Assembly: GCA_963664225.1 (NCBI GenBank) | Contig: OY760937.1 | Location: forward strand, 2,912,001-2,976,000 | Direction of reading: 5' to 3' | DNA: 64,000 nt | Source of the DNA: Verrucomicrobiia bacterium | GTDB lineage: Bacteria; Verrucomicrobiota; Verrucomicrobiia; Limisphaerales; UBA1319 | In this document: positions 1 through 64,000 of the stretch, in pieces | Layout of the letters: each line of letters opens with the position of its first letter | How positions within the stretch are numbered: the first letter of the stretch is position 1 | Made by a program: the position numbers and the translations under genes | The notes under the pieces: generated by a model | Database searches by the model: none | Told to the model about the DNA's origin: nothing | The model's input: the letters and a program-made list of their open reading frames with translations, nothing else

Positions 1-118
1 TTTGGGGCTGGTTTGAAGCTGACGGGAAGCTGCGAACAAATGGGTGCGTGGCGACCCGCAAAAAAACGGTTCAACCGATCCCCAACCACACTCAGAAATC
101 GAAAATGTTCTTTATATC

Positions 119-142
119 CTTCGCGGCTTCGCGGCTTCGCGT
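119..142. repeat. short tandem repeat (CTTCGCGG)x3, PVC-type intergenic repeat
   Basis: cttcgcgg cttcgcgg cttcgcgt read directly. Confidence 0.6.
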
Positions 143-150
143 GAGAACAT

Positions 151-231
151 TTTCCTCATCCCCAGATTCCTGCGTGGCTGAAATTCGTCCGTTGGATGGA
201 CGAAAATCGTCCATTGAATGGTTGAATATCA
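151..231. repeat. direct repeat copy 1 flanking the AAA-DUF4143 gene
   Basis: 44 bp at 170-213 are identical to 1582-1625; imperfect similarity extends about 20 bp on each side. Confidence 0.9.
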
Positions 232-257
232 TCGGAATTACAGTTAGATTCCTGGCC

Positions 258-1514
258 ATGATCAGACGAAACGTGGAGCAGGCCATCCTGGCGGGGCTTA
301 AAGATACGCCCGTTGTCTTGCTCGTGGGCGCCCGGCAAACGGGAAAAAGCACATTGATTCAGTCCGATGCCTTTCAAAAGGGAAAACGCCGGTTTCTCAC
401 ATTTGACGACGCCAGCGTGCTGGCTGCCGCCAAAGCCGATCCAGCAGGATTTCTGGCTTCCTTTTCTGAGCCGCTGGCTTTGGATGAAGTGCAGCGCGTG
501 CCCGAGCTTTTCCTGGCGCTCAAGGCATCCGTGGATCGTAATCGTGTCCCCGGGCGCTATTTGCTCAGTGGTTCCGCAAACGTGCTGTTTCTGCCCAAGG
601 TCGCCGATTCGCTGGCCGGGCGGATGGAGGTCATCACCCTGTGGCCCTTCTCACAAGGGGAAATCGAAGCGGTGCGTGAGGATTTCATCGATGCCGTATT
701 TGCACCGACACTGCCTCGAATCAAGCCTTTGGACAAATGGGATGAACGAAAAGAGCTCCAGCATCGGGTGCTGCTGGGCGGGTTTCCCGAAGTGCTTGCC
801 CGCGATTCGTCCGAACGGCGCAAGGCCTGGTTTGGGGCCTACCTGACGACAATACTTCAGAGGGACGTGCGCGATCTCTCCCATATCGACGATATTACGG
901 CAATGCCACGGTTGATCTCGATTCTGGCCGCGCGGATGGGGGGTCTGCTGAATGCAGCCGAGCTTTCTCGAGGTTCTGGAATCGCCCAGACAACCCTGAA
1001 ACGCCACTTAAGCCTTCTCGAGACCATATTTCTCTTTCACCCCCTGCCCGCGTGGTCCACCAACGTGGGAAAGAGGTTTGTAAAAATGCCGAAGGTGATT
1101 CTCTCGGACACGGCCCTGGCGGCTCACCTGCTCAACATCACACCGGAAAGAGTGGCTGAAGATTCGGGTTTGTTGGGTTCGTTGCTCGAAAACTTTGTTT
1201 GCATGGAGTTGGTCAAACAGGCGGCATGGAGCCGGGAAAATCCTCAACTGTTTCATTGGCGCACGCATGGCCAACAGGAGGTTGATCTGGTGCTGGAATC
1301 GGGCAGTCGTCTGGTGGGCATCGAAATCAAGGCGCGTGCCAGTGTCACGGCTGACGATTTCAAGGGATTAAGGGCCCTGGCTGCAGAAGCAAGGGACCGA
1401 TTTGTTCGTGGTGTCGTCCTCCATGGCGGGCGCGAGATGCTCCCATTTGGAGAGAATATGGTCGCGATGCCGGTCAGTGCATTGTGGCGGCTTGGCGGGC
1501 CGGCAAAAAACTAA
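258..1514 (+). CDS. ATP-binding protein, AAA_14 + DUF4143 family with C-terminal PD-(D/E)xK-like domain
   Basis: Walker A GARQTGKST, Walker B LDEVQ, GGFP motif, C-terminal EVDLV..IEIK; ATG at 258. Confidence 0.9.
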   Translation: MIRRNVEQAILAGLKDTPVVLLVGARQTGKSTLIQSDAFQKGKRRFLTFDDASVLAAAKADPAGFLASFSEPLALDEVQRVPELFLALKASVDRNRVPGRYLLSGSANVLFLPKVADSLAGRMEVITLWPFSQGEIEAVREDFIDAVFAPTLPRIKPLDKWDERKELQHRVLLGGFPEVLARDSSERRKAWFGAYLTTILQRDVRDLSHIDDITAMPRLISILAARMGGLLNAAELSRGSGIAQTTLKRHLSLLETIFLFHPLPAWSTNVGKRFVKMPKVILSDTALAAHLLNITPERVAEDSGLLGSLLENFVCMELVKQAAWSRENPQLFHWRTHGQQEVDLVLESGSRLVGIEIKARASVTADDFKGLRALAAEARDRFVRGVVLHGGREMLPFGENMVAMPVSALWRLGGPAKN

Positions 1515-1562
1515 AAGCTGCGGCCCTTGCGCCAAGATGCAATCAAGCACGCGCGAAGCCTG

Positions 1563-1643
1563 TTTCTCATCCACTGGATTTCTGCGTGGCTGAAATTCGT
1601 CCGTTGGATGGACGAAAATCGTCCACGGAACGGACGATTATCA
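1563..1643. repeat. direct repeat copy 2 flanking the AAA-DUF4143 gene
   Basis: 1582-1625 identical to 170-213. Confidence 0.9.
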
Positions 1644-1695
1644 ACCATTCCTGCTGCGCACGCGGGAAGCGGACAGGCGGTTTCCCGAGCCGCAG

Positions 1696-2547
1696 CTAGA
1701 CCACAAATTCCAACTCGGGCGGTTTGGGGGCCAGACCCATGGCATGCGCGCGAGTCAGGAAACGGCGGATGGATTCGCGGCCCTTTTCGCCGTAATCCAG
1801 CGTCCAATGATTCACGTACATCCCCACGAAGCGGTCCGCCAGAGGCTTATCCATGTCCCGCGCGTATTGGAGCGCGTGTTGCACCGCCGCGGGCCGGTGG
1901 TCCAGACCGTAGGCGATGCTGTTCATGATGATGTCCGCGATGATCTTTCGCTCAGGTGGCGGAATGCGCTTGTGAATGACATTCCCGCCCAGCGGCAACG
2001 GCAGACCTTCGTTTTCCTGTCCCCACCAGATGCCCAGATCCACGCAGAGCTGCAGGCCTTCCTTCGCGTAGGTGAGCTGCCCCTCGTGAATGATCAGGCC
2101 GGCATCCGCTTTTCCTGAACGCACCGTGGCGAAGATCTGGTCGAAGGGCACCACGATGAAATCGAACTCCCCCGCCCGCTTGCCCAGCCAGAGCTGAAGC
2201 GCCAGAAACGCGCTGGTCAGCAGTCCGGGGACGGCAATGCGTTTGCGGGCCAGTTCCTCGCGCGAGTAAGGTTTGGGGGCCACCACCATGGGGCCGTAAC
2301 CATCCCCCATGCTCGCCCCGCTGGGCAGCAGCGCGTATTGATCGCACACATGCGAGTAGGCGTGAATGCTGATCGCCGTAATATCCAGCTCACCCCGCTG
2401 CGCCCGTTCGTTGAGCGTCTGAATATCCTGGAGGATGTGTTCGAAGGTGTAGCCTCCTGTTGACACCAGCCCACGGGCCATGCCGTAAAACATGAAGGCA
2501 TCATCGGGATCGGGCGAATGTCCCAAGGTTAACGCGCGTTTATCCAT
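1696..2547 (-). CDS. mqnD: 1,4-dihydroxy-6-naphthoate synthase (MqnA/MqnD family, futalosine pathway)
   Basis: N-terminal LGHSPDPDDAFMFY, GLIIHEGQLTY, LPLPLGG, MYVN motifs. Confidence 0.85.
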   Translation of the reverse strand: MDKRALTLGHSPDPDDAFMFYGMARGLVSTGGYTFEHILQDIQTLNERAQRGELDITAISIHAYSHVCDQYALLPSGASMGDGYGPMVVAPKPYSREELARKRIAVPGLLTSAFLALQLWLGKRAGEFDFIVVPFDQIFATVRSGKADAGLIIHEGQLTYAKEGLQLCVDLGIWWGQENEGLPLPLGGNVIHKRIPPPERKIIADIIMNSIAYGLDHRPAAVQHALQYARDMDKPLADRFVGMYVNHWTLDYGEKGRESIRRFLTRAHAMGLAPKPPELEFVV

Positions 2548-2673
2548 GGGGAAAAATTTAACATTCACCCCACCATTGTCACGGAACGATTTCGATCCAA
2601 AACAGCCTATTCTTGGACTCATTTTATCCGTTTGACACACCCCGGCTTCAAACGTAGCCTAGGCTTAAGATTT

Positions 2674-3108
2674 ATGCCTGAGAACATGCCTGAAACACCG
2701 AACACGCCCAGCGTGCCAACGCCTTCCAACACGGCTGCCGGTATTCCTCCGGTCGCCCCCAAACCGGTCGAGGCTTCCAAAGTGCAGCCAAAAAAGGAAA
2801 CGGTGCGCATTAATCTGCCACCCAAACCGACGGCCGCGCCGGCAATCAAACTGCCCACACCCGCTTCGGCTCCCGCCGCCCAGGCCCCTGCTCCCGCCGC
2901 CTCGGGCGCGCCAGCGGCCCCTGCTCCCGCCGCCTCGGCTCCTGTGGCCCGGCAGACGGCTGGGGCGGCAGCCCCGGCCCATGCTGCGCCGAGAGTCCCG
3001 GCGCCGGCTGGACACCCTGCGGCATCGATCAGCAAAATCGACCAGATACTCGCTCTGGCGGCCGCTGTTGTCGCGGTGTTGGCGCTCGTGCGGGCCTTGA
3101 TGCTTTAA
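2674..3108 (+). CDS. Pro/Ala-rich hypothetical protein with C-terminal transmembrane anchor
   Basis: low-complexity P/A linker, KKETVRINLPPKP motif, terminal hydrophobic helix. Confidence 0.7.
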   Translation: MPENMPETPNTPSVPTPSNTAAGIPPVAPKPVEASKVQPKKETVRINLPPKPTAAPAIKLPTPASAPAAQAPAPAASGAPAAPAPAASAPVARQTAGAAAPAHAAPRVPAPAGHPAASISKIDQILALAAAVVAVLALVRALML

Positions 3109-3165
3109 TTCTACAGGTTCCAATCGCTAACCACTGTTTGTGCCGATGCGGGGACCAATTAATTT

Positions 3166-3501
3166 GTGGATGCGATTCATTTAGTAACGCTCACGGCTGC
3201 CAATTTTAAGGCAGAAGTCCTGGAAGCCAGCCTTCCCTTTTTGGTCAGCTTTTGGGCTGGCTGGTGCGCCCCCTGTAAAATCGTGGACCCTTTGGTCGAG
3301 GAAATTGCCTCCGATTACGATGGGCGCGCCCGTTTCGGCAAAGTCAACATTGACGATGAGGAGGCGCTGGCCATGGAATATGGCATTCGTGCCGTGCCCA
3401 CATTGCTGATTTTCAAGAATGGCGAGGTCGTGGACAAAATGATCGGCGCCCATGCCAAGCACGATCTCACGGCCAGCCTTGAGAAACATTTATTCGTCTG
3501 A
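3166..3501 (+). CDS. trxA: thioredoxin
   Basis: FWAGWCAPCK active site, 111 aa, GTG start. Confidence 0.92.
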   Translation: MDAIHLVTLTAANFKAEVLEASLPFLVSFWAGWCAPCKIVDPLVEEIASDYDGRARFGKVNIDDEEALAMEYGIRAVPTLLIFKNGEVVDKMIGAHAKHDLTASLEKHLFV

Positions 3502-3538
3502 CACCCATTCCTGGAAGAAACAATTCCTCGCGGGGCAT

Positions 3539-4786
3539 TCACGGGTGAACGCCAGTCTGCTTCGGCACTGTGTCTGATCCCAAGGGGTTCTTTGCCGCAT
3601 CCCAGCACATCTCCTGCCAGAGCGTATAACGCTCCATGAGGTTCCTGTCGGCCAGATAATTCAAGTCCACCAGGCTCGCCCGTTCCATGCCCGGCTTTCC
3701 GTATTTTTCCTGCCCCAGTTCATTGGCCACGTGCACCGCTGCGAGCGGTGAAAAGCCGGGCTCCAACGATTGAGCTGGCTGATGATGGTAAACGACAGCC
3801 TCGATCACCGGATCCGGCAGTCCCCATAAACTCAGCAGATAACCGCCCACCTCCGCATGGGAGGCTCCAAAGACCGCCTGTTCAGCTTCGTGGAGGGGGA
3901 TGTTCCTGGCCTCCGCCATGGAAATCGCCTCCTGGTAAAGGCCGGCTAAATTCGTGGCCAGAACCAATTTCCCCATGTCATGGAGCAAACCGCCCAGAAA
4001 GCCATGGTCCACGAGGTGCGGATCGGCCTGTTCCCTGCTGCAAATCCGCTTCGCCAGCACTGCGGTGGCCCAGGAATGACTCCACAAACCCTCCAACTGG
4101 CACGCGCGCACCAGGGCGGCGTCAAATTGTGAAAATACCTTGAGCGAGATCACCAGCGACTTGATTGTTTCCACTCCCACATGGATCGCCGCCTCCACCG
4201 GACTGGTCACCCGCCGGTTCAGCCCAAAAAATGGCGAATTAACCAAACCCAAAATCCTTGCGCCCAATTCTGGCTCCCTGGAGACGATTTCACCCGCCCG
4301 CGACAGCGATGCATTCTCCGATCCAATGTCCCTGGCCAATTCGACATAAAGGGCGGGCAGGCTTGGAATACGGTTCCATTGAGAGGCCAGACGCGCCATG
4401 TTGGGGCTCGTGAGCAGGTGGTTGCGGGGAAAGACCCGATTCAATGTTTCCTGAATCACCTTGGGGTCGCACGGCTTGATGAGGTATTCATGGGCCGTCC
4501 CAAAGAGCCGGAGCAGGGTCGGTCGCTCATCATTCCAGCACAAGATGATGCGGGCCGTGTGGGGATGACGCTGCTTGACGGCGGTCAGCAGTTGCTCTCC
4601 GTTCATCCCGGGCATTTCCAGATCTGAAATAATGATATGGAAGGGCTGGACGGCCATGAGCTGGAGGGCCTGGAAACCGCTTTCCATAAACTCGAATTGC
4701 CAGTCCTCGCCCATCGACGACAGAAGATGGCGCAAGGTCTGCAAGACCTTTGGTTCGTCATCCACTACAAGGACATTTTTCTTCAT
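3539..4786 (-). CDS. response regulator (REC) + HDOD domain protein
   Basis: VLVVDDE..SDLEMPGMNG..KP receiver motifs; IPSLP, VNSPFFG, LLHDMGKL, HAEVGGYLL..WGLP HDOD motifs. Confidence 0.9.
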   Translation of the reverse strand: MKKNVLVVDDEPKVLQTLRHLLSSMGEDWQFEFMESGFQALQLMAVQPFHIIISDLEMPGMNGEQLLTAVKQRHPHTARIILCWNDERPTLLRLFGTAHEYLIKPCDPKVIQETLNRVFPRNHLLTSPNMARLASQWNRIPSLPALYVELARDIGSENASLSRAGEIVSREPELGARILGLVNSPFFGLNRRVTSPVEAAIHVGVETIKSLVISLKVFSQFDAALVRACQLEGLWSHSWATAVLAKRICSREQADPHLVDHGFLGGLLHDMGKLVLATNLAGLYQEAISMAEARNIPLHEAEQAVFGASHAEVGGYLLSLWGLPDPVIEAVVYHHQPAQSLEPGFSPLAAVHVANELGQEKYGKPGMERASLVDLNYLADRNLMERYTLWQEMCWDAAKNPLGSDTVPKQTGVHP

Positions 4787-5062
4787 GTTTGCGCCATTCC
4801 GGGTCGAATCCAGACTGTCCTTGGAACGCATCGGCTGCCGGAACCACGCCGACCGTGGCACGAAGACCTTTTACCCTTCCGCTGTTGGTCCAAGGATCCA
4901 ACAGCCACGAAGCACGTCACATGCCACCGCCCTTCAATGAGGGTCAAGGGCGTCGTTGCTAACGGTAAAGATTTGAAGACGGGAAGTCAGCTCGACAAAA
5001 CAAACACTCTTCCACCTGTTTTTTCCCCAGACTCCCATTGTCGCCGCCCGGGACAATTTGTC

Positions 5063-7567
5063 TCAAAACCAACCCTTGATCCTTTCCCAGATCGAGGGAT
5101 TGGCGGGCAGACTCAGTGTCATAACCTGGCTCGTTACGGATCCCGCAGTATTGGTCACCACGGCGGTATAGGCCCCCGCGTTCTCACTGGTCAGGCGCGG
5201 AATTTCCAGAACCGTGTTCGTTTCGCCCGGCAGCGGCGATCCTTTGAAGAACCAGAAATAGCGCAACGGCGGAGTGCCGTTGGCCGATACCCTCAAAGTG
5301 ATCTTGCCGCCAATGGCGCCGGTTTGTGTCAGGGGCGAATTGGCGATCATCGGGGGCGACAGCACGGTCAAGGTCACAGGGGCGCTGGTAATGGCACCAG
5401 CCACATTGCGAACGATGACGGCGTAACTTCCGGCCATGTCGCGGGTGACATTGGTGCAGACCAATTCAGCCGCATTGGCCCCTGGAAGATTGGTGCCGGA
5501 CCGCAGCCATTGATAATAAAGGGGGCCCGCGCTTTGGGCCGTCACATTGAAGGTCACCCGGCCTCCGGCAATTCCGGACTGGCTGCGCGGCTGGGCCGTG
5601 ACATAAGGAGGCAAATCAACGGTGAGAGATGCGGGCGTGCTGGCAACCATACCGGCCTGGTTGGCGACCACGACCGAGTAATTACCGGCATGCGAGGGCT
5701 GGATATTGTTTACGACCAGGTTTGTGGCGGTGGCGCCCGCCAGGTTGGTGCCATTGAACCGCCACTGGTAAGTCACAGGCACGGAACTGGTGGCCATTAC
5801 AGAAAAGCTGGCATTTGCGCCCACCGCGCCCACAAACGCCTCGGGTTGCTTTGTGATTTGAGGCGGTAACACGACAATCAACCGCGCCACCGCGCTGGTG
5901 ATCGAGCCTGCGGCGTTGGCCACAACGACGGAATAATCTCCAGCGCTGTTGTCCAGGGCGGCGGGCACCATGAGGTTCGGTGAAACCGCCCCAGGCAGGT
6001 TGGTGCCGTTAAATAGCCAGCGATAGGTCAGCGGCCCCAGGCTGTTCGCACTGACGCGAAAAGTGACTGCAGCGCCGCTGACGGCCGTTTGCGCCTCAGG
6101 GGCCTGGACGATTTCCGGGGGAACGATGACCGTCAAATTAGCCGGAGCGCTGGTCACGGTCTCCACCCCGTTGCTGACCACCAGGGTATATTCCCCGGCA
6201 TTCTGCGAAGTGACATTGGTCAAGGTCAGGTTGGTTGATCCAGAGGTTGGAAGGTTCGTGCCGTTCAGCCGCCACTGGTAATGCAGCGGACCCGCTCCGC
6301 TGGCGGCCGCGGAGAAGCTGGCGGTTTTGCCCACCACCACCACTTGATTATCCGGTTCGCGTGTAATCAATAACTGCACTTTGCCCCGATGCCGGGCGTC
6401 TCCGCGGAACATCGGCCAGGAGCTGGCTGAGGGACCGCTTGCGCCCTTGAATGCGTAGAGTTTGGAGTCTTCCGAGCCAACATAGATGGTGCCATCCGAT
6501 CCGATCACAGGCGAGGAGCGGACCAGGCTGGCCGTTGCATAAGCCCATTTTTTGTCTCCGTCCGGTCCCACGGCGTAAAGTTTGTTCTCGTCCGAGCCGC
6601 AATAAATGGTCCCGTCCGCAGCCACCGCAGGAGAGGATTGGACGAGATTGCCCGTAATCAGGCTCCACTTTTGTTCGCCTTTGGGAGTAATGGCATAAAG
6701 CCGGTTATCCCAGGAACCGACATAAATCGTTCCGTTCGCGCCAATGGCCGGTGAGGAGTAAATATGGCTGTCGGTTTCAAACTCCCATTTCTTGACCCCG
6801 TCCGGACTGAGCGCGTAGAGCCGGTTATCCACCGAGCCAATATAGATCGTCCCGTCTGGCGCGATGGCTGCGGAGGAATACACATAATGACCTGTCGTGA
6901 ATTTCCAATTCTGATTGCCGTCACTGTTCAGGGAATAAACGCTGCGATCCCAGGAACCGAAAATAATGGAGCCGTCCGCCGCAATTACAGGAGAGGACCG
7001 AATCACTCCGCTGGTGGCAAACGCCCATTTCTGCGTTCCGGTCAGGCTGATGGCGTGGAGGTTAAAGTCGTCCGAACCGACATAGATCGCGCGCGTGCCG
7101 TCCACCGCTGGCGACGAGTAGATGCGTCCACCTGTGGAGTAGGCCCATAGGAGCGCACCGGTCGGTTTGAGGGCATAAAGCTTCTTATCGAAACACCCGA
7201 AATAAATCGTTCCGTCCAGACCCACGGCCGGGGAGGAAAAAATCGGGCCTCCTGCCACGAAATGCCACTTGGCCGTGCCATCGGGATTGACCGCCTGAAG
7301 TGTATTGCCGGAACCGGCGTAGATGGTGCCGTCAGCCGCCAGCGCGGGCGAAGCGTTCAGGCGTCCCGTCGCGGTATAATCCCAGAGTTTGGTCCCGGCC
7401 ATCTGGCCGCGCGCGCCGAGCGCGGCCATGCAGAATACGAGCGCGGCCACAATGCTGGATCCCGTGCGGTTCCTCAACAGGCGCATGGCTGCCGCGCTGG
7501 CTATTCCAAGGCCCGTCTTCAAATGTGCAAAGCTCAATTCCATGGCGAATAACTTCATACTGCGCAT
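5063..7567 (-). CDS. exported PQQ-like beta-propeller repeat protein with five Ig-like domains (start uncertain; 7486 fits a signal peptide best)
   Basis: about 8 repeats of SSPAxxxDGTIYxGSxDxxLYA..KW followed by five P..YQW..NGTNL..AGxYxVVV Ig repeats. Confidence 0.88.
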   Translation of the reverse strand: MRSMKLFAMELSFAHLKTGLGIASAAAMRLLRNRTGSSIVAALVFCMAALGARGQMAGTKLWDYTATGRLNASPALAADGTIYAGSGNTLQAVNPDGTAKWHFVAGGPIFSSPAVGLDGTIYFGCFDKKLYALKPTGALLWAYSTGGRIYSSPAVDGTRAIYVGSDDFNLHAISLTGTQKWAFATSGVIRSSPVIAADGSIIFGSWDRSVYSLNSDGNQNWKFTTGHYVYSSAAIAPDGTIYIGSVDNRLYALSPDGVKKWEFETDSHIYSSPAIGANGTIYVGSWDNRLYAITPKGEQKWSLITGNLVQSSPAVAADGTIYCGSDENKLYAVGPDGDKKWAYATASLVRSSPVIGSDGTIYVGSEDSKLYAFKGASGPSASSWPMFRGDARHRGKVQLLITREPDNQVVVVGKTASFSAAASGAGPLHYQWRLNGTNLPTSGSTNLTLTNVTSQNAGEYTLVVSNGVETVTSAPANLTVIVPPEIVQAPEAQTAVSGAAVTFRVSANSLGPLTYRWLFNGTNLPGAVSPNLMVPAALDNSAGDYSVVVANAAGSITSAVARLIVVLPPQITKQPEAFVGAVGANASFSVMATSSVPVTYQWRFNGTNLAGATATNLVVNNIQPSHAGNYSVVVANQAGMVASTPASLTVDLPPYVTAQPRSQSGIAGGRVTFNVTAQSAGPLYYQWLRSGTNLPGANAAELVCTNVTRDMAGSYAVIVRNVAGAITSAPVTLTVLSPPMIANSPLTQTGAIGGKITLRVSANGTPPLRYFWFFKGSPLPGETNTVLEIPRLTSENAGAYTAVVTNTAGSVTSQVMTLSLPANPSIWERIKGWF

Positions 7568-7801
7568 CGTCGTGTTGGAATTCAACCTCGAAAACCTTTT
7601 CTGTGGCGTTTGGAACGCTCGGGAGCCTTTGGCGAGCGTCGGACCGGACCGGCAATGCGCCAAATGTGCGTTATCGGTATTCAGCCATCAAAGGCTTGCC
7701 TTCGGAAGGCGATTCATGCTAACCCATCGATAATCCATTCATGGTTACTGGCCTGAATGGTGTCGATTAATGTTCTAAAACCTGGTTTCAAAGGCTCTTT
7801 T

Positions 7802-10408
7802 ATGGATAAGCGGACGCAGTCTTCCTTTTTGTTTGTCTGGCAATGGATTGTTCCAGCGCTGGCGTTGCTCTTTGGGTCCTCTGTTTTGGGCGCAACCACT
7901 TTCAGCGTCACGCCTTCCTCCCTTGCGGACAACGCTTTGGGTCCGATCACCCTCCAGATCGGAGGTTTGCAAACGGGCGAGACCGTTCATGTCGGCAAAT
8001 TTTCCGATGCCAATGGCAATGGTGTCGTAGACCCCGGGGAATTGATGATCCAGGCTTTTCAGTTGATCGACGGCCAGCTCACGGTCATTGGCGGCGTCAC
8101 CAACGTGAATATCCCTGGTGACCTGGATGCAACCTCCGGAAGCATTAAAGCCCAGTTGAATCTAAAAACAAGCGGCATGGAGCAGCAGCTTGTCGGTAAA
8201 TATATTTTCATGCTCGTCAGTCCCACCGGACGATTTGCCCCCATCACCGTCCCGTTTCAGATTAGTAACGCCGTTCGCGGCCAATCCATCAGCGGCAATG
8301 TTCAGAGCGGTGGCTCTGCGGTCCCCAACGCAATGGTCCTCCTGTTTATGCCAGCCGCCAACGGCGAAGGGATGAACCCCCAGGGCGGCATCGTTGCGGA
8401 CAACGTGGGACACTTCAGCATTCAGGCTGCGCCCGGGAATTACATGGTTGTGGCGTTTCGGAGTAATTACGTGGCGGATATGTCAAGCGGCCCTAACGTC
8501 AACCTGGTTGCCGGCGGCTCGTCCACCGCTAACATCACGCTGATTCCGGCCACTCGCAGCGTCTCGGGTCGGGTGACGGCGGCATTCTCTGACAGCGGAT
8601 TGCCGGGCGTGATGGTTCCTGTTGAATCGGAAAACGGTGGCATCGCGATCGGATTTACCGATACCGACGGCGCGTTCAAGGTTCCGGTCATCTCCGGCCT
8701 GTGGAAGCTGTCGCCAGACAGTGCGAATCTCGGTCTCTTGGGTTTTGTCTCCTTAAGCAGTTCGTTGCGCACGGATGCCACCAGCGGCAATGTGTCCGGG
8801 CTGAACATCGGCGTGCCCCATGCTGAAAGTTTGTTCTATGGCCATGTGCGGGACCCGTTTAATCAGCCGATGAGCGGCGTGAGCCTCTACGCCGAGGATA
8901 GCTCGGGAAATTATGAGGGCAGCGCCGTCACAGATGAAAACGGACGCTATGTCCTGGGTGTCTCGTCTGGGTCCTGGCGTGTAAGCGCCGATAACAAGAA
9001 TTCTGCCTACTCCAACTATATCTTTTCCCAGATGTCCAACACCATCCAGGTCGGCAACGGGCAGTCTTATCAGCAACACTTCACGGGTATCGCTGCAAAT
9101 TTTCACATCGCTGGAACTGTGAAGGACAACGGCGGCGCGAGCGTGTCGGGTGTGGGTGTTTACCTCTACGGCACGGCCAATGGCGCCCCCTTCCAAAACT
9201 ATACCAGGACGGATGACTCCGGTCATTATTCCCTGGCTGTAGCGCCTGGCTCATGGCAGGTCAGCGTTAATTGCGAAGGAAATGATGGTTTGTCTTCGCG
9301 CGGCTATTCGTGCGTTGGCAGCCAGGCCGTTGTCATTTCCAATGCCGATGGCTCGGTCAACTTCGTGGTCTCTACCTGTCCCAATCTCGCCGTGCGCACC
9401 AGTTCTCTGCCCGACGCGCAGAACGGTTCCAATTATTATGCGCAACTTGAAGCCGACGGTTGCCAGTTGCCCTTTCACTGGTCCCTCGCTCCTGGTTCCG
9501 CGAGCCTGCCCCCAGGCTTGTACCTGAATGATGATGGAACCATGGGCGGACAATGCCAGAACTCCGGTAATTTCAACTTCACCGTTCGGGTTACGGACTC
9601 GTCGCAGAACACCGCGGATCGGCAGTTGTCGATCCAGGTCGCGGGCTCCGCTCTTCAAATCAACACTTACGGTTTGCCCACTGCCACCATTGGCTCGAAC
9701 TACTCGGCGCAAATGACCGCCACTGGCGGCCAGCCTCCTTATGTCTGGTCCATACCCCCGGCCTCGGCCAGCCCTCCGTCAGGCATCACGCTCTCCCCGG
9801 ACGGCCTCTTCTCTGGCATGACCACCAATGCCGGCACGACCTATTTTTATGTGCGTGTCACAGATGCCACGTCGAACTTTGTAGAGACATTTTTTTCGAT
9901 TACCGTGGTTTACCCAGCTCTGGCCATTGAAACAGCCACACTGCCGAATGCAACGGTTGGTCTTCCCTACGAAAGTCAGCTTGTCGGCGTTGGAGGCCTG
10001 GCCCCCTACTATTGGTCCCTGGCCCTGGGTTCGGCCAACCTGCCTCCGGGCTTGAATCTTGGAACCAACGGAGTCATTTCCGGCACACCCACATCGAGCG
10101 GCAGTTTTGGTTTCATCGTCAACCTCAGGGATGCGAATTATGCCAGCGCGAGTCGCACGATCGGCCTCCAGATCCAGGCGGCCCAGGTCCGCCCCTCACT
10201 CAGCGCGCCCGGCAAATCTGCGACCGCCCCGAAGTTCCAATTCACGGTCAATGGAATCCAGGACCAGTTGTACACCATCGAAACCACCTCGGATTTTAAA
10301 CAATGGACTCCTGTGATGTCCACCAACGCGCCCGCCGGCAGCTTTCTCATCCAGATGGACCGCTCGACCAATCGCGCGACGTTCTATCGCATTAAAGCGG
10401 GCGAGTGA
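7802..10408 (+). CDS. exported protein with carboxypeptidase-regulatory-like beta-sandwich repeats, three putative Ig (He_PIG) domains and a C-terminal ..FYRI domain
   Basis: signal peptide; repeated G.V...TD..G.Y/F...G.W.V units; LP.A..G..Y...L.A.GG..PY.WS..LPPGL.L...G repeats. Confidence 0.85.
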   Translation: MDKRTQSSFLFVWQWIVPALALLFGSSVLGATTFSVTPSSLADNALGPITLQIGGLQTGETVHVGKFSDANGNGVVDPGELMIQAFQLIDGQLTVIGGVTNVNIPGDLDATSGSIKAQLNLKTSGMEQQLVGKYIFMLVSPTGRFAPITVPFQISNAVRGQSISGNVQSGGSAVPNAMVLLFMPAANGEGMNPQGGIVADNVGHFSIQAAPGNYMVVAFRSNYVADMSSGPNVNLVAGGSSTANITLIPATRSVSGRVTAAFSDSGLPGVMVPVESENGGIAIGFTDTDGAFKVPVISGLWKLSPDSANLGLLGFVSLSSSLRTDATSGNVSGLNIGVPHAESLFYGHVRDPFNQPMSGVSLYAEDSSGNYEGSAVTDENGRYVLGVSSGSWRVSADNKNSAYSNYIFSQMSNTIQVGNGQSYQQHFTGIAANFHIAGTVKDNGGASVSGVGVYLYGTANGAPFQNYTRTDDSGHYSLAVAPGSWQVSVNCEGNDGLSSRGYSCVGSQAVVISNADGSVNFVVSTCPNLAVRTSSLPDAQNGSNYYAQLEADGCQLPFHWSLAPGSASLPPGLYLNDDGTMGGQCQNSGNFNFTVRVTDSSQNTADRQLSIQVAGSALQINTYGLPTATIGSNYSAQMTATGGQPPYVWSIPPASASPPSGITLSPDGLFSGMTTNAGTTYFYVRVTDATSNFVETFFSITVVYPALAIETATLPNATVGLPYESQLVGVGGLAPYYWSLALGSANLPPGLNLGTNGVISGTPTSSGSFGFIVNLRDANYASASRTIGLQIQAAQVRPSLSAPGKSATAPKFQFTVNGIQDQLYTIETTSDFKQWTPVMSTNAPAGSFLIQMDRSTNRATFYRIKAGE

Positions 10409-10448
10409 GTCGGAGTATACCACCGCGCGGAACCAGGCGGCGTTGTAA

Positions 10449-11441
10449 TTAAAAAACAGCGCCGCTGGGCTGCGCCAGAAGGATTGGGGAGCGCTCGAAA
10501 AAGTGGTTTGCGCTCTCCAGCGCCTCTTCCAGGTTGGCGGCCTTGGATATGTCCACATTGAAGTGGTGACCGAATGGGAAATTAGCCGCGTAATACCTTG
10601 TGAACATCTGGAGACGCCGCAGGGCGATGAGCGGCGGGAAATCCTCGCTGATGTATCGATGCATTTTGCGCCAGATTTCTCCGGGGTCCACAGCCTCGGC
10701 GCGGTCCCATGAGGAAAAAATCCAGGGCCGGGCCACAGCCATCCGTCCGATCATGATCGCCGCTGCGGGCTTCAGCATCTGCGCCTGATCGTGAACGCTT
10801 TTAGGCCCCGAGAAATCCCCGCACGCAATGATGGGCAGCCGGGTCAGCGATGCTGCCCAGGCCAGCAATTCGTGGCGCGCGCGGCGCTTGAACTTTTCCT
10901 CGAAAAACCGGGGATGCAGGGTAAGGGCGTCCACGCCGGAATCCTCCAGAAACTTCACCCTTTCCTCAAAACGCGATTCCCAGTCCACGCGCTGGCTGCC
11001 CAGGCGGATTTTGGCCGTAAGCAGACCGGGCCAATGACGCCGGGCCTCCGGTACTGTAGAGCGAAGCGCCTCGAAATTCTCGAATAACGCGCTGCCCGCC
11101 TCGCACTGGCGGATCGTCCAGGCATTGCAGGCCAGATTCAGATCGACCATTTCAACTCCATTATCCGCCATCCGCCCAAAGATGCGCTCCATCGGATCCC
11201 CTCTGCGCACCATGAGCTGAAAAATCAACGCCCCCTCGCCGGGACGCTGCCGCAGCCAGGGTGAAGCGAAGAAATCCTCGCTGAGAATCTGGCGCGCCGC
11301 CAGCATCTCCGTCCAGACAAGGCCACAGCCTCCCAATTCCGCCAAAAGACGGCGAAAGGCGCTGTGCGTGTAGCCCGCCAGTGGCGCGCAAAACCGGGCC
11401 GGGGCAAAACGACGTCCCCGCAGGATGCACTCATCGAACAT
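10449..11441 (-). CDS. tRNA-dihydrouridine synthase family protein
   Basis: APLAGYTHSAFR, TEM, DLNLAC, AGSAL, KIRLG, LHPR, MIGR motifs. Confidence 0.88.
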   Translation of the reverse strand: MFDECILRGRRFAPARFCAPLAGYTHSAFRRLLAELGGCGLVWTEMLAARQILSEDFFASPWLRQRPGEGALIFQLMVRRGDPMERIFGRMADNGVEMVDLNLACNAWTIRQCEAGSALFENFEALRSTVPEARRHWPGLLTAKIRLGSQRVDWESRFEERVKFLEDSGVDALTLHPRFFEEKFKRRARHELLAWAASLTRLPIIACGDFSGPKSVHDQAQMLKPAAAIMIGRMAVARPWIFSSWDRAEAVDPGEIWRKMHRYISEDFPPLIALRRLQMFTRYYAANFPFGHHFNVDISKAANLEEALESANHFFERSPILLAQPSGAVF

Positions 11442-11539
11442 GAGCGATCAATGTAACGCCAGAAGACGTCCTTCGTAAAACACGAAGATGGATGGTTTTT
11501 AAACACGGGTGCAGGACAAGGACGCCGGTCTCGAATCAT

Positions 11540-11851
11540 TCACGCTTCCGAGGTTTCCTTCACTTCAGGGGTGCAGTGCCAGCACGCGGAAAACTGGCCA
11601 CCGATCGTTTCTCCGCATTTGGGACAGACCCAACTATCCTTCATCTCCCCCTGCGGGTGCTCCATGTTATCCACCAACTCCATCGCCCTGGAATAATCCG
11701 CGTCGTCCATCACCCATAGTTCCGGGAAGCAATCCGTGATGGGCGCCAGTCCCGCCGCCGTCTTGATGGTGCAGGAGATGCCTTCCTTTTCCAGCAGATT
11801 GCGCACCATTTCAACTTCCGGAGTTTCGTTCGAGCCAAATACCTTTTTCAT
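11540..11851 (-). CDS. DUF2007-like protein with C-terminal RanBP2-type zinc finger
   Basis: LLEKEGI...PELWV..D...A motif and WVCPKCGE..GQFSACWHC. Confidence 0.8.
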   Translation of the reverse strand: MKKVFGSNETPEVEMVRNLLEKEGISCTIKTAAGLAPITDCFPELWVMDDADYSRAMELVDNMEHPQGEMKDSWVCPKCGETIGGQFSACWHCTPEVKETSEA

Positions 11852-12112
11852 AAAATTTCGGTTTGATGGGCGTGTGCGGCTCCTGACGTCTGTCTCTCCA
11901 CCTCCCGGTGAAGCGGTCATCCGGCCAGGCCCCGTTGTGCGCGTGTTAACTCCTTGAGCATACACCCTTTTCAGTTAAAAAGCCATCTTCCTGTCTCGAG
12001 AAAACCACCGGACCGCGTCTTGTAACCAACTTAGGGAATCAGGGACACAACGAAAAACGACAACGATAGGAGGCGCGTCGGGACAGGATGAAGCCTTCCG
12101 GCGGCCTCAACT

Positions 12113-12450
12113 TCACGCTCCCGTCGGTTGCGTCAGTTCATAGACATGTGCGGGCTGAAATACATGGAGTCGGCGCAGAATTTCAGGCGCAAAAGGAAGG
12201 ATATGCGTCAGGCGATTCGACTTGGCGCGCAGGACGACAATGGCAAATGGAAACCTCCCGGTCTTATGCTGCCGGGGGAGGTTTTTATCCACCGTCAGGA
12301 ACACGTCATATTCCCAGAATCCGTGATGAGTTGGAGCAATTTACCGTTCTTTATGCCCGCCCAACCGGCCTGGGGAACAGTCATGACGACATGTCCGGGA
12401 AACTCCCCAGCCAGGTCCTTCGGGAGACATTCGTCGAGGAGCAGTCTCAT
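12113..12450 (-). pseudogene. DUF5615/PIN-like toxin, frameshifted by an apparent 1-bp loss near 12311-12315
   Basis: MRLLLDECLP..GWAGIKNGKLL from ATG 12450 stops at 12295-12297; YDVFLTVDKNL continues in another frame to 12113. Confidence 0.8.
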
Positions 12451-12675
12451 TCAGCCGGGTTGGGCCGCTTTTTCAATCATTGCGTCAGCCGATTGCTCCA
12501 GCAGGACGATGGCCTGTTTGCGGGAAACGGTCGGATACTGTTTTAGAAATTCATCCAGCGAATCACCGGCTTCGATGTAATCCAGCATCACCCGCACCGG
12601 CACCCGTGTCCCGGTAAAACACGGCGCGCCGCTCATGATGTCCGGATCAATTGTCACGACCGATGTCTTCTTCAC
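12451..12675 (-). CDS. DUF433 family antitoxin
   Basis: DPDIMSGAPCFTGTRVPV..GDSLDEFL.QYP; its stop abuts the toxin ATG (TGAATG). Confidence 0.88.
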   Translation of the reverse strand: MKKTSVVTIDPDIMSGAPCFTGTRVPVRVMLDYIEAGDSLDEFLKQYPTVSRKQAIVLLEQSADAMIEKAAQPG

Positions 12676-12828
12676 AACCGTAATTAACCCCAGCTTCGTC
12701 CTAATGACAACACCGCAATAGCACCCGGGCTTTTCCTCAAGTCGGCGCCTCGGGATGCACTGCCTCAAATTCCCGCGCCCGGGGGTCACTTGACCAACCG
12801 GGAAGTCAAAATTATACTGCCAGCAAAA

Positions 12829-14079
12829 ATGGAAGAGCTTGCTGAAACACCTGCTGAGGTTGCCCCATCGGACTCAGCCCGTCTGAATGATCTTAAGAAG
12901 TTCACATCCGCTGGTCGTGGTTATTGGTCCCAGGTATCCGATGCGGATTGGAACGATTGGCACTGGCAGTTAAAGAACCGCGTCACCAATTTGGAACAAT
13001 TGGAGCGTCTATTGCCCACGCTCACGCCGGAGGAACGCGCGGGCGCCCTGCTGGCCAACCACAAACTGGCAATGGCCATCACGCCTTATTTCTTTAACCT
13101 GATCGACGCCTCGGACCCCCTGTGTCCCATCCGCCGCCAGGTGATTCCGCGCATCGAGGAAACCCACACCGCATCGTGGGAAATGATGGACCCCTGTGGC
13201 GAGGACTCGCATTCGCCCGTGCCCGGACTCGTGCATCGGTACCCGGACCGCGTGTTGTTTCTCGTGACGGACCGCTGCGCCTCCTATTGCCGGTATTGCA
13301 CCCGCTCGCGCCTGGTTAGCAACGCCGCAGGTTATGATTTTCATCCCGAATTCGAAAAACAGATTGCCTATATTCGGGAACATCCGGAAGTGCGCGACGT
13401 TCTTTTGAGCGGAGGCGATCCGCTTTTGTTCAGCGACGAAAAACTCGAGTATTTGCTCCGGCGCCTGCGCGAGATCAAGCATGTGGAATTCCTGCGCATT
13501 GGAACGAGGATTCCGATTTTTCTGCCGCAGCGGATCACCCCGGCATTGTGCGACATGCTCCGGAAGTTTCATCCCCTGTTCATGAGCGTGCATGTGAATC
13601 ATCCGCGCGAATTAACCACGGAAGTCCGCGAAGCGTTGGGCCGGCTGGCCGATGCGGGCATCCCGCTGGGCAACCAGTCCGTACTCCTGCGCCACGTCAA
13701 CGATGATGTGACGGTGATGCGCGCGCTGACGCAGAAGCTCTTGATCTGCCGCGTCAAACCTTACTACCTCTATCAATGCGACCTGATCGCCGGATCTTCC
13801 CATTTGCGGGCGTCGGTGCGCAGCGGTGTGCAAATCATGCGCGGCCTGCGTGGTCACACCACCGGTTACGCCGCGCCCCAATATGTGATCGACGCGCCGG
13901 GAGGCGGAGGCAAAGTGCCGATCAATCCCGAATACGTTCTGAGTTTTAATGCGGATCGCGTGGTCATCCGCAACTACGAGGGCCGCGTGTTCGAATATCC
14001 GGAAGTGTCCGATGGCGCGCCCAAAACCCCGTCGCGCAAGGTGCCCTGCCTGGCCAAATCGCCCTATTACAAGATGTAA
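12829..14079 (+). CDS. KamA family radical SAM protein (lysine 2,3-aminomutase-like)
   Basis: GLVHRYPDRVL, CASYCRYCTR, LLSGGDPL, PGGGGKVP. Confidence 0.92.
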   Translation: MEELAETPAEVAPSDSARLNDLKKFTSAGRGYWSQVSDADWNDWHWQLKNRVTNLEQLERLLPTLTPEERAGALLANHKLAMAITPYFFNLIDASDPLCPIRRQVIPRIEETHTASWEMMDPCGEDSHSPVPGLVHRYPDRVLFLVTDRCASYCRYCTRSRLVSNAAGYDFHPEFEKQIAYIREHPEVRDVLLSGGDPLLFSDEKLEYLLRRLREIKHVEFLRIGTRIPIFLPQRITPALCDMLRKFHPLFMSVHVNHPRELTTEVREALGRLADAGIPLGNQSVLLRHVNDDVTVMRALTQKLLICRVKPYYLYQCDLIAGSSHLRASVRSGVQIMRGLRGHTTGYAAPQYVIDAPGGGGKVPINPEYVLSFNADRVVIRNYEGRVFEYPEVSDGAPKTPSRKVPCLAKSPYYKM

Positions 14080-14083
14080 TATC

Positions 14084-14734
14084 ATGAGCGAAAGCACCGC
14101 CGCCAAAAGCGCCCGCGCCGCGAAAATATGCCAGGCCCTGGCGAAGACGTACCCGGATGCGCATTGCGAATTGAGTTTTCGCAACCCTCTGGAATTGCTC
14201 GTGGCCACGATCTTGTCCGCCCGTTGCACCGACAAGCAGGTCAATATTGTGACGAAGGCGTTATTCGAAAGATACCGCAGCGCGGCGGATTTTGCGGAGG
14301 CCCCGGCCAGCCAGTTGGAGGCGGATATCAAATCTCTCGGATTTTTCCGCAACAAAGCCAAAAACATTCAGTCCTGCTGCCGCGCGCTCATCGAGAAGCA
14401 TGGGGGAAAAGTCCCGCGCACGATGGAAGCGTTGGTGGAATTAAGCGGGGTGGGTCGAAAAACGGCGAACGTCGTTCTGGGCAATGCCTTTCAAATCAAC
14501 GAGGGCGTGGTGGTGGACACCCATGTCGGACGACTGGCGCAGCGATTGCATCTGTCCTCCAAAACGGATCCTGTGGATGTGGAGAACGATTTGATGCCCC
14601 TGGTGCCGCGCGAGCAATGGACCCTCTTCAGCCACTGGCTTATCTGGCATGGCCGTCGGCGTTGCCCGTCCCGCAAACCCGATTGTCCCTCCTGCGAAAT
14701 CCGCACTCTCTGCCCCTCGGCGGACAAAGTGTAA
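14084..14734 (+). CDS. nth: endonuclease III
   Basis: LLVATILSA, HhH LSGVGRKTANVV, VDTHV, 4Fe-4S motif C-x6-C-x2-C-x5-C. Confidence 0.95.
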   Translation: MSESTAAKSARAAKICQALAKTYPDAHCELSFRNPLELLVATILSARCTDKQVNIVTKALFERYRSAADFAEAPASQLEADIKSLGFFRNKAKNIQSCCRALIEKHGGKVPRTMEALVELSGVGRKTANVVLGNAFQINEGVVVDTHVGRLAQRLHLSSKTDPVDVENDLMPLVPREQWTLFSHWLIWHGRRRCPSRKPDCPSCEIRTLCPSADKV

Positions 14735-14825
14735 ACTCAAACATGCGCTGAACCAACACGACACGAACTCCAATCACAGCTTCGCGATTCTGAAAAAGGA
14801 ATATCGCCTACATTGGATTAGGGCA

Positions 14826-14855
14826 AGTGAAATTAGCTCCAGTGAAATTAGCTCC
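14826..14855. repeat. perfect 15-bp tandem duplication AGTGAAATTAGCTCC x2
   Basis: seen directly, at the 3' end of the low-GC Abi-alpha gene. Confidence 0.85.
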
Positions 14856-15608
14856 AACGCGGACGCATGTCCAAAATAGCATTTTTCGCATTAAAAACAT
14901 TCGAAATAGTGTTTGATGGCACCGAGTAGGTCATGGACCGATTTGAGCATTTTCGACATGCTTTAGAAAATGCGTATCCCAAGTGTGTTGCGCACAAGAT
15001 TCCGGCACTCATTATTGATAACCGTACTTCGCTCCCGTTTACAGAGTAAAGGTTTGCGCTAGGATAATCAAAGAGACGCAGCCTCAAGAGATTGTCTAAA
15101 GCCATGTTAAAGACCCTATTATCCAAACCTAACATGCTTTGGAGGATGCTGATTTGAACACCATGTTCGGCCCATTCTGATTCTGGCTTTTTATACCGCT
15201 CTATTTGTTCATAAAAAACGTCCAAAACTAACGCATCATTTGGGACAATTGCTTTAATATTTCAATGAATGTAGATTCAGAACCAGTCTGATTATTTGGG
15301 TTTGCTGCTGACGCTAACAACGAGGCCCATCTAGCCGACATATCATCGTTATCTTCAAGTGTTGCCGTTTCCAATAGTGGAAACAAAACTTTAATGTTGA
15401 CCCTTGGTTCACGAATCCCCTCAGCCTCCAAGACTGAAAATGTTAGCTTCAGCAATTTAAGTTGGCGTGCCCAGCGCCAAACGCGAAGCTTATCACCGAA
15501 TATCGCTCCTAATTCGTCAGCCGTAGGTCCGAGCAACCTGCTTACGAGACCTTTGGCTTCTTCGGCAATTGCTGTCGCCGCTAATGATGCTGTGACTAAT
15601 TCACTCAT
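14848..15608 (-). pseudogene. Abi-alpha (DUF4393-like) protein, frameshifted near 15242-15244
   Basis: WASLLASA..FIEILKQLS motif; restoring one C gives LSPNDALVLDVFYE and joins ORFs 15228-15608 and 14848-15225; AT-rich island. Confidence 0.75.
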
Positions 15609-15739
15609 AAGCTTCTAAAGTTCCATCGGATAATAACAAATACGTTAAAATGGCTCATTCAGGTTCAAATCCAACAACACTTTAAATCCCGCAGCACTGC
15701 TCGAAGCCCATTTAAGTCCTCACTCCCCCCCCTCAGACG

Positions 15740-17140
15740 CTAGCCTTTGCTCGCGTAATAGGCGTCCACTTTGCCGGCCACGTCCTTGTAGCCGATATCG
15801 ACCTCGTAAATCTGTTTGAACTGCTCGATCGCCTCCTCGGTCTTTTTCATTTTTTCGAGCACGCATCCGAGGGCGTAAATCAGCTCTTTTTTCTCATCGT
15901 CGAAAACGACCTTCTCCTTGATGGCGGTTTGGAGCGTGCGCGCTGCCAGATCGTTCATGCCGCGGCTTGCGAAGCACTGGCCCAGATAAAAAAGAGATTG
16001 GACCCGCCGGTGCGGATTGTTCTGGGACTTCTGAAACTCCTGAATGGCCTGGCTGATTTGTCCGGCCTCGTAATAGAGCTGGCCCAATTCGAAGCGGATG
16101 CCCAGATCCGATGGGAATTTATCCGCGCGGGTCTTGCACTCGGCCAGTTGAAAGGCCTGTCGATCCGCCTTGATTTTGGCCACACTTTGCGCGTAATCGG
16201 GCGCTTTGGAATCCAGTTGGGATTCGAGAAAATCGAATTTTTTCAGATTCGTCTCGGCGATGTTTTTTTCGATGCTCGAATCGCTGCCCATGCCCGCGTC
16301 CAGGATCCGCTGATAATAGGACAATGAGACGTCGAATTCATTTTTCTGCGCGTGCAAATCGGCAAGGGAGCGCAGCAGACGCAGATTCTTGGGTTCACGA
16401 ACCAGCCGGGCTTCATATTCCTGAATGAGGTTGGTCGCCACATCTGCAGTTTTCACTTCGCGCTGCTCCTGCTCCAGCGCCTTCGATTGTTCCTTGTCCT
16501 TGAGAATATCCCGGTAGGAGCCTTCCCCTTCCGACAAGGCGTTGTAACCGCCTTCCTCCATGGTGCGGTGAACAGAGAGGTTCTTAAGGGCCTGGGAGAT
16601 TTCGTTGTTGTTGGGATCGTTTTGCTGCAGATCCGTAAGGATTTCCTCGGCGCGCTCTCCTTGTCCCGCCGCAGCCAGTGCCTTGGCCAGTCGCAAGGCC
16701 AACTCCCGATCGCGCGGCGCGGTTTTAAACACAATTTCCAGGGATAGCACCGCCGTCCGCGGGAGGTCCGCCGCCACGGCGGCATCAGCCAAAAGCTTGT
16801 GCGCCATGGTACTGTGCGGATCCTGATTCAGAATTTGTTCGGCAAGCTGGATGGCCTCCAATGGATTGGAGTGGAGGGCAATCCGGCCACGTGCCAGTAA
16901 CGGTCCCGTGCTGGTGGCCTTGCCCAGGGCGCGCATGAAGAAGTTGGAACCGGCGCCGACTTTCTTAAACTGCGCGGCGCGAAGGGCTTCGCGACAATCG
17001 TAAAAGCCGGGCTCCTTTTCCAGAATCTGGTTGAACAGGCTGATCGCGTAATCAAAGTTCTGCCGCTCATACGCGATCCGCCCTTTTTCATATAAATCCC
17101 TCCAATAGGATGGAATTTCATTCTGACTCTTCTCAGGCAT
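15740..17140 (-). CDS. tetratricopeptide repeat protein
   Basis: multiple TPR-like helices (LG.LY...G....AI..FQ; YALG..LE...K.EEA). Confidence 0.85.
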   Translation of the reverse strand: MPEKSQNEIPSYWRDLYEKGRIAYERQNFDYAISLFNQILEKEPGFYDCREALRAAQFKKVGAGSNFFMRALGKATSTGPLLARGRIALHSNPLEAIQLAEQILNQDPHSTMAHKLLADAAVAADLPRTAVLSLEIVFKTAPRDRELALRLAKALAAAGQGERAEEILTDLQQNDPNNNEISQALKNLSVHRTMEEGGYNALSEGEGSYRDILKDKEQSKALEQEQREVKTADVATNLIQEYEARLVREPKNLRLLRSLADLHAQKNEFDVSLSYYQRILDAGMGSDSSIEKNIAETNLKKFDFLESQLDSKAPDYAQSVAKIKADRQAFQLAECKTRADKFPSDLGIRFELGQLYYEAGQISQAIQEFQKSQNNPHRRVQSLFYLGQCFASRGMNDLAARTLQTAIKEKVVFDDEKKELIYALGCVLEKMKKTEEAIEQFKQIYEVDIGYKDVAGKVDAYYASKG

Positions 17141-17305
17141 ATTGGGAACTTATGGCGTTGAGGAAAAAAACTCCACTGTAAAATTGCGGTCTCAATGACA
17201 CGGCTCGTCTCCGTAGAAAAGGGTTGCTCCATCTGAGCCTTTTTTTTGCTTTTGACATTTGATTCGTGCTTGCAATCCCTCGCTCAGATCAGCAGGCTTG
17301 AGCCT

Positions 17306-18091
17306 ATGAAGTCAAAAGTTCTAACCATCGTGCTCGTTCTTGTCTGCGTGGCACTCGGCATTTTCCTTTTCCTGAACACCAAGAAATCCCAGGAAGAGCT
17401 GAAGGTGGCGGAGAAACAACGCATTGATTTATCCAATAATTGGGCGCGCGCCAGCACCCAACTCAATGAGCAGCAGAAGGTGAATATCATCTTGGAGACC
17501 AACATTGTGCAGCGGACCGAAGAGGTCGTGGCCTTCTCGAATCAGCTCACCCAGGTCGGCGCCAAACTCGCCAAAACCGAGGCTGAGGCCAAAGCCGCCG
17601 CGCAAACCGCCCAGGAAGAGCTGGCCAAGCGCGATGCCAAGATCAACGAGCTCCAAACCCAGCGCGACGACCTGACCAAGCGCATGGAAGAACTCAATGT
17701 TTCCATTACCTCCTTGGAAGCGCAAATCGGCGCCACAGAGAAAAAACTCACCGCCGCCGAAGGCGATCGGACTTTCCTATTAAAGGAATTGAAACGGCTT
17801 CAGTCCGAGAAGGCTGAACTGGAGCGCCAGTTCAACAACCTGGCTTTCCTGCGCGAACAGGTGCGCAAGTTGCGTGACGAACTTTCCATTGCCCGCCGGT
17901 TGGAATGGCTGCGCCGGGGCTTGTATGGCTCGACCGTTAAAGGCGGCGAGAAATTGCAGAATGGTTTCGCCACACCGGCAGCAAATACCAATTTCAATCT
18001 GAACGTGGAATTGCGGCAGGATGGCACGGTCAAGGTGGCTCCGGTCAATACCAACGCCCCTGCGGCTGCGGCCAGCGCGCCGGCCAAATAA
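17306..18091 (+). CDS. membrane-anchored coiled-coil hypothetical protein
   Basis: N-terminal TM helix followed by a long heptad-rich segment. Confidence 0.8.
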   Translation: MKSKVLTIVLVLVCVALGIFLFLNTKKSQEELKVAEKQRIDLSNNWARASTQLNEQQKVNIILETNIVQRTEEVVAFSNQLTQVGAKLAKTEAEAKAAAQTAQEELAKRDAKINELQTQRDDLTKRMEELNVSITSLEAQIGATEKKLTAAEGDRTFLLKELKRLQSEKAELERQFNNLAFLREQVRKLRDELSIARRLEWLRRGLYGSTVKGGEKLQNGFATPAANTNFNLNVELRQDGTVKVAPVNTNAPAAAASAPAK

Positions 18092-18115
18092 GCGCGGCTC
18101 GGATTTCATAGATGA

Positions 18116-18143
18116 AAAGGCGGACTTCGCGAGGTCCGCCTTT
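18116..18143. terminator. probable bidirectional intrinsic terminator
   Basis: aaaggcggactt-cgcg-aggtccgccttt hairpin between convergent genes. Confidence 0.75.
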
Positions 18144-18186
18144 CTCTTTGCAGAACGGTCCCGGTATTGCCGGGTAAAAGCACCCA

Positions 18187-19218
18187 CTATGGGACCATGC
18201 GCCCGGTTTTTAGCTTCACGGCGCCTTCGGAAATAATCGCCGCCAACCTGCCGGGTCCGGTCTCATAAATCGCAGGCCAGTTGTATTTGAAGCCCGCCTT
18301 CCAGGGAGATTCTTCCAACTCTTGCCACGTTTTAGCCCCGTCCTCGCTGATGGACAATGTGTTGGAACAGGAAGTAAGCAGGATGCGGCCATCGGTAAGA
18401 ACGATAACGTAAGGCGCCGCTTCATGACCGGGAATGGGTGATCCAAGAGCCGGGGGCCACGAAATTCCATCCTGAGATAGCTTGTAATGCACGATGCCTT
18501 TTCCAAGTCCCACGACCTCATAGACTAACAAAAACTTTCCATCGTTCAACCGGTTGACCACACCCATGCCCGGCCGCAATTTTCCGCCACCGGCTTCCTC
18601 CACGATGCGAGTTTCTGGTCCCCAGGTTTGACCGCCATCGGTGCTGGTTTTCTGGGACAACACCTGGCTGTAACCCTCAAGTTTTTCGTTGGAGTAGATG
18701 ACGCTGACTTTCCCATCCGGTAACTGAAATAAAAAGGGTTCCCAGAGTCCCCGGCTTCCGGCTATTCCCTTGGCAACTTCGCTGGTATCCACCTGGCTGG
18801 TCGCCTGCCAGGTCCGGCCACGATCCACGCTGCGATAGACGGGAAGGTGGTAGGATTGGCCATCAATGAGGGAACGACCGGTCAAAAGCACCACTCCATT
18901 CGAGAGGGTCAGCAGATGGCCGTTGTCCAACTTCCGTCCGGTCTCCCGAAGTTCGGCTGCAGATCGCCATGGCCCGCTCGGATTGGTGGCGCGGTAGAGA
19001 CACAGACGGCTGGGTTCGGTCTTCGAGAAGCGCGTGATTACGGACAGCCATTCTCCATCCGGCAGCGGCGTGAGCCGACCCCATGCGCCGCGGTCAATGG
19101 TGGTTTCCGCGCTCCAGGTGATTTCAGCGCCCATGGCGGAAATGGCGACAATTGGCAACAGCCAGACTGCAACACGAATGGCCATCAACAGAGTGGTCAA
19201 GCGAGGCGGTGCATTCAC
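18187..19218 (-). CDS. exported sialidase-like (BNR/Asp-box) beta-propeller protein
   Basis: Asp-boxes SVDRGRTW, STDGGQTW, SQDGISW, SEDGAKTW; signal peptide; start uncertain. Confidence 0.8.
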   Translation of the reverse strand: MNAPPRLTTLLMAIRVAVWLLPIVAISAMGAEITWSAETTIDRGAWGRLTPLPDGEWLSVITRFSKTEPSRLCLYRATNPSGPWRSAAELRETGRKLDNGHLLTLSNGVVLLTGRSLIDGQSYHLPVYRSVDRGRTWQATSQVDTSEVAKGIAGSRGLWEPFLFQLPDGKVSVIYSNEKLEGYSQVLSQKTSTDGGQTWGPETRIVEEAGGGKLRPGMGVVNRLNDGKFLLVYEVVGLGKGIVHYKLSQDGISWPPALGSPIPGHEAAPYVIVLTDGRILLTSCSNTLSISEDGAKTWQELEESPWKAGFKYNWPAIYETGPGRLAAIISEGAVKLKTGRMVP

Positions 19219-19275
19219 TGTATCTCTTTCTTGTTTGGATGTCCGGCGATGGATCTGGTGCATGAGCGTTTATGC

Positions 19276-21153
19276 CTATGGAACTGCTGGTTTTTGGACA
19301 ATCCCTTTAATGAATTCCGCAGGTGTGATCCCGCGCTCATTGATATGGGCGATGGGTTGCCAGCCTTGAGGCCCGGGTTGTGTGGCTTTGGCGAGCCATT
19401 CGGCGGCGAGGGAATTGCGGGTGCGTTCAAAAGGCCACTGCCCGGCTTTTTGTTCGCATTGTTTGCGCAATTCATTCCATTGGCTCAACCAGACATATTG
19501 GAGCGATAGATGACTGTTTTTGACCCTCCACAAAAGGGCGGGATCGGCAGCGGCGGCGTTTTCGGCCAGACGCCAGAGAGCTTCGGATTTGGACATGACC
19601 TCAAAATCCAGGAAGGTGGTGGTCTTGGGATCTGATTGGGCTATGTTCAAATCGCGCGCCAATTGACTTACCAGAATCAAGTATTGCTCGATGGGTACTG
19701 CCGCAGCCTTTCCGTAGTAGCCGCAGAGGAATTCCCAGATCAACGCCCGGTCGTTCTGGTGGGGATTCCACATGAGCTGGGCCGTAATCCAGGCCTTGAG
19801 TTCGGCCATTTCGCCCCCGTTGGACTCATAAGCGCCCTCGGCCATGAAGCCTTTGACGTTGTGAGCGTAATAGAAATCAAGATTGGGCCCGATGACAAAG
19901 TAATTGGGATGGGGCTGGAGGTAGCGCCCGAAATCGGTGTCGTAATTCCAAACATAGAGCCGTTTGCTGATTTTGGACCAGTCGTCGAGATCGCTTCCAA
20001 AGGTGGAATTGGACCACTGGCTCATGGGAACGGCAAAAGTGGATTCGATGGAGCAGAGCCGCACGATGACGTTGGATTCGGGTCGCACGTTCTTTGGCGC
20101 GTGTCGGGTATATGTGTAGGCGAGCGTGTCGATGGCAATCTTGGGATTAACGGGTTGAACACGCCGCGCCACGGCGTTGACGAAAGTCAGCAATGTGCCC
20201 GCAGGTCCGCCTGTGGCGGCGTCCATCGCCAGGCAGTTCGAGCATTGGCAACTGCTGACGTTGTCATTTTGCGAGACAGAGAGGATCCGGGCTTTGGGAG
20301 AGGCGCCCAGCGATTCTGTGACCCGTTTGCACACCTCTTCGAGCAACTGGGGATTGGTGAGGCAGAACTGGCTGTTCGTTGGGGTGCGCACGCCGTTGAC
20401 CAGCGCGTACCATTCCGGGTGCGCGGCGAAATAAGTTTTAGGCGGAATCAGCGGGTAAAGGGTGTGAACGAAGCCGTTATACGTAATGTGCCCGCCCAGT
20501 TCATCGGTCAGGCGGGCGGAATTGCCATTGCATTGATTTCTGGCGGCCCAAAGTCCGTCCAAGGCATGATTCCATAACGCATCCCGGTATTCAAAAGCGG
20601 GGGCGACCTGGAGGTTCAAGGAGGGAATCGCAATCCGGGATTGTTTTGGAACCTCAGTGGCCCAAGGGGTCCACCAACTCACGTTGCATTGCTGGTGGAG
20701 AAATCGGTAAACGGCATATAATGTGCCGCGGGTGCGTCCGCCGGCCAGCAACAACCGGTGTCCCGAGGTGCGAAGAATGATTTCCTCCTCGCCCAATTTG
20801 TTCCACTCGATACGGGGGAAATAACGCTCCGCCGTCGGCCCGGGCCCGATGACGATGGCTTTCTCGGGAAGGTCCGCCCCGGCCTGAAGAATTTCAAAGT
20901 GCGTCCCGGTGATTTGCTGCAAATAATCAGCCAGTTCGCGCGCGGCAAACAGCTCCGTCGCAGTGGCTCCTGTCTGCGTGTAAATGGCCGCGCCCGGTTG
21001 GGCATTCTCACCGACCACAAGGGCACTGTATGCGGAAGCCGCCCGCGCCCACGCGAACAACGCGCAGAAGGCGCAAAGCAGGAATACGATCCTGCATTTT
21101 GATATCGATATCGGAGGAGAAATTCCTCGAGGGCATGATTTTGGCGAATTCAT
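19276..21153 (-). CDS. DUF4838 domain-containing putative glycoside hydrolase
   Basis: FAARELADYL..ITG, RGTLYAVYRFL, PAFEYR, HPEWYAL..QFCLTNP, TLAYTYT. Confidence 0.8.
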   Translation of the reverse strand: MNSPKSCPRGISPPISISKCRIVFLLCAFCALFAWARAASAYSALVVGENAQPGAAIYTQTGATATELFAARELADYLQQITGTHFEILQAGADLPEKAIVIGPGPTAERYFPRIEWNKLGEEEIILRTSGHRLLLAGGRTRGTLYAVYRFLHQQCNVSWWTPWATEVPKQSRIAIPSLNLQVAPAFEYRDALWNHALDGLWAARNQCNGNSARLTDELGGHITYNGFVHTLYPLIPPKTYFAAHPEWYALVNGVRTPTNSQFCLTNPQLLEEVCKRVTESLGASPKARILSVSQNDNVSSCQCSNCLAMDAATGGPAGTLLTFVNAVARRVQPVNPKIAIDTLAYTYTRHAPKNVRPESNVIVRLCSIESTFAVPMSQWSNSTFGSDLDDWSKISKRLYVWNYDTDFGRYLQPHPNYFVIGPNLDFYYAHNVKGFMAEGAYESNGGEMAELKAWITAQLMWNPHQNDRALIWEFLCGYYGKAAAVPIEQYLILVSQLARDLNIAQSDPKTTTFLDFEVMSKSEALWRLAENAAAADPALLWRVKNSHLSLQYVWLSQWNELRKQCEQKAGQWPFERTRNSLAAEWLAKATQPGPQGWQPIAHINERGITPAEFIKGIVQKPAVP

Positions 21154-21184
21154 GCCCTGAAGATAACCGTCGAAGCGCCGAAGT

Positions 21185-22156
21185 TCAACCCGGCTCAGCC
21201 ATCAGAAAGGAGCTTGGCTCCGTGGCGGTGAACGTGACCGTCTGCATGCACGCAGGCGCGAGGCAAAAGCCGCCTTTGCACAGAACAGAATGGCCGGCGT
21301 CGCGGTCAAATCCCAGTTTGCCTTCGATGACGCCCATGATCAGCGATTTTGTGCAAGGCAGCGTGGCGGTTTGACCAGTTCCAAGCCGTACACGGCGCAC
21401 CTTGAACAGGGGATCGTTCACCAGTTCAGCCGTCTCCACGCCGTTGATGATCTCGATGCGCGGGTGGATGAGCTGGGGCTCCAGATCGTCGAAATCGATG
21501 CAAGCAAGTCCTTCCTTCACATGAAGCGCGCGCGGCTTGCCGTCCAGGCCCACGCGGTTCCAATCAAACAGGCGATAGGTGGTGTTGGAATTCTGCTGGA
21601 CCTCAAAGATCATGACACCGGCGCCCAGGGCATGAACCCGACCGCTGGGCAGAAACACCGCATCTCCCGGTTTGACGGCGATCCGGTGGAAGCAGGTTTC
21701 CAGCGTGCCATCCTTGAGCCGGTTCTCAAAATCCTGACGGGTTACGCCGCGACGCAGACCGACAAATATTTCAGCCCCCGGAGCCGCCTGGGTGACGACC
21801 CACATTTCGGTTTTTGGTTCACCGCCCAGTTCCGCAGCCTTGGCAGCGGGTGGATGGACCTGCAGGGAGAGCATTTGCTGGGCGTCGATGATTTTGACCA
21901 GCAACGGATAACGCCCATTCAGGGAGGCGGCGCTGCCGAGCACCTCTTTGGCGTGATTTTCCATGAGCCAGCGCAAGTCCTTCCCGGCCAAAGGACCGTC
22001 AGCGATGACGCTTACCCCTTCGGAGCGGTCGGTGATTTCCCACGATTCGCCGATGGTTTTTCCGGCGGGCACATGTTTGGAATACACCTGTTCGAGCAGG
22101 TGTCCGCCCCAGACATTCTCTTTTAGAACCGGATGAAAAATTAACGGATATAGCAT
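21185..22156 (-). CDS. manA: type I phosphomannose isomerase
   Basis: VWGG, GESWE, PLLVKIIDA, LSLQVHP, KTEMW, GRVHA, EVQQNSNTTYR. Confidence 0.9.
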   Translation of the reverse strand: MLYPLIFHPVLKENVWGGHLLEQVYSKHVPAGKTIGESWEITDRSEGVSVIADGPLAGKDLRWLMENHAKEVLGSAASLNGRYPLLVKIIDAQQMLSLQVHPPAAKAAELGGEPKTEMWVVTQAAPGAEIFVGLRRGVTRQDFENRLKDGTLETCFHRIAVKPGDAVFLPSGRVHALGAGVMIFEVQQNSNTTYRLFDWNRVGLDGKPRALHVKEGLACIDFDDLEPQLIHPRIEIINGVETAELVNDPLFKVRRVRLGTGQTATLPCTKSLIMGVIEGKLGFDRDAGHSVLCKGGFCLAPACMQTVTFTATEPSSFLMAEPG

Positions 22157-22197
22157 ACGCAATATATTACGGAGCGGCGGCGTTCCAATTTAACCCA

Positions 22198-23217
22198 TCA
22201 AACCTTGTCGGCCTCGGTCGTTGGAGCTGCCGGTGGATTCTCAATCACTGCGGCCTGCTGTTCATTGTAGCGGCCGAAGGAGCGGAATTTTTCGTAACGC
22301 AGCCGCAGACGCTCCTCCACAGACAGGGCCTGGATGGCGTCCACATGCTTGATGAGCGTCATCTTGAGCGTTGCTGCGGAGGTCTCCAGATCGTTGTGCG
22401 CGCCACCGATGGGTTCGTGAATGATCTCATCGACGAGCTTCATTTCGAGCAGGTCTTTGGCGGTGATTTTCAACGCCTCGGCGGCCTTGGCGGCGGCGGC
22501 GCGGTCTTTCCAGAGGATGGCGGCGCAACCTTCCGGGCTGATGACGGAATAGTAGGCGTTTTCCATGATGAGCACGCGATCCGCCACGCCGATGCCCAGG
22601 GCGCCTCCAGACCCCCCTTCGCCGATGACCGTGGCGATGATCGGAACCTTGAGCAGCGTCATCTCGCGCAGATTCACAGCGATGGCTTCGGCGATGTGGC
22701 GTTCCTCGGCTCCGATGCCCGGATACGCCCCGGCGGTATCGATCAAGGTGATGATGGGCAGGCCGAATTTGTCCGCAATACGCATCAGGCGCAGGGCTTT
22801 GCGATAACCTTCAGGATGCGCGGAACCGAAATTGCGCAGGATGTTTTCCTTGGTATCCCGCCCTTTCTGCGTGCCGATGACCATGACCTTGCGGTCGTTT
22901 AGTTTGGCAAAACCACCCACGATGGCGTGGTCGTCCGCGTAGAGCCGGTCGCCATGCAACTCGGAGAATCCGGTAAACGTGGAACGCAAATAATCCAGCA
23001 CGTAGGGTCGCTTGGGATGCCGGGCGATCTGAACACGCTGCCAGGCGGTCAAATCCGCATAGATTTGTCGCCGTGTCTCTTCGATCTTCTTTTCGATTTG
23101 CTGAATCTCGTCGCCAAGGCTGATGGCCATGTCGTGCGTTTCCGGATGCTTTTTCAAGTCGTCCAGTTTGCGCTGCAACTCAATGATCGGTTTTTCGAAG
23201 TCAAGCTGATGCTTCAT
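22198..23217 (-). CDS. accA: acetyl-CoA carboxylase carboxyltransferase alpha subunit
   Basis: LDFEKPI, ARHPKRP, PEGYRKALRLM, GEGGSGGALG, YSVISPEGCA. Confidence 0.97.
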   Translation of the reverse strand: MKHQLDFEKPIIELQRKLDDLKKHPETHDMAISLGDEIQQIEKKIEETRRQIYADLTAWQRVQIARHPKRPYVLDYLRSTFTGFSELHGDRLYADDHAIVGGFAKLNDRKVMVIGTQKGRDTKENILRNFGSAHPEGYRKALRLMRIADKFGLPIITLIDTAGAYPGIGAEERHIAEAIAVNLREMTLLKVPIIATVIGEGGSGGALGIGVADRVLIMENAYYSVISPEGCAAILWKDRAAAAKAAEALKITAKDLLEMKLVDEIIHEPIGGAHNDLETSAATLKMTLIKHVDAIQALSVEERLRLRYEKFRSFGRYNEQQAAVIENPPAAPTTEADKV

Positions 23218-23301
23218 TAGTCCCCCCATTTTATGTGGGCGAACGCCCCATCGCAACGAGAAAGCACCAATGCAAAACGGGACGGGTTCGCGCCCGACAA
23301 T

Positions 23302-24051
23302 CTATTTGGCGGCGTCCAGCGGTTTGATGCGTATGTTGCGGTAGCGGACGAATTGCTGGGTGAAATCACCGCCTCCATGCACCTGAAGCGCAATGCCACC
23401 CTGGTCGGGATGACGCTTTTCGGTCTCCGTCCATTCCATGATTTTCACGCCATTGATCCAGGTGGTGATGGCGGGAGGATTGGCGGTGATGCGGGCGCGC
23501 AACTCGTTCCACTGACCATGCCGCCAGAAAAACGGCCACGACTCTGGCAGAACCGGCAGGGGCGTGGGCGCCTTGACTTCCTTGATTTTTTCGGGCGCGT
23601 CCAAAAAGGAATAATTATAGACGGACGGTTTGGCGCCAAGTCCACCCTCCCCATAGATGCCCATGAGATTGCCGCCACTGTGATAATCGATCATGGCCTG
23701 GAAAGCCGTGCCATTCTCCGTGCTGCGCAGGAACAGGCCGCTGTCCGGTCCGAAATCGTTGTTCATTTCGAGGATGATCTCGAAATCTCCATAAGGTTTG
23801 TCGGTGATGAGAATGCCGCCATTGCCCGGGATGTCCTGACTGCCGGTGATGACCCCGTTTTCCACGACCCATTTGCCGCCGGTTTTGTGGTCGCTCCTGG
23901 CGCTGTGCCCGGTTTGGGCGCTCACATGCCAGCCAGCCAGCGTTTTCCCGTCAAAGATGGGAATAAAGCCCTCGTCCGCAGCCTGGGCGGGGAGACTCAA
24001 GGAGGCAAGACAGCACGCCGTTAGAAAAGTGGTTGTCAGGGAGATTTTCAT
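23302..24051 (-). CDS. DUF1080 (3-keto-disaccharide hydrolase family) exported protein
   Basis: signal peptide; FDGKTLAGW, DSGLFLR, GQWN, GGIALQVH, RNIRIK. Confidence 0.88.
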   Translation of the reverse strand: MKISLTTTFLTACCLASLSLPAQAADEGFIPIFDGKTLAGWHVSAQTGHSARSDHKTGGKWVVENGVITGSQDIPGNGGILITDKPYGDFEIILEMNNDFGPDSGLFLRSTENGTAFQAMIDYHSGGNLMGIYGEGGLGAKPSVYNYSFLDAPEKIKEVKAPTPLPVLPESWPFFWRHGQWNELRARITANPPAITTWINGVKIMEWTETEKRHPDQGGIALQVHGGGDFTQQFVRYRNIRIKPLDAAK

Positions 24052-24344
24052 GGTGAATGGACTATAACACGTAGGCGGCCCCGGACAAGGCGATAGTGGG
24101 CGATTGCGGGCGGAAGATGCCCACGGGGAGGAATGATGGATAATCCACAGATGCCGCCGATTGGCACAGATGGGAAACCATGGATTTTGTGGTGGAATGG
24201 GCCTAATCCATCTTGATTCCAGCAGGTTACATGCAAATTGAACTCAAATTAAGCCCGATGGGTCGAAAATGTGAACCCAATGTGTTAAATACGCTTGATA
24301 CTAGCATAAATACGGCGTAATGCAGTAATAACACTAGATCTGCG

Positions 24345-24980
24345 ATGAATAACTTCCGTGATCAAGGCCAGTTTTCTGGAAAATTGGACATCGAAGAAGC
24401 TCTAAAAAGGCTGAATGCCAAAATGGTTTATGGCGGGTTGGATCCGGTAGAGCTCGTCAGTTGCGGTGGGGCTTCGCTCAACCTTATGGGATGGGTATCC
24501 CGCTCCACCAGCGATGTGGACATCCTTTGCGTGGCGCAGGTGGACGCCACAGGGAAAGTGAAACTGCTGCCAGGAGTGCCATTGCCACCCCGGTTCATTG
24601 GGTTGATTGCGGAAGTGGGCCAGGAAATGGGCATCGATGAAGAATGGTTGAATCTCGGTCCGGCTCCGTTAATGGAGTTTGGGCTCCCTCCGGGATTGGA
24701 GGACCGGCTCACGCGCACAAGTTTTGGCCCCTGTCTGGCGCTGCATGTGGTTGGCCGCCTGGATCAGATTCATTTTAAGCTGTATGCAACGATGGACCCA
24801 GAGACCCGGATCGAGACGCATCTGGGGGACTTGTTGGACCTGGAGCCAACCGCAGAGGAGGCTCAGGCTGCCGTGGATTGGTTGTTGATCCACAAAACCA
24901 GCCGGGATTTCCGTCGTAAACTCAAACAGGTATTGGACCGAATCGGGCATGAAAAACTTGCTGCAAGAATTCAGGACTGA
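24345..24980 (+). CDS. DUF6036-like nucleotidyltransferase
   Basis: CGGASL..G..SRSTSDVDIL, WLN.GP, KLYA motifs. Confidence 0.75.
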   Translation: MNNFRDQGQFSGKLDIEEALKRLNAKMVYGGLDPVELVSCGGASLNLMGWVSRSTSDVDILCVAQVDATGKVKLLPGVPLPPRFIGLIAEVGQEMGIDEEWLNLGPAPLMEFGLPPGLEDRLTRTSFGPCLALHVVGRLDQIHFKLYATMDPETRIETHLGDLLDLEPTAEEAQAAVDWLLIHKTSRDFRRKLKQVLDRIGHEKLAARIQD

Positions 24981-25941
24981 ATTGACTCAGACCGTGCTGA
25001 ACCGCCTTTGGTCGGCCTGGTCCCAAGTGGGTGTGATGGGAGGGGCAGCGCCGTCCCGTTCCCGCATTGTCGATCCTGAGCCATTGCTTCTCCTGACTTG
25101 GGCCTGCGCCCGGCAGGATGCAAGAATGTTCGATGAAGTGTTGGACTGGCTCGTGGAGAACGGCCGTTGGATCAATGTAATGCGACTCACAGCCCTCATG
25201 AAGGCGGACAAAGTCTGCCCACCTTCACTCGTTGGCGCCGTGGCGGCCTTCATGGCCGAACGTGTCAGGACACCCAAGTGGCGGAACCTTGCCAGGACAT
25301 GCCGCCCCGAATCCGGTGCGTCAACCGAACCGTTATTCCAACACCAGGGCAAACCGCTGGTCCTGATGGATCAGGAAAGCGATGGGATCTTTTCTGCTTA
25401 CGGCTGGCTGCGTTCAGCGATATGGCTCCGTGAACAATCCCAGAAACTGCCGACATGGACACCGGCCAGCCTGGTGTTGAAGTGCCGGGCTTTTTTTGGA
25501 GTGAGCATTCGCGCCGATGTGTTCGCCTATCTGGTGGCGCATGGTCCCGGCACCGCCAGCCGTTTGGCGCGCGAATTGGGCTATTCGCAACGTGGTGTTC
25601 AAGAAACACTGATGGATATGCAATCAGCCGGGCTGTTTCAAACCCGCTATGACGGCAGCCGGAAAGAGTATTCCATTGATTCCGCCAGGGGCTGGCCGCT
25701 TTTGTTTGAAGCGACGCCTCAACGCGCCGAATGGTTCAACTGGAGGGCGTATGGCCGGGCCGTTTCCATAATTTGGGATAAGGCATTCACGATTAAAGAA
25801 GAGGGGCTCTCGGATTATCTTTTTGAGTCGGAGATGGCCAAGGCGTTGAAGGAAGCGCAACCCGACTTCATCGCCGCCGGGCTGGCACTTTCGGAGCGTC
25901 CAACAACCGGGGAATTTCTGGACAAGTTGAAGCGAGATTGA
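24949..25941 (+). CDS. hypothetical protein with winged HTH, partner of the DUF6036 gene
   Basis: overlaps the upstream gene; IVDPEPLLL..R.FDE..DW, RADVFAYL, TASRLARELGYSQRGV HTH. Confidence 0.7.
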   Translation: MKNLLQEFRTELTQTVLNRLWSAWSQVGVMGGAAPSRSRIVDPEPLLLLTWACARQDARMFDEVLDWLVENGRWINVMRLTALMKADKVCPPSLVGAVAAFMAERVRTPKWRNLARTCRPESGASTEPLFQHQGKPLVLMDQESDGIFSAYGWLRSAIWLREQSQKLPTWTPASLVLKCRAFFGVSIRADVFAYLVAHGPGTASRLARELGYSQRGVQETLMDMQSAGLFQTRYDGSRKEYSIDSARGWPLLFEATPQRAEWFNWRAYGRAVSIIWDKAFTIKEEGLSDYLFESEMAKALKEAQPDFIAAGLALSERPTTGEFLDKLKRD

Positions 25942-26010
25942 TCATTGGAAGTTGTCAAAGTGGGATGCTTGATAGCCCGATTTGGGGGCGATTTAAGCAG
26001 GTGTCGTTGT

Positions 26011-27861
26011 TTACCCGGCGGCGGGCGCGCTGTCTTGTAATATGGGCAGCGTGAAGAAAAAGGTGGCGCCGCGATTGGGTTCGGCCTCGGCCCAGACTCT
26101 GCCACCGTGACGCTTGACCACCCGCTGCACCAATGCCAGGCCCACGCCTGTGCCCTCGAATTCCTCCACTCTGTGCAGCCGCTGGAACACCCCGAAGAGC
26201 TTGGAAGCGTATTTCATTTCGAATCCCGCGCCGTTGTCTTTCACCGAATAGACTGCTTCGCCGCCCTGGATGGAACCGCTGACCACAATCTCCGCCCGCT
26301 CGCGCTTCCGCGTATATTTCAGGGCGTTATCGAGGAGGTTCACCCACACCTGCTGAATGAGCGCCGGATCCGCCTCCGCCCCCGGCAGAGGTTCCATGCG
26401 AAAATCCACCACTCGCTCCGGTTCGCTAAAGGCTAATTTGTCATAGACCTCGCGCACGAGCCTTGTCATGTCGATGGGCACTTTTCTGAGGGACTGCCGG
26501 CCCAGCCGTGAGAATCGCAAAAGGTCGTCGATAAGCTGGCCCATGCGCACGGCTTCGGAACGGATCACCTCGAGTTCCCGCTGGCCATTGCTGTCGAGCT
26601 GGGGGCCGCAATCGCTGACGAGCATATTCGCAAAGCCGTTGATCGTCCGCAGCGGGGCGCGCAGATCATGGGAGATGGAATAGGAGAAAGCCTCCAATTC
26701 TTTATTCGCAGCCTCCAATTGCGCGGTGCGGTCGCTGACGCGCTGTTCCAGTTCGATGTTCAGCTTTCGGATTTCCTCCTCGCTCCTCCTCAATGCCGCT
26801 TCGGCCTGTTTGCGGTGGCTGATTTCGCGGGAGAGCTTCTGATTCCATAAAATCAATCCTGTCAGGATCACACCGAACAGGGCCAGCGTCCTCCATAACA
26901 GTTTGTAGTTGAATCCATGCTCGTAACGGATGGGCACCCATTTACTGTAAATCTCAGCGCGTTCCATTTCGGACGCCGAATCCAGCGCCTTCTGAAGTAT
27001 TCCGGCCAGGATCGCCCAGTCTTTTCGCACCGCCATGGCGGTCTCATTGGAGTAAGGAGTCTCCCCCGCAATCTTGAGATTACTCAATTTCAGCTTGGCC
27101 AGGTAATAGCTGGTGACGAGCATGTTATCGATCAATGCAAAGACCTCGCCTTTTTCCAGAAGGTGCAACCCATCCTTCACCGACGGGACCTTGACCAGTT
27201 GGATACCCGGAAAGTCGCGCGGAATCAATTCGATCGCCATGTATCCCTCGACCACGGCCACTTTCTTGCCCGAGAGTTCCCGCATATCGGAGATGTAAGT
27301 CACATCCGAATGGGTGAGTATGACGAGGGGAATTTTCATGTACGGCTTGGTGAAGGCCCAGAATTCCGTGCGTTCGGGGGTCACGGTTACCGAAGTGGTC
27401 ATGTCGATATCCCAGCGCTTCAGACGCTCAAAAGATTGTTGCCAGGTCAGATTGCGAATCCGCACAAACTTGATCCCAAGGCGCTGTTCGATGAGCTTCA
27501 AATAATCGTCCGCGATGCCTGTGGGTTCTCCCTGTGCGTCGGCAAATTCAAACGGTGGCCAGCCGGGATCCTGAGTAACCCGTATGACGGGATGCGCCCG
27601 CAACCAAGTCCGCTCCTCCTCGGTTAAGGTTTTAAGAGCGGAGTTTGATTCCGGCGGTTGAATGGCGGCGCTATTCGACTCTCCCTGCACCCGACCGGTC
27701 TCCTGCCCGAAGCAGGCGGTGGCGGTCACAACGGCCAGGAATACAACGGCCAGCGCGAATACGGCGGCAAAACCCAGGCGCGCTTGGAGTGCCATCGGTG
27801 ACACACCATTGGGGCGCGTCATACTGGCAAAGGATTCCGCCGTTTTCCTGATGTCAGACAT
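26011..27861 (-). CDS. sensor histidine kinase with periplasmic solute-binding (family 3) domain
   Basis: WPPFEF..G...D binding domain, TM helix, FSYSISHDLRAPL, NLLDNALKY, DNGAGF, GTGVGLA. Confidence 0.92.
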   Translation of the reverse strand: MSDIRKTAESFASMTRPNGVSPMALQARLGFAAVFALAVVFLAVVTATACFGQETGRVQGESNSAAIQPPESNSALKTLTEEERTWLRAHPVIRVTQDPGWPPFEFADAQGEPTGIADDYLKLIEQRLGIKFVRIRNLTWQQSFERLKRWDIDMTTSVTVTPERTEFWAFTKPYMKIPLVILTHSDVTYISDMRELSGKKVAVVEGYMAIELIPRDFPGIQLVKVPSVKDGLHLLEKGEVFALIDNMLVTSYYLAKLKLSNLKIAGETPYSNETAMAVRKDWAILAGILQKALDSASEMERAEIYSKWVPIRYEHGFNYKLLWRTLALFGVILTGLILWNQKLSREISHRKQAEAALRRSEEEIRKLNIELEQRVSDRTAQLEAANKELEAFSYSISHDLRAPLRTINGFANMLVSDCGPQLDSNGQRELEVIRSEAVRMGQLIDDLLRFSRLGRQSLRKVPIDMTRLVREVYDKLAFSEPERVVDFRMEPLPGAEADPALIQQVWVNLLDNALKYTRKRERAEIVVSGSIQGGEAVYSVKDNGAGFEMKYASKLFGVFQRLHRVEEFEGTGVGLALVQRVVKRHGGRVWAEAEPNRGATFFFTLPILQDSAPAAG

Positions 27862-27993
27862 GGTTTAGGCATTTGATTGTACTCGAATCACTGGCATTTG
27901 TCACTCACGCCTTCCTGCGAATGCGCTGTTGGGGTGCAGGACAAAATTCTTCGGCAAGATAACATGGTCTATAAATGAAATCCCTCTCTCCAA

Positions 27994-28028
27994 CTCTCTC
28001 CCCACTCGTGCCTCGCGGGGCGAGAGAG
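27994..28028. repeat. REP-like palindromic hairpin
   Basis: ctctctcccc ... ggggcgagagag inverted repeat in an intergenic region. Confidence 0.5.
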
Positions 28029-28204
28029 AAGATCGCGCGTTCAGTTCTTTGAGCCGACCGTTTTCATTCGGCCTATATACTTCCATGTCGGTTAAAAGCC
28101 TTTTTCGGCATGCAGAAGAATTTTGTCCTGCACGCGCGCTGTTGCTCTTAAAAGTAGCTGGGCATTCCGTTGGCTTTGCCTTAAACTGCGGGTATTCTCT
28201 GTTT

Positions 28205-29080
28205 ATGAAAACAACGACAAAACGCCTTTTCCTGTCCGCACTGGCCGCCATTGTGTTCCTCAATTTCGCCGCTCGTGCCGCCGAACAGAGCCCTTACCCG
28301 TTCTTCCCCTTCTGCATCGACTGGCATGATTCGCAGAAACGCAATTTCGAACAACAGGCCGTGATGCTCAAGGAACTGGGCTATCCCGGTGTGGGCCACA
28401 TCTGGCTGGATAAACTCGAGGAGCGGATCAAGACGCTCGATGCCGCCGGGCTGAAGCTGTATCAGATCACCATGACGGTGGAGCTTGCGCCGGACAAGAC
28501 GCCGTATGACACGAACCGCTTCAAGGAAGTCTGCGCGCTTATCAAGGGCCGCCATGTGCAATTCTGCCTGCTGCTCAATGGCGCGAAGTCGTCCGACCCG
28601 TCCGTCGATCCGCGCGCGGTCGAAATTCTGCGCGCGATGTCCGATCAAGCCAAGGATTCCGGAGCGCAGTTATTGTTGTATCCACATCAAAGTTCCTGGG
28701 TCGAACGGATCGAGGATTCGGTGCGTGTGGGGGACAAGGTGGACCGCCCGAATGTGGGCGTGATGTTCAATCTCTGCCACTGGCTGCGCGTGGACAAAAG
28801 CCGCGACTACCGCCCGCTGCTCAAACAGGCGATGCCCAGGCTCTGGGCCATCTCGATCAATGGCGCGGATGAGTTCGACGCGAACCCCGGCTGGGACCAT
28901 TACATCCAACCGCTCGACAAGGGCAGTTTCGACGTGGGCCAATTTCTCAAAACGCTCAAGGAACTCGGATACAAAGGACCGATTGGGCTCCAGTGCTTCG
29001 GAATCGGTGGCGATACCCGCGAGCACCTGGCCCGCTCCCTGGCGGCGTGGCAGAAGCTCAGTGTGAATTTGAAGGACTGA
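28205..29080 (+). CDS. exported sugar phosphate isomerase/epimerase family (AP endonuclease 2 TIM barrel) protein
   Basis: signal peptide; LYPH, NVGVMFNLCHWL, GYKGPIGLQ. Confidence 0.8.
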   Translation: MKTTTKRLFLSALAAIVFLNFAARAAEQSPYPFFPFCIDWHDSQKRNFEQQAVMLKELGYPGVGHIWLDKLEERIKTLDAAGLKLYQITMTVELAPDKTPYDTNRFKEVCALIKGRHVQFCLLLNGAKSSDPSVDPRAVEILRAMSDQAKDSGAQLLLYPHQSSWVERIEDSVRVGDKVDRPNVGVMFNLCHWLRVDKSRDYRPLLKQAMPRLWAISINGADEFDANPGWDHYIQPLDKGSFDVGQFLKTLKELGYKGPIGLQCFGIGGDTREHLARSLAAWQKLSVNLKD

Positions 29081-29146
29081 GGAGAGACCAACCGCGCGCA
29101 TCCGTTCGACCTCTTGCGTTTGGGATACTCAAAAGTATCTTAGCGG

Positions 29147-29671
29147 ATGCCGGACACTCCTGACATACCCGAATCAAACGATCCATTTGGGAAACAAGTG
29201 GCGCTTACCATTGCCCTGCTGGCCGTGGTCCTGGCCGTGATTTCAAACAAGGGTGACAGCGCGAAAACGGACGCGATCATCAAAACCAACGAGGCGTCCG
29301 ACCAGTGGGGGCACTATCAAGCCAAGAGCTTGAAACAAAACCTGTGCGAGACCGAGGGGCGACTATTGGCATTGCTACAAACCAGCGTCGATGCCACAGC
29401 CCGGACGGCCGCCATTGCCAAAACAGAAAGCGACGCGAAGCGCTATAATTCCGAAAAGGAAGAGCTCAAGGTTGAGGCTGAAAAACTCGTTGCCGCCGCC
29501 GACCACAACAGCAAAATCAATGACCGTTGCGATCTGGCATCCCTTGGATTGCAGATTGGCATTGTGGTTTGTTCGGTGTCGATTCTCTCCAAATGGCGGC
29601 TCTTCTGGTTCGTCGGCATCACACTCGGTCTCATCGGCGGTGCGATTGGAGTCACGGCGTTCCTGATGTAA
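29147..29671 (+). CDS. DUF4337 family membrane protein
   Basis: VALTIALLAV, ASDQWGHYQAKSLK, LQIGIVVCSVSIL. Confidence 0.85.
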   Translation: MPDTPDIPESNDPFGKQVALTIALLAVVLAVISNKGDSAKTDAIIKTNEASDQWGHYQAKSLKQNLCETEGRLLALLQTSVDATARTAAIAKTESDAKRYNSEKEELKVEAEKLVAAADHNSKINDRCDLASLGLQIGIVVCSVSILSKWRLFWFVGITLGLIGGAIGVTAFLM

Positions 29672-29716
29672 ATTCAGGGTTCGGACCAGGGCATACGAAC
29701 CTGACGCTGCTTCAGA

Positions 29717-30562
29717 TTAATCGCCAATCTGGCCGGGCTGGCCAGCGCCGGGCGAAGCAACGATGCGTGGCGCCTCCCACGCCTGGAAATTGCCATCGTC
29801 GGACTTATGAACCTCGACGTGGCCGTCGGCGAAACCATACGCCCTTACCCAACCGCCAGATGGGCTGGCGATACTTTGATTCTCACGCAGCACGATGATA
29901 TTGGCCGGATCGGTCAACGCCGATGAAGAACCATGGTAAAGGATATCGAACTGATTGGTCGCCAAAAGGGTTTCGTCTTTTGCATTGTCGGGCAAATAAG
30001 AGGCTGCCTGGCCAAAGTCCGCCGGATAGCGGCCCTGGTTTTTCTCAGCATAAGTAAAAAATGCCATAATCCAGTTTTTGGCATAGCCCATCTTGGCGAT
30101 TACTTGCTGCTTCCTGAGCGCATCCTTTTTTTCCTCATCCTCCGTGGTGGCCGGCTGGTTGGTCTGAGCCGTCTGACGAGCCAATTGCGCCTGGGCATTG
30201 GCATTTTCAGCAAGCAGTCTCTTTAACACGCCCACTTCGCCGCGCAGCTTCAGCAGTTCGCTTGGAACAGCACTGGCGCGAGAACTCTCCGCCTGCTTGA
30301 CCAGGTTCGAGAGACGCTCGTTTTCCGCGTCAACCTGGCCGAGGCGGGCGATCTGGTCCCGCAACGACTGGTTCTCCATTTTCAGCCGGGCTTGTGAACG
30401 ATACGATATTACGAGTGGAGTGGCCAAACCCGCCACAATCACAGCACTCAGAATTCCTGCTTTTAACCTCGTCATAATCATTAATTTGAAAAGAGTTCCA
30501 GTTCCAGACGCGGCCCCTGCCGCAACTCCTCCGGCAAGCGCTGCGGTCGCAATACTGGCGGC
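29717..30562 (-). pseudogene. 5'-truncated remnant: C-terminal extension typical of PVC ECF sigma factors (an ORF from ATG 30481 remains open)
   Basis: in-frame upstream AASIATAALAGGVAAGAASGTGTLFKLMIMTRLK linker, then TM, coiled coil and GFADGHVE; no sigma domains upstream. Confidence 0.6.
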
Positions 30563-30599
30563 ATGCGCAGCGGTTCGGTCGCGCGGTGCTTCCGGCCGA
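30557..30599. repeat. diverged duplicate of the 3' end of the nadE-like gene
   Basis: 30557-30588 identical to 31014-31045; similarity continues about 10 bp with mismatches. Confidence 0.9.
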
Positions 30600-30686
30600 T
30601 GTCCAAAGTATGGTATGCCAGCATATTATCTGCTGTAAGCTTGCCTATTGTGTGTTATTATCGCTCTTTCTTTTTAGGAACCTCAG

Positions 30687-30929
30687 TTACTTGCGTGGGT
30701 CTTTGCTCGTCAGATTGTTAATGAGTCCGTCATATCCAACGCAAGATATGACGAATGCTGGCACCGAAAATAACAATGGTACAAGGCGCCAGATATCAAA
30801 GAGTCCAGATCGTCGATCGAATACATCACCGCCCTGGAAAAATAAAATGGAATATATCCCTATAACGACGAGTATCAGTTGGCACGCAATCCATATGAGA
30901 ACTCCCGTTTTAACCAAGATTATTTTCAT
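30687..30929 (-). CDS. small AT-rich two-TM hypothetical protein
   Basis: 80-aa ORF with two hydrophobic segments, low GC. Confidence 0.5.
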   Translation of the reverse strand: MKIILVKTGVLIWIACQLILVVIGIYSILFFQGGDVFDRRSGLFDIWRLVPLLFSVPAFVISCVGYDGLINNLTSKDPRK

Positions 30930-30985
30930 TATAAAATGCCCCTAGTTGGGTGGTATCCGGCACTCAAACGACAAATGCTAATGCA

Positions 30986-31969
30986 TCAGACCCCTGCCGC
31001 CACCAAATCCACCGGCGGCATGCGCAGCGGTTCGGTCGCGCGGTGTTTCCGTCCAAAATCCGTGTAGGCGCGTTGAACCTGCGTTTCGGTCAATCCCATG
31101 ACGGGAGCGGCTTCGGCGGCAGGAATGCCGTGTTCCATGGCATACCAAAGCAGGTCCATGGTGGTGAAGGGCATGCGGAAAAAGAACTCCTCCTGGCTGC
31201 ACGGGGCGCTGTAAGTATCCGTGGTTGGCGTGCGCTTGAGGATGCTTTCGGGAACGCCCAGGTGGCGGGCCAGTTGATAGACCTGGGTTTTGTAGAGGTG
31301 GCCGATGGTCTGGATGTCCACGCCCGAGTCGCCGTATTTGACAAAGAATCCCTGGTCGTGCTCGTTTTTATTGGCGGTGCCCAGAACGGCGTAATTGTGG
31401 AGCTCCGCATGGTAATAGAGCATGGACATGCGGGTGCGCTGCTTGAGATTCGAGGCCGCCACGATCTGCAGGTAATCGGGCGCGGGCAGCGGTTTGCTCG
31501 ATTCGGTGCCATCGGGCGCAACAATTGTCACGGAGAATACATTCATCGCGTCCGAGTCGAGCAGGTTTTGCGGCAGCACAATCTTGGCCTTGTAACCCAG
31601 CTTCGCATCGTATTGTGGAAACACGCGCTTGATGGCTTCGTCCCGGCGACGATAACACCCGTAGCCTTCCAGTGCCGGAGCAATATCCTCGCGAATCGGT
31701 TTGACCCCGAATTTCTCGGCCAGCTCCCGCGCAAACTGCTCGCTCACCGGGTCGGAATCCTTCTCGGGCAACATCAACGCCACGATTTTATCCGGGCCGA
31801 AAGCCCGCACACCCAGGGCCAGCACCAGCGCGGAGTCAATCCCACCGCTGATCCCCACCACGCCGCCGTGGCGACGCATGACGGCCCGCGCCACATGCCG
31901 CATCGCCGTTATGATGCGGTCGGTTTCCACTGCCGCGTCGAGGACCAGAACATCCTTGTGAAAATTCAT
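30986..31969 (-). CDS. nadE: NAD(+) synthase-like adenine-nucleotide alpha hydrolase (long-insert NadE subtype)
   Basis: GISGGIDSA PP-loop, NLKQRTRM, GFFVKYGDSG, LYKTQVY, PTTDT; long insert GCYRRRDEAI.. Confidence 0.85.
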   Translation of the reverse strand: MNFHKDVLVLDAAVETDRIITAMRHVARAVMRRHGGVVGISGGIDSALVLALGVRAFGPDKIVALMLPEKDSDPVSEQFARELAEKFGVKPIREDIAPALEGYGCYRRRDEAIKRVFPQYDAKLGYKAKIVLPQNLLDSDAMNVFSVTIVAPDGTESSKPLPAPDYLQIVAASNLKQRTRMSMLYYHAELHNYAVLGTANKNEHDQGFFVKYGDSGVDIQTIGHLYKTQVYQLARHLGVPESILKRTPTTDTYSAPCSQEEFFFRMPFTTMDLLWYAMEHGIPAAEAAPVMGLTETQVQRAYTDFGRKHRATEPLRMPPVDLVAAGV

Positions 31970-32023
31970 ATCGTGTTTGTTTATTAGTATAATCAGGTTA
32001 AGGAGTCACGTCTGAACTATGGT

Positions 32024-34018
32024 TTAAGTATCCCCGTCGGCTCCCGGTCCCGTGCATTCCTTCACATCGTCGCGGTCAGACAGCGGCGGTGGCTTCGCAA
32101 AATGTTCGATGAATTGGCGGTGGACCAGTTGCGAGGAGAGAATCCCCGCCAGCGCCATGTCGTCGGTTTCCCCAATGGCCGAGCCCTGCTGGAGTTTGCG
32201 CACGAGTTGATCCACCGCCGCGGATTTAAACAGGCCTGCGCGGGAGATGCTTTCATGCGAGAGCAGTTCGAGCACGTAATCGGGCGTGTTGTTATTGAAG
32301 AAACTGCGATGGATGGGCGCGCGATACGGGCGCTTGGGCCTTTTCCAGATTTCCTCCGGCAGCCAGTTGCGCGCGATTTTCTTAAGCAGAAACTTCTCCG
32401 TAAGGCCGCGCAATTTCAACCGGGCCGGAAGGCGGTTGCAATATTCGATCACCCGGTAATCCAGAAACGGAAAGCGGCCTTCCACCGCGTGGGCCATCGC
32501 CGGACGATCGCCTTGGGAGGAGAGCAGGTATTGCGGCAGGAAAATCGTGGCCTCGAGGTATTGCGCCTGGCCCAGGCGACCCCAACTTTGAAAGCCCGGA
32601 GGATACCAGGGACCGTCTTCGCTCCGGGCGGCAACCGCCAGATCGTCCGTAAAGAAACGCCGTGCCCGACGCGTGTTCTGCCAGCGAATCGCGTGCGAAA
32701 ATCCGGGCTCAGCGGCCTTATCCAAATCCTTGCCGAAAAAGGCCGTGAGGAACGACGCCGGATTTTGACCCAGCCCGCGAATGTCGGGATAGAGTTTTTG
32801 AAAGAGCAGCGGGCGTCTCTTGGACTCCGGCTGGCGTGCGCAGAATTGCCGCACCATCGCTTCCTTGAAAATGTCGTAGCCCGCGAGAAATTCGTCCGCG
32901 CCCTCCCCGGTGAGCACGACTTTATAACCATGGTCGTGGACCAACTTGGAGAGCAAAAACATCGGGGCTGGCGCGGTGCGCATCAGCGGTGTTTCGGTGT
33001 GCCAGATGACCTCTGGAAAGACCTTGCCAATGTCGGCATACGTTGCTTGCACCACATGATGTTGCGTTCCGAGGTTCCCGGCCATTCGGCGCTGAAACTG
33101 GCTTTCGTCGAAGCCGGGATCATCGAACGCGATGGAAAATGTGTCGAGCTTTGCACCGGTAAAATGGCGGACCATGTAGGCGATGAGCGATGAATCCAGA
33201 CCGCCGCTCAGATACGCGCCCACGGGCACATCCGCGCGCAGCCGGATGCGTGTGGCGTCGATCAGTTTCTCGCTCAATTCCTCGATGTAGTGTTCCAGAG
33301 GCAGGCCATTGCATGCCGGGCCTTCAGTCAATCCGGCTGCGGGAAAACGGATTTCCCAATAGCGCTTAATTGTCAATCCGCTGGCGTCCGCCTGCAAATA
33401 ATGTCCCGGTGGAAGTTCGTAGATGTCCTTGAACGCGGTTCGCGGCGACAGCGCGCTCCAATAGGTGAAGACCTGGTCCAGTGCCACGGGATCCAGCGCC
33501 GCGGTCACTCCGCGGTCCGAGAGCAACACCTTGATCTCCGAGCCGAAAAGGAAGCGCCCCCGGTTAAGCGTGTAAAACACAGGTCGCACTCCGACCCGGT
33601 CGCGAGCGAGAAACAGACTTTTGTTTTTCGAGTCCCAGATCGCGATGGCAAACTGGCCGTTCAAGTGGTCCAGACAGCCCGGTCCCTGTTCCTCGAATAA
33701 ATGAAGGATGACCTCCGTGTCCGTGTTGGTGGAAAAACGATGCCCCCGGGCCTCCAGTCCCGGACGCAAATCCACATAGTTGAATATCTCCCCGTTGAAC
33801 ACGATCCACAGCGTGCCGTCTTCGTTGCAGATCGGTTGCTGCCCCGCGCTCAGATCGATGATGCTCAAGCGCGCGTTGCCCAGTCCGGCGTGGGCATCGC
33901 GGTATATGCCGAACTGATCCGGACCCCGGTGACGGATCATCGCCAGCATCTGCCGCAGATCCGCCGCCGCCGGAGGCGGTCCCGCATCCATATTGACAAT
34001 CCCTGCTATCCCACACAT
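32024..34018 (-). CDS. asnB: asparagine synthase (glutamine-hydrolysing) family amidotransferase
   Basis: N-terminal MCGIAG, HRGPD, RLSIID, NGEIFN, LSGGLDSS, TGEGADE, RFPFLD. Confidence 0.93.
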   Translation of the reverse strand: MCGIAGIVNMDAGPPPAAADLRQMLAMIRHRGPDQFGIYRDAHAGLGNARLSIIDLSAGQQPICNEDGTLWIVFNGEIFNYVDLRPGLEARGHRFSTNTDTEVILHLFEEQGPGCLDHLNGQFAIAIWDSKNKSLFLARDRVGVRPVFYTLNRGRFLFGSEIKVLLSDRGVTAALDPVALDQVFTYWSALSPRTAFKDIYELPPGHYLQADASGLTIKRYWEIRFPAAGLTEGPACNGLPLEHYIEELSEKLIDATRIRLRADVPVGAYLSGGLDSSLIAYMVRHFTGAKLDTFSIAFDDPGFDESQFQRRMAGNLGTQHHVVQATYADIGKVFPEVIWHTETPLMRTAPAPMFLLSKLVHDHGYKVVLTGEGADEFLAGYDIFKEAMVRQFCARQPESKRRPLLFQKLYPDIRGLGQNPASFLTAFFGKDLDKAAEPGFSHAIRWQNTRRARRFFTDDLAVAARSEDGPWYPPGFQSWGRLGQAQYLEATIFLPQYLLSSQGDRPAMAHAVEGRFPFLDYRVIEYCNRLPARLKLRGLTEKFLLKKIARNWLPEEIWKRPKRPYRAPIHRSFFNNNTPDYVLELLSHESISRAGLFKSAAVDQLVRKLQQGSAIGETDDMALAGILSSQLVHRQFIEHFAKPPPLSDRDDVKECTGPGADGDT

Positions 34019-34145
34019 ACGATGTTATGACTTGACCGCGATAAATAATGCTCCTGACAGGCGGCGCGCTTGCGCGGACCGGTCGGGCCTGAAATAAATG
34101 CACGCACCAAAACTGGGGAGTCAGTCGGTGTGTATGGCGCAACTT

Positions 34146-35684
34146 TCACAAGGGCGTTTCGACCAGTTCGGAACGTTTGATTTTCCCATTGATCGTCCGC
34201 GGCAATTCCGCGCGGAACTCGACAAACTTGGGCACCAGCAACTCCTCGAGACACGCCCTGCAATGCGCCCGCACCTGCGTGGCGGTCACTGATGAATCAT
34301 CAACCACCAGCACCGCCTTGATCGCCTGGCCAAGAATCGGATCCGGCACACCCACCACGGCCACCTCGCGCACCCCCGCGAGTTTCATCAACGCGTTTTC
34401 AATCTCCTTCGGCGCGACCTTCTCTCCACGGCATTTGATGATGTCGTCCTTGCGCGCCACAAAATAAAAGTAGCCTTCGTCGTCCTGGCGAAAAAGATCG
34501 CCCGAGCGAAAGACCCGCTCGCCGTCATGCCGGCCTGGTTGAAACCGCACCGCGCTCGTTTCGGGAGCGTTCCAATAACCCCTCATCACATGACCTCCGC
34601 GCACGATGAGTTCTCCTGTACGTCCGGCGGGCACCCGACATCCCTCCTCATCCTCGATCCAAGCCTCCGTACCGGGAATGGGCACGCCCACGGAATCGGG
34701 CCTGCGCGCGATTTGATCCGGCGGCAGATACAAGGTGCGCACGACTTCCGTCTGCCCATACATGGAATAGAAACGGGCATTGGGAAAACGCTCCTTCACA
34801 GCCAGGACATGGTGGCCGGGCATACCGGCGGCCGCATTGGTCAGGTAGCGCAAGTTGGATAAATCGTAGGCCGAAAGATCCATGGTCAGCAGCATGTTAA
34901 ATATCGTGGGCACCCCGGCAAATCCGGTGGCCCGCGTTTTTTGCATGCTCTCAAGCAGCAGATTTGGAAAAGTGAACGATTTCTCCAATACCAGACAAGC
35001 GCCCGTAAAAAAGGTTGCCATTAGCTGGTATATGCCATAACTGAATGCCAGTGGAAGCACGCTCAGAATGACGTCCTCCTCGTTGTTTTCCAGATACTCG
35101 ACGATGGCATTGGTCGCGAAGACCATTCCCCCGTGGTGACACATGACGCCCTTGGGATTGCCGGTGGTGCCGGAGGTATAAATCAGGCAGGCCAGGTCGG
35201 ATGCATCGCCAGCGACAGGTAGGTCCTCCATTGACGCGGCAGATTGGGCGAGGCCGGGAACCGTTCGCGCACCGTTCAAACCTCCTGCGTCCATGATGAA
35301 CTTCAGGCTGGGGGCGGCCTCCCGCAAAACTTCGAAGCCGGGCATGTTACGCAGGCGCCGATCCATGAAAAGGCCCGTGGCCCGGCAATCGTTGAGAATG
35401 AAGGTCAGCTTGTCTGTCCTGGTGGATGGGCTGACCGAGACAAACACCGCACCCGCCTTGAGCACGGCAAAGATCCCGACCACCAGGTCCACTGTATTCG
35501 GCAGCCAGAGCGCGACCCGTTCCCCGCGTTGCAGTCCGCAGGCCACCATTTCCGTCGCCAGGGAATCCGCCAGCGCGTTGATTTCGCCGTAGCAAAGTCT
35601 TCGTCCATCGCAAACCAACCCCAATTTGTCAGGACTGCGGCGGGCCGAATTCTCCAGAAAATGTTGTACGAATATTCCGGCCAT
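34146..35684 (-). CDS. AMP-binding (ANL family) acyl-CoA/acyl-ACP ligase
   Basis: YTSGTTGNPKG, MYGQTE, SGDL, RKDDIIK.RGEKV.P.EIE, P..NGKI. Confidence 0.92.
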   Translation of the reverse strand: MAGIFVQHFLENSARRSPDKLGLVCDGRRLCYGEINALADSLATEMVACGLQRGERVALWLPNTVDLVVGIFAVLKAGAVFVSVSPSTRTDKLTFILNDCRATGLFMDRRLRNMPGFEVLREAAPSLKFIMDAGGLNGARTVPGLAQSAASMEDLPVAGDASDLACLIYTSGTTGNPKGVMCHHGGMVFATNAIVEYLENNEEDVILSVLPLAFSYGIYQLMATFFTGACLVLEKSFTFPNLLLESMQKTRATGFAGVPTIFNMLLTMDLSAYDLSNLRYLTNAAAGMPGHHVLAVKERFPNARFYSMYGQTEVVRTLYLPPDQIARRPDSVGVPIPGTEAWIEDEEGCRVPAGRTGELIVRGGHVMRGYWNAPETSAVRFQPGRHDGERVFRSGDLFRQDDEGYFYFVARKDDIIKCRGEKVAPKEIENALMKLAGVREVAVVGVPDPILGQAIKAVLVVDDSSVTATQVRAHCRACLEELLVPKFVEFRAELPRTINGKIKRSELVETPL

Positions 35685-35734
35685 GATTGCCGGGGGCCTG
35701 ATTTACAGGCGCGTTGGTGGTTGTTTTCTTTTTC

Positions 35735-36001
35735 CTAGGCCGGTTTGGCTTCCACGGTCGCCAGTTTGCGACGCACGTATTCGGACAGCTTGTTGACCGA
35801 ATCGAAATTATCCGGGGTCACATCCTGCGGATCCACTTGAATGCCAAATTCGGTATTTACAAAGGTCGCCAATTCCATGACGCCCATCGAGTCGATGATT
35901 CCCTCTTGAATAAAAGAGGCATTGTTGCTGAAACGATATCCCTGGTCGCTAAAGAGCAAATTCTGAGCGACGAATTGCTGTATCTGCGCTTCGAGTTCCA
36001 T
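35735..36001 (-). CDS. acyl carrier protein
   Basis: GIIDSMGVMEL phosphopantetheine site, PDNFDSV, 88 aa. Confidence 0.92.
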   Translation of the reverse strand: MELEAQIQQFVAQNLLFSDQGYRFSNNASFIQEGIIDSMGVMELATFVNTEFGIQVDPQDVTPDNFDSVNKLSEYVRRKLATVEAKPA

Positions 36002-36392
36002 GTGTGATTATTGTTAATGCACCCCTGTTAACGCCAACAACATACCGATTTAACCTCTGAAAGCAAGCGACCCACCACGAAACCGATGGATTGCGGCGAA
36101 ACGAAGGAATGTTCCAGGAATCATATATTCAAACTCATGACAAAACGATGGAGAAGGATTCCTTTCAAGACAGTAGAGATAATAAATATGAAGTAAACTA
36201 AAGCAATGAAAAAGAAAATAAAGAATATTCAAGGCAAACAGACTTTGAAACTATTCGATATAATATCACCATTAACACATCAATAAAAAATAGAACGGAT
36301 CTTCAGCCCTATTCAATAAACTACACAGACCCATTCTGTTCCCTGATTTTCGATTGCCGGGCGGCCTCCACAGGGGCAGACTGACCTTCATT

Positions 36393-37196
36393 ATGAATCA
36401 ACGTGATTTGGCAAAGGCATTGAAGGTGGCGGTCGAAGCCGCACGCGGCGCAGGCGCATTAATGCGCAAGAACCTGCGGGCCGTGAAAAAGGCGAATCTC
36501 GTTGTGCAGCATGATATTAAACTGGAACTCGATGTCCGGTGCCAGAAGCTCATTGAAAAGATCCTGCTCAAGAGTTTCCCCGGTATTTCGGTGTTGGGTG
36601 AGGAAGGCGTGGCCGGCGATCCAAATTCCCAATACCGTTGGGTGATCGATCCGATCGATGGCACAGTGAATTTTGCCTACGGTATCCCTCACGCCTGTGT
36701 TTCCATTGCGTTGCAGGAGTTTAAAGGTCCATCACGAAGCGATGCGGGCTACCAATCGGTCGTCGGCGTGGTTTACGATCCGTTCTGCGACGAGCTTTGG
36801 ACCGCTATTCGGGGAAAAACCGCCCTTTTGAATAATAAAGCCATTCATGTCAGCAACCGTTCCAAGCTTGCCGAGGCCGTGATCAGCCTTGGTTTTTCAA
36901 AACATGACGCAGGTTTGAACAAAATGCTGCCCAAATTGCAGGATCTGGCCCATCGCGTGCGCAAAATTCGCATCATGGGGGCTGCGGCCCTGGATTTAGT
37001 GTATGTGGCGTCCGGTCGCTATGATGGCTTCATGGAATCCGGTTTGCGCCTCTGGGATATCGCGGCGGGCGGACTGATTCTGGAGTGCGCCGGTGGCGAA
37101 TTCTGGAATGAAGCGCTCCCGGGCGATCATTCCTTCCATATTGCCGCCACCAACGGACTGTTGCGCAAGAAACTTACCGCCCCCTTGCGCGGATAG
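36393..37196 (+). CDS. inositol monophosphatase family protein (SuhB-like)
   Basis: GEE, WVIDPIDGTVNF, GAAALDL, WDIAAG. Confidence 0.92.
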   Translation: MNQRDLAKALKVAVEAARGAGALMRKNLRAVKKANLVVQHDIKLELDVRCQKLIEKILLKSFPGISVLGEEGVAGDPNSQYRWVIDPIDGTVNFAYGIPHACVSIALQEFKGPSRSDAGYQSVVGVVYDPFCDELWTAIRGKTALLNNKAIHVSNRSKLAEAVISLGFSKHDAGLNKMLPKLQDLAHRVRKIRIMGAAALDLVYVASGRYDGFMESGLRLWDIAAGGLILECAGGEFWNEALPGDHSFHIAATNGLLRKKLTAPLRG

Positions 37197-37238
37197 ACCA
37201 GCGTTGGATGGTAACCGGATGTTTTCGCAACGAGGAAA

Positions 37239-37254
37239 TGTTCCACGTGGAACA
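37239..37254. promoter_or_regulatory. parS centromere-like site
   Basis: perfect palindrome TGTTCCACGTGGAACA matching the bacterial parS consensus; extends to 22 bp (37236-37257). Confidence 0.9.
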
Positions 37255-37359
37255 TTTGCACTGCATGGCAGTTCAGGACGGGCGAACTGAGGTAAGGCGA
37301 GTCTGCCGAGCAGAACTCTGCGGATCCGCTCCGCGCCCACCCGGTTCTTGACGCTCATA

Positions 37360-37445
37360 GGAGGGCGGGCAGTCCTCTGCACGCCGTTGCATAATCCCGC
37401 GCTTGGGATCAACACGACGGCGCGCAACGGAGTGCGCGCCCAACC
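37360..37445. repeat. REP-like inverted pair (GTAG-family-like, degenerate)
   Basis: ggagggcgggcagtcctctgcacgccg ... cggcgcgcaacggagtgcgcgcccaacc imperfect inverted repeat. Confidence 0.5.
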
Positions 37446-37564
37446 TTGAACGCCATGGCCGTTCCTGCGGTTCTGCGTCAATCCTCAACTCTAAGTCCAC
37501 GGTCAATCCAAAACCCACTCGCGCCTATTGCGCTTGGGCCCATATCGCCTACAATAACCTCTGC

Positions 37565-39481
37565 ATGTTCGTTTATCCGAAGAAGTATGACGTGATCGTG
37601 GTTGGCGCAGGTCACGCCGGTATTGAGGCCGCGCTGGCGGCGGCGCGCATGGGATGTCAGACGTTGATGCTCACCATCAATGCCGACACCATCGGCCAGA
37701 TGTCCTGCAATCCCGCCATTGGCGGACTGGCCAAGGGACATCTCGCGCGCGAAATCGATGCCCTGGGCGGCGACATGGGAAAAGCCACCGACATGACGGG
37801 TCTCCAGTTCCGCATGTTGAACACGCGCAAGGGACCTTCCGTCTGGGCCCCCCGAGCGCAGTGCGATAAGAAAGCCTACCAATTTCGTCTGAAGTGGATT
37901 CTCGAACGCGAGCCCCGTCTCGATCTCAAACAGGGCCAGGCCATCCGCCTTCTGCACAAAGATGGCCAGGTGACTGGATTGGAAACCTCCCTGGGAACCC
38001 AATATCTGGGAATCACCGTCATTTTGACCACCGGAACCTTCCTCCGGGGTTTGATGCATATTGGGTTTAACAAGATCCCCGGCGGACGTTCCGGCGAGGC
38101 TCCGTCACTGGGTATATCGGAATCCTTGAAGGAACTGGGTTTTGAACTGGGTCGCCTCAAGACAGGAACGCCACCCCGGTTGTTGCGTCGCAGCATCGAT
38201 TTCTCCCGGACGGAGGTCCAGGGTGGGGATGAGCCGGTGCCTTATTTCACCTATTGGAAAGACGATTTGTTCCACGTGGAACATTCCGGCATCCAACCCA
38301 ACGATATCGGCCAGTCCCAAGGCAAGTATCCGCCGGGATCCATTCTCGACCGCTTGAACGGCCAGTTGCCCTGTCATATTACCTACTCCACCGAGGAAAC
38401 GGCCAAAATCGTTCGGGCGAACCTGGACAAGTCGCCTCTGTATTCCGGCGTGATTGAAGGGATCGGTCCCCGCTATTGCCCCTCCATCGAGGATAAAATC
38501 GTCAAATTCCCCGACAAGGAACGCCACCAGTTGTTTCTGGAACCCGAGGGGATTCACACGGATGAGATCTATGTGAACGGCTTTTCCACAAGTCTGCCGC
38601 TGGAGGTTCAATATGCCATGGTGCATTCGATCATCGGTTGCGAGCATGCGGAAATCCTCCGCCCGGCCTACGCTGTCGAATACGATTTCGCGCCGCCGAC
38701 ACAACTCCATCCCTCGCTCGAAACCAAGCTCTGTCGCAATCTTTATCACGCCGGACAGATCAACGGAACCTCGGGTTACGAGGAAGCCGCCGCCCAGGGA
38801 TTGATGGCGGGCATCAATGCCGCCCGGCGTGTCCGATCCCTGGAACCGCTGGTGCTGCGTCGGGATCAGGCCTATATCGGGGTGTTGATCGATGACCTGG
38901 TGACCAAAGGCACGGCCGAGCCTTACCGGATGTTCACCTCCCGCGCAGAGTATCGCCTCCTGCTCCGCCAGGATAATGCGGATGCCCGGCTCTCACCCAT
39001 CGGTCATGAAATGGGGTTGCTACCGCTGCGAAACTACGAGCAATTCGTCGCCAAGCGGGCCTCCATCGATCTGGAATTGGAGCGATTGGCCAAGACCCGT
39101 TCGGGCGCCAATACCCTGGCGCAACTCCTGCGACGCCCCGAAATATGCTATGCGGATTTGCCCGACAAGAATTCTGCTTTAAGTCCCGAAGCCGTGCAGC
39201 AGGTTGAATTCATCCTCAAGTTCGCCGGTTATGTGGCCCGGCAACAGGAGGAGGTGGAGAAATTCAAGACCCTGGAGGATAAGCGGATTCCCGATTGGCT
39301 GGATTATAAAACCGTTCCCAGCCTGCGGACGGAGGCCAGGGTGAAACTCGATAAGATCCGCCCCACCACCCTTGGCCAGGCCTCGCGCATCTCGGGCGTT
39401 TCCCCCGCAGACATCAGCCTGCTCATGGTCTGGATGAAACGCGGCCCCCAGAAAGAGTTGGAAACGACAGAAAGCGTTTGA
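37565..39481 (+). CDS. mnmG: tRNA uridine-5-carboxymethylaminomethyl(34) synthesis enzyme MnmG (GidA)
   Basis: [69 protein letters not shown]. Confidence 0.97.
38268..38283. promoter_or_regulatory. parS site inside mnmG
   Basis: perfect TGTTCCACGTGGAACA, encoding L-F-H-V-E-H. Confidence 0.85.
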
Positions 39482-39524
39482 AGAATAGTTCGTTACGAAC
39501 GCGCCCCAATCGCGATTTCAATGA

Positions 39525-39553
39525 AAATGGCGGACCTCTTGAGTCCGCCATTT
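39525..39553. terminator. probable bidirectional intrinsic terminator
   Basis: aaatggcggac-ctcttga-gtccgccattt between convergent genes. Confidence 0.75.
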
Positions 39554-39581
39554 GTCCGTCTGTCTTTAAGTGGGCTCCGGT

Positions 39582-40388
39582 TTAGCCAACCCTTTGCAAG
39601 AATCCGTCCGGCGCGACCGTGACGAGCAATTTGTTTTCAATCACCTTGTCGATTTCAAACTTGAGAGGCTCTCCGTCCGCAGCCTTGCGGCCCACTTCCT
39701 TCAAACGGCGCAGGTATTCCCAAACGGCGGATTTTGGATTGTTTCCCTTGCCCCACGGGCGATCGTTGTAAGTATCGTCAGGCAGATCTTCGACCACGGT
39801 GTCGAACACGACACAGTAACACTCCTTGCTGGTCAGCGGGGCATAGGCTTCCAGTTCGCCAAGCACATGCTCATGGGTATGATTTGAATCGAGGCAGATA
39901 AGGATTTTCTTATATCCTTTGGCGATTTCATGCACCTGTGCAACGATCTCTGGCGCAACGGAAGAGCCCTGGATCATATCGATGCGATGGGACATGGGGT
40001 GCGCTTCGATGGCCGCGCGGTTGTGGGCGCGGATGTCGATATCCAGTCCCAATACACGGCGATGCGTGGCACGGGGATCGAGCGTTACTCCCGCTTCCAC
40101 CGCGTCGCAATAATCCAGAAGGGCGAGCATGGACGCGCTCATGATGAGCGAGCCGCCATGAGCGATGCCGGTCTCGATAATGAGATCGGGCTTGGTTTTC
40201 CAGATCAACTCCTGTATCGCCACGATATCCTGCGGGTATTGGATGATGGGCCTCGAGAGCCAGGAGAAATTGTAGGAATACTGCGCGGCAATGGAGGATA
40301 ACAACAGGGCCCTTGCATCCCGCTTCAAGAGTTCGTTGCCATTGTTTGCTGCGATACGCGCCTGAACTTCCTGATCAAATTTATTCAT
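39582..40388 (-). CDS. cephalosporin hydroxylase (CmcI) family / sugar O-methyltransferase-like protein
   Basis: YSYNFSWL.RPIIQYPQD, IIETGIAHGGS, LDSNHTHEHVL, GNNP, APDGFL. Confidence 0.88.
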   Translation of the reverse strand: MNKFDQEVQARIAANNGNELLKRDARALLLSSIAAQYSYNFSWLSRPIIQYPQDIVAIQELIWKTKPDLIIETGIAHGGSLIMSASMLALLDYCDAVEAGVTLDPRATHRRVLGLDIDIRAHNRAAIEAHPMSHRIDMIQGSSVAPEIVAQVHEIAKGYKKILICLDSNHTHEHVLGELEAYAPLTSKECYCVVFDTVVEDLPDDTYNDRPWGKGNNPKSAVWEYLRRLKEVGRKAADGEPLKFEIDKVIENKLLVTVAPDGFLQRVG

Positions 40389-41442
40389 GGTCCACCTTGT
40401 AGTATTGGTATTGGTTTCCGGATTGAGCAACGATCTCATCCAGATAATTCGAATTCATTACGAAAATGGTGTCTTTGGGTTGCAATATTTGCATCGCTTC
40501 ATTGGGCGATTTAACGCACAAACCACTACATGCCAGGTATTTGCCTTGTTTTGCCGGGTTAATGTCGATGACCAGATCGATCCCGATGCCCATTCGCTGC
40601 ATGTAGATCGAAAAAATGACGCCTTTTGAAGCCCCGCCCCAGATGGCTTTGCGTTGATTTCGTTTTACAACCGAAGCAATGTTTTGAATGTCATTAAGAA
40701 AATCACCAGGAAAGTCCAGAGGTTTCGATTTGTCGATGCTGGGTTTTCGCAGACTTGCCAAATCGGCCACGACGTAAATGTATTGCCCGTTAAAACAGTG
40801 GCCGCTTTCCAGAACGCGAGCAAACATCTGGTGAAAGTCATTGACGCGGAAGTAGTTAACGTGTTCGTAGAAAACATCGAACCAGGCGCGATGATGGCAT
40901 ATCCAGTCGAAGCAAGGCACTTCGATGTAAATAATCCCTTTGCCTCCGTTCGCGTGCGCAATGCTCGAGAGAAAAGCAAAAGGATCCGGGATATGCTCCA
41001 AGACGTGCCGCAAAACAATGCCTTCGGCTGACAAGCCCAGTTCCCGCTCAAAGAGGGCCTTGATCACCCGGGGATTTCCGCCTTCATAAGCAGGGTCTAT
41101 CCCGGTGATGTCGAAACCAAGCGCATGGAGGTGGTCGAGGAAATAGCCCTTGCCACAGCCTACTTCGATCAAGGTTTTCCCTTCAAAATGTCGGCGAATG
41201 ATTTGCGTGACCGTATTCAGGTGGCTCTGAAACACAGTCGAGCAGGCCTGTTCATTCTGGTAGCTCTTGTCATAGACGAGCTTTTTGGGATCAAACGCGG
41301 CGTTAAAAACCAGCCCTGTCCCGGTATCCTGAACCAGCACAATGTCCCCAGTGGGGCTGTTCAACGCTTCCTGAGCCGTATTAAACATCCGATTTTGCAG
41401 GACAGGGAGTTTTTCCGCTCTAAAGATTTCGCGCTGGCTCAT
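40381..41442 (-). CDS. class I SAM-dependent methyltransferase (NDP-sugar C-methyltransferase-like)
   Basis: IEVGCGKGYFL, RHVLEHI, YEHVNYF, IWGGASKG, DINPAKQG. Confidence 0.85.
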   Translation of the reverse strand: MSQREIFRAEKLPVLQNRMFNTAQEALNSPTGDIVLVQDTGTGLVFNAAFDPKKLVYDKSYQNEQACSTVFQSHLNTVTQIIRRHFEGKTLIEVGCGKGYFLDHLHALGFDITGIDPAYEGGNPRVIKALFERELGLSAEGIVLRHVLEHIPDPFAFLSSIAHANGGKGIIYIEVPCFDWICHHRAWFDVFYEHVNYFRVNDFHQMFARVLESGHCFNGQYIYVVADLASLRKPSIDKSKPLDFPGDFLNDIQNIASVVKRNQRKAIWGGASKGVIFSIYMQRMGIGIDLVIDINPAKQGKYLACSGLCVKSPNEAMQILQPKDTIFVMNSNYLDEIVAQSGNQYQYYKVDHE

Positions 41443-41798
41443 AAGTATTGGCAACCATTCAGGTCTTTGCAGTTAACTTGGAAACAGAATGACCACTTAG
41501 AGAGCGGGCGGCAAGCAGAAGTATGTTCCTTTTCCTCCAAAGGGCGCCCGACAAAATTCTTCAGTTTGAGTGGGAACACCCCGCAAGGAGCCTGTTCATC
41601 AGGCACGCCCAGTTCAAAAACAATTGCTATTTATCTTGCAGTCAGCCCTAAAATGTGTTCTAAAGGTTACTAATTGCCACTTGCGTAACAAAGTGACGTC
41701 TGCCTGCGTCTGCAATTCTGGTCTGTCAATTTTGGTGTTCAGCTGTTAATGCGGGGATTCACGAATACTCGTGCGTCAATATTACTTTGGGAGTTTCT

Positions 41799-44700
41799 AT
41801 GAAAATAATAATGCGACAATTATCCCGGTATGCTTCTTCCGCGCTTCTCGTTCTTGCCAGCCTCTGCCTGTGGCATTGCGCCTCCAGCGCGTGGGCGGCT
41901 GATGCGATTGGCAATTCAACAAACCCGCCGCTGGCAACCATTCAGGCGCCGCAAGGTCTGATCGGCTGGTGGAAGGGCGAGGGTAATGTGATGGACTCGG
42001 CGGGCAGCGCGAACGGCTATGTGACAAATGGTGCAAGCTTTGGCATCGGCGAAGTTGGGGTCGGCTTCAGCCTCGACGGCACGAATAATCGGGTGGTTAT
42101 TCCCAGTTCTCCAGCGTTGAATTTTGGATCCAACCAAAACTACACAGTCGAAGCTTGGATCCAAGCCTATCCCACCCCCGATAATTATCAAGGGATTGCC
42201 GTCATCGTGGGCAAGTCTTACACACCTGATCCCAGCAGCTGCGTTGGATGGTTCTTATACATCGACAAAGGCAAGCTCGGCATTCTGATTTCGCAAGCGC
42301 CCATGAGCGCCGGCAATTCCTCTTTCTATGTCGCATCGGATGGGCCAAATGTTCAAGACGGGATGTTTCATCATGTGGCAGTCACCATGAATCGGAACTC
42401 CAGTACCGGCGGCAAGCTATACGTGGATGGCAATGTGGTTTTGGCCTTTGACCCGAGCTTGGAGTCAGGTGACCTTTCAACGACCACGCCTCTGTACGTC
42501 GGAAGTCATGATAATCCCAGCCTCAAGTGCAATTTCAAAGGCATTATCGATGATTTGTCCATCTATAACCGGGATTTGGTTTTAACGGAAATCTCTTCAA
42601 TTTATATGGCCGGCAGAGCTGGTAAAGTTTCCTCCTCCCAATCCTCGACCATGCCTCTTGGGATCGTCGGTTGGTGGAAGGGAGAGGGCAATGTGGTGGA
42701 CGGCATCAACGGCGCAAATGGTTACACGACCAACGGCGCAAGCTATGGGCCGGGAAAGGTGGGAACCGGCTTTAGCCTCGTTGGCACGAATAACAGGGTG
42801 ATCGTTCCCAACGCCCCGATGCTGAATTTGGGAGCCAGCCAGAACTTTTCCATTGAGCTTTGGATGCAGGCCCAACCCACTCCAGGCAATTACAACGGAA
42901 TTGCTGTCATCGCGGATAAGGCGGTCAGGCCTGATTCAAGCACGTCAACAGGTTGGCAGCTCTATTTGGAATACGGCCAGATCGGTTTCCAATTGTTGCC
43001 AGGCCCCATAAGCAGTCAAAGCCGTTGGACTGCCCCAGGCATCAATCTGCAGGACGGCCTGTTCCATCATGTGGCGGTGACCGTGAATCGCACTTCACAA
43101 TCTGGAGGCAGGTTATTCGTGGATGGAAATGTGGTTTTGACCTTCGACCCGACGCTCACATCGCAGGGTCTTTCGACAAACGGGATTCTCTACATTGGCA
43201 GCCATGGCAGTCCCGATATCAATGCCTTTTTTAAAGGCATAATTGACGAAGTTTCTGTCTATAATCGCGATTTAACCGCCACAGAGATCAATACGATCTA
43301 CAAGGCCGCCGGCGTCGGGAAAAGCACGGAATCCATCGCTCCATTTATTTATACGCAACCTGCAGGCGGGCAGGTAGTGAAGGGAAGAAGCGTAACTCTC
43401 GACGTCGGAAACGGAGGCACGCCGCCGTTGGCCTATCAATGGAAATTTAATGGAATCAATATTAGCGGAGCGACGAACAATACCCTGCTGGTGGAGAGTT
43501 TCCAACCCGACAATGCCGGCAACTACACAGTGGAAATAAGTAACGCAATGGGTTCCATCACCAGTTCAAATGCCGCGCTGACTGTCAAATTGCCGCTGCC
43601 GGCGCCACAGGGACTGGTGGGCTGGTGGAAAGGGGAAAGCAATGTAATGGATTCGGCCAGTATTGCGAATGGTTACGAAACAAACGGGGCTGGTTATGGT
43701 TCGGGCAGGGTGGGAACCGGCTTTAATTTCGACGGTGTGGATGATCGCGTGGTGGTTCCCAATAATCCAACACTGAATTTTGGCACCAATCAGAACTTTT
43801 CAATTGAGGCTTGGATTCAAGCCCAGCCCACTCCTGATAATCTGTCAGGTTACACCGTCATTGCAGACAAGGCTCTGCCGCGTGATGCCGGCAGTGTGGT
43901 GGGATGGATGTTCTATATGGAATACGGTCGGCTCGGTTTCCTGATGTCCCAGGCGCCCATGACTTATGCTGGCGCCTCGTATTGGGAGGCCCCGGGTCCT
44001 GATCTTCAAGATGGCCTGTTCCATCATGTGGCGGTCACTGTGGATCGAACTTCAAGCACGGGCGGCAAACTATACGTGGATGGAAGCGAGGTGATGACAT
44101 TTAATCCCACCGGGGAAAACGGCGATCTTTCGAGTGTGGCGCCGCTGAGGATCGGTAACCATAATAATCCCGATTTGGCCTGCAATTTCAAAGGCATCAT
44201 CGACGAGCTTTCCGTGTATAACCGTCAGCTGACGGCGGCGGATATCAGAGCCATTTACGAAACGGACAGCGCCGGGAAGAGCATGGAAGCAATCGCCCCA
44301 AGTATTATCGCTCAACCGGCAGGTCAATCAGTTGCACAGGGTAGTAGCGTCACCATTGATATTGGCTTCATCGGCACGCAGCCGCTGACTTACCAATGGA
44401 ATATTAATGGAACCAATATTTCGGCAGCGACCAACTCCTCGCTTGTCCTGACTAATTTTCAAACATCCGACGCAGGCGCCTATGCCGTGGTGATCAGCAA
44501 CGCCGTCGGATCCATAACAAGCTCCAACGCGCTATTGACATTCAAACCACCGATGCCTTCGCCCCAGGGTCTGGTGGGATGGTGGAAAGGGGAAGGCAAT
44601 GTGGCGGACTCCGCCGGCAATGCGAATGGTTATGTGACCAATGGAGCTGGTTATGGGCCCGGCGAAGTGGGAACAGGTTTCAGCCTTGACGGTGTTGATG

Positions 44701-47700
44701 ATCGGGTGATTATTTCAAATACTTCGGCACTGAACTTTGACAGCAACCGGAACTTCACGATTGAAGCGTGGATTCAAGCCCAACCCACCCCTGGAAATTA
44801 TAATGGGATCACCGTCATCGCGGATAAGGCGGTCAGGCCCGATTCCAGCACGTCAACGGGTTGGCAGCTTTACTTGGAATACGGCCAGCTCGGCTTTCAA
44901 TTGTTGCCGGGTCCCTTAAGTAGTCAAAATCGCTGGACCGCCCCGGGCATCAATCTGCAGGACGGCCTGTTCCATCATGTGGCGGCCACCGTGGATCGTA
45001 CTTCACATTCTGGCGGCAAGCTATTCGTGGATGGACGTGTGGTTTTGAGCTTTGACCCGACGCTCACTGCGCAGGGTCTTTCGACAAACGGCGTTCTCTA
45101 TATTGGCAGCCATGGCAGTCCGGACATCAATGCCTTTTTCAAAGGTATTATCGACGAGGTTTCGATCTATAATCGCGAGTTGACCACCAACGAAATCTAC
45201 GCGCTCTACAGAATAGCGGACGCGGGCAAGACCACGGCGCCATCAGCCCCGGCCATCATAGCGCAGCTTGCAAGCCAGCAAGTCGTGCAGGGAAGAAATG
45301 TGACCTTGGATATTGGAGTCGTTGGCACCCAGCCATTTGCTTTTCAATGGAGCTATAACGGGACCAATATTGATGGAGCCACCAACAAGGCATTCTCAGT
45401 GAGTAATTTCAACTCAGCCAATGAAGGCGCTTATGCAGTCACCGTCAGCAACGCACTCGGCTCGGTAACGAGTTCCAATGCCGTGCTGACTTTGAAACTG
45501 CCGATCACGGCGCCAGAAGGCCTGGTGGGTTGGTGGAGTGCCGAGGGCAACGTTTTGGACAATTATGGCAAGTCCATCGGTTACACAACCAATGGCGCGG
45601 GATATGGGCAGGGCGAGGTGGGAACCGGATTCAGCCTGGACGGCAAGGAAGGCCGGGTCATTGTGCCCAATGCGTCCCTGCTGGATTTTGGAACCAACCA
45701 GAACTTCTCGGTCGAGGCCTGGATTCAGGTCTCAAACGTTACCGCACCATACTACGGCGCCCTTGTTCCCATCGCGGCAAAAACCATCGGCACCTCCTCG
45801 AGCGGTTCGGTGGGATGGGCGCTTTGCATGCAAAATGGTTGCCTTGGTTTGCAGATGTCGCAAGCGCCTCTTGCACCAGGAAATATTTCAAAATGGATTT
45901 CGGGAAGCCCGAATTTGCAGGATGGCAAATTCCATCATATCGCGGCCACGGTGAATCGAACTTCAATCACCGGCGGTCGGCTTTATGTGGATGGAAAGGT
46001 GGTTCGGAGCTTTGATCCCACAATTGAAAAGGGAGACCTTTCAACATCGGGTCCATTGTATATTGGCGGCTACGACAACGCCACCAATACGGCTTCGTTT
46101 AAGGGCATTCTTGACGAATTGTCGGTTTATAATCGCGCCATGGCTTCCAACGAGATTGCTGCAATCTATCAGTCGGCCGATGCCGGCAAGTTCTTGAAAC
46201 CATTCGCCCCGATTATTATAACGCAACCTTCCATCCAACAAATTGCTCAGGGAGGGAATGTAAAGCTTGAGTTTACGATCGCAGGTACCGAGCCGTTGAC
46301 TTATCAATGGTTTTTCAATGGCGCGAATATTGCCAGCGCCACAAACAAGTCGCTGGTGTTGACCAATGTCCAACTTGGCGACGCGGGTGCTTACGCGGTC
46401 AGCGTTACAAATGCATTGGGATCGGCAACAAGCTCCAACGCCGTGCTGACCGTGGTATTGCCGATAACGGCGCCGCAGGGTCTGATCGGCTGGTGGCGCG
46501 GGGAGAGCAATGTGGTGGACGAATTCACCGGATCGATCGGTTACGAAACGAACGGTGCTGGTTTTGCCACAGGTGAAGTGGGAACTGGCTTCAGTTTCGA
46601 TGGCACGAACAGCCAGGTTGTGATACCCGATTCGCCGACCCTGAATTTTGGGTCCAACCAAAACTTCTCGGTCGAGGCCTGGATTCAAGCGCAGCCGTTC
46701 GCCCAGCCCACTTATCCCAATTATGGACGCTATAGCCAGAATGTCTCGATAGCGGCTAAATCGTTTTATTCCATGGATCTCATGCAGGAAGTGGGCTGGA
46801 AGTTTTCTTTGGATAATGGCTCGCTCCTGTTCATGATGACGGAGGGAATTGCCAATAATATCAATCCCACGGCTTGGATGACAACGAACACCGTTATCAC
46901 GGATTCGAATTTCCATCATGTGGCCGCCACGGTGGACCGCACATCCAAAACAGGCGGCAAGTTATATGTGGACGGAAACTTGGTTCTCACATTTGATCCA
47001 TCCTCGCAGAACGGCGATTTGTCGAATACAAGTCCGCTGCTGGTTGGGACCAAATTAAACATGGTTTTGATGCCAGGCCCCATGGCTACCTTTAATTACT
47101 TCAAAGGCATCATCGATGAAGTGACGGTTTATAATAGGGCACTTTCGTCCAACGAAATTGCCGTAATCACGCAAGTTGGCATTGGCGGAAAGTTCATGCA
47201 GCCAACCGCCCCCATCATCGCGACGCAACCCGCAAGCCAGAGAATTGTGCAGGGTAATGACATGACCCTGGTGGTCGGAGCCGGAGGAACGCAACCTTTG
47301 ACCTACCAGTGGCAGTTTAATGGAAGCGATATGGCGAGTCGCACGAACTCATCGCTGGTACTGACCAACATCCAGTTTATTCAGGCCGGCGCATACTCCG
47401 TCAAGGTGTCGAATGCCCTTGGTTCCGTTACCAGCAGCAACGCCCTAATCCGGGTGGACTTCCCGCCCGCCACAGTACTTGTGGCTAATGCCAGCGGTTC
47501 GGCAAGCGCGCCCATCACCGTGCCTGTCGTGTTATTGGCCAATGGCAATGAAAACGCCGTCAGCTTCAGTGTGAACTTCGATCCGGCAATTCTCACATTT
47601 GCCAAAGTGGTTAAGGGTTCTGGAGCGATTGACGGATCGTTATTGCCCAACACCAACCTTGTCGGCACCGGAAAACTTGGCCTGATTCTGGCTTTGGATC

Positions 47701-49028
47701 CAGGCACGGTGTTCAGCGCAGGCACGCAGGAAGTCGTCAAAGTGAGCTTCAATGTGGCCACCACTCAGGCAGGCTCAACGTTGGTCACCTTTGGGAACCA
47801 GCCGACCTTGTCTCAACTCTCGGATGTTGACGCGATTACCCTGGCCGCAAACTATGAGGACGGCACGGTAAGCATTGCCGCTGCTGACTTCGAGGGCGAT
47901 GTCACTCCGCGCCCGAGTGGCGATAGGCAGGTCACCCTGACTGATTGGGTGCAGGAGGGACGCTATGTCGCGCGGTTGGATAATCCTGCAGGTCCGGGCG
48001 AATATCAACGCGCCGATTGCGCGCCGCAAGCCACCCGTGGCGACGGGGCCATTACCGTGATCGATTGGGTGCAAGCGGGGCGCTATGCAGTTGGATTGGA
48101 TCCGCTCTTGCCGGTGGGCGGTCCATCGGCAGAGATTCTGCCGATCATTCCCCTGGACAATGTTTCCTCACGCATCACCGAGACCACCGCGGGTTGCGAG
48201 GTGAAAATAGTGGAGTTAAACCTTGTTCAAGGCCAGTCAGGAACTGTGAGCGTGGTTTTGGAGGCGCAGGGCACTGAGAATGCCTTGGGCTTCAGCCTGG
48301 CCTTCGATCCAACGGCCATCCGTCTTATCAAGGCGAGCAGGGGAAGCGATGCCACCGATTCTTTTCTCAACGTGAATACCAATGACGCCGCCTCAGGCCG
48401 CGTCGGTGTTGCGCTCTCGCTTTCGCCGGGCCAGACCTTTGGAACGGGCGCCAAAGAAATACTGAAATTGAGTGTTCAAGTCGCCGCTTCCGCGGCCACG
48501 GGACAATCCACATTCACATTCACGGATGTGCCCGTGACCCGGGTGGTGTCTGACGTCACCGCCATTGCGTTAATCGCAACCTTCACGCAAGGAGTCGTGG
48601 ATGTCGATTCATCGATCCCCACGCTGCGAATCAACCGGCTTAACGATCAAGTGGTTCTGTCATGGCCGGATTGGGCGACCAATTACGTGCTGCAGGTCAC
48701 CGGAAATTCCGGCACTAACATGACCTGGACCAATTCGGCGGCCGCATCGATCCTGACCAACGGCGCAAGCGTGGTGACCTTGCCCGCATCCGCACAAACT
48801 GAATTGTATCGTTTGATTCAAATTGGTTCGCAAGGGGGCAACGGTTCTGCCGCCCTGCAAGCGAAAGCAATCCTGAGAGGCGCCACGCGAACGGCTACGC
48901 CAATTCCGGGAACCACACTAATACTACCGGGACCGATCAGGGGCGTACCCTATCCGGGCTCGACATATCCGAATTCACCGTCGCCCGTGCGATATAGACC
49001 TGCGCCAGAGCAACTCCTGGTCCCTTGA
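41799..49028 (+). CDS. giant exported protein: 6 LamG-like jellyrolls, 5 Ig domains, cohesin-dockerin-cohesin, C-terminal ..YRL domain and Pro-rich tail
   Basis: six GLxGWWxGE..HHVA.T..LYVDG..FKGIIDE repeats; five QP..YQW..NG..AGAY Ig repeats; ENAxxFSxxFDP cohesin-like pair around a duplicated GD..DW..GRY..LD motif. Confidence 0.88.
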   Translation: MKIIMRQLSRYASSALLVLASLCLWHCASSAWAADAIGNSTNPPLATIQAPQGLIGWWKGEGNVMDSAGSANGYVTNGASFGIGEVGVGFSLDGTNNRVVIPSSPALNFGSNQNYTVEAWIQAYPTPDNYQGIAVIVGKSYTPDPSSCVGWFLYIDKGKLGILISQAPMSAGNSSFYVASDGPNVQDGMFHHVAVTMNRNSSTGGKLYVDGNVVLAFDPSLESGDLSTTTPLYVGSHDNPSLKCNFKGIIDDLSIYNRDLVLTEISSIYMAGRAGKVSSSQSSTMPLGIVGWWKGEGNVVDGINGANGYTTNGASYGPGKVGTGFSLVGTNNRVIVPNAPMLNLGASQNFSIELWMQAQPTPGNYNGIAVIADKAVRPDSSTSTGWQLYLEYGQIGFQLLPGPISSQSRWTAPGINLQDGLFHHVAVTVNRTSQSGGRLFVDGNVVLTFDPTLTSQGLSTNGILYIGSHGSPDINAFFKGIIDEVSVYNRDLTATEINTIYKAAGVGKSTESIAPFIYTQPAGGQVVKGRSVTLDVGNGGTPPLAYQWKFNGINISGATNNTLLVESFQPDNAGNYTVEISNAMGSITSSNAALTVKLPLPAPQGLVGWWKGESNVMDSASIANGYETNGAGYGSGRVGTGFNFDGVDDRVVVPNNPTLNFGTNQNFSIEAWIQAQPTPDNLSGYTVIADKALPRDAGSVVGWMFYMEYGRLGFLMSQAPMTYAGASYWEAPGPDLQDGLFHHVAVTVDRTSSTGGKLYVDGSEVMTFNPTGENGDLSSVAPLRIGNHNNPDLACNFKGIIDELSVYNRQLTAADIRAIYETDSAGKSMEAIAPSIIAQPAGQSVAQGSSVTIDIGFIGTQPLTYQWNINGTNISAATNSSLVLTNFQTSDAGAYAVVISNAVGSITSSNALLTFKPPMPSPQGLVGWWKGEGNVADSAGNANGYVTNGAGYGPGEVGTGFSLDGVDDRVIISNTSALNFDSNRNFTIEAWIQAQPTPGNYNGITVIADKAVRPDSSTSTGWQLYLEYGQLGFQLLPGPLSSQNRWTAPGINLQDGLFHHVAATVDRTSHSGGKLFVDGRVVLSFDPTLTAQGLSTNGVLYIGSHGSPDINAFFKGIIDEVSIYNRELTTNEIYALYRIADAGKTTAPSAPAIIAQLASQQVVQGRNVTLDIGVVGTQPFAFQWSYNGTNIDGATNKAFSVSNFNSANEGAYAVTVSNALGSVTSSNAVLTLKLPITAPEGLVGWWSAEGNVLDNYGKSIGYTTNGAGYGQGEVGTGFSLDGKEGRVIVPNASLLDFGTNQNFSVEAWIQVSNVTAPYYGALVPIAAKTIGTSSSGSVGWALCMQNGCLGLQMSQAPLAPGNISKWISGSPNLQDGKFHHIAATVNRTSITGGRLYVDGKVVRSFDPTIEKGDLSTSGPLYIGGYDNATNTASFKGILDELSVYNRAMASNEIAAIYQSADAGKFLKPFAPIIITQPSIQQIAQGGNVKLEFTIAGTEPLTYQWFFNGANIASATNKSLVLTNVQLGDAGAYAVSVTNALGSATSSNAVLTVVLPITAPQGLIGWWRGESNVVDEFTGSIGYETNGAGFATGEVGTGFSFDGTNSQVVIPDSPTLNFGSNQNFSVEAWIQAQPFAQPTYPNYGRYSQNVSIAAKSFYSMDLMQEVGWKFSLDNGSLLFMMTEGIANNINPTAWMTTNTVITDSNFHHVAATVDRTSKTGGKLYVDGNLVLTFDPSSQNGDLSNTSPLLVGTKLNMVLMPGPMATFNYFKGIIDEVTVYNRALSSNEIAVITQVGIGGKFMQPTAPIIATQPASQRIVQGNDMTLVVGAGGTQPLTYQWQFNGSDMASRTNSSLVLTNIQFIQAGAYSVKVSNALGSVTSSNALIRVDFPPATVLVANASGSASAPITVPVVLLANGNENAVSFSVNFDPAILTFAKVVKGSGAIDGSLLPNTNLVGTGKLGLILALDPGTVFSAGTQEVVKVSFNVATTQAGSTLVTFGNQPTLSQLSDVDAITLAANYEDGTVSIAAADFEGDVTPRPSGDRQVTLTDWVQEGRYVARLDNPAGPGEYQRADCAPQATRGDGAITVIDWVQAGRYAVGLDPLLPVGGPSAEILPIIPLDNVSSRITETTAGCEVKIVELNLVQGQSGTVSVVLEAQGTENALGFSLAFDPTAIRLIKASRGSDATDSFLNVNTNDAASGRVGVALSLSPGQTFGTGAKEILKLSVQVAASAATGQSTFTFTDVPVTRVVSDVTAIALIATFTQGVVDVDSSIPTLRINRLNDQVVLSWPDWATNYVLQVTGNSGTNMTWTNSAAASILTNGASVVTLPASAQTELYRLIQIGSQGGNGSAALQAKAILRGATRTATPIPGTTLILPGPIRGVPYPGSTYPNSPSPVRYRPAPEQLLVP

Positions 49029-49151
49029 CGTCAATGTTGAAGAGCACTCTTATTTAAGAGCAGATCGGCTCAGGAGCATTGAATCATGCCGATCATATGG
49101 TTGCCCGAGCCGTGAGTGACTCCAGGGCAGGTTACAGGATTGAACAGCATT

Positions 49152-49194
49152 ACTCAGCGGGTACATCCAGCCGGGATGCCCCCGCTGAGTTTTT
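49152..49194 (+). terminator. intrinsic terminator
   Basis: actcagcggg..catcc/ggatg..cccgctgagt hairpin followed by a T run. Confidence 0.7.
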
Positions 49195-49266
49195 GTCTTG
49201 CCCCCTGCACGTTCCATTCTCCGGGCTTGTCAAATCATGATTTCCGCTGTTTATAGGCATTGATTT

Positions 49267-50151
49267 ATGAAACCAATTACGCTCTTTTTTGCAGGCGGCG
49301 TCCTGGCGGTCGGCTCCGTCATCATTTCCGCTCAAAACACCAATCTCACCACGCCTTCGCCCTGGTCCTCGGACCTCAAGGCCGACTATTCCTATGTGGG
49401 GGACGCGCAAACCCATTTCAACGGCCAAAAATGGGGCGATCTCTCGGAGAATTCCGGGCGGTTGCGCTATGATTTAACCCGTAAAATGAGCGACACCTAT
49501 GGCTGGCGGGTGGGCATTGGCGTTGATGAATACGCATTTGACGTGCCTGCGGGAGTCCCGGTTCCCGACCGCGCCGAGGCCATCAGCCTGCGTTTGGGCG
49601 ACCAATGGAAATTTGCGGACAAGTGGACGTTTCGCGCGGGAATTGAGCCTGGGATCTACCATGACGGCAAAGACGTGAAGTGGCGGGATGTGAACGTGCC
49701 GTTTTACGCGGGGGTTTCTTACGAGGCCAATCCCGATCTGACGTGGATGTTTGGCTTGCGGGTCGATGTTTGGTCGGACGTTCCCGTGCTGCCTGGCGCG
49801 GGTGTGCGGTGGAAATTCACCGATGACTGGACTCTGAACCTGATGTTTCCCAGGCCCCAGTTGCAATACGCGGTCAACGATCGCGTCACGGCGTATGTGG
49901 GCGGGGATTATCGCGGGGGATCCTTTCGGACCGCCAGGAATTTCAAGGTCAACGGACTCAACGACGAAGTCATGGACCATCGGGAAATTCGCGCGGGCGC
50001 GGGTGTGGATTGGAATTTGACCAGTTGCCTCACGGGTGAATTCGAGGCGGGATATGTCTGCTACCATCGGTTCGAATTCGATAACAAGGACGTCACCGTG
50101 AAGGCGGATCCCGCTCCCTATTTGAGCGCCTCGCTGCGGTTCAAATTCTGA
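49267..50151 (+). CDS. outer-membrane beta-barrel protein (DUF6268-like)
   Basis: signal peptide, alternating beta strands, LPGAGVRW..W.L.L.FPRP motif, terminal Phe. Confidence 0.75.
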   Translation: MKPITLFFAGGVLAVGSVIISAQNTNLTTPSPWSSDLKADYSYVGDAQTHFNGQKWGDLSENSGRLRYDLTRKMSDTYGWRVGIGVDEYAFDVPAGVPVPDRAEAISLRLGDQWKFADKWTFRAGIEPGIYHDGKDVKWRDVNVPFYAGVSYEANPDLTWMFGLRVDVWSDVPVLPGAGVRWKFTDDWTLNLMFPRPQLQYAVNDRVTAYVGGDYRGGSFRTARNFKVNGLNDEVMDHREIRAGAGVDWNLTSCLTGEFEAGYVCYHRFEFDNKDVTVKADPAPYLSASLRFKF

Positions 50152-50217
50152 TCGCCCGTTCCACGGTCAATGCGAGGGGAAAACCTCGCGCCCTGCCCTG
50201 CGTTGACTATTAGTTGA

Positions 50218-51618
50218 CTATTGGTTCTTGAAACCAAAATAGCCGCGTTCCTTGATGAGCTTGACCACAGGGGCGGGCACCTGGCTTTCCCAGTCGGGCT
50301 GCCCGGTCTGGATCATGGCCAGCACATCCTGCGAATGGATCTTGAGTAGAGCCTCATCGAAGCCTTTGATGAAGGCCAGATGGTTGTTTTCGAGCAGATG
50401 CGCGTAGAGGTGCTGCAGATGCGGAGCCACGCGGAGCGTGTTTGCGGTGATCAATTCGCCGGAGGTCTCGCGCAGGGGGTGAATGTAGAGTTTGACGGCG
50501 TTCTTGAATAACCGGCCGAAGGACTCAAGAATGCCGCCCTCCAGATCGGAATAGTACTTCTCGTTAAAAATCTCCACCAGCGTGGGGATGCCCATGGCGA
50601 TGCCAATACGACGTTTGCTGTTGCGGGCGAGGTAGGCGGACAAGGGATAGAACCGCGAGTAATTCGAGATCATCACGTTCCGGCCCAGCGCCCCAAGCAA
50701 ATCGACACGCGCGAGAAAATCGCTGTGATCGATCGTGCCGGTCGCGAGCAGGTTGCGCATGGTGATTTCCATCAGCTCCACCACCGGCTCATTCTCCAAT
50801 TTCTCCTCCTCGATGAACTGGGCTCTGGCACACTCGATCATGTCGATATTCAGGAGGTTGATGGGCCGAAAACTGCCGCGCTCGACAATCAGCGGTTTGT
50901 TGTGAAGGATTTCCGAGGCCTGCATGACCTCGCCATCGGGCGTGAACATCACTGCGGTGGTCAGATTTTGATGCACCAGTTGCAGGTTCATCAGGCGGTT
51001 GTCCACCCCTGTAAATGCAGGGCCTGAGAATTTGATCAAATCGACCTCGATGCGCGCAGCGGTCAGGCTGTCGAGCAGCGAGGCGATCAACCATTCAGGC
51101 TTCTCGTGGTGATAATAGGCGCCGTAAATAAGGTTCACGCCAATGGCGCCCAGGGCCTCCTGTTCCAGCACATTCTCATGATCGAGCATCCGCACATGAA
51201 TCACCACCTGGGAGGGTGCGCCGCCTGGCTGGGTTTGGAATTTCATGCCCAGCCAGCCGTGGGCGTCGTCGGGACGCGAGAAACTCCGCGCGGTCACCGT
51301 GTCCGCAAAAACAAAGAAACAGGTTTCCGCACCGCGCTTGGCCGCAAGGCGCTCCAGCAGCAGCGCGAACTCATAATCCAGCATTGTCTGGAGCCGTTGG
51401 CGGCTCACATAACGATCCGCCGGGCCATAGATCGCGTCGCTGAAGGTCATGTCATAGGCCGAAATGGTCTTGGCCACCGTTCCTGCGGCCCCGCTCACCC
51501 GAAAAAAAGCACGCCCCACTTCCTGGCCCGCGCCAATCTCGGCAAATGTGCCGTATTTGGCCAGATCCATGTTGAGCTGAAATGCCTTCTGATTTGTATC
51601 CAAAACCTCGCGAATCAT
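50218..51618 (-). CDS. conserved cytoplasmic protein, nicotinate-nucleotide adenylyltransferase-like (CinA-C-like + nucleotidyltransferase-like)
   Basis: YGTFAEIGAGQEV, AKTISAYDM.FSDAIYG, RGSFRP, C-terminal W...VP..V...I....FG; no signal peptide. Confidence 0.65.
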   Translation of the reverse strand: MIREVLDTNQKAFQLNMDLAKYGTFAEIGAGQEVGRAFFRVSGAAGTVAKTISAYDMTFSDAIYGPADRYVSRQRLQTMLDYEFALLLERLAAKRGAETCFFVFADTVTARSFSRPDDAHGWLGMKFQTQPGGAPSQVVIHVRMLDHENVLEQEALGAIGVNLIYGAYYHHEKPEWLIASLLDSLTAARIEVDLIKFSGPAFTGVDNRLMNLQLVHQNLTTAVMFTPDGEVMQASEILHNKPLIVERGSFRPINLLNIDMIECARAQFIEEEKLENEPVVELMEITMRNLLATGTIDHSDFLARVDLLGALGRNVMISNYSRFYPLSAYLARNSKRRIGIAMGIPTLVEIFNEKYYSDLEGGILESFGRLFKNAVKLYIHPLRETSGELITANTLRVAPHLQHLYAHLLENNHLAFIKGFDEALLKIHSQDVLAMIQTGQPDWESQVPAPVVKLIKERGYFGFKNQ

Positions 51619-51827
51619 GCGGCTGTAACATTCACCACCCGCGGCATTTCGGCCAGTGAATAATCAGATCGTGATTCCATGGATGGGTTCGTTCCACACC
51701 AAAACCAGGTGTTGCCCGGGATCTCTCACGAGGGCGGCGTGTAAATGCTCGACATGCAAAATGAAAGCGTCAAATTGACTCTTAAATAGTAACGAAAAGC
51801 TCGCAAAAGGCCTCTGGCCGGTGTAAG

Positions 51828-52538
51828 ATGAAGGGTAAAGATGAACATTCGGACAACAGCAAAGTATCCATGGCCCAGATTGAAGGATCGCTTGAATCAG
51901 CGGCCCGTTTCACGCGTGGAGGCGCTCCGGCAGCTCCAGACCATGATGCCACTGAGCGCGAGCGCTTTGCTCGAATTGAAGCGGAACGGCCACGACTCAT
52001 CCAATGGGCCAAAGCCAACGGCAAACTAGGCGGCACGATTCCTCCCGAAGATTCCAGAGGCGGTGAGCACCGCGTCTTTTATTGCAAAAAAACCGACCGG
52101 TATCTCAAGTCCACCATTCCCGAAAAACACAAAGGCTTCGGCATCGCACTGGGATCCCACACTCACGGGGCAACCCCTTCTGAGTATCTGGACCGGTTGG
52201 CCCTCCAAAATAAAATCTTCAACGACGATATCCGCCTTGAGTGGGTGGTAGTCAAAGAGGGCATGCCAGTTATCATTACTTCTCAACCTTTCATTTCAGG
52301 ATCACACCCGTCTCAAGAACACATTGACGAAATGATGATCGAGCACGGTTTTGAAAAAATTATTGCCGGGGCGTTTTACGATCGAGATGAGGGTTTATTG
52401 GTGTTTGACCTGTTTCCGAAAAATGCAAAAACGAATGCCGCAGGGGTGATCTGTCCATTCGATCCGGTTGTGCAACGCATTACGTCCGAATTTGCAGAAT
52501 TCTTGCGCGATTTTCCTGACCGTATTCATGACCGGTGA
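51828..52538 (+). CDS. polyvalent-protein-type Ser/Thr kinase-like domain protein
   Basis: GGEHRV, YLDRL.LQN.IF.DD, ITSQPFI, DL.PKN, PFDP pattern. Confidence 0.65.
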   Translation: MKGKDEHSDNSKVSMAQIEGSLESAARFTRGGAPAAPDHDATERERFARIEAERPRLIQWAKANGKLGGTIPPEDSRGGEHRVFYCKKTDRYLKSTIPEKHKGFGIALGSHTHGATPSEYLDRLALQNKIFNDDIRLEWVVVKEGMPVIITSQPFISGSHPSQEHIDEMMIEHGFEKIIAGAFYDRDEGLLVFDLFPKNAKTNAAGVICPFDPVVQRITSEFAEFLRDFPDRIHDR

Positions 52539-52656
52539 TGTAAGAGGTCGCAGATACTGCCTGTGTTATTTCGTCCTTGGCCAATCACGACCTCCCAATG
52601 CGGATTCTTCCGCGTGGAAAAGTCATTTGTTCCGCACCCCTGATACGGTTTCCACA

Positions 52657-52940
52657 GGTAATCATCCGTTGGCGAGGAGAGCCCCGGGAAGCTCCCCGCA
52701 GCTAACGGTGAATAACTGTGCCGCCGCCAAAAAATCGAGCGGTGAAAAACTTTTGTCGCCGGAGTATAATGCTTCTGGCGGCATCGCCCCGGATGGATCA
52801 CGGTCATACACCCCTTGTCTTAAGAAGACTGAGGAGAGTTTACCGGCCCGTCCGACGGCGCCTGTCAAAAAGTCTGAGAGAACTATTGCCCGCGAGGCTT
52901 CCTGTATCAGGTTGACTGACGACAGCGCTCCGATGCCCCG
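52657..52940 (+). ncRNA. predicted IS110 bridge/seek RNA (5' end uncertain: about 52657 or about 52777)
   Basis: two large internal loops closed by stems and enclosed by ggcatcg/cgatgcc; loop strands match both element junctions. Confidence 0.75.
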
Positions 52941-52953
52941 TAACGGAGGATCT

Positions 52954-54204
52954 ATGAAATCATGGTTGGAGATATCCTGTTTTGCCGGATTGGATTGGGC
53001 CCGGGATCATCACGATGTGGTCATCGTCGATCGAGAGGGCAAGATCGTGGAACAGTTCCGCTTCGAGCATTCCCAGGAGGGCTGGGAGCAATGGCGGAAA
53101 AAGACGGCGCCCTTCGCCCCTTTGGCGGTGGCCATTGAGACGAGCTTCGGCACGGCTGTGGACCAGCTCCTGAGGGGGGAGGCAACGGTCTATCCGGTCA
53201 ATCCCAAGAGCGCCCAGCGGTATCGGGATCGCAAGGTGCCCAGCGGCAGCAAGACCGATTTTCTGGATGCCTGGTCTCTGGCCGATGCCTTGCGGATCGA
53301 CGGGCACGGTTGGAAAGCGCTGGTCCCAACGGACGCGCTGACCAGCCAGTTGCAGATGCTCTGCCGGGATGAGGTTCATCTCATCGGTCAGCGCACGCTG
53401 TTCGTAAATCAATTGCAACAAGCTCTCTTGGAATACTATCCGGCGGCCCTGGAGGCCTTTGAGGATTGGACCATGGCCTCGGCGTGGGATTTCATCATTG
53501 AGTTTCCAACGCCTCGTGCGCTGGTCAAAGCCGGCAAGCGACGGTGGGAAAAGTTCCTGCACGTTCATAAGCTCTGGCGGCCGGAAACCGCTGAAAAACG
53601 GATGGGCATTTTTGCACGGGCCGATCAGTTTTGCGGCTCGGCGGCCCTGACGGCGGCCAAGGGCACCCTGGCGGTGAGCCTGGCCAAAATGTTACGCACG
53701 TTGCAGCAGCAACTGGATGTTTATCACGCGCAAATCCAGGCCTTGTTTGCACAGCACCCCGACCATGACTTGTTCGGTTCGCTGCCCGGAGCGGGCTCGT
53801 TTTTGGCTCCACGGCTGCTGGGAGAAATCGGCGGCGGGTCGGGCCGGTTTGAAAGCGCACAGCATCTGCAGGGCATTGCGGGCACGGCTCCTGTGAGTTA
53901 TCAATCGGGACAAATCGACAAGGTCCGCATCCGCCACCACTGCGACAAGTTCCTCCGCCATGCCGTGCATCTGTGGAGCGATTGCAGTCGCAAGAAATGT
54001 CTTTGGGCACAGGTTTACTACCAGAAAAAACGGGAAGAGGGCAAAAGCCACGCTTGCGCTTTGCGGTGTCTGGGCCAGCGGTGGCTCAAAATCATCTGGA
54101 AAATGCTCCAAACCCACGCGCCCTACGATCCGGAAATACATGCCAAAAACCAGCAGCTGCATGGTTCGTGGGTGCTGAGTCTGCAGACCAAAACCGCCAG
54201 GTAA
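52954..54204 (+). CDS. IS110 family transposase/recombinase
   Basis: RuvC-like DEDD (GLDWA, AIETS, KTDFLDA), C-terminal GTAPVSYQSG serine; RBS GGAGGA at 52945-52950. Confidence 0.95.
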   Translation: MKSWLEISCFAGLDWARDHHDVVIVDREGKIVEQFRFEHSQEGWEQWRKKTAPFAPLAVAIETSFGTAVDQLLRGEATVYPVNPKSAQRYRDRKVPSGSKTDFLDAWSLADALRIDGHGWKALVPTDALTSQLQMLCRDEVHLIGQRTLFVNQLQQALLEYYPAALEAFEDWTMASAWDFIIEFPTPRALVKAGKRRWEKFLHVHKLWRPETAEKRMGIFARADQFCGSAALTAAKGTLAVSLAKMLRTLQQQLDVYHAQIQALFAQHPDHDLFGSLPGAGSFLAPRLLGEIGGGSGRFESAQHLQGIAGTAPVSYQSGQIDKVRIRHHCDKFLRHAVHLWSDCSRKKCLWAQVYYQKKREEGKSHACALRCLGQRWLKIIWKMLQTHAPYDPEIHAKNQQLHGSWVLSLQTKTAR

Positions 54205-54265
54205 TTTTGGTGAATAACTTTTATGAAAAACCATTTTACAACACAGAGAACAACTCGCCTTGCCC

Positions 54266-54637
54266 CTATTGGACGGCGTGGCGGTGTCGAACGCTTCTGA
54301 CCAATTCGAAAATGAGGCTCACGATGCCCACAACCCAGCCAATGGGATAAGGAAGGATCAGCATTCCCCACCACATGGAGTGTTTGCTCGCCCCGCCAAG
54401 TCCCCCCCACGCGCTCAGTCCGAAAAGCGCGCCGACCCCGACCGCGATCATCAGGAAAATGCACAACCATTGAACGCGCAGGTCGCGTCCGCTGTTGCCC
54501 AGGTAAATGCCGAGAGCCACCAGGCCGCTGCCGGGAAGGATGACGAGAGAGCCCTCCAGCGGATCGACGGCGCCAATCAACATGGCGATACCACCGACAA
54601 TGACGAGAATTCGGGACCAGAGCTTGCGTGTATTCAT
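54266..54637 (-). CDS. small four-TM membrane hypothetical protein
   Basis: four hydrophobic segments, DPLEGS motif. Confidence 0.7.
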   Translation of the reverse strand: MNTRKLWSRILVIVGGIAMLIGAVDPLEGSLVILPGSGLVALGIYLGNSGRDLRVQWLCIFLMIAVGVGALFGLSAWGGLGGASKHSMWWGMLILPYPIGWVVGIVSLIFELVRSVRHRHAVQ

Positions 54638-54756
54638 GGAGTAAAGGCCGCCTGCGGCAGGATCAATTGAACTTGCACACTCCTTAAGTTGGTGATGCGC
54701 TTAATATAGTGTATAGAATCTATTATGTCAATAATAATAACATGCATAATAAATCC

Positions 54757-56010
54757 CTACTCGCTCCGGATGGCGGTGGCGGGGTCGAGACGGGCGGCGC
54801 GGATGGCGGGGAGCATGCTGGCGGCCATGCCGACGACGACCAGGACCAGACTGGAAACGATCAACGCGGACAGGGAGATGGAGAGGTGAATGTCGCTCTG
54901 CCCGGAGGTGTCCTCAAACAGCGGTCCCAATAGTGGGAGCGAGCCGATGATGCGCACGCTCAGCGCGGCCAGAACGCATCCCAGCACGCCACCGCCGATG
55001 GTCAGCGCCAGGCCTTCCACGAGGATCTGCCCCAGGATGTCCTTGCTGCGCGCGCCAATGGCTTTGAGCACGCCAATCTCGCGTATCCGCTCGGTCACGG
55101 ACACAAGCATGATGTTCAGCACACCAACAGCCCCGATGCTCAGGGTCAGTGCCCCGATGATGGACAGTAATATCTGCAGTCCCATGCTCAGGTTCGTGAC
55201 CAGAGAGCGAAATTGGTTCCAATCCAGGATGGTCACGGCCCGTTCGTCGCGTGCGTTGAAACGATGCTCGCGAGCGAGGGAGGCCCGAAGTTCGGCGATG
55301 AACCGGGTCCGGAACTGGTTGTTCACCGGCAATACCACAATATTGTTCAGGTAACGCGCGTTGGTCATGGTCGCCATGGTCGTGTAGGGAATCAGGGCGG
55401 TGACATCGTCGGGCGCGCTGTAGTTGCTGATCTGGGTTTTCTTTTTCAGCACGCCGACCACTGTGAAGCGAAGGCCGTTGATTTTAATGTCGCGACCCAG
55501 GGCTGGAAGACCGCTGAAGAGCTGGGTCTTCACATCGGCTCCGATGACCACCACCCTGCGGCGTTGCAGGATATCGTCCCCGGATAGAAAGCGCCCGGTT
55601 TCCATATCCATATGCCGGATCCGCTGAAACGACTGATAAACCCCGGCGACATTGTAACTGCGCGTGCGATACGCAAAATTCACCGGGAAGAAGCGCCTGA
55701 CCTCGGGGGAAATCGCTTCAATCGTGGGGACACCATCCGTAAGGGCCTTGATGTCACTGAATTCCAGACCGATCCCCCGCCCGGAGCGTTCGCCGCCTGC
55801 CTGCAGGCTGGTCTGTCCGGGGAAAATCACAATCAGATCCTTGCCGATCTGGTCGAACGCCTGGGTAAGCGCGAGCCCGAATCCCTGCCCATAGGAGAAC
55901 AGCAGCATCAGCGAGGCCACACCCCAGGTGACACTCAGCATCGTGAGCGCCGACCGCAGCCGGTAATGCCACAGCGCCTGGAACGCCTCACCTATGACAT
56001 GCCGCATCAT
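54757..56010 (-). CDS. ABC transporter permease (MacB/FtsX family)
   Basis: RSALTML...WG, GVLNIMLVSVTERIREIGVLKAIGA, PA.RAARLDP; ATGA overlap with the upstream gene. Confidence 0.92.
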   Translation of the reverse strand: MMRHVIGEAFQALWHYRLRSALTMLSVTWGVASLMLLFSYGQGFGLALTQAFDQIGKDLIVIFPGQTSLQAGGERSGRGIGLEFSDIKALTDGVPTIEAISPEVRRFFPVNFAYRTRSYNVAGVYQSFQRIRHMDMETGRFLSGDDILQRRRVVVIGADVKTQLFSGLPALGRDIKINGLRFTVVGVLKKKTQISNYSAPDDVTALIPYTTMATMTNARYLNNIVVLPVNNQFRTRFIAELRASLAREHRFNARDERAVTILDWNQFRSLVTNLSMGLQILLSIIGALTLSIGAVGVLNIMLVSVTERIREIGVLKAIGARSKDILGQILVEGLALTIGGGVLGCVLAALSVRIIGSLPLLGPLFEDTSGQSDIHLSISLSALIVSSLVLVVVGMAASMLPAIRAARLDPATAIRSE

Positions 56011-57260
56011 TCGTGACGCAATGCCTCCACTGGCGCGAGCGCGGCGGCACGTCGCGCCGGATACACGCCGGAAATCAAACCAATGCCCACCAGGGTGCCA
56101 AAGGCGAGCCATGTGGTGGTGGCGGTGATGGGGAGTCCGGCAAACAGCGTGGGCAGTGGCAGCCGGCCCACGAGGTTGCAGACGATATGCGCGAATATAA
56201 TTCCCAGGGCCCCGCTGATGAAGGTCAGAGCGAGGGCTTCGAGGAAGAACTCGAGCAGGATGCGGCGTGACTTGGCGCCGATGGCTTTCTTCACCCCAAT
56301 CTCCCGGGTGCGCTCCGCCACAGAGATCAACATGATGTTCATCACACCCAGCCCGCCCAGGGCCAGCGTGACCACGGCGATCACACTCAGGAAGATCTGC
56401 ATGGAATCGTAGATTTTGGTGACCATGATGGCCTGGCGGACCGTGTCGTAAATCCAAAGCGAACCTTCATCGGTGGCCTTGAATCCGTGGTTGCGTCCCA
56501 GAGCCGCCCGCACCTGTTTCACGGCTTGCTCGTGATCCAGTGCCGTGCGTGGCGTGAAAATGATGTTATCGATGGCATCCACCCCCACGAAGGAACGACC
56601 ATCCGGGAAATACCGCGACATCGTGGAAAACGGAATGAGCACCTTGTCGTCGTCCTGACCGTTGTAACTATTATTCTGGTCCTTCTTCTTGAGCACGCCA
56701 ATGACCCGGAATGGAATGTCCTGAATCCGAACCTCGGCATCGAGCACGGGGCGGTCCGCAAACAACTGCTTTTTCACATCCGCACCGATCACGCAGACCT
56801 TCTGTTCGTTCTGCAAATCACCCAGACTTATGTGCCGACCCTGGCCGAGGTCCATGGAGCGGATGGTTTGATAGACGGGTTCGATGCCGTGGGTGGAAAA
56901 CCGGCCGGAATTGAACGGGCTGACCAGTTTCATAAAACGATCCAACTCGGGGGAAACCGCATCGACCAGGGGGCATTCCTTGCGGATGCGCTGCACATCC
57001 TCGTTCTTGAGAATGATCTGCCGCCCCGCCCGCTGGTCCCCGGCCTGCAGAGTTGTCCGGCCGCCCCACACGATGACGATGTCCCGGCCCATGACATACA
57101 GCATGTTCCGGTAGCCCTGGGCGAAACCGTCGCCAATCGCCATCATGAAGATGATCGAAGCCACGCCCCAGCCGATGCCGAACATGGTGAGGAAGCTTCG
57201 GAGTTTGTGCGCCCACACATCCCGAAAAGTCTGGGATAATATTTCAACCGCCCACGTCAT
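56007..57260 (-). CDS. ABC transporter permease (MacB/FtsX family)
   Basis: RSFLTMFGIGWG, GVMNIMLISVAERTREIGVKKAIGA, PVEALRHE. Confidence 0.92.
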   Translation of the reverse strand: MTWAVEILSQTFRDVWAHKLRSFLTMFGIGWGVASIIFMMAIGDGFAQGYRNMLYVMGRDIVIVWGGRTTLQAGDQRAGRQIILKNEDVQRIRKECPLVDAVSPELDRFMKLVSPFNSGRFSTHGIEPVYQTIRSMDLGQGRHISLGDLQNEQKVCVIGADVKKQLFADRPVLDAEVRIQDIPFRVIGVLKKKDQNNSYNGQDDDKVLIPFSTMSRYFPDGRSFVGVDAIDNIIFTPRTALDHEQAVKQVRAALGRNHGFKATDEGSLWIYDTVRQAIMVTKIYDSMQIFLSVIAVVTLALGGLGVMNIMLISVAERTREIGVKKAIGAKSRRILLEFFLEALALTFISGALGIIFAHIVCNLVGRLPLPTLFAGLPITATTTWLAFGTLVGIGLISGVYPARRAAALAPVEALRHE

Positions 57261-58456
57261 GGCAGCACCAGCTCAACGCCATCTCCCACACCCTCCACCA
57301 GCTCTGTTTTCTGCCCGTTGGAAATCCCGGTCTTGATGGGTATTTTCACAAATCCCAGCTTGGCGGCGGAGTCATGCTTTTGCACGGAAGGCTTGCCATC
57401 GCGGTCATAGACAATGGCGGATTCGGGAATCAGCAACACACCTTTCTTTTCCTCGAGAACCACCTCGGCATTGGCGCTCATGTTGATTTTCAATTTCCCC
57501 TCGGGATTCGCGATCCCCACGCGAACCTCGAATGTGCGGACGTTGTCCCGTTCCCGGCCCATCGGTGCGATTCGCGTGACCTCGCCCTTGAACGATTCGC
57601 CGGAGAAGGATTCCACTTTGATCCGCACCGGCATGTTGGTGTGGATCTTGCCCACATCCGCCTCGTCCACCTCGCCTTTGACATAGACGCTGCTCATGTC
57701 GCCCAGGGTCATGATCAGGGTGGCGGCGCTGCCGAGATTCAGAATGGACGAGACCGCGTCGCCAACCTCTGTATCTCGCGTCAGAACAATCCCTTCGATG
57801 GGCGAGCGGATCGTGGCATTTCTCAGGTTTTCCTCCGCCCGATCCAGCGCCGCCCTGGCTGCGGCAATGCGCGCCTGGGCCTGGGCGACCTGGGCTTCAG
57901 AGCCGATGACCGCCGCCTCCAGCATCTGCTTCCGGTTGGCGGCCACCTCGAGAGTCTTTTCCACGTCGTCCACCACCTGCTGGGAGGCAATTTTCTGAGC
58001 GAAGAGTTTCTGGGTGCGCTCAAAATCCCGGCGTGCAAAGCTCAATTCCGGATTCACCACCTCGATTTTGGCTTTTTCCTGCGCGGCAACCGCCATTTTC
58101 AAATTCGCCTCCTCACCGTCCAGGACCGCCTTGGCCTCGCGCAACTGGGCACGAGGGTTATCCTTATCCAGTTCCGCGAGAATCTGCCCCTCCTTCACCT
58201 TGTCGCCCACGTCCACCTGCAACTCCTGGATGATACCGTTGGCCTTGGATTTGACCGCCACCTTTGAGAGCGCCTCGATATGCCCGATGGCGACCACCGA
58301 GCGTGCAATGTCCCCCCGCTCCACACGGACCAGTTTTTCGGGTGGAATCGGCTTTGGCTTGTTTAAAAAGAGCCACATCAGGAGCCCCGCGACAATGGCA
58401 ATGCCCGCCAGCGCAAGCGCCAGTAATCCCCATCGAAAAGACTGCTTCTTCCTCAT
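57257..58456 (-). CDS. efflux periplasmic adaptor subunit (MacA-like)
   Basis: N-terminal TM, VGDKVKEGQILA lipoyl half, coiled coil, IRSPIEG, VDEADVG. Confidence 0.92.
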   Translation of the reverse strand: MRKKQSFRWGLLALALAGIAIVAGLLMWLFLNKPKPIPPEKLVRVERGDIARSVVAIGHIEALSKVAVKSKANGIIQELQVDVGDKVKEGQILAELDKDNPRAQLREAKAVLDGEEANLKMAVAAQEKAKIEVVNPELSFARRDFERTQKLFAQKIASQQVVDDVEKTLEVAANRKQMLEAAVIGSEAQVAQAQARIAAARAALDRAEENLRNATIRSPIEGIVLTRDTEVGDAVSSILNLGSAATLIMTLGDMSSVYVKGEVDEADVGKIHTNMPVRIKVESFSGESFKGEVTRIAPMGRERDNVRTFEVRVGIANPEGKLKINMSANAEVVLEEKKGVLLIPESAIVYDRDGKPSVQKHDSAAKLGFVKIPIKTGISNGQKTELVEGVGDGVELVLP

Positions 58457-58716
58457 GGCTCTATGTCATCTGTAAATGGTGTGGTGCATGCTGAGACTCC
58501 CCGCAGGATTCCCCCGATCTGTTCCTTTTGGAACAAGACACAATCATCCAACGGGCGCTCAGTCACCAATAAAACACAGGATACCTGAAAAAAGTTGCAA
58601 CGAAATTGACAAGGCAGTTCAACGGCGCGCCACGCGATAACCCTGAATGCCGTGGATCGGATGAACCCCAATTCCCGGGAACACGCACTGCGTCCCGGGG
58701 TTCTCAACCAAGCCTC

Positions 58717-61700
58717 TTACGGATGAACTTTGATCCTGAACAGTTGCGGCGCGCCGGAGGGTTCCGCAGGTTCGGTGGCGTTCATGGTGCCGCCGCTTGC
58801 CCGTGTCCAATCCATCCGCGTGGCCCAATCCATGCCGTTGGTGCTGGATTCCAGCAGGTAGGCGCGTCCGGACGACGAGGTCCAGCCCAGATGCACCGCG
58901 CCATTGGTCTCGCGCACGGGCATGTTAAAGTGGAAGTAAGACTGGGCATTCGTGGGATTTGTGCCCGCGAGAAATTCCGAGAGATCGGTCTGGCCATCGC
59001 CATCCGTATCCAGATCGCCGGGATGACTGGCTTGCACGGAGCCGAAGTACTGCTGCTCCCAGACATCCGGAATGCCATTCTGGTTCACATCGACGAACTT
59101 GTAATCGCCAATTAACACCAGCTTCTGACCGACCACCAGGGTATTGGTTTGCGCCGCCGGGGTATCATAGAAGATCACCGGCTTGTATGTGATGACATAC
59201 TCGCCCACGGGGGCATTGGTCAGCGTCTGGCCCATTCCCTGACCGGCAATGCTGACGGGGCCTGAGAGGGTGTATCCCGCCTGGGCGAGGTTGTTCGTGA
59301 TGACGACCTCACCCAGAGGGGTGTTTGTGACGGTGATGGAGACATCGTCCAAAAGCCATCCCGGGCGGGCGAACTCGTCGAAGGAAAGCAGCCCGTAATA
59401 GAAGGCCACATTGACGATCTGGCCAATGTAGGGTGTGAGATCCAGTTCGGCCTGCTCCCAGCCGGCGGATACTTCATCCGAGTATTCGGCGAGTTGAATC
59501 CACGAGGCGCCGTTGTTTGTCGTGATATGGATCTGGCCATATTGGTAGATGTCCATGTCCGAAAGGCTTGAAAAATCATAGCTCTGCCAGAAGCTCAGCG
59601 TGGCCTTGTTGCCACCGGTCAAATCAATGGCGGGACTGATCAAGTAGGTGTCCGCCGTGTCGATGGCGGCTCCATTGATGCAGCTACCCCAGGCGTCCGG
59701 AGGCGAATGCGCCTCGGTTTCCATCCCGTTTTGCGGCACTCCCAATGTCCATGTCGTCTGCGTATAGCCCCCTTCCCCATCCAACACCGTCCAATTGGTC
59801 CCACCGGTGTCCATGTTATCCGTCCACGGGGGAACCACTGGGATGAGTGTGCGGAAGGTGTAAAGCTGGTTGTTGTTGTCGTCCACAGCCGTATTCCCCG
59901 CCGCGTCGCGGCTCACCACCTGATAATAGTATAAACGGTCGGGCACCAACCCGTAAATGGTCAGGTCATGCGTCGGAGTAAACTCGGCCGCATAAGCGGT
60001 GCGACCAAGGAATCTGGATTCGCCAAATTGCACCAGCGCATCGGTGTCCTTGGTGGTTTCCCAGGTGATGGTGGCCTGTTGATAGTCCGGTTCCACGGCG
60101 ACGGATGAGATGGTTGGCGCGACGGTGTCCACCAGTGCGGTGGCTCGGATGCGCGCGTTGCCGGAGGTGTCGTAGTATTCCGCCCAGACGCTGTCCCCGC
60201 TGTTGGCGCGCAGGAGATTTGCCGCCGGGGCATTGGTTGCGGAGGCCAGGGTGATGGATCCGCGGAAGAGTCCGGAACGCGTCGTTTCATGCAGTGTCAG
60301 AGTCGTGCCTTTGGAATCCGTGGTGCTGAACATCTGAACGTCCAGACTACCCTGACCCTCGAAGTCCGAGTCCGCCACTTCCACTGTAATCTTGGAGGGC
60401 AGTGTGTAGGCGAGGCTGTCCAGCGCGATGGTGGCGATGCCGTTGACGCCCGGCGCGAGGAAACTCAGGATGTTGCGCAGCAGGTTGGCGCGGTTGTTGG
60501 GCGCGGGATCGGTCATTGAGATGGCATCGAGCGGGAAGGAAAGGAACACCACGCGTCCCGTGCTATCCTGTCCGGTGCGGGGATAACGCAGCCCGGCGAT
60601 CTTGCCCGACGCGCCGTCCAGAAAGATCGGGGCGGCATTGGTGGTGGGGGTGATGGTGTCGGAGACATCCGGCCCCAGGTCGATGTATTCGACGGAAGGA
60701 TAAATGGAATAATCGAGATTGATCGCCATTCCCGAGGTGATCGGATCCTGTTCGATGCCATCCACCGATGGCACCATGACATCTTCCGCGAAGGTCTGCA
60801 CCTGCAATACATTGGTCATGAAGGCGCTCGTCGGTGTGGAGCCGCCATTGAGCCGGCTGAGCAGCTCCATCGAGGCAATCAACAGCGAACCGCCGCTGTC
60901 GAGATAAGTCGCCAGGGTGGCCTGCTGGGAATTATCCAGCGAGGTATCGCTCCAAAAACTGTCGTTGATCCGCCAGACCACCGCCCGGAATGCCCGCAGT
61001 TCATTGGTGTTAGGCGTCCTGCCCTCGGTGGCAACGTCCCACACTTCGTAGCTGACACCGGTTTCATCCAGAGCCGAGGTGAAATTACTCACCGGAATCG
61101 TGTCGGTGAAGCCATCGTCAAAATAGTCGTTCACGAGTAGCACGACCGCTGCGGGCGGCACTACGAATGAGTAGTATGCCCCATTATTATTGTTGGTGGA
61201 GGTGTTGCCAGCCGCATCTGTCGATACTACATAAAACCAGTTGGTCGAGTTGACCGGCAGGTTCGGCAGCACCACCTGGTGGTTCTGGCTCAATGCGCTG
61301 CCACCGGCAGAAAAGCCAAACGCGAGGTTCGTTCCATAATACACCAGGCTGCCGGCCGATTCGTCTGTGATCCAGGAAATGGTGGTGCGGCCGAATTGAT
61401 TGGTGAAGCTCACTGCGGAAATGACCGGTTTCACGAGGTCCGCGATCGCGGTGGCCACGCGAGTCCCGGCAGGCGAGGCGTCCTGATAGGTTGCCTCGAT
61501 GACATCTGCATTGGCGATATGCAGCCGTCCATCCGCCGTGATCGGCAGACTCGCCGTATCGACCCGACCAGTGAACACGCCGTTCGCCCCCGAAGCCTTC
61601 AGCGTTAAAACCATGTCATTGGTTTGCGAAGTAGAATGAATTTTCACCGGCACGGAAGGCTGGCCGGACAAATCGTAGTCGATCACCCGCACCTGGATTG

Positions 61701-63837
61701 TCGAGGGAATCGTGTAGGCGGAACGGTTGAACGCGATCAGCCCCACTCCCGGCAGCGGCAGATCCCCGGATATGACCAGGGCAAAATCCTGATCGATGGC
61801 GCTGGTATCCACACGGGCATCTTCAACCACATTGCGGGCGTTGACGCGCACCAGGTATTCGCCCGCCTGCGGATGGGCCAGATGCACCGCTTCGACATTG
61901 TTGATGTTGTCCAATGTGGTGGCGTCCGGGATCGATTCTCCGCTTTGGAACTGATTTCCGCGATAGACCACGCCGTCCGGCCCGGTGACTTCGAGGTCCA
62001 GATCGTTGACCAGGGCGGGAATGGCGGCGGGCAGGCCCGGCACATCCGTATAGGCCAGGGTTATTTTCAAGGGCTCGTCCGTGATCCCCACGACGACGCG
62101 GTGTTCGTAGGTCTGGCCGGTGGTCAGGAGCACCGTCTGATCCAGAAAATCGTAACGCCGGTCCGTGCCAATGACCGCAGTCAGGTCCACTCGGCCCCAA
62201 CCCTCGTCCATGTTGGGCACCGGCAGGTTCCCGAAAGACTCGTCGAGCGGGGTCGCCGAGTTGATAAGCGTGGCTTTGACCAGCGCCGGTGACGGGGTGG
62301 CGTTGGTGTGCGTATCCCGGTAATACTGAACGAACACGGCGGCCGCGCCGGAAACGTGCGGCCCGGCCTGACTGGTGCCGCCCTGGTATTGGTAATTGGG
62401 AGAAATGCCCATCCAGGCGTATTGGTCCGTGGCGGCGGAGGATTGCAGGGACGAAATCCAGGTGCCAGGTGCCACCACATCCGGCTTGATGCGACCATCT
62501 TCGCACGGGCCGCGGCTGGAGAAATCCGCCATGACATCGGGGCCATCCGTATAGATATACAGATCGGTGCGGTCGTTTTCAGATGCGCCGGTCGCAATCA
62601 CGTTTTTCGCAACCGCCGGGCTTCCAACTGTTTGCACCCCTGGACCCGCGTTTCCAGCCGAAAACTCGAGGATGTAGGATTGATCCCCCGGCGTCTCAGC
62701 GTCCGCGTCCCGAACCAAGGCGTCAAATTCCGCAGAATTCAAGTCATACCGTCCCTGGGTGTCGTCCCCCCAGCTATTCGAGCCCACCACGGCTCCGGCG
62801 CGCTTGGCGTCGTGCGTGAGGGTTTCATTGCTGGGTGGGGCGAAAAAATTGCCGGATCCATCGAAAATGCGCTGGGCGATGAGATGCGCGCCGGGGGCCA
62901 CGCCCAGTCCATAAAGCGCCCCGTTTTCGTCCACTTCGCCGGTGGCGCCGTTGCCAGCAACAATTCCAGCAACGTGGGTTCCGTGGCTGTGCTCATCCGA
63001 TGCGTCGGTCAAACCGCCGTAGAAGAACAGGGCGTCCACACGCCCCGAGATGTCCGGGTGCATTTGCGTGACATCGCCGCTATCCAACCCGCTATCTGCC
63101 ACGGCAACCGTCACGCCTTTACCGTTATACCCAAGCTCATGCACATAAGCCGGATGGCCCCCATCGGTGCTTTCGCCCGCCACAATCTTGGTCGCCACTT
63201 CGTCATACAGTTTGGGGTGCGCGACCGGTTCGATCCACAAAACAGATTGGGATTGGATCAGGTTGTTTAATTGATTGGCGGGAACGCTTCCCGTCAGGAT
63301 CGCGCCAAAACGGAGACGGGAGATGCCGTGAAATTCACGCATTTGAGCACGCACAACGGCGGCGTCCTGGGTGGTGGCGTCCGGCGTGAGCAGAACCCGG
63401 ACCTGGGGGGTATTCGTGAGCGAGGCCTGTGCCAAAACGGATTTCAACGCCTGGTGGAGCTTGTGTTCCGGCCGGTATTCGCCCACCCAGCGGACGCCGG
63501 GCAGCCGACGCAGCGCGCTCAGGAGTTGTTGGTTGACGCGCACCACGCAGGTGTCCTCGGGCACAAAGCGCAGCGGATGCGCGCCCAGGGATTCCAGCGC
63601 CTGCCGCGACTCCGCTTGCGGATGGTCCTTGAACTGAACGAGAAACAGGCCGGAAACAGGATGCTCGACGGACTGCGGTTGCAGAACGGCCGCCGCCGGT
63701 TCCGGTGTGGCGATGATTTCGTTTCGCAGCCGGATGAACTTTTGATCCCCGCCTGCCGCCGCCAGACACCAGCCCAACCAGACACAAAACACGCCAGTGC
63801 GCAGCGACTGGGCGAAAACATGGCAATTCATGGCCAT
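58717..63837 (-). CDS. large exported S8 (subtilisin-like) serine peptidase with duplicated Ig/FN3-like modules, Ca-binding repeats and a C-terminal ..FRI domain
   Basis: triad VAVADSG / HGTHVAG / GGTSQAGP, oxyanion SAGNAG, GRIKPDVVAPG. Confidence 0.92.
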   Translation of the reverse strand: MAMNCHVFAQSLRTGVFCVWLGWCLAAAGGDQKFIRLRNEIIATPEPAAAVLQPQSVEHPVSGLFLVQFKDHPQAESRQALESLGAHPLRFVPEDTCVVRVNQQLLSALRRLPGVRWVGEYRPEHKLHQALKSVLAQASLTNTPQVRVLLTPDATTQDAAVVRAQMREFHGISRLRFGAILTGSVPANQLNNLIQSQSVLWIEPVAHPKLYDEVATKIVAGESTDGGHPAYVHELGYNGKGVTVAVADSGLDSGDVTQMHPDISGRVDALFFYGGLTDASDEHSHGTHVAGIVAGNGATGEVDENGALYGLGVAPGAHLIAQRIFDGSGNFFAPPSNETLTHDAKRAGAVVGSNSWGDDTQGRYDLNSAEFDALVRDADAETPGDQSYILEFSAGNAGPGVQTVGSPAVAKNVIATGASENDRTDLYIYTDGPDVMADFSSRGPCEDGRIKPDVVAPGTWISSLQSSAATDQYAWMGISPNYQYQGGTSQAGPHVSGAAAVFVQYYRDTHTNATPSPALVKATLINSATPLDESFGNLPVPNMDEGWGRVDLTAVIGTDRRYDFLDQTVLLTTGQTYEHRVVVGITDEPLKITLAYTDVPGLPAAIPALVNDLDLEVTGPDGVVYRGNQFQSGESIPDATTLDNINNVEAVHLAHPQAGEYLVRVNARNVVEDARVDTSAIDQDFALVISGDLPLPGVGLIAFNRSAYTIPSTIQVRVIDYDLSGQPSVPVKIHSTSQTNDMVLTLKASGANGVFTGRVDTASLPITADGRLHIANADVIEATYQDASPAGTRVATAIADLVKPVISAVSFTNQFGRTTISWITDESAGSLVYYGTNLAFGFSAGGSALSQNHQVVLPNLPVNSTNWFYVVSTDAAGNTSTNNNNGAYYSFVVPPAAVVLLVNDYFDDGFTDTIPVSNFTSALDETGVSYEVWDVATEGRTPNTNELRAFRAVVWRINDSFWSDTSLDNSQQATLATYLDSGGSLLIASMELLSRLNGGSTPTSAFMTNVLQVQTFAEDVMVPSVDGIEQDPITSGMAINLDYSIYPSVEYIDLGPDVSDTITPTTNAAPIFLDGASGKIAGLRYPRTGQDSTGRVVFLSFPLDAISMTDPAPNNRANLLRNILSFLAPGVNGIATIALDSLAYTLPSKITVEVADSDFEGQGSLDVQMFSTTDSKGTTLTLHETTRSGLFRGSITLASATNAPAANLLRANSGDSVWAEYYDTSGNARIRATALVDTVAPTISSVAVEPDYQQATITWETTKDTDALVQFGESRFLGRTAYAAEFTPTHDLTIYGLVPDRLYYYQVVSRDAAGNTAVDDNNNQLYTFRTLIPVVPPWTDNMDTGGTNWTVLDGEGGYTQTTWTLGVPQNGMETEAHSPPDAWGSCINGAAIDTADTYLISPAIDLTGGNKATLSFWQSYDFSSLSDMDIYQYGQIHITTNNGASWIQLAEYSDEVSAGWEQAELDLTPYIGQIVNVAFYYGLLSFDEFARPGWLLDDVSITVTNTPLGEVVITNNLAQAGYTLSGPVSIAGQGMGQTLTNAPVGEYVITYKPVIFYDTPAAQTNTLVVGQKLVLIGDYKFVDVNQNGIPDVWEQQYFGSVQASHPGDLDTDGDGQTDLSEFLAGTNPTNAQSYFHFNMPVRETNGAVHLGWTSSSGRAYLLESSTNGMDWATRMDWTRASGGTMNATEPAEPSGAPQLFRIKVHP

Positions 63838-64000
63838 AAACGATTCATTTATCTCAAATCAAAAACAATTATCGAAATAATAAGGCAAGATTTGTGCCGC
63901 GCGCGGAAAAAGAATTTTCGGCACGGACGCGGGCGGGAGCCATGACTGAGTTTAAGCACAAAATACCCTTCTGGATGGAGCCGCGAGACCTCAGACCAGC

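Follow-up and report, generated by a model that had tools for sequence, protein, structure and literature searches.

An IS110-group insertion sequence from a Verrucomicrobiia bacterium whose left end very probably encodes a bridge RNA and may double as coding sequence

Within the window, i.e., the 64,000 nucleotides of contig OY760937.1 that were analyzed from a Verrucomicrobiia bacterium (assembly GCA_963664225.1, positions 2,912,001 to 2,976,000), an intact IS110-group insertion sequence has its left end in the region 52640-52940, and this end can be assigned with high confidence as encoding a bridge RNA. As a bridge RNA it is of a kind that is already known; what was not expected is a leader that appears to be locked to the reading frame of the recombinase gene. 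All features described here lie on the forward strand, and positions are those of the window.

The insertion sequence spans 52642-54255 (1614 bp, GATAC...AACAACT, with one CT included in the count). Four copies with exactly these ends are present in the genome, and their flanks are unlike each other; besides the copy in the window, there is one identical copy, one with 1 difference, and one with 9 differences. A CT is found on both sides of the element in all four copies, in the window at 52640-52641, adjoining the left end, and at 54254-54255 at the right junction. The element ends that had been deduced in an earlier note, made from the sequence of the window, were thus correct, and its description of the element as intact agrees with the sequence. 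The long left end (52642-52953; 312 nt, corresponding to 104 codons that are open in the recombinase frame) is located upstream of the gene and the short right end (54205-54255; 51 nt) downstream of it, which is the layout of the IS110 group. The termini, GATACGGTTTCC and CAGAGAACAACT, represent no inverted repeats as judged by reading the sequence. The left donor half AGAGAACAA (54245-54253) was defined by the ends of the copies together with the register of the family, and the donor sequence of the element can be written as ..AGAGAACAACTGATAC... Uninterrupted paralogous sites were identified within a repeat family, where they read ..CCCCT/CTCC.. with a single CT. An orthologous empty site for the window copy was not found among 40 relatives, in which only the gene of the right flank was matched (68-76% identity). 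The search for other copies and empty sites that the earlier note had proposed thus yielded the four copies and the paralogous sites, but no orthologous empty allele. Contigs from four sequencing runs over 52200-54700 end at 52635-37 and 54256-60, which is expected because the element is a repeat; neither joints nor an empty site nor the junction of a circle turned up in them. Among 23 listed runs, no RNA run containing this stretch was found.

The gene between the two ends (52954-54204) is preceded by a ribosome-binding site, GGAGG (52945-52949), that was read from the sequence, and encodes a protein of 416 aa. Pfam searches assigned the full length of DEDD_Tnp_IS110 (PF01548, 1-155 of 155, 4e-30) and, as the C-terminal Tnp domain, Transposase_20 (PF02371, 6.5e-14). 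In the alignment, the residues D14, E62, D102, D105, and S318 (followed by G319) fall on the catalytic motifs that ISCro4 and IS621 carry and whose roles have been described (Hiraizumi 2024, PMC11208158), whereby YQSGQ is placed opposite YESGS of ISCro4 and S318 is the serine. By sequence, the 416-aa protein is a DEDD/Tnp recombinase of the IS110 kind. A weak terminator-like hairpin (54195-54212; 7 pairs, 3 of them G-C) extends across the stop codon. The IS1111 group was considered and rejected, since the RNA is located upstream of the gene and the right end comprises merely 51 nt. According to the available text of the reference papers, the guide RNA of IS1111-type elements is located downstream of tnp, and these elements possess subterminal inverted repeats, given as 7-17 bp (Durrant 2024, PMC11208160) or 11-13 bp (PMC11187229); neither feature is seen in the window element.

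The core of the bridge RNA (52775-52940) consists of a closing stem, a target arm, and a donor arm. The minimum-energy fold of 52775-52942 reproduced the two arms and the closing stem (ggcatcg 52780-86 / cgatgcc 52931-37) that the earlier note had described, and every string and coordinate of that note is present in the sequence. As a single sequence the core fold is unremarkable (z -1.9; 12 of 200 shuffles were as good), and the fold of the whole left end reached z -3.3. That the structure and the guide-to-flank matching exceed chance is therefore established by the homologues and not by the single copy. In an alignment of 27 homologues with 40 pairs, 78.8% of the cells were paired compared to 64.5% in shuffled alignments and 34-49% in slid controls; 31 of the 40 pairs changed on both sides while remaining paired, and none of 500 shuffles reached any of five measures. 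The check by a covariance model that had been proposed beforehand thus came out in favor of the structure. The closing stem was paired in just 63% of the cells, whereas the hairpin within the target loop (GTCTT AAG AAGAC, 52817-52829) was paired in 87%, with 4 of 5 pairs compensatory (helix 4), and the one within the donor loop (GCC CGCGA GGC, 52888-52898) in 90%, with 3 of 4 pairs compensatory (helix 7). The covariance model R1 detected the window copy at 154.8 bits (E 4.7e-32), its matches in the genome were exactly the four copies, and 5 of the 40 relatives contained matches. No Rfam 15 family was found at the gathering threshold in 52300-54600, where at E up to 10 there were two chance-level snoRNA matches (E 2.4 and 8.1). 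The region thus specifies a predicted RNA with two arms and two internal loops, whose structure is backed by covariation. Two elements of the left end had been overlooked in the earlier note, whose two arms otherwise held. One is a 5' hairpin (52653-52720), present in the minimum-energy fold and with 11 of 15 consensus pairs compensatory among 21 sequences. The other one is a sigma-70-like site, GTGAAA-17-TATAAT (52742-52770; 10/12), directly upstream of the RNA core; it is the sole such site within 52500-54400, and its -10-like box occurs solely in the closest homologues.

In this copy the strands of both loops can be read against the insertion junctions. The 5' strand of the target loop, TACACCCCT (52807-15), matches the left flank CGCACCCCT (52633-41) at 7/9, and its 3' strand, GAGGAGAGTT (52831-40), agrees at 8/10 with the reverse complement of AACTCGCCTT (54252-61). 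In the donor loop, AGAGAAC (52877-83) is the same as 54245-51 in the right end, and GTATCAGG (52904-11) equals the reverse complement of CCTGATAC (52639-46) without a mismatch. With the register taken from the family, the left target guide is TACACCC+CT (52807-52815), which meets a left target half (LT) of CGCACCC (52633-52639) at 5/7, and the right target guide is AGGAGAG (52832-52838), the reverse complement of CT+CTCCT, whereby the right target half (RT) of this copy, CGCCT (54256-54260), fits the guide-encoded CTCCT at 4/5. TT (52839-52840), the handshake guide of this loop, pairs with AA 54252-53 of the donor. The left donor guide is AGAGAACTATT (52877-52887), of which AGAGAAC matches the right end; the right donor guide is GTATCAG (52904-52910), the reverse complement of CT+GATAC with a match rate of 1.0 at all 7 positions, and is followed by the handshake guide of the donor loop, a G (52911) that pairs with C 52639, the last base of the left target.

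Across the family, the target-loop strands were compared with the flanks of their own and of other elements, in a genome set of 21 (LT) and 20 (RT) homologous elements and a metagenome set of 39 and 45. Because the loop of eight elements has one additional base, a first flank test, in which the register was fixed, scored them too low; the final test allowed registers 0 and +1 alike for self and non-self. In the genome set, the 7 nt of LT matched the own flank with a mean of 6.05 compared to 2.62 for the flanks of other elements, scores of at least 6 being reached in 16 of 21 own but only 3 of 420 non-self comparisons, and for the 5 nt of RT the means were 4.30 and 1.59. None of 20,000 permutations reached the observed sums, neither for LT in both flank tests nor for RT on the 7-nt score of the first one. 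The metagenome set with its 51 new guide pairs gave the same picture (LT 5.46 own vs 2.88, n=39; RT 4.47 vs 1.56, n=45; 0 of 10,000 permutations). Of four held-out matches of the model, three had a findable junction, and their left-flank scores were 7/7, 7/7, and 5/7. Weak rows were L035 (LT 3/7) as well as L030 and L036 (RT 2/5) in the genome set, and L063 and L112 (LT 1/7) and L088 (3/7 and 2/5) in the metagenome set. L046 and L059 represent the same locus as L008 and hence are no independent elements, and L101 was rejected as an RE-LE junction as merely 6 bases match. Thus, the loop-1 strands are hypervariable and follow their own flanks, the loop-2 strands are conserved and follow the element ends, and the correspondence between guides and DNA holds across the family.

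The same comparisons delimit the guides. Right target guides matched at rates of 1.0 and 1.0 for the core and 0.95-0.8 for +1 to +5, so that only CT plus 5 bases is covered, and the tenth base of the earlier reading (+6, 0.05) is no guide position. In the left donor guide the bases AGAGAAC matched the right end at 0.95-1.0, with G/T covariation, and the last four bases at 0.7, 0.35, 0.6, and 0.15. A CT as the end of the left donor guide was therefore rejected: the register of the family sets AGAGAACUAUU opposite AGAGAACAACT, and the last core base is the one matched at 0.15. The earlier statement that both left guides end in CT is true for the target guide and a coincidence for the donor guide. 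The right donor guide covaries with the ends (ATATCAG with CTGATAT, GTACCAG with CTGGTAC). For the bases next to the core in the right guides, which had been suggested to suit the post-exchange partner, 34 of 40 positions fit in the target loop of 20 elements (TT with AA ends, AT with AT ends), whereby the TT-with-AA class is one subclade and may count as a single event; in the donor loop the first base fits in 17 of 21 elements and the second at a rate of 0.05. Overall, the comparative tests, including the covariation of loop 1 with the flanks in both sets, bear out the proposed roles of the target and donor loops, the CT core, and the handshake bases, and the guide lengths derived from the family agree with the target of about ACACCC-CT-CTCCT that had been put forward.

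By analogy to IS621, a mechanism can be proposed for this arrangement. The 5' strand of the target loop, TACACCC+CU, has the sequence of the top strand left of the insertion point and would pair with the bottom strand, while AGGAGAG on the 3' strand would pair with its complement CT+CTCCT on the right side. In the donor loop, AGAGAAC.. repeats the sequence of the element's right end, and GUAUCAG is the complement of CT+GATAC at its left end. A tetramer of the 416-aa DEDD/Ser recombinase would then hold the excised circle and the target on one RNA, and strand exchange would take place at the CT core. The UU following the right target guide would suit the last donor bases and the G following the right donor guide the last target base, and they would thereby act as handshake guides. 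From the sequence, the element is presumably transcribed and active in recombination, and it may be reprogrammable, a term that is carried over from IS621.

Two explanations would do without a bridge RNA. The left end could be an ordinary structured 5' untranslated or promoter region without guide function, whose matches to the flanks arose by chance; the unremarkable z value of the core fold and the missing Rfam match would suit this, and so would the left end of ISPpu9, which is described as a translation-inhibiting 5' UTR (PMC12288879, as far as the text was available). However, the loop-1 strands follow their own flanks in two independent sets beyond all permutations and the loop-2 strands covary with the ends, so that the comparative data already contradict this explanation and make it extremely improbable. 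It would also be conceivable that the left end is the mere coding N-terminus of a longer transposase and that the bridge RNA is a misread coding sequence, since in the transposase frame the phase is conserved and stops are nearly absent. Coding constraint does not yield pairs that change on both sides and yet stay paired, as observed for 31 of 40. In addition, the sequence of the guide strands is hypervariable and corresponds to the DNA of the flanks. Moreover, residue 1 of most homologues coincides with the ATG at 52954 and its GGAGG site, and the first 60 nt of the left end are already in phase but have no conserved in-frame start. We therefore consider this explanation very improbable as well, and a left end that encodes a bridge RNA accounts for the data far better.

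A further alternative concerns the choice of natural target sites. The four sites of the element match the guide at 9, 8, 9, and 9 of 12 non-core positions and have nothing but ACCCCTC in common, so that the preferred target named in the earlier note stands as the optimum derived from the guide, whereas the own sites of the element are imperfect. Sites with better guide matches, e.g., GAACCCCTCTCCTC at genome position 797214, are unoccupied. Of the four copies, two border on a palindromic repeat family (CCTCTCCCCG..CGGGGCGAGG). These observations would fit a target choice that is largely made by a repeat-borne hairpin beside the site, with the guides adding only the ACCC-CT-C core, and a rule of sequence plus structure has been reported for ISPpu10 in a preprint, as far as its available text describes it. 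On the other hand, the other two copies lie outside that repeat, and all 7+5 guide positions follow the flanks across the family. A hairpin-dominated choice of targets is thus conceivable but doubtful.

The second peculiarity of the left end is its reading frame. Counted in frames 0, 1, and 2 relative to the recombinase, the left ends contain 8, 96, and 46 stops in 21 elements and 5, 172, and 90 stops in 40 further elements. Their length is divisible by 3 in 19 of the 21 and in 39 of the 40 elements, and the phase is kept by three variable segments in 60, 58, and 61 of 62 elements, for which 7, 13, and 13 different in-phase lengths were seen. Shuffling predicts 0.65 of the 17 open left ends. 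The right end contains an ATG (54223-54225), 11 codons before the junction, that shares its frame with the left end and the recombinase; 14 of 20 elements, and 40 of 48 in the second set, have an in-frame ATG at 9-16 codons before the junction. Ahead of the right-end start there is a GGAG-like site in 15 of 49 elements compared to 1 of 49 in a control window, although none was found before the right-end ATG in the subclade of the window. Among the 16 elements of the genome set with both types of data, none of the 11 that have a right-end ATG contains a stop, and each of the 2 that lack a start does; the most diverged copy in the genome has a TAG in the left-end frame. As the left end is in phase and the start lies in the right end, a longer frame would exist solely where the ends are joined. 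The computed joined-ends frame comprises 11 + 104 + 416 = 531 codons, and the predicted N-terminal extension is basic and consists of Ser, Pro, Ala, Gly, and Thr by about half. A reading frame that reaches the end of IS4321/IS5075 is said to have been discussed by Partridge & Hall in 2003.

On this basis, we slightly favor the interpretation that in this clade the bridge RNA gene doubles as coding sequence, whereby the full 531-codon frame would be present solely in tandem copies or in the circle formed by excision. The product would be a recombinase specific to the circle, whose basic N-terminal tail is rich in Ser/Pro/Ala/Gly/Thr, or there would at least be a circle-specific translational drive into the recombinase gene. 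Insertion might thereby be favored once the element has been excised. Alternatively, the frame constraint could serve the integrated copies by a non-canonical start in the left end or by read-through from the flank, with the joined ends uninvolved. The frame does extend into the flank by 1 to 289 codons in 17 elements, and integrated copies need the recombinase for excision (Hiraizumi 2026, in the text available). But the flanks are unlike between elements and their open runs look random, and the phase is kept from within the first 60-90 nt, where there is no conserved in-frame ATG, GTG, or TTG. A role confined to integrated copies would also not explain why a start codon is conserved at a fixed distance in the right end, nor why stops are absent from all 11 elements that have this ATG and present in the 2 that have no start, and it appears unlikely to us. 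As for transcription, the scan for promoter-like sites in 52500-54400 found no promoter for the right-end ATG. At the computed RE-LE junction, a candidate -35 box, TTTACA (54235-54240; TTGAAA, TTGCAA, or TTGACA in homologues), and a candidate -10 box, TACGGT (52644-52649), could form a promoter at the joined ends. The best sigma-70-like match of the junction falls at this one place in 12 of 16 elements, with merely 7-9/12, and transcription from there would begin downstream of the right-end ATG.

The closest point of reference is IS621 of E. coli (Durrant 2024, PMC11208160; Hiraizumi 2024, PMC11208158). As far as described in the available text of these papers, both elements have a recombinase with DEDD and Tnp domains, a long non-coding end upstream of the gene, a CT core, two internal loops with the left guide on the 5' strand in top-strand sense and a complementary right guide on the 3' strand, a variable target loop and a conserved donor loop, a left donor guide that stops short of the last core base, a stem-loop at the 5' side, handshake guides that follow the right guides in 3' direction, and a -35-like box in the right end. 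The recombinases are remotely alike (E 2.4e-06; 416 aa here compared to a chain of 328 residues). Unlike IS621, the window element has a left end of 312 nt with a 68-nt 5' hairpin plus spacer, a closing stem around both arms, a right target guide of the core plus 5 bases, a left donor guide that reaches 9 bases from the core, a single supported handshake base in the donor loop, and a promoter-like site inside the left end. Its left end is also open in the recombinase frame, of which a term search of the available text of the IS621 papers found no mention. Among solved structures, ISCro4/IS622 (PDB 9t56; Perry 2025, preprint, seen in part) is the best sequence match, with KTD..DA and SG aligned, although at E 2e-06 only and with a chain of 341 residues compared to 416 aa. 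The seekRNAs of ISEc21 (IS110 type) and ISEc11 (IS1111 type) follow the same principle under another name, according to the available text (Siddiquee 2024, PMC11187229): the RNA derives from a long non-coding region, upstream of tnp in the IS110 type, and has short matches to both target strands. CazIS110-1 (10.1101/2025.10.25.684509), likened here by description, has its catalytic serine at 312 compared to S318, which points to a similarly long recombinase, and a term search of the available preprint text gave no mention of an in-frame left end. Literature searches, judged by titles and the beginnings of abstracts, likewise revealed no published account of a frame spanning joined IS110 ends, and neither did term searches in the available text of Durrant 2024, of Siddiquee 2024, and of the papers on CazIS110 and ISPpu9.

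ISPpu9 and ISPpu10 of Pseudomonas putida, which are IS110-family elements, insert into repetitive extragenic palindromes, and two of the four copies here are found at the edge of a palindromic repeat, whereas the left end of ISPpu9 is an untranslated, translation-inhibiting leader under antisense RNA control, unlike that of the window element (PMC12288879, available text). The promoter Pjunc of circular IS intermediates (PMC12288879; Durrant 2024, PMC11208160; both as far as available) likewise makes expression dependent on joined ends. Pjunc is a promoter assembled from the two ends; here it would be a reading frame, for which one end supplies the start codon and the other end, together with the gene, the body, and the joined-ends frame, if real, would be the translational counterpart of the junction promoter.

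The bridge RNA itself adds one more member to a family with thousands of predicted ones. Its value is that a natural system from a lineage far from IS621 has been mapped completely, since the guides and handshake bases, the core, the ends, and the natural targets are all assigned, and it is a candidate for trial as a programmable recombinase. If the frame-locked left end is what it appears to be, ribosomes would read through DNA that encodes a guide RNA, which bears on how IS110 elements keep excision and insertion apart and on how one sequence meets the constraints of RNA structure, guides, and coding together. For tool builders, the "non-coding" end of such orthologues may then not be dispensable for the protein. 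The two ends also share an 11-mer, GGTGAATAACT, which forms the 3' strand of the 5' hairpin (52707-52717), is a motif kept in homologues, and recurs in the right end (54209-54219), 3 nt before the ATG.

The IS110 element at 52642-54255 is present in four copies in the source genome (5.78 Mb, one contig). The alignment of their junctions revealed a common block of 1614 bp, GATAC...AACAACT, with unlike flanks, whereby CT is located directly to the left of the block and also constitutes its last two bases in all four copies. Of the other three copies, one is identical to the window copy and two differ from it, at one and at nine positions, respectively; none of these differences falls within the bridge RNA core (52775-52940). 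The recombinase gene extends from ATG 52954 to TAA 54204 and encodes a 416-aa protein with both IS110 transposase Pfam domains (DEDD_Tnp_IS110, 4e-30; Transposase_20, 6.5e-14). The motifs GLD (D14), AIE (E62), KTDFLDA (D102, D105), and YQSGQ (S318) line up with the corresponding motifs of ISCro4 in an alignment, and the roles of these residue types are given after Hiraizumi 2024 (PMC11208158). The only relatives with solved structures are ISCro4 and IS621, both at E about 2e-06, and thus the recombinase is remote from both. Ten further IS110-family DEDD domains were found in the genome, in at least four score groups (e.g., at 1738672, 771347, 2332758, and 3172571). They lie in open frames of 285-345 codons, are not matched by the covariance model of the bridge RNA core, R1, and belong to other IS110-type elements.

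The sequence strings quoted in the earlier note were all found where it had placed them. The closing stem and the two arms that it described were recovered in the minimum-energy fold of 52775-52942, which is unexceptional for its composition (z -1.9); it is the homologues that decide on the predicted structure. Scanning species-representative genomes yielded 36 loci with recombinases of 30-68% identity, of which 28 were used. The N-terminally cut matches L018, L025, L026, L032, and L039 were left out, as were L038, L041, and L042 with 30-34% identity. The upstream regions of the 28 loci align well. Covariation was analyzed with 27 sequences, namely the window and 26 loci without the near-duplicates L021 and L033. 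Over the seven named helices, 78.8% of the cells are paired compared to 64.5% after shuffling and 34-49% in slid controls. Changes on both sides occur in 31 of the 40 pairs, and none of 500 shuffles reached any of the five measures. The weakest helix is the closing stem (63% paired). The model R1, generated from this alignment as the earlier note had proposed, matches exactly the four genome copies with 154.8 bits each and also 5 of 40 relatives. Ahead of the core, a conserved 68-nt hairpin (52653-52720) comprises 15 predicted pairs, 11 of which have compensatory changes, and has the same position as the 5' stem-loop of known bridge RNAs. A sigma-70-like site, GTGAAA-17-TATAAT (52742-70), is located directly before the core and is the only such site in 52500-54400.

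In the homologue alignment, both strands of loop 1 are hypervariable and both strands of loop 2 are nearly invariant. The junctions of each element were placed from its conserved ends, and its guides were scored both against its own flanks and against those of every other element, without the near-duplicates L015, L021, and L033. In the genome set, the left target (7 nt, registers 0/+1, 21 elements) yielded a mean of 6.05 for own flanks versus 2.62 for others, and the right target (5 nt, 20 elements) yielded 4.30 versus 1.59. An own left-target score of at least 6 was obtained in 16 of 21 elements compared to 3 of 420 non-self combinations. For neither target were the observed sums reached in 20,000 permutations, whereby the right-target permutation was run on a 7-nt form of the score. 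An independent metagenome set (80 loci, 68 of them processable, with 54 distinct guide pairs, 51 of which are new) gave means of 5.46 versus 2.88 for the left target (7 nt, 39 elements) and 4.47 versus 1.56 for the right target (5 nt, 45 elements), and none of 10,000 permutations reached these sums. This second set confirms the predicted matching of guides to flanks. Four model hits lie outside the training set; the left junction could be found in three of them, with flank matches of 7/7, 7/7, and 5/7. Weak matches were obtained for L035, L030, and L036 from genomes and for L063, L112, and L088 from metagenomes. The contig L063 carries the closest relative outside the genome (recombinase 92% identical) with different loop-1 guides. 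Its flanks match its own guide with 5/5 on the right but only 1/7 on the left, and therefore one side may be rearranged.

Position by position, the match rates of the right target guide are 0.8-1.0 for CT and the five bases after it and 0.05 for the sixth base. Thus, the tenth base that the earlier note had assigned to this guide is not a guide position. For the left donor guide, the rates against the right-end AGAGAAC are 0.95-1.0, including a covarying G/T, and those of its four bases through the core are 0.7, 0.35, 0.6, and 0.15; its counterpart in IS621 also ends one base before the core end (Hiraizumi 2024, PMC11208158). For the right donor guide, the rate against CT+GATAC is 1.0, and guide and element end change jointly in L013, L023, and L019. 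A fit to the final two bases of the donor was seen at 34 of 40 positions for the two bases past the right target guide, and a fit to the final base of the target in 17 of 21 elements for the base past the right donor guide, as expected from the earlier suggestion that right-guide bases next to the core fit the post-exchange partner. These bases are the handshake positions defined for IS621 (Hiraizumi 2024, PMC11208158). Since the TT/AA class is a single subclade, the number of independent handshake events is small.

The optimum encoded by the guides of the window element is TACACCC-CT-CTCCT. The left and right target halves match it with 5/7 and 4/5 in the window copy, 5/7 and 3/5 in L002, 5/7 and 4/5 in L003, and 4/7 and 5/5 in L004, whereby ACCC-CT-C is common to all four sites. 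Because these matches are imperfect and genome sites with a better guide match stand unoccupied, the guide explains the sites only partly. The copies L003 and L004 are located at the edge of a palindromic repeat family, and their flanks, joined by script, match uninterrupted family members across the join. The member at genome position 445656 shows 86% identity over 133 nt to the joined flanks and has one CT; the member at 797195 reads TTGAACCCCT followed by CTCCTC, also with one CT. Both are paralogous, not orthologous, empty sites; neither 40 relatives nor the contigs of four runs yielded an empty allele for the window copy. IS110 elements at REP sequences in other bacteria resemble these two of the four copies, which lie at the 5' edge of the repeat. 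The neighbouring repeat hairpin may contribute to target choice beside the guides; that it largely sets this choice appears improbable to us.

The repeat palindrome, CCTCTCCCCG(C/T)TCGTGCC..GGGGCGAG(G/A)GG, occurs in dozens of copies in the genome, among others around 445656, 797195, 3303140-3303207, 3529540-3531141, and 3899451 and in the flanks of L003 and L004. Two convergent genes flank the window copy, with a terminator-like hairpin upstream (52549-52565). A minus-strand ORF of 123 aa with a hydrophobic-looking translation (54266-54637) ends 10 nt away from the right junction, and the copy disrupts none of the ORFs listed for the window.

Bridge RNAs of IS110 elements with their loops, core, and handshake guides are established (Durrant 2024, PMC11208160; Hiraizumi 2024, PMC11208158; Hiraizumi 2026; Siddiquee 2024, PMC11187229), and a bridge RNA has been predicted in 85.7% of catalogued IS110-group elements (Durrant 2024, PMC11208160). 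The element agrees with the family in its protein domains, ends, core dinucleotide, RNA structure, guides, and handshake bases and by these is a new member of it. The covariation and guide-flank tests showed that the pattern reported in the earlier note is real and was read correctly; taken alone, it is nothing unusual in this field. What goes beyond this, and is worth an experiment, is the phase-locked left end. Literature searches and term searches in Durrant 2024, Siddiquee 2024, the CazIS110-1 preprint, and the ISPpu9 paper yielded no description of a left end in the recombinase frame or of a right-end start codon.

In the ORF list, the recombinase frame is open across the entire left end of the window element (52642-52953). 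In the left ends of the 21 elements of the genome set, the stops number 8 in frame 0, 96 in frame 1, and 46 in frame 2; frame 0 is stop-free in 17 of them, and 19 have a length divisible by three. One-base losses in the donor arm of L017, L029, L031, and L034 are made up by one base further on. For 40 further elements from metagenomes the stops amount to 5, 172, and 90, with frame 0 stop-free in 38 and a length divisible by three in 39 (18 distinct lengths). Three variable segments, with 7, 13, and 13 in-phase lengths, are in phase in 60, 58, and 61 of 62 elements. Of the 17 left ends observed to be open, 0.65 would be expected to be so under mononucleotide shuffling. The ten other IS110-family frames of the genome reach only 285-345 codons, and thus base composition is not the cause. 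Net charges of +5 to +16 make the peptides encoded by the left ends basic, and about half of their residues are Ser/Pro/Ala/Gly/Thr.

The phase is already held inside the initial 60-90 nt of the left end, a stretch without a conserved in-frame start. In the right end, 14 of 20 elements of the genome set have an ATG that is in phase with base 1 of the left end and lies 9-16 codons before the junction; three others have TTG and three have no start. In the metagenome set, ATG is present in 40 of 48 elements, only GTG or TTG in 7, and no start in 1. Among the 16 genome-set elements with both data, all 11 with a right-end ATG lack a frame-0 stop, and the two without a right-end start each have one. 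GGAG-like sites precede the right-end start in 15 of 49 elements compared to 1 of 49 in a control window and occur mainly in the ATG-14 and TTG-15 subclades. In the metagenome contig L078, right-end-like sequence runs directly into a left end, and AAGGAG-N4-GTG stands nine codons ahead of this junction. The right-end ATG of the window element (54223-25) is preceded by the 11-mer GGTGAATAACT (54209-54219), which recurs at 52707-17 as the 3' strand of the hairpin in the left end. In a joined-end RNA either copy could pair with GGTAATCA at 52657-64, and these options suggest alternative structures.

The simplest reading, towards which we lean slightly on these sequence grounds, is that the frame would be assembled when the ends join, with 11+104+416 codons in the window element. 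Several observations speak against such a joined frame. At computed junctions of right and left end, the best promoter-like match lies at one place in 12 of 16 elements, scoring only 7-9 of 12; its -35 lies within the right end, and bases 3-8 of the left end read TAC(C/G)GT. This candidate would initiate downstream of the right-end ATG, and no other promoter for this ATG was found in the sigma-70-like search of 52500-54400. Furthermore, the window's subclade lacks a GGAG before the right-end ATG, and the most diverged copy of the genome has TAG at the position of 52699.

Partial left ends occur as well. A solo fragment, L005 (5568848-5569005 of the genome), is 87% identical to 52637-52793 and stops where the bridge RNA core starts; similar fragments are present in the relatives G005, G006, G019, and G028, and two weaker left-end starts lie at 3260801-3260889 (L006) and 901131-901169 (L007). 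In the runs X4 and X5, contigs contain the left end (52636-52952) followed by unlike sequence, with loose ends at 52952/52953, 52639, and 54256, and element ends adjoin other flanks. These loose ends could represent variant elements or more insertion sites in related samples.
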